From contig CM106585.1 of the NCBI GenBank assembly GCA_048013815.1, forward strand, positions 22,258,001 to 22,322,000: a stretch of DNA of 64,000 nucleotides. Reading direction: 5' to 3'. The translations under genes and the position numbers were made by a program. Positions 1 to 64,000 of the stretch are shown here, in pieces. Below the pieces are notes generated by a model. The model was not told where the DNA came from, did no database searches, and was given only the letters and a program-made list of their open reading frames with translations. Origin of the DNA: Setoptus koraiensis. Taxonomy: Eukaryota > Animalia > Arthropoda. How positions within the stretch are numbered: the first letter of the stretch is position 1; the number at the start of each line of letters is the position of its first letter.

Positions 1-742
1 CCGTTCACCTTGATTGATTCGCTCTGATGAGAAGTGACTGGTGAGCGCAGTGGCAGCAACAAGTGAATGAACAATTGAACTAATTGGAATATGTCCAATT
101 TATTTTCTTCTCGTTATTCGCTTCTCGTTATTCGCCTCTCGACTGGTCGTTGCCGTACTGCAAATGATGATGACGACGATGATATGGCATAAAATTAGTT
201 ATGTGCACAGTAGTCACATTACGCTAATGATAACAATGCCATGCAAGTGCACGCCAATGGTAGAAAGCGCCAAGGCAATCGAATTTTGTTCGCCGGTGGT
301 GGTGCTGGCGTGTGCGTTACACAGCTACACAGCTATACAGCGTTGTACGGCGTTATGCAACGTTATGCAACGAGCTGCCACCAATTGCAGTGGTCGTTTA
401 TGGTCGCAATCGAATGTGCCAATCGAACATTCCTATAGGCCAGTCGAACTAGCGAGCCAACCGACAAGCGAACCAACCAATCATTGGTTGGCAATGAGCG
501 AACGAATGCGCGACCAATGATTGGTGTTGCATCGAATCTGATGTGTGTGTGTCGATACTGTTGCGCATACGCGACTATATGTGCGCTTTTTGCCACTCGC
601 TTGGCCGCTACTGTTTCGTAGCGTCCAAAAAGTTCTCTCGCTACTTGCCAATGCATTTTGCTGCGCATTAGCATTAGTCCTTTACTATAATATTGTGTTG
701 CGAGTCACAATTTGTGAGATTGTTCGATTTATGTTCGATTAA

Positions 743-776
<34 letters not shown>
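743..776. repeat. (TG)14 microsatellite followed by (CG)3
   Basis: Read directly. Confidence 0.95.
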
Positions 777-3700
777 GGCCCTAATAGTTTGTGAGTGGCG
801 CACACTTGCGCCCTCGCACACCGACTGGCAGCCACCAGCTAACAGTGCGCTGGTAACGAACACACAGCACAGACGACAGAGAGCACTTTGCACTTGTTTA
901 TTGGTTGTCAGTGCGCCTTTGTAATGGCATTTGTTGTGCCGTGATAGTATCTTGTGCGAGCCGCTCTATCAATAGTGGCTCTGGCTCCATTAATTCGATA
1001 TAAATTGATTAGGACGACCATGATGATGATATAATATTAAACGTTACGTTTGCAATACGTTTGCGCACAGTGTGCGATTATTATCCCCTTTAATCTCTTT
1101 ATTGGCGTCGCCGTCTCACATATGAAATAATAGTAATTATTGTTGTTGTCCGGCAACCTGTTTAATGAACCAGCTCGCCGTTGTCTCAAATTGTACACAC
1201 ACACACACACTTGTCGAACGGTGGAATGGCCGGCTCAAATGCAATCCGAGGGCCAGCGCTTGGCAGCGGCTGGCAGCGGCGCTGAGCCATTGTTGGCCCG
1301 GCCACATCCAGCCATCGGACACAATTACACACAAGCACCTTTTGCACACATGCTCTCGAACATTGCAAATTGGAATCTTGAATCGAACGATGTGTGCTGA
1401 ATCGAATGGCCGAAGGGGGGACGGCACCACGGCCGCCACACTGGCCGCACTCTATACTGCACTGAACAGCTATACATGCACTGAGCTATACAGCTTTATG
1501 GCTACATTATAGCTAGCTATGCGCTGTGGCAGCGCACTGTACATGCGCACATCGGCCATCTTCGTGGGACGGCTCAGCGCGGCGACCGCTTCACCCGACG
1601 GCTTCACCCGACGGCTCTGTCCACGGCGAGCACCTGCGACCGGCGCAAGCCGACGGATAAATTATCCGGGATAATAAGCTTCCACGCACGCACACACCGC
1701 CGCCGCTGCTGCTCAACGGCACTAATGCTGCGCTCGTCTATAGTGACCACTCCAATATAGCAACACTTCTCAGGCATCTTGTCGGGCGTGTGTGTGTGTG
1801 TGTGTGCATGCGCGGCCGTCCAAGCCTCGCACTCCGAGGCGATAACATGACCATGTACGCGCACTCTCCGTCCAGCCACTATCGCTCAGCCACTGGTCAC
1901 TTGTTGCCCATACGCTCGCTGTGTACACTTGGCACTGGCGCACACTGGGCACTGGCGCATGCTTGGCCGCCACTGACCGGTGTATGTTTGGCACTGGTCA
2001 CCGGTGAGCCGTGTATGCACACAGTATGCATGCCGGCTGCGGGCCGCTGAGTCGCGCGGCTCAAGTCAACTCTTGCGCCTGAGTCCAGTTTGGCGTGCCT
2101 TGTGTGCACTTGGCGGCCTGCGCGGGCCTGCCAAACTGGACATGCGCAACATACGGCACGCAGTACGGCACACCGACGGCAGTGTGCCAGTCTGGCGCAG
2201 CAGGTACCGGCACTTGTAAGTTACACTTGTACAACTGATGCCGCCATTCAAGTTCAACCCAACGATCGAACAATGTGCCACGCAATGTGCCGGCGCGCTC
2301 ATGTGCGGCCGCACAGCTCGACCAGTGGCCAGCCGAGACCACCCCGGGCCGCTCGCTGGCTCGCCTCTGAGCCTCGGTCCGGCCACAACGCCGGCAAGCC
2401 GTCTGACGCAAGCGAGCACATAATGGCCACCGGCTCAACTCTTGCATGGGTCAGCTGTGCCGGCCAGCTGACCAGTGACTTGCGTTGCGAGTTGCACTTG
2501 TTGCGCCGACGCTCTCCAGCAACCGGTCGCGTTCGGCCGGGCGAACTCGACCGACGGCCACTGGCCGTCGGTCGGCTCAGCTTGCCCTGCGCGCTGGCTG
2601 CAAGAGTTCACCTGTTGCTGTTGTTGTCGTTCGTTGGTCGCTCTTCGTTCGTTCGTTGGTCGTTGGTCGTTCGCTTGTTCGCTAGTTCGCATGTTCGTTG
2701 CGGCCGTCGCCGGCCACGATTGCACAAAAGATGACGGCTGCCGCGAAGGGCCGAATGTGGAACAGCTGAGCGGCGGTCAGTCTGCTGCGAGTCTGTCGAT
2801 GCCCAGACACCAACTCGTGTGCTTGCGGCGGCGCAATGCGCAGACGAGAGCCGCCCTGCGAACGGCTTGACCAGTGGCCTTGATGAATTCATGAATGAGC
2901 TCATCACTGGGCCGTCATCATCGGCGGCCATCATCGGCGGCGCTGATTGTCGATGTCGGTTCGCTGTTGCTGTTGCGCTGGCTGCTGTCGGCCGCCGACC
3001 AACAATCGGTCGGCGGCCAGACAATGCGGCCGGACAACCGGCCAAAGACAATATTGCCGCCAGTGCATCACTGTCACCTCGCGACTGGCGACTCTCGACT
3101 GGCGACTCTCGTCCGGCCGTCGGCCGTCAGCTGACCGCGCGTCGACACTGTTCCGAACAGTGACTGTTGGCCAACTTTCAACTGCTGGCCGGCGCTCACA
3201 TAGTGAAAAATAGCAGCGAGTAGCCCAATGGTCGGTGGCTGGTGCTGATAGGCTAATGAGCTGACGTGGCTGCCGATCGTGCTAATGGCTCGAATTATAA
3301 ACTGTGCGCCGCTCGGCTTGCCGATGCCATCGTGCAGTGATGGCCGGCCGACAAGGTCAGCCGAGCCGCCGCTGGTAGGCGCAGCTCAATCAACTGCTGG
3401 TCAGTTTGATTGAGCTGGCCCTGACTGTTTTGGCCGACTTTTGATAGAGAGCGAGGGGATAAGCGGGACAGGTTGCCGCCGCCGTTGTTGAGTGTGTTGT
3501 TGTGCCAGTTTGTGTGCCGCGCATAAATTGAATGCGCTCGAGCTGAGGCGCTGAGTTTGTGAGTGAGCGACTTCAATCAGCACCCAATCAGCGGCCTAAT
3601 CATCGCTGCTGACGCAACTGGCCAGTTGGCCGGCCGGCCGGCCGACCGCCGGGCCGGCAGCGCCGAGCCAACGAGAGCGCCTAACGAGTGGCAGCCACAG

Positions 3701-4584
3701 TTAATCAAGCTCGCTGTCGGGCGAGCGTCTGCAGCGCAACAGGCACGACATGTACATGATCTCAATTAATCAATTTCGTGCTCGCCGGTCGCTGGACGCG
3801 ACCGGCGTTCGGCGAGCCGCGTCCAGCGGGCAGCGCGACCGAGACAGCCCGTCTGGTCGGCCGCTCGCGCGCAGTGACCTTGTCGGCCCGCGTCACCGGC
3901 CGACGGGCGCGCCCCTTTGTTTGCTCAGCACGCGCACCGCGTGCCCACTGTTGCCGCTGAGACTGTGCGTCGTGTGCACTGCCGAGACAATGGTCATTAT
4001 CGGCCGTTGCGGACATTTTTATCGCGCCGCTCGGCGGCGCGTTCGCCGTTTCGAAGCTGGACAGTGGTCAGTGGGACGCTCTCGCCTCGACGGTGCGTCG
4101 GACGGAGCGCCGCGTTGGAGTTTGACAGCGCGCCGCGTTAGAATTCGCTGGTTTCGGCGCGGGCACGCTTCGCCTTCGGAGCCTTGCGCTCGCTGCGAAT
4201 GTGCGAACGTGCGAGTGTTCGCACGGGCGAACCTTCGAGTGCGAGCCTTCGAAGCGAACGGGCGAGTGCGAACCATCGGAGCGAGTGCGAACCTCCGAAG
4301 CGAGTGCGAACCCTCGAACGTGCGGATGTGCGAACTCGCCCTCCGCGGGAGCATGGCAATTTGCGGCCGGAGCGGCGCGGCGGCTCTGTTGTCGTTATCG
4401 CTGCTAGTGCCATTACCATCATTATTATGATTGTTGCCATTATTATTAGCAGCAACTGGTGTTGGCGCGCCAACGAGCAAGTGCAACAATGCTCACACCA
4501 CTGACCCAACCACCAATAACAATGGCCGTCGTCGACGGCCGGCACGGCACGGCCACTTGCGCCGGCTCGCCGCTGGGTCCAGTT

Positions 4585-4650
4585 GTGTCGTGCCCAGCGT
4601 CGTGTCCAGTGTCGTGCCCAGCGTCGTGTCCAGTGTCGTGTCCAGTGTCG
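4585..4650. repeat. 12-bp minisatellite GTCGTGYCCAGY, ~5 copies
   Basis: Read directly. Confidence 0.85.
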
Positions 4651-5347
4651 TGGCGTTGCTCGCACCGGCGCTTCGACACAAACGCGTACATATGTGGCCG
4701 CACACTCGTCGATGCCTCTATGCTCACTGACCAGTGCGCCGGACAAAGCGCATAGAAGCCCACCTACTAATTGACCAATCAGCCATTTTCAATTGTGTGT
4801 TCGCTGATACGATGCCACTCGCACTATGCGACTCACATTGTGTGTGCACAATTGGGCACAACCGGCAACAACCGGCAACAGCAACCACCGACACCGAGCA
4901 CACGAGCAGGCGCTGGGCAAACATTGCGAACACTGTTCGGGCATTTGCCCACAACCGTGGCTCGCATCGCCGTGGCTCGCATCGCTGCGGCTCGACCCGG
5001 CCAAACGCACACAATGGCCGCTTGTGTTTGCAGTTGCAGCTTCGAAATTTCAAATACGAAGTTCGACATTCGAAATTTCACATTCGAAATTCGAAATGTG
5101 TGCTCGACAATGCAGATTCGACAATGCAGCTCGATGCCATGATTGACACTGTTCGAGGCTGACAACGCACTGCTCGGCGCACAGGCGGCCACTTGTCGCG
5201 CCAACCAATCGCTCGCAAGCGGCCGGCGATGCGACGCTGCGGCCGTGATTGATCGGCCCGAGCGAGTCAACAATGCGCTGCAGTGTCGCCCGGTTGACCG
5301 CGCCGCGATTCCAGCCGCCGGGCGCCTGGTCGACAGTGGAAAGGCGA

Positions 5348-5411
5348 GCGAAATCGGGCGAAATTGGGCAAAATTGGGCGAAATTGGGCGAAATTTGGCG
5401 AAGTCGGGCGA
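5348..5411. repeat. 10-bp minisatellite GCGAAATTGG-like, ~6 copies
   Basis: Read directly. Confidence 0.9.
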
Positions 5412-6815
5412 CAACGGGCGCCGCAATGACGTAGCAGGCGAGCCGATTGCGAGCGGGCGTCTGGCGAGCGGAGTGCGCGCTGAAATCGCGTTACTGCCAG
5501 AGTGTTGCTGCCAGAGTGTGGCTGTCGGTGTTGCCGTCAGAAGGTTGCTGCCAGAGTCGTTGTTTGCCCTTTGTGTGTTTGCATACGTAACAATGCGCAT
5601 TAGTACGCCCACGCAGCGCAAATGTGACTCGCTGCAGCCAGGCCGCGCTACTGTGCGTTGTGACCCAATTGACCAGTGCACTGCGATTCGATTGCGCACT
5701 GCTCGCTGCAAATAATTATTATTACATCATCGTGTAAGTGTATTAGAGTGTAATGGAGCGAGGTTAGAGTTGCAACAGAGTGGCCGCCTATTGTTGAGCG
5801 CGTCAGGTGATGTACGCCTCTGTTTGAGCTGCCTTTCGTTGCTGCCCTGACAGCCACAGTGTAATGACAGCTCAACAACAACGTACAGTGGGTACAACAA
5901 CTTGATCATCGTCGCAGCCTGATCCAAACACGGCTGATTGTTATGTTGTCATTATTATTATTGTTGTTGTTGTTGTTGTTGTTGCCGCCTTATCAAGAGC
6001 GCAAATTGAATAATAATTAGAATGGAAAATATTAACATTATCGCATATTATCGCATATGTAAATATTGTGTGTGCCAGTTAATTGTTTGCCCGTTGTCTG
6101 TAGCCTGATTGTTGACTCTTGTCGCCGGGCTGGCTGACTGTTGTTGACCGCATCAACACGAGAAAGCATCAACATACAACAGCATGCTGGCGATGATAGG
6201 CGTTGCGCGGGCGTCCACTCCGCCGACAGGTGAACAGACTGATTGTTTCAATTGATTGGGCTTGTTTGTTGTTATTGTGTCCGCCTCGCGCCGCTGTCAT
6301 TATCACAATACCGTGCACAATTAACGTGCTGCTATCGCTGTTGCTGCTGTTGGCGTCATGGTCATTCTTGGTGGCGTTGTTGTTGCTGGTGTCGCCGTTG
6401 TTGGCGTTGCTGTCGCTGTCGCTGTCGTTGATTGATTGAGAGTCCCAACTTGAGACGGGCTCGCTCGTTTGCACCAACGACAATCACGTTGCGCCCCGTT
6501 CACGCGAGATGCATGCAATATGTACATGTAATTTACATGAAGTAAGGTGGACACTGTCGCAAACTGTTTCGTTCCAATTTCAATTTTCATCTCGACTTTG
6601 CACTCGACTCATCGCTCACAGCGCAACCGAAATACCCGTTGTCGCACCTGTCCGCTTGTGTGCCTGTGTTAGGTGGCAACATTGTTGCCGCTTGTTGTTG
6701 CGCAACAACAACAGCGACCAGCGACCGTGTTGACCGGTCATCGTCGGCTCGCGATCATCGTCCGAGCCCGAGCCGTTGGTCAGTTGCCATTAGTCGCGTA
6801 TCGACAGTTGGCGTC

Positions 6816-6952
6816 GTTGTTGTTGTTGTTACTGTTGTTGCTGTTGTTGTTGTTACTGTTGTTGCTGTTGTTGTTGTTACTGTTGTTGCTGTTGTTGTTG
6901 TTACTGTTGTTGCTGTTGTTGTTGCTGCTGTTGCTGTTGTTGCTGTTGTTGC
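6816..6952. repeat. GTT-based compound repeat with four perfect copies of a 24-mer (GTT)4-ACT-(GTT)2-GCT
   Basis: Read directly; 24-mers at 6819..6914. Explains the poly-L/V/T/N ORFs here. Confidence 0.95.
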
Positions 6953-8894
6953 GCTCGGACCGGAGCGGCCGCCACACACAACAATTGCGCAAGGCAAGCA
7001 GTATGCAAAGTGACCACTTGCTAAGTGCATCATCTTATGTTGCTACACACACACACACACACACACCATTTACCTGTTGGCTACTAATAGCAACGGTAAC
7101 TGTGTGTGTGCGTTGTGCACTTGACACAAGTGTACATGTTGTGTTGTTATGTAACAGGTGCACGGTTGTTGTGGCCAACTAGGCCAAACATATACACACA
7201 CTTGTTACACAAACTTTGAAGCCAACACTGCCGCTCGCTTGCCACAAACACAAGCACCGTTAGCGTTGGCAAGACCGTTGGTGCAAGTCGCGAGCTGGTG
7301 TAAGCTGACGCAAGCTGATGCAAGCTGCAAGCCGATGCAACATGGTGCAGCCAACAGCGCCAACGACGGGCAACAGCACCCAAGTAACTGTAGCGGATAA
7401 TGAGAGCTTAATTTGCGCCCTCGCACTGGCCATCGCACAGGTGACGAGCTGTTGTTGGCGTTGCTGTCGTGTTGTTGCTGCAGTGCCTGTCTGGCGTGCA
7501 CTCAACACACTCCATCTCTCGGCTTCACTTGTCCCTGTTGCGTTGACCACTTGTGCGAATCGCTCTCAACCCTTGTCCGCCTGACCAGGCCCGCTGCTGC
7601 CGAGCAACCTGGTGGCTGTTCGGTCGCTTCGGCGCTTCGAAATTCCGACTTCGAAGTTCCAGCTTCGAAATTCCGACTTGCAACTTGGAAGTTTGCAGCT
7701 CGGCGGCTCAGCGGCTCGGCGGCTCGACGTTCGAAGCCTCCGCCGGCACACTGCGGCCACTTGTAGGATTGCGCGCACGATCTTTTACGGCCCACTTGCG
7801 TGTCCGTGTGCATGCGTGTGCTGCAATAAATAGCGTCTAGCTGACAGCCGAGCCGGAGAAAATGTAACAAATGTTGCAATGAGGCTTTGTTTCAAGTGTT
7901 GCCCTTGTTGCCGTCGCTGGCTCGCCACAGTCACCGTCGCTGGCTTGCCACAGTCGCCGTTCGGCGCACAACAATGCAACATTACGTAATGGTTGCTTTT
8001 TATAGCGATTTATATCGCTCGTTAGCTGGCCGCGACAACGCCGGTCGTTGCTGGCAGCGTATTGATAGAGCAACATAGTGGCCGGCTTACAGCTCTGTCG
8101 GCGATCCGGTCGGCGCGGATCGGATCAGATCGACGCGGGTCGGCGCGAACGGCCGCAATCACGACGACGACGACAGCGGCGAAAGGATAAGCTCAGCCTG
8201 GCGAGATTGCGCCCGAATTAATGATAACGGCATTGTTGTTGCGCTGGCGCTTGATCGCATCTCATCTGGCCAACGATCTCGCCGGCGCGATCTTATCCGC
8301 TCTCTCTCTCTTGGCACAGGCCCGTTGCACGCCGGCTCTCTCCTCAGCGCTTCGAGAGCGGCCTATCATGATACCATGATGCGCCACTCTCATGATGCAT
8401 TCACATGTGTCCGCTCAATGGCCGCTGGCCAGTCCGCGACCGGAATGTCAGAGCGTCACGGTGCCAAGTGTCTAGGCGAGATTTGTGTTTATATTTTGTT
8501 TGTTTTGCTCTTTGTTTGTTGTCGGTTGTTGTTGGTTGTTGTTGGTCGGTTGTTGTTGGCCGTTTGTCGCTGGCTGTTTGTTGCTGGCTGCCGGCTGGAC
8601 ACTGGCCGGCGACCAGCGACCAGCGACGAGCGACCAGCGACGAGAATAAAAGTTAATTGTTGTTGTTTGTCGAGTCTATTGTGTTGCATTATATTATATT
8701 ATATTATATTATATTACGTTGTATTATAAGCGCAACACAGCGTAACATAAACCCATGCGCGCCAACGCGCCGACGAGCCAACAATCGCAAACGCAAACAA
8801 GCCAAACTCGCTAATTAGTGCCATTCTCTGGCCTCTCTCTCTGCTATCGCTCGCTACAATCGGCCTCATTTTGCGCAATTGCCCTTTCTTTCGG

Positions 8895-8996
8895 GCTGTC
8901 GCTTCCTCTGAGCCGTCGCTTCCTCTGGGCCGCCGCTTCTCTCGAGCCGCCGCTTCTCTCGAGCTGTCGCTTCTTTTAAGCTGTCGCTCCTTTGGG
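8895..8996. repeat. 17-bp minisatellite GCYGYCGCTTC..., 6 diverged copies
   Basis: Read directly. Confidence 0.85.
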
Positions 8997-9761
8997 CCAT
9001 TGTTGTTGCTGTTGTCTTTGTCGGACGCTCAATGGCCTGTGAAAGTCGCCCGGTCGCATTTGGCCGGCTTAGTCGGCCGGTCGGCCGGTCGCCGGTTGTC
9101 AGTTTTCGCTGGCCGGCTATCGGCGTCGGCATCGGTTTGTTACTTACGTGGCGAAGGGGCAGGCGTCGTTGATTTAATTTGCGATTGTTTCAACGCGCGC
9201 CAGTTTGATTTATTTAGAGCGCGCAACATGATGCAAACAATGCAACTGCTTAAGTGTGACAGGCCGATATAACAAGCGGCTGATGATATCACAATCGGCG
9301 ATATGATGAATGAATGATATGATAAACAAACAAAACAAACTGTTGCTCCGCTTGTCTGCTTTGTCCGCTGGCTGTTGCTGTCCGACACTGACGCTGGCTT
9401 ATAAAATTGCGAATTGCGAATTGTAACGGCGCCAATTACTCACTTTTGGCGCTTTGTCAGCTGCGTGGCCGATCGATTCGCGACTTGATTTCAATCTGAT
9501 TCCGTCTGAAATGCACACTCGCAGTTCAGTCTCAATTCAGACTCTTGATTCAATCTGTTCAGTCAGAATTCAATCTGTTCAGTCTGAATTCAATCTGAAT
9601 TCAATCTGATTCAATCGCGATTCCGGCGTTGCGAGCCAAAACACAGCCAGCCGTAATCGCTCACAATCATTCATCTGACGCGACGCAATGGCTGCTCATT
9701 CCGGCGGCGCGTCTGCCCAGCCCAATCAGCGAGAATGAGCCGCAGTCAGCCGCAGAAGTCG

Positions 9762-9809
9762 CCCGAATTCAGCCGAAATCAGCCGGAATCAGCCGAAATC
9801 AGCCGAAAT
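9762..9809. repeat. 10-bp minisatellite AGCCGAAATC, ~5 copies
   Basis: Read directly. Confidence 0.85.
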
Positions 9810-9999
9810 GGAGCGAAACAAAGGGAGACAAAGCCGAAAAGAGGGACCAGCGTCGAGTTACGCCGACCAGTCGGTGGCAGCAACGGTAAATATGAGCCGG
9901 TCACATGAGCGCCTGTGTAACACTATTCGCACTTGTTGATTGTGACAGCTCGCCGAGGCTCGCCGGCCGAGCTGAGTTGCGTGTCTGGCCGCGTCGCAA

Positions 10000-10050
10000 G
10001 CCGATTGTGTAATAGCGCCGATTGTGTAATAGCGCCGATTGTGTAATAGG
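10000..10050. repeat. 17-bp tandem repeat GCCGATTGTGTAATAGC x3
   Basis: Read directly. Confidence 0.95.
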
Positions 10051-10640
10051 AGAGCCTGTAATCGTGTGTGCGTTTGAATAGGAAATTTATTTATTTTATT
10101 TATTATTTTTATTTTTGTTTGGCTTGCACAGTTGGCTGGGCGAATGCGACAAGCGGATTGTCGTCGGCAGCAAGCTGTGACAAGACAAGCTAGTTGCGCA
10201 GGTCAAGCCAACGCAACTAGCCAACGGCACAAGGTGCGAAAAGTCGAGCCGACCGAATTAAACTGAGACCCTAAAATTGAATAATAAAACAAGTGCAATA
10301 AAAAACGAATCAAGGTTGTCTTGGCAGTGTCATATTTTGTCATACATATACATGTATATTATTATCATGATTATTATTATTCAGGCTGCCGGCAGTGACT
10401 GCACACACACTCTGGCGTTTGTTTGTCGCCGTCGTTTGTTATGTAACCACACAACTATATCATACACACAACCGCTATCAATTTTCACCTATTGCCGCGC
10501 TGTCTTGCCTGTTGGTCTTGCCTGTTGGTCTCGCCTGTTGGTCTGGCCTATTGGTCTCGCCAACCGGCAGCAACTGCCCGTGAGCCGATGGCCTATTGCC
10601 AATGGCCAATGGCGTTACGTAACTAGGCCTGTTTGGTTGT

Positions 10641-10718
10641 CAGTTTTGTCGTCGGTTTCGTCGCCAGTTTCGTCGCCAGTTTCGTCGCCAGTTTCGTCGC
10701 CAGTTTTGTTGTCAGTTT
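10641..10718. repeat. 12-bp minisatellite CAGTTTCGTCGC, ~6.5 copies
   Basis: Read directly. Confidence 0.9.
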
Positions 10719-11830
10719 GGTCACAAGTGGCTGCCAGCGCGCCCACTGACAGTGACCGGTGAGCGGCTTCAACTCACTGCTGACCCCTCATCCGCCGCTG
10801 TCCGGCTCTTGCGCTGGCTGCGCGAATGTCGGAAGGTGTCGTTGTCCGACACACTTTTTGCCACAATAATACCGGTAATATAGCGATAACACAGATAAGA
10901 AGATTGGAGTTCGGTGCGCGACACAATCGTGTGTCGACAGGCACTCGTTGCCGGCCACCACCGGCCCGCCGGCCGGCCTGTGACGAGCGCCGGCCGGCCT
11001 GTGACGAGCGCGGCTGGTCGTCGCTCAACGATGACAATAATTAATTATTGTTGTTGTTCACATAATTACCACAACTGTGTTGTTGTTGTTGCAACTATTG
11101 ATATTATCATTATTACTGTTGCCGGCGCAGTCTCATTAGCTCGCCAGGGCTCGAGCTCGTAAGCGGTGCGTCAGTGTTTATCTGATCGGACGCACAGCGA
11201 TCGCGGCAGCCGCCGCCGCCGAGATTGTTTTTATGCTTTTCATCATGATATTATTAGTATTTTAGTGAAATAATTGCTTGCCTGGTGGTATCGGTGCTTC
11301 GTGTAGCCGCTTGCGCCGCCGCCGCTCGCTAGCCAGTCACTAAATTACACCGCTAATACTCGTATTATACGAGTCGTATATCACCAACACTCAAGCTCAC
11401 ACTAAAACCCCATACAACACACAAATTCCAGCCTGAGCTTGCCGGCGTGAGCTTGCCAGCTTGAGCTCGCCGGGTGAGCAATCTCAAGTGGCGCCGATTA
11501 TGGCCGCTCGGGCACAGGTAACCCGAGCGACAGGTACACGCCACATTGGTGTGATTTGCGGCGGCGGCCAGTTTGTGAGTTACATGCCGGCGTCCATTCA
11601 ATGGATGGTCCGTTGGTTACGTCGAGCATTACATGCATGGGCATGAGAGCACTTGTTGCTGCTCCGTCGCATGCTTGCCACAGGCCGACCCACAGCGGGC
11701 CAATCCGACGGGCGCGTCGCCGTCGTCGGCGCGGATTTGCATTTTGCGGCAATCTGTCCGCTCTATGCCGCTCGAGAGATGCCCGGCGAAAAGTGTGCAG
11801 CTCAAAAGAACGGCTCGTAATTGCGCTGTC

Positions 11831-11910
11831 GTTCGAATCGTTCGGATCGTTCGAATCGTTCGGACCCTTCGATCGTTCGGACCGTTCGCAGCGTCCGAAA
11901 CGTTCGAACC
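11831..11910. repeat. 9-bp minisatellite GTTCGRAYC, ~9 diverged copies
   Basis: Read directly. Confidence 0.85.
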
Positions 11911-12861
11911 GAATGCGTGAGTGCGAGAATCGCGAGCGCCGCAGAAACAAGAGCCACAACAAGGCAGCGGCAACAAGTTTCTGTGAATGATTCCGTCGCA
12001 ATGTTGCCAGTGCAACGCCGGCCGGCAATAACAACACGCCGAATGAGCGGACAAACAAGCGCTCGCACGGAATAGAGCAGAAAGGAGAGATTCGAGCGAG
12101 CCGCGGATTGATTATAATGATAATCAAATAATCACGCTTATCATTATTGCTATCTCGTCTCGCTTCTCGCTTGTCGGCGAGCCCGGCGAGCCCAGTGCGA
12201 AGGGTATCAGGCAAAAATCGAATCGGCGAGCATCCCATTATTTTGTCATCTCTGCAAACATTGTGAGCGCTCGTTAGCTCAAATGCAGCCAGTCGCTCAA
12301 TTTGAGTTTTATCAATTTTGGCCAGCTCGCCTCTGCGGCTCATCGACGCTGTCGATTCGACAGCAACGTCGGGCTCGATCGTCTCGTCGGCTCGTCGTCT
12401 CGGCCGGCATGCCCAGCGAACAGAGAACAGGCAACAGGTAACGTTGGACAACAGGTAACGCTGGGCGAGAGAACATTATCATGTGATGTGAAACTAATGT
12501 TTGTTGTGCCGAGTTGCATTGGCGCTAATTGCATTTGCATTTTATATTGGTGAGAATGGCCAAGTGTCATTTCGCGAAACAAGCGCTGGCTGCTATCATA
12601 AGCGTCTTATTTGTGTCTTATTTCTTGCGCTGGCCGCATTACCGGTATCATTACAGTATTATCATTACTGCCGTATTATATTACGATATTATGTAATATC
12701 CCACTGCGGTCGCGGCCAGCCTCACACTGGACGCACTAGTCGACGCATAGTCGACGAGCCGTCTCGGTGCGAGTGTAAAAATACTTTTACAGGTACTTTT
12801 GTTGTGTCCGAGGTGCTCATGATGACCATGGCACGCCAAGCCAGCCCACAATACAACATAA

Positions 12862-12924
12862 CAACAACAGCAACAACAGCAACAACAGCAACAACAGCAA
12901 CAACAGCAACAACAGCAACAACAG
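12862..12924. repeat. (CAACAACAG)7
   Basis: Seven perfect copies read directly. Confidence 0.95.
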
Positions 12925-14892
12925 CAACATTTGCATCATGACGCAACATCCGCTGCAGCAATTAAGCAAACGAATGCAGACGACCAGATATGATCTGTTG
13001 CGTTGCGTTACGTGAGTTACGTAATCACAACAAACGATCGCCACGACAAACACACACACACACCAAATGTCCAAACTGTTAGCGGCCAGCAAACATGTTT
13101 GTTGGCCGAAAACTCTTGCCAACTCTCGCACAGGCATCGCTGTTGGCAACGACGACGACAAGTTGTATCAAGTCGCTTGCCGCTGGGGTAGCGTCATCAT
13201 CAGGTTGTGGTGCTGTTGTTGTTGCCGAATTGATTCGTGTCGTCCGTCATTTGCAACAAAAAGTGCAAATGTTGGAATGGCAAGTTTATGCATATCAATT
13301 ATGCAAATCATCTGACATTGTTATTAGCGATGCCGACATAATCTCGAATATCAAAATGCCTCCAACAACGCCGACAACGGCGCCGACGACGGCGCCGACA
13401 ACAGCGCCGACAACAGCGCAAGCCGAAATTCGCCTGGAAATTCGCCTGGAAATTCGCTCCAAAGTGCCGGAGTCCGAGGGCATAGATGCAAGTTTGCGCA
13501 TTCACAACAGTCAAGCGATTATTACTCCGTCGTGGCTTCATTTCGCCAGTTATTGTTATTTGGTTCAACGGTTTTAATTGTTTTTCTTTCGGCCTGTGTG
13601 TTGCCGGGCCGAACAAAGGCCCAAATTCACGCAGAGACCCGTTTTGCCGTTTTGCAGCACTAACATTGCCGCGCGACATTCGCGAGATTTCGTGGGCTCG
13701 GTGAATGGTGATGGTCACTCGAACGGGCCCAAATTCGATCTGGCACGAAACAAGGTAAAAAGGGGATTTCTGGCCAGTTGTTGAATGTGTTGATGAGCTG
13801 CGATGTGATAAATTGGCGCAACTTGAGCGACGGAATCAATTGATTTATTTCCTTGGCACATTGTTGAGTTGCTGACCGTTGACCGTCGAAGGTTCGAAAT
13901 GAACCTCAGATGTCGAACGGTCAGCCGATTTGTGCTTCGTTCTGGCAAGCTCGCATTCGCCGGCGTTGATCGGGTGGTCGTGGGACATGGAGATCAGGCA
14001 ACTCGAATAGCCATTACGCGTGTTTCGCATCATGGCGCGCGATATAATAATGATGTGGTGTGTCGATAAACAATTGATTGATATATGGCTTGATTAGCCG
14101 GCGTCGTTGCCGAGACGGCCACGCCGAGACTGCGAAGGTAGGCGCTAGCGACCATCACGATATTTTCATCGGCCGTTCGCGAGAATCGCCTGCCTGCGAA
14201 AATTATTGTTCTTTGTGTGCGTGTCTCCATTCTTCTGTCTCGCTGTCCGATGAGTCGTTGTTTATGACAAGATCGTGCTCACGTTCATGTTTGCCGTCTT
14301 GTTTCGTCTCGTTTCTCTCATTTTCGTTCTCTCTTTTCGCCTCGTCTCGTTTCTTTTCCACTCGTTTCTTTTCCACTTGTTGCTGCGTCTCGCCTCGTTT
14401 CGTTTCGCTTCGTTTCGGTCGGCCTCGTCTCACACCGTCTTGCGTTTCGTCTCGACTCGTCTCAGTGTGTTTCGTTATTTAGTTTCAGTTTGTTTGCAAG
14501 TTATCAGCAATCAGCGATGCCCACCGACAAAAACAAAGTGACCAATAGACACAACACTGTCGATGCAGCGCCGCTCACCGGTACAACAAAATTACCTCGA
14601 TACCGCGCCACCTGTCGTCGACGACAGATTGAAACAAGCTGGTTTTGTAATTTGCAGTTTATTTCTAACTACTTGCTAACGCTAACGTGTCATGCAACAC
14701 GCTGACAAGTGCAGCCTCTCGAACATTATTTCATCACCGTATATCATTATTTGATTCGAACAACAGTAATTGATCGTCGTGTGTGTGTGTGTGTCGTCCA
14801 GCGGTACCTAGTGCCTGTTTTCTATTCGCTGGTGCGATACCGGCAAGTGTCAATGGGTCATATGTGTCAAAAATGCCAACAAGTGGCCGGGC

Positions 14893-15753
14893 TCACAGTG
14901 GACAGTATTCGGGCAACTGGTCCTCGCCCATGTACTGGCTCAACTCTTTTTTGCTGGCCATTTTAACGTGATCTCGTTGCTCTTGGGGCAGCCATGATTT
15001 GATTATTTTCCAGGCGGCGCTCAACAGCCAGCCCATGTTGAGTACAAGAACATAACGGAGATTGCCCCTAAAATGCACTATGCTCTTGGTGAAATAATTT
15101 GCATACTCCAGATCGATGTTTGACGCGCCGGCGCCCGTGCAATCTATGCACACTATGAAACCCGTTGCCCTGCTAATAGAATCAATCTGATCTAATTGAT
15201 GGGCCACGTACCTCTTGAATTCTTCGCACGAGTTTTGGCGCTTGTGAGCGGCCACCCTAAACCAGAAAATGTTCTCGCCCAACAGTGTCTGGCCATGTAA
15301 ATATATGCTCTTTTTGCTTGTTTCTCGCACTTGTTCGCTGAACAATTTCTCAAAGTCTGCTTGTGTTGTCACATTGCAGCTACCCAACGACACCGATTTT
15401 CTCCATTCTAAACAGGCCCTCACACAAGCGGCCGTTCTGTACAGTGTCGACAATCTGTCTTGGCCTAGCCTGATGTATCGTCTGATTTGGTGGTCGTCGT
15501 TGGCGAAACGCTCTATTTCTCGCTTCTCGAAATCGGCTAAATTTATCTTACTAAACAATATCTCTCTGATCAGTTTGACTTCGACGTCGTCCAATTCTGG
15601 AACGTTCTCTTTGGCTAGAATGTCTTGCTCGCTGACGCTCAATATGACGGCCGGTTGCGTCTGCGGCTTGCTGCTGTCTTGATTCGTGGCCTCTGTCGGC
15701 GCGTCGCCGTTTCTCAGATCCACCTCGAAGGTGCCCACTTGTTCGTTGGTCAT
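14893..15753 (-). CDS. CRAL-TRIO (Sec14-like) lipid-binding domain protein, MOSPD2-like N-terminal part, 286 aa, single coding exon
   Basis: ORF shows CRAL-TRIO hallmarks: ACLEWRK at the end of the N-terminal helical region, IYLHGQTLLGENIFWFRV, GFIVCIDCTGAGASNID, LRYVLVLNMGWLLSAAWKIIKSWLP, LSQYMGEDQLPEY. No MSP domain or TM helix before the stop. Confidence 0.85.
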   Translation of the reverse strand: MTNEQVGTFEVDLRNGDAPTEATNQDSSKPQTQPAVILSVSEQDILAKENVPELDDVEVKLIREILFSKINLADFEKREIERFANDDHQIRRYIRLGQDRLSTLYRTAACVRACLEWRKSVSLGSCNVTTQADFEKLFSEQVRETSKKSIYLHGQTLLGENIFWFRVAAHKRQNSCEEFKRYVAHQLDQIDSISRATGFIVCIDCTGAGASNIDLEYANYFTKSIVHFRGNLRYVLVLNMGWLLSAAWKIIKSWLPQEQRDHVKMASKKELSQYMGEDQLPEYCPL

Positions 15754-16398
15754 TTCGCGCTGCGATCTCGCTTCGAATTTGCGATTTCGGCGCCGTGATT
15801 TCGGTGCTGTGATTTCGGCGCTGTGATTTCGATTTCGCGATTTCGGTGCCGCGGTTTAGATTTCGTGATGTCGGTGCTTGCGATCTGCTGGTGCTAGTTG
15901 GTTGTTGCTCGATGGCGTCAGTTTATCACTAGATTATCACTGGCTGGCAAATGAACGGCAATTAATTGACTAATGATTGACTGTTTTGCATGCTGCTGTT
16001 TGCTGCTTCGATGCTGCCGATAACTGCAATCGGACACTGCAATTGCACTGCGCGACTGCTGCTGCGCCGCGGATTGCACTGAAAACAAATTTGTTGTGGG
16101 CTTGTTGGCTTGTTGGCTGGAGCTCGCTTTTTTGCTCGATCTGCTTGCCGGTTGCTGGATCAATTTCGGCGCCGCTGTCTCATTGTCCAAATGGAGATTT
16201 CGCTACAATTTCGGAGCTTGTTTGTTTTGAAAATTTCGCAAATGCAGTCGGTAACGGCGCCAACAAATCGAATTGTAATATAATACAAAATAAATGAGTA
16301 TGAATAAATAAATGTTGCGTTAAATCGGCAAGCTCATTAGCTGGGCTAGTTTGGCTGCCAGTTTGGCTGATGAAAACCCTTCTAACAGCGACAGCTCA

Positions 16399-16400
<2 letters not shown>

Positions 16401-16437
<37 letters not shown>

Positions 16438-16456
16438 GTATCGTTTTGCACTTGTT
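16401..16456. repeat. (GT)n microsatellite
   Basis: Read directly. Confidence 0.95.
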
Positions 16457-19400
16457 GTTGCTAGCGAGAGCGAGCAGCTCACCTGTCTGTCTCATAGTAA
16501 TTGGTATTAGTTGTATCGGATAGTCAGTGGCAGCGGTTTAATAGTTGTATGAACTCACGCACAGTCCCAAGACCGCCATTAATGTCAGCCGGCAACAGGT
16601 ACAGGTATGAGTCACTGCTAAGTATAGAATATTGAAAAAAACTATCTAAAACATTGCGACTAAATTATTTTTTTCCCTCTCAAAACTATCTCAGCGCCAC
16701 TAATAACATTACTGACTATCATTGTTTGAGGATTGCAACTATTACAAATAGTACTAATGTATTCACTTTCAAGATCACGTTCTCTGCGTTGCCTGAACGT
16801 TCTTTGGGCCGCTGCTCACATTTGGCTGCCGCTCGTAAAGAATTCGCAAAGAAACGAGAGGAGCGGTTCCAATTGCGAAAACCGCCAAGTTAACGTCACT
16901 CCGCTCGCAATAGCGCCCATCGACACCTACAGGCCAACCTGATCACCTAAATCGCTTAAATGTTGCATATAATTCTGAATAATCCCTATTTTATTGTATG
17001 TCTCCCCCTCGGTCTGATCGCATTTATTAGCTTACCTTGTTAGCTCTCTCTCTGTCTCTGTCTGTAAGTAATATTCAAATTTATGCTTATTGTGATTTAT
17101 ACCTACGTGCGGTGAGTTGTTGTTGCCCGGCTGGCGATGCTGCTACTTCGGCTGCTGCAAATCACACCAACTTACTAGTTTTGATGAGTTACGATGTGCC
17201 CATGATAATGATCTTGTAAATCTTTTATTTATAGCGACTTGCTGGCTCACTCGAATTGTGATCAGCGTCTCGCTCTTGAACTAACACGCAGCAAAATGTT
17301 GCCTCCAAGTGGCAGGCAACATTTTGTTGTCGTTCGACCAGGTAATCAGGCGCTAAACACAAGTTGAGACAAGTGAACAATGGAAAGCCAACGAGAGACA
17401 CTCTGTTACTTCAAATGAATAGCATGATAAATACTTGACATGTTACCAATGCAAATGCGTAACGACGCTCACCGGCGCGTACAAAATACAGGTAAAGTGG
17501 CGACTTTCTCTCTCTCTCTCTCTCGTTCGGTTTTTCGTTGATGTTATTGACATTTTTTTCTATTTCGCATGAGCACGCTGCAGTGGCAATAAAAGCCAAG
17601 CTAGTTGCCGGCGGCACAGCAAGCAACAGGTAGCAACAGGAAGTGAGCAACACTCCGAGCGGCAGGCGAGACATGTGTGCATTTGAAATGTATGTCAAAC
17701 TAGCATAACATCGGCAGAAAGAACCTTTTTTCCGCTGTTGGAATAGCCCGAAAACCATCACAGCTATAAATTGAGGCCAAGCGTAGTTATCTGAAATGGG
17801 TGCTGTATCGTAATGACACAATCAAATTTTTGGGCTGATTTTCGGGTTGATTTTCGGGTTGATTTTCATCGCGGCAAACGGTCTTGGTTGGTTTTTCTTC
17901 ACTAAAACCGGCTAAAAAGGATTTTTCTTCCAAAAACGCTTATAAACTGGAAAAACATCCGGCTCGTGGAATATTGAGCAGTTTACAAAGTGGTTAGAGG
18001 CACTGGCATAAGTCCGCATGATCGATTTTGCGGAGCCCCCGAAATAATCTAAATGCATATTATATATTTAGATGCCTATCATTTCATTTTTGCGCAAATA
18101 AACGAGTTTTTCCACTGAAATTTGTCGTTCGAAAACAAAAAACAAGCGCCGAACGATTTCGATCCGCTTTTTATCACGTGAACAGCATAATGTGATACGC
18201 AGTCAGCTGCATCTGGAGATATTCACATCGTGGGCAACAGCACAATTCAGTACTGACTCCGTTGAGTAGTTGCTCTCACACGATGCGAGAAAAAGTTGCC
18301 ATCCCGAATTAAGCTGTGTCAAGATATTAGCAACCACAGCGATATCAGTTGGCTGGCGAATCGGCATTGGCCCGGTTTGTACAACCAGTCTAGTCGCATT
18401 ATAACAAGATTTCGGTGGCTTTTGTTAATAACTAACAACTCGCTAAACAAACAAGTCGCTTGCAAAACGAACCATTTTCTTCGGTTCAGATATCACTAGT
18501 TGATTGTTGTATCGCTTCAATTAGTTTGCCCCCTCTAATGGGCACAATTGTTCTTGAATGTGCTTGTGTTAAATCTTGGCTTGTCGATAGCTGAAAGCGC
18601 AACAGTTTAGCGCAACAAATCAATGGCAAGCAAGAAAGAATTTCGCTTTCATTGAGACAAGATTGAATACAGGCAATCAACTACCTGTATTTAATCTGCT
18701 GCTCAACATGTTAAGTTGTGACACGTCGCCAGTTGATTTTATTGTATTCGTTCTGGCTGCTTTGTGGATTTTTGTTGAGGGCATTTCCAGCATTCACTTT
18801 GTGCCCTCTTGCGTCTCATGCGTAACATATTGACATCAAGCTAGTTACTGACAATGTCAATGGATAGACAGATAGACCTGATGATAATAAACACGCCCGT
18901 TGATACTTTGTTGTATTTTTCACAAAAGTCACTCCAAGTTTGTTTGTTGACAATATCAATTCGTCTATGTAGCAGTGTGGCTGTGGTCTGCTGCTCGTTG
19001 TAGTTGAGCAAGTTTAATTTGATTTCCTTTTGAGATCACCTTTTCCAGTCACAACACAACATGATGAGTAGCATCGGGTAAAATTCAATAACTAGCTACT
19101 TCTGTGTCACGGTATATCAAGGCTGATAGAAAATGCGACAACCAACGACAAACAAATGATAGACGAGAAACTATAAACGACACACGACAAGTTTGGTTTG
19201 TTTTTCAGTGTATTTATCATAAGTGTTGGCTATTCACAACACACACACAAACACACCATCAAATCAAATCAGATAGTAGATGGATAGATAATGTAGTAAA
19301 CAGACAGATCATCATTTTCAAGATAATGCAACCAGACACACAAGTTATCGCATACAGGTCATATTAGATTTTAGTGAATTTTGTCCACTAGACCTTCACT

Positions 19401-22400
19401 GTTCAACATATACCTTATATGTCGTTTCTGGAAAAATCGTTTGTCATGTTAGTGTAATCATGTGAAGTTGATTACAAAAAAAAGTATGGCTAGCTGTTAG
19501 TGACAAGCTCAGTATGGTTTTGATTGTCACATTGGCAACGAAAGATTATTATTTCTAATTTTTATCATTATTTGCATTTGCTTTATACGACGGGCTCGCT
19601 CTTCTGATCGCCTTCTTATCATTGAATGACTGTGCAGCGTTTAGATTGACTCATTATCACTGTCGCGTATCGTATTTTTCGACAAACTGACTTGCTGCGA
19701 TTATTGATGACATGATAGGTTGATCCGACGAATGGACAAACAGAGATTCGCAGTGTTAGTGAATGAATAAGCATGATCGAAGCCTCATCACTTCGGTAAT
19801 TATCCGCGCCTGAGCCATCTAACCTAGGTACCACGAAACTGATTGATGGACACAACAAAATCGGTCATGAAACGAAATTTTTCCGCTAGAGTGATAACTA
19901 TGCCAGTTCATACTTTGACCAAACCTACACAGATGAGTTTTACGAGTTTGTATTTCTATCGACAGCTCGAACTAGATTTTGACCCTTTCTGTAAGAAAAA
20001 CATAAAAATAGTGAATAAATTGTTTTTTTTTTCAGCGACATTTTTATGAATTCTCAGTCAACACGTTCCAACTAGATGTCGATGACGTACAGCGATTGAT
20101 GTATTTTCGAATATTCGATATTTCTAAAAAAAAATGTTCCGAATAACCGATTCCGAGTGACAAAAACCAAAAAATCTCACGTTCGGCGGTCATAAAAACA
20201 GCTTTTATTTCGATTAGTTTTAGTCACTGATTTTGTTGTCCATTTTGATTGCGTTGAACTAGTGAAGGCAACCAGGGCGCACATTAGGATTTTTACCGGG
20301 CCGAAAAAAAAAATATTATGAAGGCAACATCCGGTCCGCTGTGCATTGGAGCCGGGCATCCGGTCAACGAACAGTAGCGGCCGCTTGAGCACTTCAATTG
20401 TATCAGGTGAACAAACGGCCCGAAGCTGTTGACGGCTTTGTGAGATGCTGTTTGATTTTGGTTTAAAGATAAATTAGCAGTTAATCAGCAGTTATTAATT
20501 AACGAATTGATAAAATGCGGTCATTAGCGCCAGCCTTGTTATACAGATGGCGTTAATTACTTTCGATAATCTAGATGCGACGTTTGTCACGTCGACTAGT
20601 TTGAGTGCCAGATTATAGAGTGTAGCACTGTAGTGAGTACTGTAAGTATAGCTTGATGGTCGTATTACAAATTACATTAATTAACCACAAACATGTGAGC
20701 AATGACAACAATCCGTTCTCAACTTTCATTGCCCAACACACAAGCGCTACGTTTCCGTTTTTAGCTAGATGAGAATGCGGTAGATACACCGCGGATGTTA
20801 CACGTTAGCTACTTGTTACACGATTGATACACACGCACTGTCTGGCACACATAATTAATTAAGCGATCTCTCTAAATGAATTATTTGCAATTGGCCAGGT
20901 AGATAAATATATATTTATTTTGTTTGTTCGTCTGTCTGTCATGACGAGCAAGACAAACGAACAATCGCGACCAACAAACCAACAGTGACAGTTGAAATAG
21001 TTGAATGAGCAGACACCTTGTTAGACTGTGTTGTGAAAACAGCCACAAAATTGTGATTTTGTTGCTCTATTTGCTTGTTTGCTTTGTTGCGCCCCCTTGA
21101 GTCACTAATCAGCGAGCTGATACCTGTGCAGGCATTGATTGGTTTGTTGTTGTTGGCCGTCGCTCTGTTGCCAGCATCATCTGTTACCGTACAAAATATT
21201 TGCTAACGTTAGCAACGCTTATGACAGCCATAAGATGTAATTAAGCTTTTAAATCCGGTTGTTTTTCGCTTAATTTGTTTCATTTTCGGTGTGTTGTTTA
21301 CATTTGTATTTGTGCAATTGTGTATTTGTGCAATGTATGCGCGCAACACACTCGTTACAAGTGCACTTGTTACACCAGCTAAACACCAGGCAAGCTGCTG
21401 CAAATGAGCTTGCTAATGAAGACAAAAGAGGGATAATCTAAGGCACAACAAGTTCCACCGATACTCCAATCTGAGTGATGGCCGCCAATCTGATCGAGGG
21501 GCACAATAACTACTGAAATACTAACGCGTTATAAGTGTAGTTGTTATTCGATATCGATACCATCACAATTGTTTGCCAACGCTGTGTTAATTAGTTCGCT
21601 TACCTGCAAAGAGCTTTGTAGGTGTACGAACGAGCTGCTGCAATTAACGGAGCACGGATTAACTGACCCTTGTTACACTGTCCGATAGTTAGGTAGCTGG
21701 ACAGTGCCAACAACAACCGCAGCAACAATGTACGCAGGGCATAAAAGAATAAATTACACACTGACACTAATGAGCTGATAGCTGCCATTGCATTCTGTTA
21801 CGCATCTATCATGATTTGAGTCGGTCAACCGCTCGACCAGTCGAATTGACTGGCCCAGTTCAATCGAGCTCGCATCACATAATCTTGCAATGTCATATTG
21901 TGTGCACTGCATCGTTGTGTAGTAGCCAATTGGGGCCACTTCAATGGGTCAAACGAGACTGATGCTTTGTTTTCATGACAACGCGCTTCGGATTACAAGT
22001 ACGAGATATAAACAAGTACGAAATTGTTTGTTGTAGTTGCTTACTGTGCCATTCAATCATCGGTGTGTATTCGATCGGACAAAAACACTGCTTACGCCGG
22101 ATAAACACTAGCACTGAAACAAGTCCAACAGGTACTAACAGAGCTCAACGGGGCCAATGTGGTCACTGTTGATTGAGCAATTTCGACCAAAACACAACAG
22201 TGGGCAAGTCGACGCGTTTTGTTTTTCTCGCCTTCTGTCCCTCACTGTTGGCGTTTCGTCTCTCACGAGCGCCACCAAAACCGGGCCGGCCCTCTGTCGG
22301 ACAAATCCGCTCAGCACACGGTTGGTCTTGTGCCGCTACAAGGGCAACAATAGGCTATAATAATAACAGGGTGACAGTGATGCTGTTGTCACCTGGTGGC

Positions 22401-23465
22401 GAGCAACAGCAAACCGTTACAGTTGGCACACTGATGGCGATATGTCATGAGTGAGTTGACGTTGAGCTATCTGTCAAGTGCAGGCACCTTCGTCATCATT
22501 TGCATCATTTACTACGGTCGCAATGAGCGCATCATCATTAATATATTGCGACAATGGTAAGCAGTGCAGTTGTAGCCAACTCTTGCTACTGTTCGGGTTG
22601 CGCTGCCGGGTAGCGGGTAGCGGTTTTTAAGTGGTTTGCGGCCCGTCAATTGCCCACTGGCAACTACAAACTGCCAACGACTGGCTTGTCGGCCTGCAAT
22701 CGGCCGGCTAGCTGGCGCCGATGGGCCGGCGTGGAGCGCGGTGCCGAGCGACACCGCGTTGCGCCGGCCCACTCAGTGATATCCAAATAACTGTTTGTGT
22801 GTAATTACATAATAATAACTTTATTTTCGCTGCACTCGCATGCCGCTGCCGCTGCAAACAACAGGAAGTTGCCAATGGCAGCGGACACAAATGTTTTGTC
22901 GCTAATGTTTGTGTCGCGGGCCCATTGTGTTTTAATGTGCTGCAATGGTGACAATAATAATCTAATGGCAATAATAACGCACGGGCTTTGCTGCTGCGGT
23001 TGCGGGGGCGTCCATCGAGGGCGCTTATGTCAACTTGGGCATGTCGCTATCGAGTCGCCATTATTAATATATTGCCTGTAAGCGACTGTACTGTTGTGAC
23101 GCGCTGTTAGCTCACAGTGTGTCTCGGAATGGATAATTGTGAGCACAGTGCGAGCAGATTGGAATTGTGGATAATTGTGAGCAGAAAAAGTACAAACAAA
23201 CAAACGAAAGAACGAACGAGCGAGCGAGCGACAAGGAAATTGTATCAGCGGTGTGTGCTGGCTCCGGCGCTCGACTGTGTCTGTCGTTAGTTGTTATATA
23301 ACAACAATTGTGTGCGAGAGTGTGTAGAGAGATGCCTATCAAATTATCATCCAATACCCCGGCTGCTACCACCACTAAACAAACAGGCCACGGCAGTAGC
23401 GGAGGAATTCTTCTCGATATTGTGCATGGCGTGTGAGGCCGATCTCTCTTTTTCTCTCTGCTGCT

Positions 23466-23590
23466 GCTGGATACGGCTGGATATTCGTTTGGCTGGATAT
23501 TCGTTTGGCTGGATATTCGTGCTGGATTTGATGTGCGTGGGGCTGGCTGGATGTACATTTAACTGGATGTACATTTAACTGGATATACAT
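23466..23590. repeat. Two adjacent 16-bp arrays sharing a CTGGAT core (GGCTGGATATTCGTTT x~3; CTGGATGTACATTTAA x~3)
   Basis: Read directly. Confidence 0.85.
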
Positions 23591-23921
23591 GTGCATTGAG
23601 CTATGTGTACGGCATAGTGATCATCATTTAAATAATCGCTATAATGATGAAGGAGAAACTTGCTCCAACTTGCACCACTAGCGACAGCAAGTAGCAGCCA
23701 GTAGCAGCAGCGGCATCCATGGGCTCTAGCGTCGTTCGCGACTTGCGACTCGCTCATGCTGATGATGGCATGTATTGGTAGTGACATTATTGAGCTTGAG
23801 ACACACAACAGCAAACAGAGACAGTGACATAGAGAGCGCTTGACAATGCGCTCGCCAAGCGGCCGCTTAGTGCGCAATGGGCAAGGATATGTCGCTAGGT
23901 CGCTTTTTAAACAACGGCTCG

Positions 23922-23923
<2 letters not shown>

Positions 23924-23976
<53 letters not shown>
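23924..23976. repeat. (GT)26 microsatellite
   Basis: Read directly. Confidence 0.95.
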
Positions 23977-23977
<1 letters not shown>

Positions 23978-25025
23978 AATTTACGTAACAAAAACTAAGA
24001 CAACGTTACGTTATGGCACAAAAATAACGTAATGGCAACGTAATAATGCCATTGCGACAGTTGCACAACAAGACGCAAAGTAGGCAGCAGACTTAGCAAT
24101 CAGTTTGTGGGCGACAATGGAAAATGGTGACAAAACTCAGAGCCAGCAGCTAAACTCAAGCTAGCAGCCAGCAGCCAGCGAAACTAAAATTGAAAATTAA
24201 AGCTCGCTAACGTTCGAGCTGCGAGCTACGCCAGTTCTTTTTATAAATGTGAAGTGAACTTTCTGATGTGATTATGGTAAATTCTTTGCAGCAAATTCTT
24301 TGATTCTTTGATGTGTGCCTGTCTAGCGTTGCCTGCTGTGCGTTGGCTGCTATAATTATATTGCCACCATCTCTTTGCCAACATCCTCTACAGTTGCCAT
24401 TGCTCTCCACAATGCCATCGCTAGGCTCTCTGTGGCTCGACACACACACACACACTCATGCACTTGCAGTATCCATCCGTCGTCTATGCGCGATGATTTA
24501 TCTCACGATTCGCGGCTGGTGCTAGTTGCATTACATTAGCAGCTATTGTCAGCTATTGTCTAAATACTGTCAGATCAAATCGTCATAATCGACAAATCAT
24601 CATCACCGTTTTTTGTTGTTTCCTACAATTAATTGATCAAGTATTTATTGATTGCAATTTCTCACTCAAACACACACACTTGCCTTACGTAACTTATTGC
24701 TGCTGCTACTCGCAGCAGTCACATTGTGTCACATCAAACTCTCGTGATCAGAGCACAACAAACCAATTTAATTGTCCATTTATTATCCACACAAATATCC
24801 ACACAAATACCTAGAGCCACAAGCAACAGTTTATAGCAACTTTATACTGCACCAATTGTTACACATTAGACCAATTGACGCCAGCGACCCCCATAACACA
24901 ACGCATCGTGCGTCTCGCACTTAGATAGATCCGAATTAGATAGATTCGCTTATCACCGTCATTTGTGTGCAACAGTAATCAGTGTAAAACGAAACATGAC
25001 TAGGTAGAAATAACTAATTAACTAA

Positions 25026-29239
<4,214 letters not shown>

Positions 29240-29243
29240 GGAA

Positions 29244-31325
29244 CTATAATATCACATATTGAGCATAAAGCAATTGGCGAACTTTAAAATATTCAGGACA
29301 TAATGTCCCCTCCAAGTGTATCTTGCCACTTTCTCTTCTTCTAATTGCGACCTTCTCTTCGCAATAGAGAACTCCTCCAGAGAATTCAGCTTGAATGTTG
29401 TTGTTCATGAGAATTTGTTTGAAGTCTGACAGTTTGAGTTCATTGACAAATATTGCATTGTGTAGGGGAATTTGTTCTGCCGGTAACGCATCTAGAGAGG
29501 GTAGCAGCTCGGCAGTAGCAACGGGCTTTAGTTGGGATTTTTCTTCCGAGGGCTTTGCTTCGACATCAATCCAAGCAAGATCAACTCCGTTATAAGCTCT
29601 AACAAAATCTATTGAACTCATCAGGGCATCGCTAAGAGTCACTTGATAAATGTGATTTTCCGTTGTTACGTCCTCTGGTATACCTTTTTTGGGTATGAAC
29701 ACTTTGTCGCCCACATTGGCTTCGCATAGTTTTTTCAGTTTAAGAGATTCTTGTTCTGAGCCACGCACTAAGATGAGACGTCTAGGGCGGATTTTGCTGA
29801 TTAGATTTTTCACTGACTCGCCGTCGGCACGTCCCTCATAATCGAAAAAATAAATTTTAGCGTTCAAATCTAATGTTTGATTGATTTTAACACATTTCGT
29901 TGGCTTCACATGCGGTGTTTCTTCAATTTCTTCTTTTTGCTCATCGTTGTTGTCATCTGTTATGGCTGTAAAGAGAACAAAGTCTTCCGGCTTGATAATT
30001 TCACCGTAATCATCAAATTTTATTCTCTGCTCCACTGGCGCAGGAAACATGTACTGCTTTCTTTTTGATTGTTTGAAGAAATATACACCGGTTCCTCTTC
30101 TTCCATCTGTCATGAGATCGGACTCATCTTCGGACGAGTCAGGCGATTGACATTTGTTGTTGTTTACAGCTACCAGGGCCAGCTCACGAGCAATTTCCTC
30201 TTCTTTCAGCTCGACTCTTTGCCTGATTTCTAGCTCAATCTGTTTTGGCTTTAAGAGAACTTGGTGAGCTAATGTACCAGGACTACTTCTCTCTGTGAAG
30301 ATAATACAATTTTTTTCATCTGTGCACCACAATGTGAATAAGTCACGTGCAAACCCGCATTCTAGATCTGGTTGTGTAGCTAGGACTACCATGGGCTGGG
30401 GCAATAAAGCTAGATCCTGCAAGTTTTGTTTTAATTGTAGGTGTTTGAAACGGAATGGCGAGTCGCGCTTCTCTTCGAAAGTTTTTATAAACCTAGCGCT
30501 CATCCATTCAATAGTTGATCGCGCTATATCAATCACTTTGTTGGCGACATTGCTCACCATAGCTAGGGAATATGCTGAAAACTCTGGCTTGCTCCAGAGA
30601 TTATCTAGAAATAGTGACAGTTCTAAAACTCTCCCAGCTGTATCGGCCGCGATGAGAATATTACCGCCTCCCCTAAGTGTTTCTAAGATAGTTTTCTTTA
30701 TATCGTCATCGCGTTTACTTTGCTTCTTCTGGACATAGGAAGCGTTTGAGGCATCGGTTATGAGGAGACTTGGTCGTGATACGCCTTCCAAGACACAACG
30801 GTCAAGATGTTGCTCTTTAGTGTGATTAAAATCTACAGCATAGATTATGTCTTCTTCATCTTTGATTATCTTCCATATTGTGCCACCCAGCATATGACCT
30901 GCTCTAAGTGGCACAATAGAAAGTCCGTGGCCTTTTCCAGTGAGCTGTAGGCATTGATTATAACTCAAATTGGTGATTTTATCGAAGGCTTTCTCAATGT
31001 GCTCTTCATTGAATAAATCAAACTCTTCTCCATTCAATCGGGATAGCAATAGATCAGACATGAACATTCGTCCCATGAGGTTCACTGGCCTTGTCGCGTA
31101 AATAGGGCATGTGAGGCCACATTTTCCAACTAAGTAGGGCAAGGCTCCAAGATGAAATGGGTCAGGATATGTAATCAATACCGCATCCAAGTTCTTGATT
31201 GTATCTTCTGGAATGTCCGGTGCAGTAGCCTCATTCCATCCACAGTCGAGTAGACAGTTGAACTGGTCGATTTGCAAAAGGTAACATGGTCCACTGAGAG
31301 GTGTGAACTTAATAATAGATGTCAT
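29244..31325 (-). CDS. CPSF2: Cleavage and polyadenylation specificity factor subunit 2 (CPSF100), 693 aa, intronless
   Basis: MTSIIKF..LSG, LLDCGW, HLGALPY, AGHMLGGTIWKI, YAVDFNH, DYEGRADGES, LSDFKQIL..AEFSGGVL, C-terminal RQLLYAQYVIL: the metallo-beta-lactamase/beta-CASP CPSF100 signature. Confidence 0.97.
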   Translation of the reverse strand: MTSIIKFTPLSGPCYLLQIDQFNCLLDCGWNEATAPDIPEDTIKNLDAVLITYPDPFHLGALPYLVGKCGLTCPIYATRPVNLMGRMFMSDLLLSRLNGEEFDLFNEEHIEKAFDKITNLSYNQCLQLTGKGHGLSIVPLRAGHMLGGTIWKIIKDEEDIIYAVDFNHTKEQHLDRCVLEGVSRPSLLITDASNASYVQKKQSKRDDDIKKTILETLRGGGNILIAADTAGRVLELSLFLDNLWSKPEFSAYSLAMVSNVANKVIDIARSTIEWMSARFIKTFEEKRDSPFRFKHLQLKQNLQDLALLPQPMVVLATQPDLECGFARDLFTLWCTDEKNCIIFTERSSPGTLAHQVLLKPKQIELEIRQRVELKEEEIARELALVAVNNNKCQSPDSSEDESDLMTDGRRGTGVYFFKQSKRKQYMFPAPVEQRIKFDDYGEIIKPEDFVLFTAITDDNNDEQKEEIEETPHVKPTKCVKINQTLDLNAKIYFFDYEGRADGESVKNLISKIRPRRLILVRGSEQESLKLKKLCEANVGDKVFIPKKGIPEDVTTENHIYQVTLSDALMSSIDFVRAYNGVDLAWIDVEAKPSEEKSQLKPVATAELLPSLDALPAEQIPLHNAIFVNELKLSDFKQILMNNNIQAEFSGGVLYCEEKVAIRRRESGKIHLEGTLCPEYFKVRQLLYAQYVIL

Positions 31326-32023
31326 GTCTAGAGTGTTGAACTAATAAATAATGCTAATTCTCTCTTATGTCTGGATAGTGTAGATAACCGAGAGTATTTA
31401 CTATGATTCAGGCGATGTGATTTGGTTGTTGGATCAGATTTAAACTCATGCCTCCGAAAAAAGCGCGCCAAGTTCAAGCAGTCTTTTTGCCAATTTCACT
31501 TAGGACACTCCCTTCCAATTAGGGAGATCCTCTTGTTGCTCAATGCATTTGTGAACTAATCTAGCGTTGGGAGGTAAAGATTCTCCTCAGATAGCCGAGT
31601 GAGAAGAAAAACTTTTGTTTTCATATGGAAATTTTAGTATTTATCTGCTGTCCAGATTTACTTGTTGAATGGCAGGAATGGTATGAATTGAAAATCTTTA
31701 GATAGGTCTGAAATATATGGAGAAACGCCATTCATACAATAGAGGCGGTCGACGATGGTTTTGAAAAGCTACATTGTCACAAGAGGAGGACGGTTATCAA
31801 CCGTTAGTGGATGGCGAATCGAAGAACAGTTTTCTGCTAATACCGTTTGATAACGGTATCGAGAAAGAAAGGCAAATAAACTGAAGTTGTCCTTCAAATA
31901 AACATATTTGAGATACAATCAGGGAGTTTAGATTTAGCTAATTTTAAATATCTTTCTTATCTTTATCATCGTTTTATAATATTAGTAAAAGAATACGGAC
32001 GAAAGAGGTAGTAGTGGTTTGCT

Positions 32024-33217
32024 TTAACTTGACAATAGTGTGTTGTCATCAAATATGGACGATATAGTTTCAGTTTCATCTAATGCAAATATGTAATGCT
32101 CTTCTCGGTCATTGTTGAAAGGAAGATACTTAGACAGCATGTTATCGGGCTCATGGTGCTGCTGATGGTGACGATGGTGCGTGTTGGTGTTGTTATTGTT
32201 GTTGATGTGCAAATCTATGGCTGACGATAATGTGGGATCATTGGCAGACAAGGCAGAATTGGGCTCATTATCACTGAGGCCAGGAGTAGCGCTATATAAA
32301 TTATTGTTGTTGTTACTAAGATGTCGATGATTGTGATGATGCGAGGCATAGTTGTGGGCGTGCTGCGAGTAGTCGGTTATTTGATCATCGTAATTTACGT
32401 TTAAATTATTGTTATTATTATTATTATTATGATTATTACTGTAAGTGGAAGAGGAATGATAATGCTGATGGTGGTGCTGATAATGATGCGATGTGGAATA
32501 GTCATTTGGACATAGATAAACCTCAATTTCACCACTTTCGCTTTTCATCCAAATTTGTAAATTTTCATTGACTTCTAATCTAGTGTTTGGTGGCGCTTTG
32601 ACAGCTATGACTGTTTGATCAATAAAGAATTGTTTGACATCATGATAGGTTACAAAAGCCTGTTCGCTACACAGGTCAGTATTAATTTGTTGCTCTAGCA
32701 GCTTGATTTTCTCCTCCAACATTTGATCTGTTTGTTGTAGAGCCTTTAATTCCATCATTTGTTTAGCTTGTATATCGACCGGTTGCAATTGTTTTGTTAG
32801 CGATGTTAGTGGTAAATTGTGTGGCATTAAAGCACCAAAGGGCGTATTGTTTGGCTGTAATTGTATTTGAGAGGCCAGACTAATGTGAGTGGTCTTTTGG
32901 ATGGTGCTCTTTGAGATCTTTTGCAACAAACCAATGCCCTCCAATACATTTGTAATATCATAGATTCGTCTTTTTTTAACATCTAAAACTTTTGAGGCGT
33001 TATTAAGATCAATCATACCATTTGGAGTTCTCTCTAGCAAGTCGATGAAGCGTTCAGTGAGGTCTGTGAGGGTATTTTTGTGCCTGTTGCTATTACTAGT
33101 GATGCTGTGTTGGCTGGAGCTGGCAGCCCCCAGGGAGTGGTTGCTCTGTTGCGAGGCCGGCTGGCTGGAACTGGGCATCGCCTGGTAGAAGACTGGCTGT
33201 GAGGTGGTGGCCATCAT
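32024..33217 (-). CDS. E2F: E2F-family transcription factor, 397 aa, intronless
   Basis: Winged-helix DBD with [16 protein letters not shown], coiled coil, marked box ([12 protein letters not shown]...IEVYLCP) and a C-terminal Rb-pocket-like motif [16 protein letters not shown]. Confidence 0.93.
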
Positions 33218-34350
33218 GATTGTGTAAAATTAATCGTTGTTGTATTGTAAATAATGTGTGATAATAATATCGAGACGATGATATGATCTCTCAATCGAGC
33301 GTTGCAATTGTTCGAGTTGCGAGTCTCTGCGGTGCGGGCCGGGCCGGGCCGATCTTTGTGGATTGGTTCGGGGGGGGGGGGCTGGAAATTAGAATAGCAA
33401 GTGCAAGGTTACAGGGTGAGGCTGTCGAGAGGAGCAAGGGGTCTGCGGATAGAGAGTTAAAATGACAATTGATCGAACAATGTTGCTATCAGACGGTCAT
33501 GACACTGTTATCACACTAGTGGGGCCTTTAATAACGAAACAATGCGTGCTCGCCCGTTGGTTCCTTTAAATGGTTGTTGTTCGATTGGAATAAATCCGAG
33601 CGATAGTAAAATGATTGCTGTTTGTTTGTTTGTCTGTCTGTCTGTCTGCTTTATATCTCTCTCTCATTCTGTGTCGTTTCTAACATGTCGGTGCCCGTCG
33701 CTCACTCTCTCGCTTTGTGTGTCTGTCCGTTTGTCTGCGTATGTTATTATTCATCTATCTACTTTATGTTGTATACTAACACTAGCGATATTGCTATTAC
33801 TATTAGTATTAGTATTACCACTGGTATTATTATTACTATATGCTAGCGAGTCTATTCGGTCGTCTTCATTCCTTTCGTTTTTGTCTATCTACGCTCTATA
33901 GCGTATTCTACACACTATAGAATATCTATAGTGTTTGTCAGTCTGTCTGTCTGTCTGTGTGTGTCGGTCTGCCTGCCTGCCCGACTGTCTGTTTCAGGAT
34001 TGGCATCAACAACAGTGTGTGTGTCGGTGTGTATCTGACGACGAGCCAGTCTGTGTGTTCTATACTCTTGAAAACGAACACGCACACACACACACACACA
34101 TTTCATTGCTGGTGCACTCTATATGGACACACGCATTTGAGAGCAATGTTATTGCTACATCATGTACCATTAACATTGCCACTGTGTTAAATGACTAACG
34201 CACTCTGCCCGCAACAACGCAGCGAAATATTTTTAAACGCCGAACCAAATACTGAACCAAATTCAACACAACCAAACCAAACCGAACCAACCAACAAACG
34301 AACAAAACCTACCTTCATTACATTCCCCTCTGTGCGTATGCTATGTGAAC

Positions 34351-34381
<31 letters not shown>

Positions 34382-35994
34382 ACTTTCAACACAGTGGAGA
34401 AAGTTCTCTGAACACGCTTTGTGTGCTTCCAACTGGGCGCCAATATTCCAAATCAGCTGATGGCGGTACGTTCGTCTCTTTAAGCACTTGCCATTCCTTG
34501 TGCGTCTGTAGCCATTATTGTCTTGCTTTGTCTAGCATGCTGGCGCATGCGCACCGCCTCACTTCCAACGTGTGCTCGTCTCTTATTGGAATAGTTTCAC
34601 ACTAACAGTTAGCGACTAGCATGGTGTTACTGTATCACTGGCTATACTGCCAATTCTGCATACATTATCCAATGCACTTACAGGCGCCTGTAACTTACAG
34701 CGCTTTCCCTCAAAATCGGACAGGGGTGCTGGCATTTTGGTTCTGGAATGCTCGATTGAATCAAAATAAAAAATCAATTCAACACGACACACTCTTCAGC
34801 CTCGCCAGCCCGCTGCGCCCCTGGCGGACGAATTATAGGAACTGTAGGAACATTGAAAAGAGAGCAACGCGTGTTATTGTTGTACAGCTTGTTGTGATAC
34901 TTGTTGCTTTGAATCTTATTTTGTTTCACACTGTATAGGGGTACCAGCACCAAATGACAAAGGCACAGAGGCACCTGTGCAGCACAGTGGCACAGAACAC
35001 GCGCTGCAAAAAGACAGCACTCCTTGCACCCAGTCCACAACGTACACAGCCAGACTGCTGTTGTTGATGTCGCACGGTGTGATTGTGCACACTTTGTGCT
35101 TGAGTCGCTTCCACTGTGCATCTGAGAAAATGCACCGTGTATGACAGCGTGGCATTATCTACAGGAACTTGGTCATTTGCTCCTCACACCCTGTACCGTT
35201 GGTTAACACGTACACTACATACGTTGTGAGTACAAGATGAGATAGAGTTACTGTTGTCACACTGTATTTCGACCTAGGAGAGGGGTTGTCCCATTTCGAG
35301 TCAGTTTCAATTTGGGTCTCCGATCTTCAAAATTAGGTTACTATTGGACGGGTCTCCCTCAGGTGAACCCAGGAATCTGGTTCATTTCTGCTTCCGGTTT
35401 GTCGTTCCCAAGCCGCGCCCTTCTCTCGCGCAATTTTTACCTCTGGTTTTTACTGTGAAATGTGTTTATGTTCGAGCTGACCTCTTTATGAGGAACTATA
35501 GAACAAAAAAAAAGCAAGAAAAGTCGCATAGTCTGGCAGAAAATCAAAAAAAAAACTACGATCTAGCTTGGGAATTAGGACCACAATTTTCTCGTACATG
35601 CGCCATGTATTATGAGAGCAACGTATCGTTTTATGAGACCTTTTATAAACTAGTGCGCTTGTACGCCTATTTAACAAAATACTTCGATCGATTTTGTCAA
35701 TGATTTTGTTACATGCACAAAAGCAAACGACTTGTCATCTAAATCAATATCTAATTCCAAACGACTTGATCAACAGGTGTAAGTAGGCGAAATGATGAAG
35801 AATTGATCGCCAATGATCTGCTCAGATATTCACTATTTTGTGAAAAACCGCGAAAAAGGGCGTAGCTTGTGAACGTCAAACAGGAAACAGAAATAGATTC
35901 CTAAAAATAAAGAGACCTCTCTAACCATATTTTTGGAAATTGAAGACCCAAATAAAAACGCCTCAAAATGGGGCAACCCTCATGATTCCGATTT

Positions 35995-36307
35995 TCTGAC
36001 ATTCTTTCTGTTAAGTTTGTAAGCTTGGTCCACCTAGCTAATAAGGTCTAGAATAGGCCAATTGATTGGTAAACTTTTTTTTAGTCGAGTCACATCCTCT
36101 GGGATACTTAAGTAATCGTTGGCGCCGGATATGATTGCGATCGACGGGCACTTTATCCTAGAAAGATCATATTCTGGCGGCTGGGTCATGTTGTAAGCTC
36201 TCAAATTATCCTCCTCATTCATATAGTCATATCTTGTGAACTAACCCTTGTAGAAGAGTTGTGCCAATTGCAAAAGTGAGTTCAAACTGGACAGTCGCAG
36301 AAGATGA
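35995..36307 (-). pseudogene. Inverted, truncated duplicate of the 3' part of the neighbouring lipase gene
   Basis: Reverse complement of 36062..36290 matches lipase 37899..38127 with 4 mismatches by eye, one creating TAG (AAG to TAG). 81 nt of the parent containing the catalytic His are replaced by 3 nt. Flanks are more diverged. Confidence 0.9.
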
Positions 36308-36808
36308 TGTCACTTTAGAGGACTTTTGATAACATGGTGTGGGCCATTTGTTTTGTCTTATGGAGATTTCCTTTCGATTGGTAGTGATAAGTTTGAGATG
36401 AAGACGAGTCACGTGACGTTCAAATGGATAGTATTTGTCAAGATCAAGCACACGAGACCGTCGTGAATCACGATTTCCAGGATTAGTCATCATCAAACAG
36501 ATGATAGATGATAACTAGTAATTGTTGGTCAAGGGTAAATGCTAGGGATTTTGGCGGTTTTTAATTGATCGTGATTGATATTTGGTGGTAGTGGCAGATT
36601 CGTGTCAGTTCACACATAGGTCAAAAGTTTGAAGTGATGTCGAGACACGCGACATTGTTGAGAAGGGTTATATTCATCTGGAACACTCAATCTCGAGCAC
36701 AATAACAATTTGCAGGACAATTTTGGTGCAAAAGCTGGCACAGAAAGTATATAAGAAGTGTCAGTGCTCCGAGCTTGATCATTGAGATTACTATTTGGGT
36801 CGATCACC

Positions 36809-38302
36809 ATGGCCAAGATGTATGCCAAGTTTTTATTGATATTTCAATATATCCTTATCCTTGGCTGTCATCACATGGTTAGATGCGGCCTAATTGACGA
36901 CTATCAACTAATAAAACAGTATGCCGACACTAGCAATGATCATCTCGCTCAAGCTAACACTCAGGACTTAATTACTAAAGCGGGATTCAAGTATGAGATT
37001 CACTACGCCACCAGCACAGACGGTTACGTTTTACAATTGATAAGACTAATCAACCCATTAGTTGACCGTAAAAATTTGAGATATCTACCTGTTTTAGTTC
37101 ATCATGGTCAGACATTGTGTTCGGCGACTTTTGTGCAACAGTCGAATAATAGACACTTTCCCATGCCATATCCCCCTGTAACAGCTAACGCCTCAAATCA
37201 CTCGACAAGCGAGCGCTATCCCAATCCTCATCATCAAGGCCATTACGTTAAGATGTCATCAAAAGAGTTTAGAATATCACATCGCGTCGACAATAGCTCA
37301 CTGGGCGGGCATAGATCAAGTAAGCGGGCCCTTGCTCTAGCTTTAAGCAATGAAGGCCACGATGTTTGGTTGTTAAGCTCTAGAGGTGTGGATGCCAACA
37401 CGAGAATAGTGGACCGTGGAAAGCCGCAAAAAATACAGATTAACAAATATTGGTCATTCGGTCAAGACGAACAAGCGCTGAAAGATCTACCTTCACAAAT
37501 CGACAAGGTTCTGGAGATAACCAGAAGGAAGAAACTCAATTACATTGGATATTCACAAAGTACCACAATCATGTTTGCCTTGTTATCTTGGCGCCCGGAA
37601 ACTGCCAACAAGGTACACACTTTCGTCGCTATATCCCCCATTGTCTTCATGGACCACATCAAAGGTTTACTTCAGCCACCATTCCACTTGATAGCGCCGA
37701 TGGTACCAAAAATAAACTTTCCACTCCTTGGTCCCGACTTCATCGCCGATACCCTAAGATTTGCACTTTTAGCTTTCTGTGGCGACCCTACAATTAGGTA
37801 CACAGTTTGCTCGTCAGGTTTAAACTTGTTTTTGGGTTATAGTCCTTTTATGCAGACAAATCTGGAACTACCAATACTGGGTCATCTTTTGCAACTCTCC
37901 AGTTTGAACTCACTTTTGCAATTGGCACAATTCTCCTACAAGGGTAAGTTCACAAGATATGACTATATGAATGAGGAGGATAATTTGAGAGCTTACAACA
38001 TGACCCAGCCGCCAGAATATGATCTTTCTAGGATAAAGTGCCCGTCGATCGCAATCATATCCGGCGCCAACGATTACTTAAGTACCCCAGAGGATGTGAC
38101 TCGACTAAAAAAAAGTTTACCAATCAAGCCAGTTCTCGATTTGGAAGTGCCCGACTATAATCATCTTGATTTATCGGCAGCACGAGATATAGACATCCAG
38201 GTAAATCAGCCTATTTTAGACCTTCTCAATAAAGTTGACCAAGCTTACAAACCTGATGGAAAGATTGTCAGAGTACGACGACACCCAGTTTTTGTTTATT
38301 AG
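36809..38302 (+). CDS. Secreted acid lipase family (LIPA/gastric lipase/lipase-3-like) alpha/beta hydrolase, intronless
   Basis: Hydrophobic N-terminus from ATG 36809. STDGYVLQLIR (abhydro-lipase region), HHG, GHDVWL.SSRG, YWSF..DE.A..DLP..ID, nucleophile IGYSQS, lid Cys pair FCGDPTIRYTVC, catalytic D (GANDYLS) and H (YNHLD). Confidence 0.93.
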   Translation: MAKMYAKFLLIFQYILILGCHHMVRCGLIDDYQLIKQYADTSNDHLAQANTQDLITKAGFKYEIHYATSTDGYVLQLIRLINPLVDRKNLRYLPVLVHHGQTLCSATFVQQSNNRHFPMPYPPVTANASNHSTSERYPNPHHQGHYVKMSSKEFRISHRVDNSSLGGHRSSKRALALALSNEGHDVWLLSSRGVDANTRIVDRGKPQKIQINKYWSFGQDEQALKDLPSQIDKVLEITRRKKLNYIGYSQSTTIMFALLSWRPETANKVHTFVAISPIVFMDHIKGLLQPPFHLIAPMVPKINFPLLGPDFIADTLRFALLAFCGDPTIRYTVCSSGLNLFLGYSPFMQTNLELPILGHLLQLSSLNSLLQLAQFSYKGKFTRYDYMNEEDNLRAYNMTQPPEYDLSRIKCPSIAIISGANDYLSTPEDVTRLKKSLPIKPVLDLEVPDYNHLDLSAARDIDIQVNQPILDLLNKVDQAYKPDGKIVRVRRHPVFVY

Positions 38303-38322
38303 GTGCACATTATATTATAAGC

Positions 38323-38328
38323 AATAAA
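38323..38328 (+). promoter_or_regulatory. Polyadenylation signal of the lipase gene
   Basis: AATAAA 20 nt after the lipase stop codon. Confidence 0.55.
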
Positions 38329-38494
38329 AACTATGCCGTCAGTAGGCACAATCAGATGGAGGTTTTTAGAGGAACACACTCAACACATTGTTATTGACTG
38401 TTCGCGACGATACAAGATATTTAAAATAATATACATATTTATACATTATACGCATAAATGAAATTAAACAGTGATAGACCAACTGAATTTAACT

Positions 38495-38500
38495 TTTATT
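38495..38500 (-). promoter_or_regulatory. Polyadenylation signal of DCAF1
   Basis: AATAAA on the minus strand ~85 nt after the DCAF1 stop. Confidence 0.5.
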
Positions 38501-38583
38501 TATTTACAAATTAATGGGTGAAGGCTGTCTCATGACGGTAAAGACTTTTCCTCTCAATCAATTATTTAGCCCATACTCAAAAA

Positions 38584-41500
38584 TCAAATTTCATCAATAT
38601 CTTCATACTCGTCGTCGTCATCATCGGCATAACGATCATTGTCTACATTGTCTGTGTGGGAATCAGGATTATCAGACCCCGGACCAAATCTGAATGGTGC
38701 CACTAGCTCATCTTCAGATCCAGAGTTGACGACTGAAGATTCATCTGACTCTTCGTTCTCTTCTTCTTCGTCAGTTTCCATTACTTCAAAGTCATCTTCG
38801 TAATCATAATTTCCTACATCCTCGTCGTCATCATCATCATCATCGTCATCATCATCTTCATCATCGACATCCTCATCTTCGTCTTGATCGTCCTCTTCAG
38901 CCATATCAATATCTTCTCGGTATTTGGAGCGTCCTATCTCATAGATTCTGCAAACATTTGACTCAGTCTGATAGTCAGAATACCTGCAATTCACACTAGA
39001 TTCAACCAATGCGATATGTTCATCTGTGGGGTTGACTGCAAGATCTGAAATAGTTCTTTTGAGGTCTATGGTGGCAATCGTAGAGTAGTCGTGAGAATCA
39101 AATGTTCGGAACGATGTCTTAAACTCGTTCTTGAGTATTGGGAGCTCGTCCGTTACTTGATCATCTATAATGGTAGAGAATATCACATCACCGGTAGAGT
39201 TAAAACTGAGCTGACATCCATCAAAAGCATGGACTTCTCTTAGAAGCCTGAAGTTTCTTAGATCCCAAATATGAAAATTTGATATGATCTCGTTACCATT
39301 AGGATGAAAAATACCACTTATTCTTTCGTTGTATTTACCAAATTCATGTACTACAGACCCGGATCTTACGTCCCAGAGAGTCCCATCGTTCAATACAAGA
39401 TTATCGTCGTAACTCATTGTGGCACGATTAGACAGATATTCGTGATTACATTCATATTTTTGTATCACTTGACCAGTAGAGACATCCCACAACCTTGCAT
39501 ACAGTCCCTGTGTGGATATAACCCTTGATGAAGAAGTCTTGCCAAATTCTGCGTGAGTATCGTTATCAAATTTTAATTTGCGTTCAAAGATATCTGTAAA
39601 GGTCCACAAGAGACATACAGGTGCTGCAGTGACTGGGGACGTAGTAATGATGAGAGATCCGTCCTTTGATGGACCAATATAGCCCAATGGTCCGTTGTGA
39701 CAATCATAAGTAGCGTCGACAACTCCCGTGCTAACATTGAATGCTTTTAGTGAACCTTCTTGTGTTCCGACAAATAAGAAATGGTCTACATAGGAAAAGG
39801 CACAACAGGTGCTGTTGGTAGTTCTAGCATCGATACTATCACGCACTAATTTTAGTGGTCTAAATTTGCTATAAATATATTGCCTGTCGTATTTGGCACC
39901 ATTCATACCACCACAAGGAGGGTAAATCTGACGCTGACGGATTCTTGAGGCTATATTGAGAGGAGCCATACGTCTATTCGAAGGTTCAGGGCAACAGTGG
40001 GGTGCTAACAAGTCGAAAGGAGGACACGTGGCCACCGGGTATTTACAGCGCCCATGTAGATTCCGTAGATACTCTTTGATTATATAATCCAACTCCATAT
40101 TTTGATCCTCTTGTTGTCTGTTCATACGACTGTAGGTTGGCTGAACTTCTTTTAGATCTGTTTTCTGCATCGCTGATGAGCGGGGAGTTTGTTGAGTGAT
40201 GGATAAATTATGAGAAATAGACTTGTTCAGCTTGAAATGCGTTGGTATGGTTCCTCCGTTAACAATTGGCTGGTTTACTTCATTGAGCAAATTAGTAGAT
40301 AACGGCGATGATAGTGTTACAGGCATGGTAAGTTGTCGATTATTCAGACGATTCTGGAAAGTATTCATGGTAGTGGCATTACGCGAAGTTTTGATGGGCT
40401 TATTCATCAGCTTTGCTTCCTTGAAGAATACAGCTGCCGATTCTGTTAAACTTTCAGAGAGTAAGAATTTATGTAATAAATGATATAGTCCTTCTTTATG
40501 ATACTCAATCCTTGTCTGTGAGGCTATCAGACGCCGCTTAATTTCATCAACTGATGAGCCTTCACCCGAAAGAGAAGTAACAGGTGTGCCTGTGACAAGC
40601 TCGATCAGTTCCCTGCAGAATTTGGAAAACGTTGCATGTTCGTTCTTTTTCTCTTGCAGTATCGGTTCCTTCATAAGTGTTTGCAATTCTCCCTCGAGAA
40701 ATAACGGTGATTTACTAAGGATTTGGCGAATTTTTTCTTCTTTGGCTAAACCACACAGAACTCTGCAAGCGAGGGCACGTATTGAATCCGCGTCTGTTGG
40801 ACATCTAGAACGCGAAGGTGTAGTAAGAAGTTTTGGCAAAATCATAGTACCATTGCTTTTCCATACGGCATTACGTAACTTTGCCGAGAAATCAATAAAA
40901 TTTCTGACTGTTGATCTCTTTTTGGAACTTCCTGGATTATTTTTCGCAGAACCAGTAGGTGTAGATATACTTATATTTGCTTTCTCGCCCATTATGGCGG
41001 AGGTATTCGATAATCTAGCAACGTTAGTACTAACTAAGTTGATTAAGATATTGAGAGCAGACTTTAGACAATCAACCTCTTTGGGCTCAGGTGCGTACAT
41101 CTTCTTCGGATCAGTGCACAAGACGATGACTTTCATGGCAGGCAGACTTTCAATAGCTGGTGGGTCGCTGTGGTCGACAACAACACGGATAGTTTCCTTG
41201 AGAAGGAGATTTTGTACTTTAGGAGCCAATGAACATACTAACAAAACTTCCAGTGCATTCCTAATTGTTTCAGTTTTACCAGTAAACAATATACTCTCAT
41301 CACTGTAGTGAGCAATGAGTTTGAGAAGGTATGTTATTCCCTCCTCTTGAACTAATTTGTCCAACGCCCTCCAGTTATGCCTAGTGACTGAGCCTTGACG
41401 GTGAATCTCCACACAGTCTAAAACGCTTTCGTCGGAGAGACCAATAGGTTTGCATTCGTTGTCTGATTGACCATTCGTTCTCGTCAAGCGCAACGTCTCC

Positions 41501-42942
41501 TTGATAAAATGAGCTCTGGCGTATTTCTTCAGAGCATGACAAACGTGTCTTGCTGTTTGACGCCTTGAAAAAAGTTCGTCTTCCGTTGGGTCGTTCAGTG
41601 CGGGATCATCACTAAATATTCCTTTTACAAAAACAACATTCAACAATTTTCTGAGACCATTATCATTGTCGAATAATCTCAATAAAAGCGGGAATTTGAA
41701 GCACAAGGAGAAAAACATTGTGGCATGGCATCTACTGGAATCATGAGAGCTTTCTAGCAACCATAGGCTGTACTTCACCATTTCTTCCACCGCGGATATT
41801 GCTCCATTTTCTGGATGTGGCATCCAACAGATCCTCTCCATAACGTCTTCGATTAAGGCAAGATAGTAGAGGCATATGCCGACACCGGATGAAGCCATAG
41901 CTTGACGGTTGACTTTAAGGAGTTGTTGCAATCCACCATGATTTAAAAACTCAAGAGAAAACTTCTTGTGTGTTAGTAGTGATGCCAAAAATTTTAATGC
42001 ATCAAATGCCAATCGAGTATCTTGATTCTTTCTCCAATTTATAAAATATAAAATGTGTGACAAAGCCTTCTGCTCGAACATATGAACTAACATTTCTTGA
42101 AAGTATCCCATGGTGGTGAGGTATTGTAGTATGAATCTTTGTTGCATGATAACGCTGAGCGGATGCATCTGATATGACCCTGACAAGTGTGTTTCGGCCC
42201 AAGAACTATTGGAACACTCATTGTACAATGGTGATCTAACCAGATTGGAAGAGCTTCTCCGTTCGTATTTGCGTGATGACAATGGTTGGACGGTAAGTGT
42301 GTCTTGATCATCAGTTGCGTCATCTTCGTGTGGCCGCTTATTTGAAAGTCTAGTGGTTGATGATGGTGGATGTAGTTCGAAATCGTCAACGGCAGTTGAG
42401 GTGGACGGTGTCAAATCACGAAGCCTGTCTAACATGATGGGCACTAATTGATTATTTTTTTCCCTATATTTGCTAGAAATTTCTGCCACTTCCATGGCAG
42501 CAGCCAACAATCCAGTGGCATAAGAATGAAGTGGAAATTGGGCACTCTCGGACCATTCTAGCAATTTTGTCACCATCTCTTCAGATTCCATGAAAACAAC
42601 AGAAGATTCTAGGCCAGGTAGTATATCTAATAGGACCCTACAGCTGATGACGTGCATGTTGATATCATTTCTGTGCAATATGTATTTATTGGTTAGCTCA
42701 CTCATGAAATTCTCATTTTTAAACAGAGCCTTGAGAATTTGTCCCAGGGAACAAGACGGATTCGTGCGCGACGGGTGCCTTTCATCGAATGGATCAATGG
42801 GCATCTTCAGGTAGGTTTCTGTTTCACGTTCAATCAGTTCGGCTATACCGGTCAGTATGGGTATGGGATCCGTCCCGGGATGTCCGTATATCTCATCTTG
42901 CCACCTCTGCAAGATTTGATTGAATTCCGTTATTGGCTCCAT
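38584..42942 (-). CDS. DCAF1: DDB1- and CUL4-associated factor 1 (VprBP/mahjong), 1452 aa in one ORF; possible 3-codon upstream exon at 43211..43219
   Basis: N-terminal IPILTGIAELIERETETY...DPFDERHP.R..P.C.LG.IL..LFKNENF, armadillo-like region, TDADSIRALACRVLCGL, LisH (LYHLLHKFLLSESLTESAAVFFKEAKL), WD40 repeats, long acidic tail. Confidence 0.96.
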   Translation of the reverse strand: MEPITEFNQILQRWQDEIYGHPGTDPIPILTGIAELIERETETYLKMPIDPFDERHPSRTNPSCSLGQILKALFKNENFMSELTNKYILHRNDINMHVISCRVLLDILPGLESSVVFMESEEMVTKLLEWSESAQFPLHSYATGLLAAAMEVAEISSKYREKNNQLVPIMLDRLRDLTPSTSTAVDDFELHPPSSTTRLSNKRPHEDDATDDQDTLTVQPLSSRKYERRSSSNLVRSPLYNECSNSSWAETHLSGSYQMHPLSVIMQQRFILQYLTTMGYFQEMLVHMFEQKALSHILYFINWRKNQDTRLAFDALKFLASLLTHKKFSLEFLNHGGLQQLLKVNRQAMASSGVGICLYYLALIEDVMERICWMPHPENGAISAVEEMVKYSLWLLESSHDSSRCHATMFFSLCFKFPLLLRLFDNDNGLRKLLNVVFVKGIFSDDPALNDPTEDELFSRRQTARHVCHALKKYARAHFIKETLRLTRTNGQSDNECKPIGLSDESVLDCVEIHRQGSVTRHNWRALDKLVQEEGITYLLKLIAHYSDESILFTGKTETIRNALEVLLVCSLAPKVQNLLLKETIRVVVDHSDPPAIESLPAMKVIVLCTDPKKMYAPEPKEVDCLKSALNILINLVSTNVARLSNTSAIMGEKANISISTPTGSAKNNPGSSKKRSTVRNFIDFSAKLRNAVWKSNGTMILPKLLTTPSRSRCPTDADSIRALACRVLCGLAKEEKIRQILSKSPLFLEGELQTLMKEPILQEKKNEHATFSKFCRELIELVTGTPVTSLSGEGSSVDEIKRRLIASQTRIEYHKEGLYHLLHKFLLSESLTESAAVFFKEAKLMNKPIKTSRNATTMNTFQNRLNNRQLTMPVTLSSPLSTNLLNEVNQPIVNGGTIPTHFKLNKSISHNLSITQQTPRSSAMQKTDLKEVQPTYSRMNRQQEDQNMELDYIIKEYLRNLHGRCKYPVATCPPFDLLAPHCCPEPSNRRMAPLNIASRIRQRQIYPPCGGMNGAKYDRQYIYSKFRPLKLVRDSIDARTTNSTCCAFSYVDHFLFVGTQEGSLKAFNVSTGVVDATYDCHNGPLGYIGPSKDGSLIITTSPVTAAPVCLLWTFTDIFERKLKFDNDTHAEFGKTSSSRVISTQGLYARLWDVSTGQVIQKYECNHEYLSNRATMSYDDNLVLNDGTLWDVRSGSVVHEFGKYNERISGIFHPNGNEIISNFHIWDLRNFRLLREVHAFDGCQLSFNSTGDVIFSTIIDDQVTDELPILKNEFKTSFRTFDSHDYSTIATIDLKRTISDLAVNPTDEHIALVESSVNCRYSDYQTESNVCRIYEIGRSKYREDIDMAEEDDQDEDEDVDDEDDDDDDDDDDDEDVGNYDYEDDFEVMETDEEEENEESDESSVVNSGSEDELVAPFRFGPGSDNPDSHTDNVDNDRYADDDDDEYEDIDEI

Positions 42943-44595
<1,653 letters not shown>

Positions 44596-44873
44596 AATCC
44601 TTCCTTCTTTTCTGGCTTAAATAAAATGTCAAAGGTGTCAAAACACGTCATATGTCCAACATAATAGACGCAAGAAAATAGATTAAATTCTTATTTCTGT
44701 GATTCTCAGTTGTTCTCTCAAAAACTTTGATGGCTGAAGCCATTAGTTCAATGGTATAAGAATCAAGTATAAATTAGATTCTAACGAACCATTGTGAGTA
44801 AGTTATTGATTTTAATTAATATTGCGATTGACATCAAGTCTAGACACGTTCGAGAGTCAACTCTGGCTGTCAT

Positions 44874-45974
44874 TCATGTGGAGCTGAGTAGTTGTGACCA
44901 ATAGCTGAGATCTTTTTTATCATCCTTATTGGCACGTGTATTTTTGTCTTCTTCCAACATTTCGCACAAGGTTCCAAAATTTGCCGCCTTCGAGACGGTT
45001 GTAGACTTGGACATTGTTGTTGACTTAGAAATGTTATTGGACTTGGAGACGATTGAGTAGTAGGTAGTGTTACCAGATACACTAGAATTAATTGTTGTAT
45101 TCACTTCGTTGCTATTAGTGATGACATCATTCTTGGAATGACATGGTGTCTTATTGGCTGTTTCCAGTTTGGTTGACGAAGACCATATACTAAAATCACT
45201 GTTGGCGTCCATGGATATGTTTAATGCTTGATGATTCTGATGACTCGAAACACTTTGAGGTTGCATGCGTGGTTCATGATCTAATTGTGAGGATATTGTC
45301 TGATTTCGATTTACTTCCAACTGGCGCACCACATGAGCATAATATCGAGGGTAGCAATCGGAGGTCAATAGTTGCAGTATCTGTTGTTCCGCCCCGGAGA
45401 AAGTGTCTTCCTTGAAATGTGATAAATCTTTAGTGACACAAAGCTTCGAATCGTGATCGACGTTGATGGGTTTACTTGCTGCAAAACTAAAATATTTTGT
45501 GTTCATTTCAATGCCTTTCTGCCTTATTGTGTTGGGGTTGCCTTTATTGAAAATATCCTTGTACTCTTGGCAGTCCAGCCAGAATTCCAGCGACTCTTCA
45601 CAGTATTGACTCTTCAAAAACGAATAAAAATCATCTAATATAAGTTGGTCGCGGACGAGTTGAGTAAAATCGAGATTGTCGGGAGTTGGAAGCTTTGGAA
45701 CAAAAGCATCTCGAGTCTGTTTACCTTGGAAATTTGTTCTTTGTGAGTATTTCGACAAATTTTGTTGAGTATTTGTTGCATCCGACAGAAGAGACAGTAA
45801 ATATTTCTGTCTCTCAATTGTGCCATTGTTAGCCTTAGTTTTCCTCTTGAATTTTATCTTGTTGATTTTTTTTGTTATCGACGAACTAGGTCCAGAAAGC
45901 CTGCGTTCTATTTGTGACGAGTCCTCTGACCTGTTGGATTTGGCCATTAATTTGCTCACAAGGGACTTGTCCAT
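44874..45974 (-). CDS. RGS (regulator of G-protein signalling) domain protein, 366 aa, subfamily unresolved
   Basis: FYSFLKSQYCEESLEFWLDCQEYK...KYF..AASKPINVD...F..AEQQILQLLTSDCYPRY is an RGS box, flanked by S/T/N/K-rich low-complexity arms. Confidence 0.88.
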   Translation of the reverse strand: MDKSLVSKLMAKSNRSEDSSQIERRLSGPSSSITKKINKIKFKRKTKANNGTIERQKYLLSLLSDATNTQQNLSKYSQRTNFQGKQTRDAFVPKLPTPDNLDFTQLVRDQLILDDFYSFLKSQYCEESLEFWLDCQEYKDIFNKGNPNTIRQKGIEMNTKYFSFAASKPINVDHDSKLCVTKDLSHFKEDTFSGAEQQILQLLTSDCYPRYYAHVVRQLEVNRNQTISSQLDHEPRMQPQSVSSHQNHQALNISMDANSDFSIWSSSTKLETANKTPCHSKNDVITNSNEVNTTINSSVSGNTTYYSIVSKSNNISKSTTMSKSTTVSKAANFGTLCEMLEEDKNTRANKDDKKDLSYWSQLLSST

Positions 45975-46483
45975 TTTGCATCAGAGGATGAATGGGGCAA
46001 TATGATGAGAAAACTTTTAGAAATGAGCATGATATGGTGGTATGGTGCGTTGTTTATTGGCACATAAACACAGAGAAGAGGCACCAAAATAAACCGTTGG
46101 CCTCACTGAGAAGGCTAGCATCGTGCTCCGTGGGCCCCAATGCGCATGAGTGGACACGAAATTACCGTTGGCGGGAAAATAAGTCACAAGTTGAGCTGCT
46201 CAACTTGAGCTGTAACGAAAAATATCTTATACAACAATTTATATATCTTATTCTATATCTTATACGATATAAGCTGCGCGAAGCTGATATACCAACGGAG
46301 AAAATAACAGTGATGTAAAGTAACGGTGGGCGCAAGTAAGTAGAATAGAAACAGCGTTATCGTTTTCGCAACTGTCACAAATAGACAGTTGCTATCATTT
46401 TAATTGTATAAGCATTAAGTATTACATCACATGACACAAAACATACGATAGCCAATATGGTAGTGGCTAATGAGTAAGAAACT

Positions 46484-46489
46484 TTTATT
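46484..46489 (-). promoter_or_regulatory. Polyadenylation signal of the C2-domain gene
   Basis: AATAAA on the minus strand ~40 nt after the TAA at 46529..46531. Confidence 0.6.
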
Positions 46490-46528
46490 GTTACATACAA
46501 TACAAAGTGGCGCATTTATAGATGACGC

Positions 46529-48016
46529 TTAGTTCTTCTTCTTGTCCTTGTCGTCGTGCTTTTCTGGCTTGAATTCGACTTTCAATTTAAGATAGTGCTT
46601 GGGGTATTTGCGACCTGTTGTTGGGCCATGGTTTAAATACATAGTTAGTTAGTCGTTTGGTACAAAAGCCGTGGGTTTAGCATTGTTGTGTAAATATGGG
46701 CCAAAGTATTAACTATGGCAAAATTTACTGTCTAGCTATCGGCGAGGCTTGCTCTGACACCCTGGACGCTGGCATGTTCAGGCGATGCAATAATCGCCTC
46801 TCATCGCCACTAGTACATTGCGATGCTTGTTGGAATGACAATAACCGAACATTGAGGCAACACAATCTGAGGTGGATCGGATGAGTCGATTGAGAGCGGG
46901 CGCCTCAACCGCCACCGGTTCGGCTAGTCAACAATGACACCCACTCGTGCGGTAACTGGCTCGCTCTATCATATTGTGGATGTGTCAGGCTGCGTTACTC
47001 ACCTTCGATGGCAAACATCTCCTTTCTGTTAATCTTGTCATTTAAGATTAAGTCTGTAATCTTCACTCTGGTTATGCCCACATCATCCGGCTTGTTCGGC
47101 TTGTCCGAGTCAAACAGCTCAAAACGGAGTACGGTGTCGGCAGAGATGGGCTTCGGCGTGCGACATTCCTTGTTGAACTGTTGCGTTGTGAATTGTTTGT
47201 TTGTTTGTTCGCGTGATTCGAGTTGATTGGCCGGGGAGTTGGGAGATGTTTGGAATGGTGAATGTTAGTATGATTGTTGTTGGATGGTGTTAGACAATAG
47301 ATTAACCCATTTGTGGCGATTAAATGTCGGATCTGTCTCACACAATTCGCGCTGTGAGACGAATCACGATAATTGGAAGCAAGAGGTTCGATAGTTCGAC
47401 AGGTGCCGAAATCGGCAATGAGAAGGCAACAAAAATGATGGTTGCAAGAATAGAATCTACAGAAACAGCGCCCACAGGTGACTGGTGAAGAGCTCAGTCT
47501 TAAGTGGTTATTGTTTACATGGTACGCAATGGCTTCATTGGCTCATTGTGGGGTGTCCCCGTCGGTTGCCGGGCCCAATCTGGACACTGTGATAGATGCG
47601 AGCATGACAGGTAAAAAGTATCACGGTGTCGGTTGTGTGTGTGTAAGCGGTGGCTCACGATTGCTCACGAGTGGCGACGTGAGAGATCTCGCATCGCAGC
47701 CAGCGCCTGACGCGAGGCGCCTAGTGGCCGAAATAAGCCACCAACAAAATCACCTAGTCTGATGATGGATACATGCGATCATGATGCTGGCACGAGAGAT
47801 CGATCGACACACCGGCACAAAAGAACACTCGTCCCATTATGAGTATATCATCATCATCATCAGCAACAGCAACAACAGGTAAGTGCCCCCAGTTTGCCTG
47901 TTGTTTGGTGCGTCCAGTTTCATAACTCCGCTTACGTCTCTATTAGAACAAGTTGGAATCTGCATTTGAATAGCCGGGCATTAGAGCAAACAGACATGTG
48001 TAGCCGTATGTAAACA

Positions 48017-48048
<32 letters not shown>

Positions 48049-49853
48049 CTGCTGTTGTTGTTGCTGTTGTTGTTGCTGCTGCATCGGGCGCCGAACGAGC
48101 GATGATTAGATTAGAATTGGTGCTGCCCTTGCTCTTGATCAAACCACGACCATGCTCATCATCACTGGCTGCCTGTCAGCCAACAGGTGAGCGCCAGTCT
48201 ATTTGCGCGCTTGATTAATTGTTCCTCTTGTCTCTGGTCGCAGTGTAGTTTACATGCGCACATAGCCATACATGATATAACATGTTGTGCGCTGGCTGGT
48301 GTTCGAATTGCTTGCTTCGAATCGGCTCAAACCGATTCGAAGCGAACCTTCGCAGCGAATTATTGCAGCCAACGAGAAAAGAGGGAGGCATTCTTGTGAG
48401 TGTGTGCGCCGGCCACAACTAGAAACCGCACTGTCGGCACAACCGACACAACGCTGTGGGTAACGAACACAACAAGTGAAGAGGAATTATTAATTGTGAA
48501 CCATAAATCAACTTGATTGCGTTCGTTGCTTGTTGTTGCTGTTGTCTAATCAATTTCAATTTGAGTCATGTTTCGTCGTTGGCTGGTTCGTTGGTCCGTT
48601 CGTATCATCATGGCACAATAGTGGCCTGGCTGGCTCGCCCTGTCAGACGGGCAGCAAAGGCGCACAAAAGCAATGGCCAGCAGTCAGACAATGATTGAGA
48701 TGTTGTTGAGGATATTGGTGCTGACGCATCATCATCGTGCGCGCATTTAGTTATGATAATAATAGTAATAATACTGATAATCTGCAAGCCAGAGAACAGC
48801 TTCGAAACAACAGCTCCCAACAGCGCGCTTGCTCGATACATTACAAGCGCACATCTCAATTACTTGTCTCTCTTTGGCTCTCGCCTCGTTTCTTTTTCTC
48901 CCTCTCTCTTTATTCGTTGGCTCGCTCTATTCGAATCGTTGTTCGGGGTTCGCTACTTTCGCGTTGTTCGCCTGTTTTGCCGTTCAGTTGCTGCTCGGTT
49001 GCCGCCACAAACGCGCATCATGATCAAAACACTTTTGCTGCTCTTACTTGTTGGTCTCATTTTGCCCGCTCTCCCGTTTTGGTCTCACTGTGCCGGCGAT
49101 GCTTCCAAATCGCTAAAAAACTATGATTTTTCAGCTTCACCTCCGCTGCTGCCAGTTGATTTCGCTTCGGCTTGATTTGATATCGATCAACCGCTGCTCG
49201 ATAATTGTGGCACAGGTACAGGTGGGCACCCGTTGCGCGCGAGCGCGCACATTGATGCGATTCTCAATATTGAAAAAGAATATTCCAATAGAAGAATCAA
49301 CATCAACATGCTGTGTCCGACACAATTCAACGGTCACTGCATGTCCGCCTGTTCGTTTGTCTGCGACAAGTCGTGCTCAAATTGGACTCTCAATCTGGAC
49401 AAACGTGAACCCAGTGATACGCACACCTCAACAACAGCAGACTAAACAAACTCACTCGGTTGTTTCAGTTATTGTTGTTTTCACTATTATAAATACTATT
49501 ATAAATACTGTTATTCGCTGTTCGGTGGTTCGGGGAAACATTGGCACCACTGACAACATTGGGATCAGATATATTAGATTGTAATGTGCACTCACCTGTG
49601 GATTGTTTGTGTCTTGCACTATGTTGGTCTCACAAATTAATTCTTTAGTTTCGTTCAAGTACAGCTTGACGAACACGTCCGAGTCTTGCTGAAACGGAGC
49701 GGGATCCAAATCGGGCACGTGCGCCTCGATAATCTTCACTTCGGCAAATCCCAGTGTTCTGATGAGTTCGTCGCGACTCAAATCGCCGGCCATAATTGCC
49801 ACGGGCAAGGCCAGGCCGACGATCAGCATCAGCATGATGGTTTTGTTTGACAT
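46529..49853 (-). CDS. Signal peptide + single C2-domain protein; complement(join(46529..46614,47003..47177,49596..49853)), 172 aa
   Basis: Exon 1 MSNKTIMLMLIVGLALPVAIMAG...VKIIEAHVPDLD...SDVFVKL...DTNNPQ|GTGAGT (phase 0). Exon 2 caacag|FNKEC...LRFELFDSDKPNKPDDVG...IEG|GTGAGT (phase 1). Exon 3 caacag|RKYPKHYLKLKVEFKPEKHDDKDKKKN*. Phases match, the C2 motif is continuous across junctions, and AATAAA follows at 46484..46489. Confidence 0.88.
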
Positions 49854-52800
49854 TGTTTCGGCTGACAAATGAAAATATATTGTTGTTGATTGTTGAATAA
49901 CAAGTGGAATATTTGACGAAAACAAGTTAATTTGTTTAATACTGTGTAATATTGTGACCAGTTGTAACTTATCTGGTGACGGATTGTGTTGTGGTTGTGG
50001 TGCAATCGTCGACTGCGTTGCTTGATTTTATAGTTTTCAATTAATCGATTGCGACAACCGATAATCACTGGGTCACAATAGGTCATTTATTGGCGGATAT
50101 GTGGCGATTGTTGTCGCGATACGTGAGTTACGTAGCATAACATCGGTATCAGTGACAGTTGCGCTAGCGAGAGAGACAAAGCGCAGGAAACTATTCCATT
50201 TGTTCTGTTTGATTTGGCAACAACGTTACGTATCTAGCGAGCTAGTCTCTGGGTGCCTCAACGGCAACAACAAATCGACGGCAACAACAAACCGACGGCA
50301 ACCACAAACCGACGGCAACCACAAACCGACAGTTACAACTTGCAGCAACAAATCAACAGCAACTGGCTGTCGTCGTCCAATTGGTCGTTGATTGGCCCAT
50401 TGATTACGATTGCTATTGTTGATATTGGTTATCGACTCATTGTTTACTTACCGAAAGTACTCACTGACCGATATGTGCTTCTCGTTGGATCTTACAACTT
50501 GTTAGGGAGGCTGCTTGCACTATTGTGTGTCTATTTTGGTTGGGTTAATTTTATACCACAAATTATTACGACAATTCATAGGACCATTCATGCGACGACC
50601 ATAATAGTAATATAATAATAATATCGGCTGTTGTGTTGCCAACAGCGCACTTGCCGGCGCACAACTGCGCCGGCAAGTGCGCCGGCGATAACCATCTCGA
50701 TCATAATTATAATTGACTTTTTTTATTTTTACCATAATGCTAATAACATTCACTCATACGATTATGTAACGATAATGTAATAATACGTCGAAAAAAACTA
50801 AGACGACGACGACGACGACTTTGTTTACCGAGCTCACATGATAAGCAACTGGCAGCTTATAAAGTTTTATATGTTATATTATTATTGTATTAGCAAGTAG
50901 CTAATGGCAAGTGCATGTACATATGATATCTCGAGCCAAGATATTGCCGAGCATTATAAGCGGTTGTGGCGAGCAACTTTGCGACTGTGATTGCGAGACG
51001 CAACATTAGTCAGAATGGGTAATGGGTAATTCGCTGTCTATCGCCAGAGGAAAGGCACAGAAAAAAGAAGACAACAACAACATTAATAAGTTGAAATAGT
51101 AATAATTAAATGCGACTTTCAGCGGCATGCGGCTGTCGTCGCGTCCAACCAACAACAATCGTTTGTTTTATTTCGTACTTTTATCATAAGCCCAAGCAAC
51201 AATTATCGTCTGGCGCACTGGCACGCCAATGCGAACTGGCTGAATGCAGTGCTGATTTGTATCGAAATTGTAGCTGTTACTAGATACCTCGTCATCGTGT
51301 CATAAATGTTGTTGTCTGTTTGTCCATCTTAATTACTTCTAGACTAGTTAATCAGATAACGCGCTCCATCACGGTGATGCTAATTAGATATGGCTGACAA
51401 CGATGCTGATCGCTTGGAAGCCGTGAAGCGCCATAGCAAACATGTCACTCAAGCTGATTGGTAGCAGGTGTAATGGTGGTCTGGTTGTCTGGTTGTCGTC
51501 GTCGTCGCGCTCGTCACATTGAACGCAACCCTTTTCCAATCTTGCAACTTTTCTCACAATATCTCCCTCTCTCGCTCCACATGTCGAGTCTCAATTCTTT
51601 TTGCTCTCTCCCTTCGTTTGGCAGTCCGTTTGGCGTGTCCGGCTGGCCGCTGCCAAACTGACAGCTTTTCAACGAGCCGTTGGCGAGCACAAGTGGCTAG
51701 TTATAGATTGAATTAGATTAGATATCCATGTCGGCCTTTTCACGGTGTCTCTCGCTCTCTCGCTCGGTTAGCCTATGGGCGAGCGTATCGGCGAGCTGAA
51801 TTGTGTGACCAATCAACTCATATCGCACATCTCGCCGTCACAAATCTCGGCACACTCAAATATAGACACATCAATGGATACTGGGCGATGCAGACGCGGA
51901 TACGGCAGCCACTAATTTGGCCACACCAACTGAATAATCTGACAAGCAAATCAAGTGTGTGAAAAAGCCCAAATAAAAAGCTTCCAGAATGAACAGTCTC
52001 GGCGACCATAACCGGCCGGCCGACCGGCTCACTGTATCCGTATCAAATGAGATTGCTTTGTCAGATCATTGGAGCGATATAATTGTTGTTGTAATTTGAT
52101 TTTGTTGCTGCCAGATAGTGCACTTGTGACCACGCTTGTGCCAATTGTATCATACTCTGTCAGCCGGTTGCAATAAACGTATGCTTGAATGAAGAGTTTA
52201 AAGTAAAGTTGTTAAGTGGCTGTCACTGTTTCATACTCGCAAATAGACACTCTCATTATGAGAGTCTCATACTCTCAGAGATAGACATCTTTTTGGCAAT
52301 CTATTCAGCTACCGAATAGGACAATAATTGCCACTGCTACTGGCTCATTGAAACGTAGATTTGAATTTGTTTTTTGTGTGGCATGATTGCCAGCTAAACA
52401 GGTCGTGCTCTTATCGCTTGTTGCCCAGCGATTGGCCGATATATTCCGGCAATAAAGCGACAAAACATAGAGATGGCGGAATAAAGAAACACCGAGATAG
52501 AAACAGTGGATCAGTTCAATCTGTGTATGCCGTTTGTCTATCTGGCGTTTCATCGACATTCATTCACGAAACGATACTGCCATTCAATCAGCGTATCGGA
52601 TCAGTGCATTTGATCGGGCGACAACTCTGGTCAGTGTGCCCATTCATTATTCAGGTTCGAATCGCATCTGTAAGATCTATGGCAAGATGGTTAAGACGGC
52701 AGCGATTGGAGATTTTTGCGGAATCTCCAACCGTTTTGCAAACAAGCGATTAAACACTGACAACACTCCCTAGGTTACCTTGTGAGAATGTTCATCGGAT

Positions 52801-53540
52801 CTCTTCAGTTCGTTTCATTTTTTTATTTCGCCAGCACGGTGGTCAGCACTTCACTTGACCGCTGCGATCTCGAGCTATCATCGCTATCTTCGCAAATTGT
52901 AGCAACCCGAACGCAACAAATTGATGGGTGAAAATTCACGGAAAAAACAATCAATTGTCAATTAGCAATCGTGTCTTGATAGTCGCTCAAATCGCTTTTG
53001 ACAGGCTTTTGACAAGCGTTGCGCCCGAATTCGCAGGGCCCCAGAACACGTGTTGAGCTGTTGCCGGTGAGCACGTTTTCGGGGTGTATTTTTAAAGATT
53101 TTTAAAGATTGTTCCAAACAAACTTTAAACAATTTGTTTGATGAGAGATGATAATCATAATGGCGCTGTTGATTGTGATATGTGATTGATGTGATATGGT
53201 GGTTGAAGAGTGGCCGCGTGAGATGGCAGCACTGTCGCGTCAGTGGTCCATCGTGGGGAATGGCAGTGCGCGCGTACAGTAAGTGTATGGCCGGACAAGC
53301 GGCGAAAGAGGGGGAAGAGAGTCAAGGTGACAGAGGCGTATTTTTGCGCGCATGCTCACAAGTGTCCGTCGAGTACAACATGTCGTGGTGGCAGCACATT
53401 GTTTGCGCTAACATGACATTTGAATTTTGGTTGTTGTCGGTGTCGGTTGTGTCATGTCAATCTATCCAATGCCATCTAATAGCCGATATAATACGTGTGT
53501 GAATACATCAAATATATGAAATTATCGATTTGTACACAAC

Positions 53541-53666
53541 AACAGCAGCAACAACAGCAACAACAACATCAACAGTGACAACACCAACAACACCAACATC
53601 AGCGACAACAACACCAACAACAACACCAACGACAGCGACAACAACAGCGACAACAACAGCAACAAC
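53541..53666. repeat. ACA/ACC/GCA trinucleotide-based low-complexity repeat upstream of the Sema2a ATG
   Basis: Read directly; produces the spurious poly-T/V/L ORFs. Confidence 0.85.
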
Positions 53667-53777
53667 TCGCCAGCAATGTATAGAACACACAAGAGCAGCA
53701 GGGGTGACAGTGGCGCCCCACACAAGAGTTGCGCAAGGGGTCACCTGGTGTGTGTAGTTTGTTATGCATTGACAAGC

Positions 53778-56700
53778 ATGTTGTTGTCAGTGTTGTTTTG
53801 TGCACAATTATGTTGTTTTGTTATCACCCAATCACATGCTCAACTAATTAACTCGCCAACTAATTACCCCACTCACCAGTATCAACAGCAGCAGCAACAA
53901 CAGCAGCAACAACAACAGCAATACTATCAACAGCTGCAACAACAGCCGCAAAATCGTTTCAATCCCTACCAGCAGCAGCAACATCTGCAAGAATCTCAGT
54001 TACAATCAATTCAATCACAGTCAATTCAATCAAAACAGCAGCAAGCTCACCAGCATTTCACATCAAACAGAGTGTTCTCCTGCGGCAAGCTTTACTACAA
54101 CACCTTCCACCTCGACCAACAGCGAGACGCCCTCTACATTGGGGCCATGTAAGTATGCATATCAGCGCATATTTCAATTTGCATATTGCAACCACAATCA
54201 AGTCGAGCCAGACAATCATTATATCGTGGGCCAGTTATTTGGGCATTGCCACTGTGGCTGTCATTCGAGTGCACAACCAGAGTTAATTAGGTCTGATTGA
54301 GTCTGATCGAGTCTGATTGAGACGCGAACAATGTCAGTTTTTGAAACAGAAATTGAACACAACCGATAATTGCATTCGCCTTGTCGGTGGTGGCATCGTT
54401 TCGAGGCGCGATCAGATAAATGGATTACGCGAGTTGAGCAACACAATTGTGTGATCATGAGCGACAATCATGAGCATATGTTTGCAATGTTTGCCACCGA
54501 TAATACCGACCAAGATACCGACGAAACCGACGATGCCGACGATGCCGATAATGCCGATAATGGCGTATTTGTGACTAATGAAGTGCATTTGTGATCGATA
54601 GTCGCGCAACAGTGTCGAGCTAACTGTGTCACTAATTTCAATAAGTGGCTTGGGGCGCGTTACATGATAATATTGGCGACATAATTGTCTTACATGATTG
54701 CACTTATTAAGTGCATCTCCAAACAGCGAGCGTGATCGTACAGAGTGAGCCATTATCATGCTATTGCTATCGTCGTGAATGTGATTATGTTGTTTGTGTT
54801 GTTGTGTTGTTGTGTTGTTGTGAGCAGAGAAGTTGTTAGTTGGTTGTTGTCGTATCGGCCTAGATGGTGCCTCTCTCCTCTGTCCGTCTGTCTGTCTGTG
54901 GTTGGTGTGGTAATAAAAAACAATAACAATGGCAATATTTGATTGCGACTAATGTTCGCGCAAACAACTCGGCGCTTCTCAACTGTTACGCAAGCCTAAC
55001 AACAACGACGACAGCAACAACAGAGCCAACGACAGAGCCAACAACAGCCAACGACAGCCAGCAACAGCCAACAACAGCCAACAACGGAGCCATCGGCGCT
55101 CTCGTTAGTCGCCATTTAGCCATATTAAGTGACTCGCGAGCATGTGAGCTGATGGCTCTAAATGGTAGCTAACAATGTGTTGTTTGCAACCGTTTAGACT
55201 GCTCTCATATCTCACTCTGTTATTCAAAATTGTCTCTCGTTGTGGGTCGTGCCCCATTCCGGCCCGTTCCGTCCCATTCGGTCTCGTTCTGTCCCATTCC
55301 GTCCCGTTCGGTCTCGTTCTGTCCCATTCCGTCCCGTTCGGCCGGTCGGGCCGGTCGAGCGTCGCTCTGTTGCTCGACAATCCGCGGGCACGGGAGAGTC
55401 GCGTTGCAAGCCTTCGATCGGACGGCGGCCATTCTCTGGTGCGATTTCTCGGTGGCAATTTTATCTTGGATACAAGTTTTGCCAGTCGCCAGTTACGAGT
55501 GTGTGATTGTTGTATTTTTGTTGTGTTTGAGTTGCGTCCAACAGAAAAATAAGAGTTACACCGAAGGCGACCATTAACGAGCCAACAATGTTGGCAGCAA
55601 TAGTTGAGTTTGGCCGACAACGACGGCACAAAGATTGGATGAGAACGGGCCAACAAAAGAGAGATTATAAGGCCAGATTAACAGCATGTTTGATATAATC
55701 CCGATGTTTGCTGTCGTTGTTTGCTGGTCGAATGGCACACTGGGCCGCACTGCGCCACACCGAACCAGGCCGTACCAAAGCGAGCCAAACCGAACCAAAG
55801 TGAACCAAAACGAGCCAGAGTGAACCCAAAATGCAACAGCCAGTCAACAGACGGACTGGTGGCGAATGTGCACGGTGTGGCACAAATTGATCTAATGAGA
55901 CGACGAGCAGCGCACAACTTCACGCTTTTAACCGATTGATAATGTGCATTTGATTATGAGGCCAGATAGACTGAGCATCGGAATGGCAACTTGCACGGGC
56001 CAACAATGCGATCGGCCGAAACGAAATTATCCTCTCTCTACCTGGTCGTTGTTTGTTTCTCTCCGGCGATTTGTTGTGCTGTCCGTTCTGTTGGCACTGC
56101 GCTCGCTTCTTTCACTGGCGCATTCATCGGGTTCTTGCGGCTCTCGCGGGCTCTTGCGCGTTCGTTGCGGCGGCGCGTTCGTTGCGGCGGCGCGCTCGTT
56201 GCGGCGGCCCGTCCGCCGCCAGTTCCCACACACCCAGAGCAAACAGGCGCACAATGGCATGCAAATGAAGAGCGAGCCGGCCCGGCACCGGCAACAACTG
56301 GCGCCGTTGTTTGTTTTGTGGTGGCTTCTACTCGACTCCTGCAGTCCGCTCCACAACCACGCCACAACAACCGCCAAACAATATCAATAATGTTCTGCCC
56401 GTTGTGCCCTGTTGTGCTCTGGTGGCCCGATCAACCGGCCGGCGCGGTCAGGCCGCCGTGCCGGGCCGCCGTGGTCAGGTGAGCCCGTCGATTATGATTT
56501 TGTTTGCAAGTTGGTGGCGCTTGTGTCAGTCGCACCGACAAACTCGTGAGCTGCGAGACTCGCAGCGAGGGCGACCAATCGAATTCAATTGCAATCAGAA
56601 TCATAATTCACGCCACTCTCGTGCTCGTTGTTTGGCCATTATTTTCAATTATTTTCACCATTCTCGAGTTTGTTCGCGAACAAAAGAACAACCGCAGCTC

Positions 56701-58967
56701 CGCCGGTCGGGTGTCAATTAAACCTCTCGCCGTTTTTTGCGTTCGACTCAATTTGTTGTTGTTGTCGCCCGCTGTCCGTTGTCGTTGTCGCCCCCTTTTC
56801 TGTTTTCGTTTGCTGTTTTCGTTGCGCCCGAAGCGCACCCCTTCGGCCCGCGGGATCGGCTGTGGTGCGTTGTTGTGCGCGCTCATCGATTGGCCATTGA
56901 CGGCTCATTTGAATGGGCGCTGTCAAACGGGGGCCCGACGAGCACGACAGCTCGAGCACGTCGTTGTTGTTGCGGTCGTTGTGCCGGCGTCGGAGGTTGT
57001 TGCGGCCGTCGGAGGTTGTTGTTGTTGGCGCTGTCAGGGCTTGTTGTGCGAGGTTGTTGTCGGTTGTGCGAGTTTGTTGTCGGTTGTGCGAGGTTGTTGT
57101 CGGTTGTGCGAGGCGCACAAAAAATGGGGCCCCACCCATGGCTGGCAAGTTGACCATGATATCATCATCAATTCAATTGTGCCCAATTGCCACATTGCAA
57201 CGAACGCCAACACAACCGACGATGCGCGTTTATTTGAGTGTGAGTGTGTCATTGTTGATTACAATTGTGCGCGCTGCGATGCGCCCATTTCGGCGTCGCT
57301 TGTTTTACAAAATGTCAGCCATTTTTAGCACAGGCCACCGATTCGGCACGCTCACCTTGTTCGCGTCGGCACGACTCCCGCGACCCGTTCGAAGCCGCGA
57401 CCCGTTCGAAGCCGCTCGCGACCGTTCGAAGCCGCGAACCCGCGAACCGTTCGAGTCGTTCGATTGAGTTGCAGTGGCGCTTCGGACCGGAGTGGCGCTC
57501 CGAACTGGAGTGGCGGTTCGCGCAGCCACACACGATGCCGCGCTGTTCGCTTTCCGCTTCGATTAATCATGCGAGAATGGATTCTTTTGGGCCGTTGCTG
57601 CCGCCAGCAAACAAACTTATCAGCTGTCAGGGTTGTTGTCGGCCGCTGCTGTTGTTGTGCCTGTTGTTGTGCTTGTTGTTGTGGCAACTTGCAACAACGC
57701 GCGCCGCCAACAGAAATTAAATCTAAATCCATTGGCGATCATTATCAAACTCGCGCATAATGATCTCTTAATTTGCTTTATATTCTATTATCGTCGCTTC
57801 TCACTTGTCGGCCAGCGACTGGCAAGCGACGTTCGCAGCCGGCCGCTCGCATTTGCGATGCCGCTATACATAATGCAACAACATATAATCTCACTGCCAT
57901 CAGCTGACACGGCCACCATTTGATACTGTGCCGATATGCGTATATTTTTATATTTGATCCGTGTATTTGTATCGTTCGCGACGCACAGCGCCGTATTATT
58001 TCCAACAGCGACGCACAGCGCCGTATCATTTCGAATCGAACATCTTGGGCCCGCCGGATATTCAATTGGGCACGAGCTGCAATCTGGGCCGAAATGGTTT
58101 CAGTGAAATGGTTTGCGTTTGTTGCTATTTGTGCTAACTGGCTCGTAAATAATCGTTGCCAGTCCAACTGACACTGTGACTCGCGCCGTTCAACTGAATG
58201 CGCCGTCCGAAATTTTGCTGATTTGAATTTTTTGTGCTCTCGTGCGAGCGTTGCCGTTGCATTGTTTGCCATACAGTAACGCCGCCCGACAGTAACGCGT
58301 ATCGTGATTTCAAAGCCAGATACCAAAGCCCGCTATCAAAGCACCATGGCGACGCCCCTCTCGGGCCCCAACAAACATATTATTGGTGTATTATTGGTGT
58401 ATTATTGGCCCTTCGAAATGCAGCGGCTACATGGTATGAATGGCATGATTGGCACAATAATCTCGCGTCATGTGATAAATATATTTAATCCTTGTGTCGC
58501 GCAGTGTGCACTGTCCGCATTGCAAATATGCTCTCCAAATTGGACCAGACTGCAACCGTTGCAGTCCAACGGAGGGCCGATAAATCAAAAAATAATCTGC
58601 TCGGCTTGTTGGCACGCACAGCGCAACTGGCGCTTGGCGACATTCCGTCTCGCTGCTCTCGGCCGCTGAATTGCGACTCCGAATGTGCCCAAAATGCCCA
58701 GAATGCCCAAAATGACGAGCATCCGAACACGATCTGACCTGTGTCCGAACAGGAAAATGTGCTCGCGGCGACACAGGTAGCCGATTAATTAAGCCAAACT
58801 TGCGCCAATCACCAATCACTGACCGCTCACTCTTTTTCTCACTCACCTTTCTGCCCGCATCAATCAACGACGACGACCGACCCACGACAACCAATTAACG
58901 GCAATCGACCGACAGGGACGTTCTGTACAAGGTGGACCTGGCCAACATAAACCGGACCGACTGTGAG
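53778..58967 (+). CDS. Sema2a: Semaphorin-2A, 5' partial; join(53778..54148,58916..58967), continues beyond the window
   Basis: Signal peptide, then RVFSCGKLYYNTFHLDQQRDALYIGA(M)|GTAAGT (phase 2) spliced to gacag|G-DVLYKVDLANINRTDCE|GTGAGT. This matches the class-2 semaphorin N-terminus (F.CGKLYYRTFH..EDRDTLYVGAMDRVFRVNL.NI). No further sema exon found before 64000. Confidence 0.88.
55251..55340. repeat. 10-bp minisatellite GTCYCRTTCN x9 with a perfect 30-bp higher-order duplication (55281..55340)
   Basis: Read directly. Confidence 0.9.
57379..57463. repeat. CGACCCGTTCGAAGCCG-type ~17-bp repeat
   Basis: Read directly. Confidence 0.8.
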
Positions 58968-58990
58968 GTGAGTGTCTATGGCTCGCTCGA

Positions 58991-59071
58991 GCAAACTCAA
59001 GCCTCCAATGCAAACTCGAGCCTCTAATGCAAACTCAAGCCTCTGATGCAAACTCGAGCCTCGAACGCAAA
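58991..59071. repeat. 19-bp minisatellite GCAAACTCRAGCCTC.... x4
   Basis: Read directly; starts 23 nt after the Sema2a exon 2 donor junction. Confidence 0.9.
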
Positions 59072-59103
59072 GCACTGAATCCGAGGTGCGAGATCCGAAA
59101 TGT

Positions 59104-59181
59104 ACGAAATATACGAAATATACGAAATATACGAAATATGCGAAACATACGAAATATGCGAAACATACGAAATATACGAAA
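59104..59181. repeat. 9-bp minisatellite RCGAAAYAT x8
   Basis: Read directly. Confidence 0.9.
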
Positions 59182-60131
59182 CCGAGAAGCGAAATGCGAC
59201 GAGCGAAAATCCCGCCAGAATGAAATCGCGTTTGTGGGCCACAATTTCGTTGGCTGTCGATGGGGTGTGATTGTGATATGATATTCTAATAGTGATGCCG
59301 CTAGCCGAGCGAGCGGCCGAGATGATATCTGGCATATCTGCGCCTCATCTGTGGCCCGCGTTAGTTATTGCCAAGTGTCGTGTTGGTGATGATGTTTGCG
59401 ATGATGTCGCGACCATTGCGACGACAACCACAAGTAGAAATGTCGACAATTAAACCAACAACAATGGCCGATTCACTCGGCTTGCTGTGTCGTCACTGGT
59501 GAGTGGGATCGCATGAACTTCCGTTTTATTATTTAGTTCATCATTATTTGGCCGTGTCTCATTCTCTCCAGTCGACGCAATGCGATCGTCGCAATGCGAT
59601 CGTCGCAATGCGATGTGATTTGCAATTGAGCGCTGGCGCTGACGCTGATGCGAAATCGCAATCCCAATCTCAGTGTGAGTCGCAATCTGAATTTGAATCT
59701 GATTCAGTGCAGCGCCAGTGTAAATAACGCTCGAGTAATGGCGTTTGTTTGTTTGTCTCTGCTATTACATAACATTCAGCAGATACAAGCAGCTCACGGC
59801 AGATACACGCCAGCATACAGCATCTATAAGCAGAAATACGGCAGATACGAGCAGATTTGGCAGTCTGACGTAATAGATGCAGTAACAGTGTGATGAGAGT
59901 TGGCTCGGGAGCTCGGTTTGGGGTGATCGCGCAAACTGTGCGATGACTTGCAAATTGGCCAGACTGTCGGGCCCAGGCAGTTGCGAGTTTTATTTGTTTA
60001 GCTGCTGGCGTTTGAGTGCAACATGAACGACTCGTCGTAAACTCGCGACTATTGCGCCAATTTGCAGACGATCAGTGATCGAGTTTATCGCTCACGCTCG
60101 CTAGCTCGCCGGCTCGCTGCCGGCGAGCCGG

Positions 60132-60179
60132 GTCTGATTGTTTCTCGCGGGCCCATGGGCCAGCGAGAAACAATCAGAC
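60132..60179. repeat. 48-bp near-perfect palindrome
   Basis: GTCTGATTGTTTCTCGC / GCGAGAAACAATCAGAC 17-bp arms enclose g-GGCCCATGGGCC-a (inner 12-bp perfect palindrome). Confidence 0.9.
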
Positions 60180-60996
60180 GAGCTTAATGACTCAACGGCA
60201 GCGTCTCGAGCCGAGCATCATCAACAAATTACTTGTAGCAATTACAACAAGAAACGCGCGCCATAATCAACTGTTCCCATTAATGCAGTCGCTGCCAGCA
60301 CAGTTAGTGGCAGCAGTTAATGCCAACAGCAGCTACAGTTATTATTATGCAGTGTGATGGCATGCAAATACATGCTGCATTGCATAATACGCATATTACA
60401 TCACACAATATTGGTGCCGTTTAGTAGCGGGCGGTTGTTGGCGCTGATCAGCGCCGCCGACAACAATTATTGCTGCTGGTGTCGCTGAGCAAAGTGATTC
60501 ATTTTTGTCAATTTCGACACTGCAATCATCATCATTTCGCATCATTTTGCATCCATTCGCATCAGCTCTCGCGGGCGCATCCCACGCACGCTGGCGAGAT
60601 CGCGAGCGCTGACGCTGAGCTCGCGAACGGCGCTATGTTGTCGCCCTGTTGCCGCACACACACACACACATCCAAACATGCAGATATTACATAATATAAC
60701 ATGTATTGCGCAATATATGGCTTGTGTGCAAACCATAAACATAAATTTGTAAAATGTTGATCATCTAATTAAACACACACACACACACACACACACACTG
60801 GCAATAGTGAGCGCGGCCAACATTAATATCATTATGAGTGTTGTTGGCCAGCCAACAACTGTAAACCGTTCACACTGCAACCTCCGCAGTTGTTGCGCAA
60901 CTTGTAACTGCACTGTAAACACGCCAGTTATGTAATGTAAATTCATTGTGACTTTGCGCTGTTGTTACACAGGCTTTACGCAGGCTTTGTTGCGCT

Positions 60997-63486
60997 ATTA
61001 CGTAATATTGCACATACATTATTATATATATGTTACGTAATGTTTGCCTTGCGCTGCCACACAAGGCAAACAAATGACGAACACAGCGGCCAACGCGCTT
61101 GCCACTTGCCCTGTCAGCTGACATTGGCAATGTGCGCCCCCCCCCCACTCAACGTTATTAGTAGTGTAATTGGCGTAATTGGCACGCGCCCGCGAGCCGC
61201 CGCCACCGCCGCCGCATCAACCCGCTATTAGTCGATACAGGCGCCCCCACCTGGCCGTTTCATCGCTACTTACTTAGGTCGTGTCATTCTTATTTTGTGT
61301 GTACTTCTCACACAGTGCGTGTGCGTGTCACTGACAAGCGGCCGCAAATTCGACAGGTGCATTAGTTTGACAGGTTTGGGCGCGAGGGGGCAGGCCGGCG
61401 GCCCAAGTGGCCGGCCGGCCGGCCGGCCAGCCAGCCAGCCAATTTGGCTAATTCAATTGAATGATTGCCGTTGATTCTCTGCGCGCATGATGCAATCGTA
61501 GTAATAATAGCAACGGCAATAGTAATAGCAGCAACGCCAATAATAGCAGCAACGCCAATAATAATAGCAACGGTAGTAGTAATAGCAATAACAGTAATGA
61601 GTAATAATAACAATGATGCTGTTGCGTAAATAATAATGTTCATCACCTGTTCTGTTGCGTTACGTAACGCGAACGTTATAAGTCATCTTTGCGCGTGTTA
61701 TGAGTGGGCTTGTTGTGATGATGATGATTGCACATGTTTCGCTAGCGCGACACACGTGAACAACAAGCTAAAATCTCGCTGCGCCCATTGCGGCGCCCCC
61801 CTCGCCCCCCGCTCTAACGGTGAATATCGTCACGTACGTTGCGCGCGCTTGTAGCTGTTACGTAACAGTATGTGTGATGTAATGACCCGTGTGTGCTCCA
61901 GGTGATGCGACACACACGCACACAGTCCAATCATTAGACACCCTAATGACACACACACACACACACACACCCGAACATACTGTTACCTAACTAACAAGCG
62001 GGCGCTAAATAGCGCGAGGGGCGTGCAACTCGAGATCATGCGAGCGATATTGCGCAAGTAAGTGAGTAGCGCCCCTTCACCGGCGCATCACTTATGTGAC
62101 GCAACGTAAGTTACGTAACACGTATGAGCCAACAAAGCCTGTGTTGTTGTTGTTGCCGTTGTTGTTGCTGTTGTTGTCGTTGTTGTTGCTGTTGTTGTTG
62201 TTTTGATCGCTATTAGCGCGCGCCTCATCTAATTACCACCTGGCCAACGGTGCCAATACTAACGAGACCTGTCCGTTGTTGCGCACACTCACCTGTCCGT
62301 TGTTGTGCGCACTCACCTGGCCGCGCTAGTTCACTGGCCGCCAGTCGCTGGCGAGCTTGTCAGTTAATCAGCTGTTGGCAGCAGTTGCAGCACAGTGTCG
62401 TTGGTCGGTAGCCGCCACCACTGACATTACTGACAGCACAACTGGCACTACCGACACAACTGACACAACTGACACTGCTGACACAACCGATACAACCGAC
62501 GCTAGCGACACAACCGACACAACCGACACTAGCGTTCCTGCTGGCGCTACAACACGCAGCACGTGATTGTGTCAGTGCGTGCTTGTCGGCGTGCTCGTCG
62601 TCGTCGTCGTTTGCGATGAGCGATTGGCAAGCTCATTAATCAGTGGCTTCAATTGCCGGCGGTGGCGCGCACGTCAGATTAGACTTATGTTCGATCATCA
62701 CGACCTTGTTTGTGTGTCTGTTCGTGTGTCTGTTCGTGTGTCTGTTCGTGTGTCGATAGTTGACAACAACACAACACCAGTTGTTGTTGCGCAATCAATC
62801 GCGAGCCTTACATAGCGTAATATAACGTTATATAACGTTATACAACGTTGTATTGGCGTCGTTATTGGCGTGTTGGCCGCTGCTGCTCGCCAGTGCCAAT
62901 TGTACTGCCAGCTGTAGTTGTGCCCACTGTTGTCGTGATAACAAACAACGGAGCACGCGCACCACTTGCACGCGTGCCGCTCACTTCCGGTTGACTCCAA
63001 TTTCTATTGCTGTGTGTGTGTGTGTGTGTGTGTCTACTCATTATGTGATACTAGCGACGTCAGCATGCGAGAATGTATTACATAACTACATGCTATTATT
63101 ATATTGGCTGCCTCTCTCTCATAGACGCACACACACACACGCACACGACGCTGCGCAGCGAATGATAACTGTCGATTGTCATCTGTCCGCTGTAATCATG
63201 CCAGCGACATGAATGCGCTCTGTGAGAAACAACTACCAACGAGACACAACTGACACGCTGAGTCCAATAGAGAGCCCATAATTCATACCGTTGACACCGA
63301 CCGACCGACAGACCGAACAACGTTATTTGCGGCCACAGTTACGTAATAAAGACATTGCCAACATTGTAGTCTGACCATTTATTACGCAACCGCCGGCCAT
63401 TGGGCCATGTTTCAAGAAATTGTTGTCGTTGTTGTTGTTGTTGCTGGTGCTGCTGACACGCGCTCTCCTATTACACGTTACGTAAT
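60997..63486. promoter_or_regulatory. Homotypic cluster of RTTACGTAAY (PAR-bZIP/E4BP4-type) palindromes in Sema2a intron 2
   Basis: Perfect copies at 60997, 61032, 61659, 61857, 62110, 63338, 63477; TTATGTAA/TTACATAA variants at 60686, 60927, 63077. Confidence 0.6.
62445..62531. repeat. 9-bp ACCGACACA-type minisatellite
   Basis: Read directly. Confidence 0.8.
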
Positions 63487-63816
63487 GCGGCGTCTGCGTT
63501 TTGTCACTCACATTGGTCGTCTAATGCGGCCATGCTGGCCACTATGCCATTATGCTATTACACTGCCATGCTGCTACACTGTCAACTGCAACTCAAAGTA
63601 AAACTCCAATTTCACTGACCAAAACTACAAGTTAACTTAACTTTTCTCGCACTGGTCATCTCAACTGGTCGAAACATCGACCATTGTGCGTGTGTGTGTG
63701 TGTTTGCAGGCCATATCGCACTCGGCTGAACTCACTCTCTCAAGTTGGTCACCAGTTCACCAACACAAACAACATCGATTGTATGACGCAACAACTAACG
63801 TGACACACGCAGCCGT

Positions 63817-63837
63817 ATAACGCGTTGCTGTTGTCGT

Positions 63838-63871
<34 letters not shown>

Positions 63872-63920
63872 GCTGTTGTTGTTGCTGTTGTTGTTGTGTT
63901 GTTGTTGCTGTTGTTGTTGC
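63817..63920. repeat. GTT/GCT/GTC trinucleotide compound repeat
   Basis: Read directly. Confidence 0.9.
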
Positions 63921-64000
63921 GTCATCATTGCTAATCATCGGCCATTTCGGCCACGTCATTATAATCGTCGGCTGGCTGGCCCACTCACTCGATGGGCCGA

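Follow-up and report, generated by a model that had tools for sequence, protein, structure and literature searches.

A 64,000-nt window of the genome of the arthropod Setoptus koraiensis (contig CM106585.1) contains an expressed, conserved, three-exon gene whose 172-residue product consists of a hydrophobic leader, a single C2 domain, and a charged tail. Judged from its sequence and that of its relatives, this protein is predicted to enter the secretory pathway and probably binds phospholipids in a Ca2+-dependent manner. That would put a domain normally confined to the cytosol to an unusual use outside the cell, one apparently not described before.

The gene lies on the minus strand, where a sequence-only reading had placed three exons separated by consensus GT..AG introns. 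This model is borne out by a spliced 956-nt contig from a public run (run X5, record 18; depth 77), which joins exactly three pieces of the window (46418–46612, 47001–47177, and 49596 to beyond 50000) at precisely the predicted joints and has no intron coverage (Table 1). Both joints show CT..AC ends, that is, GT..AG on the minus strand. RNA support consists of this one contig from one run, for which the library type is unrecorded, and one probable second contig. The spliced frame comprises 173 codons including the stop, matching the 172-residue product of that reading, and the codon split between exons 2 and 3 is GGT (Gly). Exon 1 opens with the leader, continues through a brief conserved stretch, and ends in the N-terminal half of the C2 domain, which contains loop 1 (D48, D50, D59), N67-E-T, and C74; exon 2 supplies the second half with C91 and loop 3 (D109-S-D111-K-P ... 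D117); and exon 3 adds the final β-strand and a tail rich in Lys and Asp, closing with the stop codon TAA. Two poly(A) signals are found on the minus strand, AATAAA at 46489–46484 and ATTAAA at 46404–46399.

Table 1 Features of the C2 gene (positions in the window)
Feature	Position	Strand	Basis
5′ UTR (minimum extent)	49854..50000	-	Contig unbroken on 49596–50000, then 179 nt past 50000
Predicted signal peptide, residues 1–22	49788..49853	-	Comparison with relatives
Coding exon 1, 86 codons, phase 0	49596..49853	-	ATG at 49853; donor CAG/GTGAGT; contig joint at 49596
Intron 1, 2418 nt, phase 0, GT..AG	47178..49595	-	Contig joint 47177/49596
Coding exon 2, 175 nt	47003..47177	-	Preceded by ...caacag, then AAG/GTGAGT
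Intron 2, 388 nt, phase 1, GT..AG	46615..47002	-	Joint 46612/47001, cut read 2 places to the right, CT..AC ends
Coding exon 3	46529..46614	-	Preceded by ...aacag; TAA stop at end
3′ UTR, extent seen in transcript contigs	46418..46528	-	X5 record 18 from 46418; X1 record 1 from 46411

An acceptor-like site 8 nt before the ATG had been flagged as a place where an upstream coding exon might join. The site itself (...tttgtcag) is present, but the contig does not use it as a splice site. An upstream coding exon was rejected because the one transcript contig runs unbroken across this position, and the contig holds no further coding exon. Upstream of the ATG at 49853, the reading frame reaches a stop before any in-frame ATG; given a colinear UTR, the transcript would also include three upstream ATGs (50143, 50138, and 50086).

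The make-up proposed for the product held up on inspection: a hydrophobic leader (residues 1–22), one C2 domain, and a charged tail, with no other domain. All named acidic residues are in place (D50, D59, D109, D111, D117, and D118, with D48 in addition), as are both cysteines (C74 and C91) and the N67-E-T sequon. KDEL is absent, as anticipated, the C-terminus reading ...KKKN, and inspection of the 172 residues revealed neither a second hydrophobic span nor a retention signal. By inspection and by comparison across 35 relatives, the leader has the n-, h-, and c-regions and the small −1 residue of a signal peptide, with K4 in the n-region, P17 in the hydrophobic core, and ...A-I-M-A before G23. 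It is long for such a sequence, with 18 hydrophobic residues and Ile at −3, and may escape cleavage.

Assignment to the C2 family (PF00168) draws on the summed exons and on relatives that lack the intron; throughout the analysis, the sequences used were single exons or natural unspliced relatives. Scanned separately, residues 38–85 of exon 1 matched model positions 4–48 (18 bits) and residues 1–49 of exon 2 matched positions 50–98 (15.5 bits), each below the curated cut-off of 22 bits alone; the two matches are collinear, with a simple sum of 33.5 bits. Intronless relatives scored 36.7, 40.6, and 42.4 bits, above the same cut-off. At E values up to 10, the exons matched no other Pfam family, including PF07657.

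We found about 35 relatives in other genomes, 13 of them at E ≤ 1e-10 in a search with exon 1, which have in common the hydrophobic leader, the intron position, the sequon, the Cys pair, and the acidic loop residues. In five loci, ...PK is followed by the intron 1 donor, GTGAGT or GTAAGT; of the 35 read-through open reading frames, 32 continue with VS at this point. Intron 2 is absent from five orthologous loci (L005 and L010–L013), where exons 2 and 3 are fused. Exon 2 is 59–61% identical to its counterpart in four other species, and dN/dS among the relatives ranges from 0.025 to 0.095, values from which we take the gene to be conserved and under strong selection. The S. koraiensis genome encodes two longer paralogues, located at G000:C2:20996633–20997577 and G000:C2:16784223–16785482, in which a signal peptide is followed by a Cys-rich domain, weakly Salp15-like, and then the C2 domain; one of them carries a long, Thr/Asn-rich, sequon-dense, mucin-like linker. 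Such linkers are typical of extracellular proteins.

Every database relative we found is a truncated exon 1 read-through, which makes the family invisible to routine protein searches. Named relatives were absent from NCBI and UniRef, even though the protein collection includes annotated insect proteins, and word-indexed protein searches matched solely unnamed Logan, ENA, and JGI gene calls. Searches of the ESM Atlas by features and by shape yielded clusters of generic C2 domains, none of them a stand-alone arthropod one. A literature search for secreted or extracellular C2 domains, or for Salp15 combined with C2, gave nothing relevant, the "C2" papers concerning adenylate cyclase, fibrinogen, and immunoglobulin C2 domains.

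Conservation of the leader, sequon, and Cys pair across the relatives is in line with the predicted secretory route that the sequence-only reading had proposed. The leaders diverge in sequence, yet in 33 of 35 relatives they are hydrophobic, have a small-residue c-region, and end just before the conserved mature N-terminus. An N-x-S/T sequon is retained in 34 of 35. Each relative has one Cys in its exon-1 core, and no exon-2 sequence extending over the second Cys position has lost that residue, the two paralogues aligned there included; Pfam-type cytosolic C2 matches lack the pair. The leader might instead stay uncleaved as a type II signal anchor, so that the C2 domain would not be released but stay tethered to a membrane, on its lumenal or outer side, as the leader's 18-residue core, weakly polar c-region, and Ile at −3 in the present species would allow. 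Orthologue cores are shorter, however, with classical c-regions (A-x-A, V-x-G, T-N-A) that abut the conserved mature N-terminus, and the helix-breaking P17 together with A22 is consistent with a cleavage site; we therefore consider an anchor improbable. Far less probable still is a synaptotagmin-like topology with the N-terminal helix as anchor and the C2 domain in the cytosol. Most C2 domains are indeed cytosolic, and the terminal ...KKKN would be compatible with a KKXX motif on that side of the membrane; yet positive charge on the N-terminal side of the hydrophobic core, with net negative charge on its other side, predicts translocation of the C-terminal part, the conserved sequon and Cys pair and the mucin-like glycosylated linker of one paralogue speak for the secretory route, and the KKKN-ending tail exists only in the present species, orthologues ending at ...FKPEK.

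We modeled the fold on a relative, P0020 (residues 100–231), which is 40–50% identical to the present protein, using AlphaFold with family alignment A4. The model (pLDDT 87.4, pTM 0.83) is an eight-stranded antiparallel β-sandwich, from which we are confident that the relative has the canonical C2 fold; single-sequence AlphaFold of a paralogue from the S. koraiensis genome gave a pLDDT of 34.6. Foldseek returned 210 PDB matches at E ≤ 1e-3, and the best 50 listed were all C2 domains. VIA-align scored the model at Z 14.5 against plant SYT1 C2A and at about 13–14 against the C2 domains of PLC-delta1, cPLA2, dysferlin, and perforin. PDB sequence searches with the P0020 C2 domain and with exon-1 and exon-2 profiles yielded only marginal synaptotagmin matches (E 0.08–0.6); the family is a divergent form of C2.

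Four of the five classical Ca2+-ligand positions are cleanly aligned to D59, D109, D111, and D117. Loop 1 is about three residues longer than in synaptotagmin or PKC, with a pLDDT of about 61 in the model, and HMMER places the invariant P53, not D50, at the first synaptotagmin ligand position. The first ligand is ambiguous: D50, in an L-D-P motif as in PKC, is possible if loop 1 has a three-residue insertion. In 18 sequences D48, D50, and D59 never vary; P51, P53, and Q55 of loop 1 are likewise invariant, and D-S-D-K-P with a later acidic residue is present in every sequence aligned there. Protein interaction is the function of many C2 domains, Munc13 C2A for one, and domains of this kind appear several times among the structural matches. 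The secreted C2 could be a Ca2+-independent protein-binding module, a ligand or decoy that competes with the Cys-rich-plus-C2 paralogues for a target rather than sensing membranes. The remodelled loop 1 with its invariant P51, P53, and Q55, the existence of two paralogues that attach a further domain to the same C2, and the precedent of Delta-type Notch ligands, whose C2 lacks Ca2+ sites and is still functional (PMC5538765), are consistent with this possibility. Yet loops 1 and 3 contain six acidic positions that vary little or not at all in the family, which would be unexpected if Ca2+ were irrelevant, and we regard such a module as rather unlikely.

The sequence-only reading had named perforin as the best-known extracellular C2 case, a fair choice to which the Notch ligands Jagged and Delta, also with extracellular lipid-binding C2 domains, can be added (PMC5538765). 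Perforin offers a C-terminal C2 (PDB 4Y1S/4Y1T) that likewise travels the secretory route, is non-cytosolic, and docks on membranes through Ca2+ held by loop Asp residues. It aligned with the family model at Z 13.2 (rmsd 2.6 over 117 residues), no nearer to it than a dozen C2 domains of cytosolic proteins (Z 13–14.5), and found no match in the PDB sequence searches; the nearest language-model clusters for P0020, "perforin-1-like" C2 proteins at 0.83, are a lead only. Unlike perforin, the present protein is C2 alone, without MACPF or EGF domains: 172 residues leave no room for a MACPF domain, and Pfam shows C2 only. The N-terminal C2 (MNNL) of Jagged and Delta is extracellular, disulfide-containing, and phospholipid-binding, and the Jagged loops bind Ca2+ (PMC5538765). 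It resembles the present predicted protein as an extracellular disulfide-containing C2, but sits at the end of a large ligand that spans the membrane, and its Pfam family is PF07657, whereas the present exons match PF00168 only; the succession of PF07657, DSL, and EGF modules is missing here.

Among proteins made up essentially of one Ca2+-binding C2, Arabidopsis CAR4, rice OsGAP1, and Trichomonas C2 proteins come close in shape (Z 13.3–14.1). These single-C2 proteins are cytosolic and have no signal peptide. The best matches in both sequence and structure are the C2A domains of synaptotagmins and extended synaptotagmins (plant SYT1 C2A, 22–24% identity), which have the motifs S-D-x-(F/Y)-V and D-x-D ... 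D ligands in common with the family. Synaptotagmins, in contrast, are membrane-anchored and combine cytosolic tandem C2 or SMP domains, while the present protein has a cleavable-type leader and a single C2, and the family differs from them further in its longer loop 1 with invariant prolines, its conserved Cys pair, and its sequon. An uncleaved anchor with cytosolic C2 domains, the synaptotagmin plan, would fit neither the single C2, the charge pattern, nor the orthologue leaders.

A secreted lipase had been noted about 8 kb away as a possible partner. The distance is confirmed (8.2 kb, open reading frame 36782–38302), but three unrelated genes (mahjong-like, Rab2, and RGS) intervene, and in five other genomes the orthologues have LSM and KTI12 genes as neighbors, with no lipase within 6–10 kb. 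Some lipases do employ β-sandwich lipid-docking domains, and proximity would suit a colipase-like membrane adaptor or cofactor; on synteny we rejected this partnership, the least probable of the readings considered.

We think it fairly likely that the gene encodes a secreted C2 protein that loses its leader by cleavage, carries a glycan and a disulfide, and binds membranes by means of Ca2+. The 22-residue leader would direct the chain into the endoplasmic reticulum and then be removed, leaving a mature form of 150 residues with a short conserved N-terminal segment, one C2 β-sandwich of type-II topology, and the charged tail. N67, in a loop opposite the Ca2+-binding end, would be N-glycosylated in the secretory pathway, and C74 and C91 on neighboring strands would form a disulfide. 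In the extracellular space, or within a lumenal compartment, Ca2+ is millimolar. There, the acidic cluster of loops 1 and 3 (D48/D50, D59, D109, D111, D117) would bind Ca2+ and bridge to anionic phospholipid head groups, membrane contact possibly being aided by the partly hydrophobic loop-1 tip (A/L-P-F/M). Having no effector domain, the protein would coat or tag exposed membranes or the surfaces of lipoproteins, or compete for them, and may share a pathway with the two longer paralogues.

More tentatively, the gene may represent an arthropod family of extracellular C2 proteins, so far undescribed, of which it would be the stand-alone member. The family would be defined by a D-x-D-P-x-P-x-Q-x-x-S-D loop, a disulfide, and a glycan, with other members carrying the Salp15-like Cys-rich domain, and would have been left unannotated because automatic callers extend exon 1 into the intron. 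In body fluid or secretions its members would sense or mark, in a Ca2+-dependent way, anionic lipid that is exposed, for instance, by dying cells, by microbes, or by lipoprotein particles. To our knowledge, few Ca2+/lipid modules are as common as the C2 domain, which nearly always operates in the cytosol, at micromolar Ca2+. Those extracellular examples that are known, in perforin and the Notch ligands, belong to large proteins. A secreted, conserved protein under strong constraint and made of nothing but C2 would, if real, be a minimal natural extracellular membrane binder, with sister genes that join the same C2 to another secreted domain. With it, the tuning of a C2 domain to millimolar Ca2+ could be studied in a simple setting, and it would offer a route to the meaning of exposed lipid signals in arthropod body fluids or secretions.

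The C2 gene lies on the minus strand in three coding exons; 86 codons lead from its ATG to the consensus donor of exon 1, the codon split by an intron is GGT, and the product comprises 172 residues in all. Independent numbering from the window sequence reproduced this product and the residue positions given in the sequence-only reading: a leader at 1–22, D48/D50, D59, D109, D111, D117/D118, C74 and C91, the sequon N67-E-T, and a C-terminus ending in KKKN. To check the transcript, public sequencing runs were aligned over window positions 46400–50000. The RNA-like run X5 yielded a single 956-nt contig (depth 77) on 46418–46612, 47001–47177, and 49596–50000, extending another 179 nt. CT..AC ends flank both joints (GT..AG on the minus strand), and the 46612/47001 joint, with the cut moved two places to the right, equals the 46614/47003 boundary. 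The introns had no coverage in X5, and the DNA runs X2 and X3 covered everything; a 209-nt contig from run X1 stops at the exon-3 boundary, with a single synonymous difference at 46562. The predicted three-exon splicing is thus borne out by one X5 contig, from a run of unrecorded library type, that joins exactly those exons. An upstream coding exon at an acceptor-like site 8 nt upstream of the ATG had been named as what would overturn the model; since the X5 contig passes straight across this site, unspliced, and the frame upstream of 49853 has no ATG before a stop, this objection fails for the one transcript observed.

Coordinates of the C2 gene, the lipase ORF and the paralogues
Feature	Position	Strand	Remarks
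Coding exon 1	49853-49596	minus	ATG, then donor CAG/GTGAGT
Coding exon 2	47177-47003	minus	acceptor ...caacag before, AAG/GTGAGT after
Coding exon 3	46614-46529	minus	...aacag before, TAA stop at end
Lipase ORF	36782-38302	plus	
Paralogue in L002	964-1160 + 1341-1908 (G000:C2:20996633-20997577)	plus	two exons, GTAAGT..CAG intron
Paralogue in L014	3983 (Met) to 2724 (G000:C2:16784223-16785482)	minus	one ORF, about 420 aa

Assuming a 5′ UTR colinear to ~50179, as the length of the X5 contig suggests, three minus-strand upstream ATGs lie within it (50143, 50138, and 50086), the last opening an 85-codon ORF (50086–49829) that runs past the main start codon in a different frame. Intron 1 harbors a CAA/CAG-type microsatellite block (47839–48090), which attracts numerous unrelated contigs of high depth from the DNA runs; compared with the window, X2 has 11 extra nucleotides inserted after 48992. 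A 140-codon plus-strand ORF in this intron (48753–49175), with a signal-peptide-like stretch and uncovered in X5, is probably due to chance.

Scanned exon by exon, the Pfam C2 model (PF00168) matched residues 38–85 of exon 1 (model positions 4–48; 18 bits) and residues 1–49 of exon 2 (positions 50–98; 15.5 bits), each below the 22-bit cut-off, the two halves being collinear across the intron. Intron-less P0020, a relative from another organism, scored 36.7 bits and two paralogues from the same genome 40.6 and 42.4 bits, all above the cut-off. For the fold, we used the natural relative P0020:100–231 with the family alignment A4, entering exon pieces of 20 orthologues as separate rows. The predicted model (pLDDT 87.4, pTM 0.83) has eight strands; Foldseek returned 210 PDB matches at E ≤ 1e-3, the best 50 of 210 all being C2 domains. 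VIA-align placed plant SYT1 C2A on top (Z 14.5), with PLC-delta1, PLC-zeta, intersectin, dysferlin C2A, cPLA2, PKC-epsilon, and perforin C2 at Z 13–14. Because the first strand is of the L-x-V-x-I type, the last follows the beta-7 turn, and PLC, cPLA2, and novel PKC domains are among the best matches, we read the modeled topology as type II. Perforin C2 (Z 13.2) is not specially close; the fold is that of a generic C2. The collinear Pfam halves, the intron-less relatives, and this fold together uphold the single C2 domain proposed earlier.

When 1.84 billion representatives were searched exhaustively with exon 1 by phmmer, 20 matched (13 at E ≤ 1e-10), and a word-indexed search with the relative P0006 added ~20 more. 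All exon-1 relatives stem from prokaryote-style gene calling on genomic contigs: they translate exon 1 and then run into the intron, with ‘VS’ (GTGAGT or GTAAGT) following exon 1 in 32 of 35. At the orthologous loci of five other genomes (L005, L010–L013), a second coding block was found directly after an AG, 59–61% identical to window exon 2 in four of the five. As all five have the exon-1 junction but fused exons 2 and 3, ending in ...FKPEK, intron 1 is old, and intron 2 and the Lys/Asp tail are local novelties. For four of these orthologues, Nei–Gojobori dN/dS was 0.025–0.095 in the comparisons with unsaturated dS. The five orthologues adjoin an LSM gene and a KTI12 gene; the window lacks this synteny, its C2 gene neighboring an RGS gene and a divergently transcribed semaphorin gene.

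Across 18 aligned sequences, the first 22–43 residues are hydrophobic and unalignable, and conservation sets in sharply with the mature N-terminus, (D/E)-D-K-(I/L)-K, preceded by classical c-regions (e.g., A-Q-A, V-Q-G, T-N-A). An N-x-S/T sequon is kept in 34 of 35 relatives within the beta2–beta3 loop, which in C2 domains is at the far end from the Ca2+ loops. The exon-1 Cys is present in 35/35 relatives and the second in all exon-2 sequences that extend over its position, the two aligned paralogues among them; since C74 and C91 occupy the two arms of one hairpin, equidistant from its turn, a cross-strand disulfide is plausible. The window species has a less typical leader, with a core of 18 residues and Ile at –3, so there is a modest chance that it is not cleaved. 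One lineage (P0015, P0021, P0022 and L005 418–774; P0016) bears a 13–30-residue insertion in the beta2–beta3 loop (sequon N-x-T elsewhere), rich in Gln (P0015, P0021, and P0022) or in Lys and Glu (P0016), with an N-L-S sequon in three of four versions.

In the exon-1 family alignment (A1), G35, V46, P47, D48, D50, P51, P53, Q55, S58, and D59 are invariant, as are C74, E75, Q80, D81, and P85; D-S-D-K-P, followed later by an acidic residue, is present in every sequence aligned across that stretch. Alignments to Ca2+-binding C2A domains identify D59 as the S-D-P-(Y/F)-V aspartate and D109/D111 as the D-x-D/E pair, with D117 six residues on, the spacing of synaptotagmin. Loop 1 (pLDDT ~61 in the P0020:100–231 model) has about three residues more than its counterpart in classical C2 domains: HMMER places P53 at the first-ligand position, where D50 would fit if loop 1 has gained its extra residues by insertion after an L-D-P motif. 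Thus, of the five acidic ligands originally assigned, D59, D109, D111, and D117 are secure and the fifth is ambiguous, and binding of Ca2+ and lipid by the protein is inferred from sequence.

A family profile search found two further members, both on the other contig of the same genome. The L002 paralogue has a 6-Cys domain between its signal peptide and its C2 (40.6 bits). The L014 paralogue likewise begins with a signal peptide and ends in a C2 (42.4 bits); between them lie the same Cys-rich domain and a long, mucin-like linker rich in Thr and Asn and dense in sequons. The exact L014 sequence is absent from a 15-billion-protein collection. Both share the loop-1 signature and Cys pair of the window protein. 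Their Cys-rich domains independently gave sub-threshold matches to Pfam Salp15 (cut-off 27.8 bits): 18.7 bits over nearly the whole model for L014 (positions 3–106 of 111) and 20.4 bits over positions 68–107 for L002, a lead to possible kinship rather than membership. P0020 has the same Cys-rich plus C2 architecture; thus, the family's secreted C2 occurs either alone or C-terminal to another secreted domain, the latter formally the arrangement of perforin.

Neither phmmer nor word-indexed protein searches returned an NCBI or UniRef relative of the C2 protein, and a control query, Rab2, found annotated insect and vertebrate proteins in the same collection. Genes adjoining the orthologous loci likewise had no named close relatives, so the family may belong to lineages with little annotation. 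Extracellular C2 domains are not in themselves new, with examples in perforin and in Notch ligands (PMC5538765); literature searches turned up no secreted stand-alone C2 protein.

The suggested partnership with the nearby lipase is not supported: a mahjong-like gene, Rab2, and the RGS gene intervene, and no lipase was found within 6–10 kb of the orthologues in the five other genomes, which sit beside LSM and KTI12 genes. What stands of the proposed secreted, Ca2+-dependent lipid binder is a real, expressed, and strongly constrained gene, whose product is a secretory-pathway protein made of a single C2 domain. Most likely it would work outside the cytosol, with Ca2+ bridging it to exposed anionic membranes.
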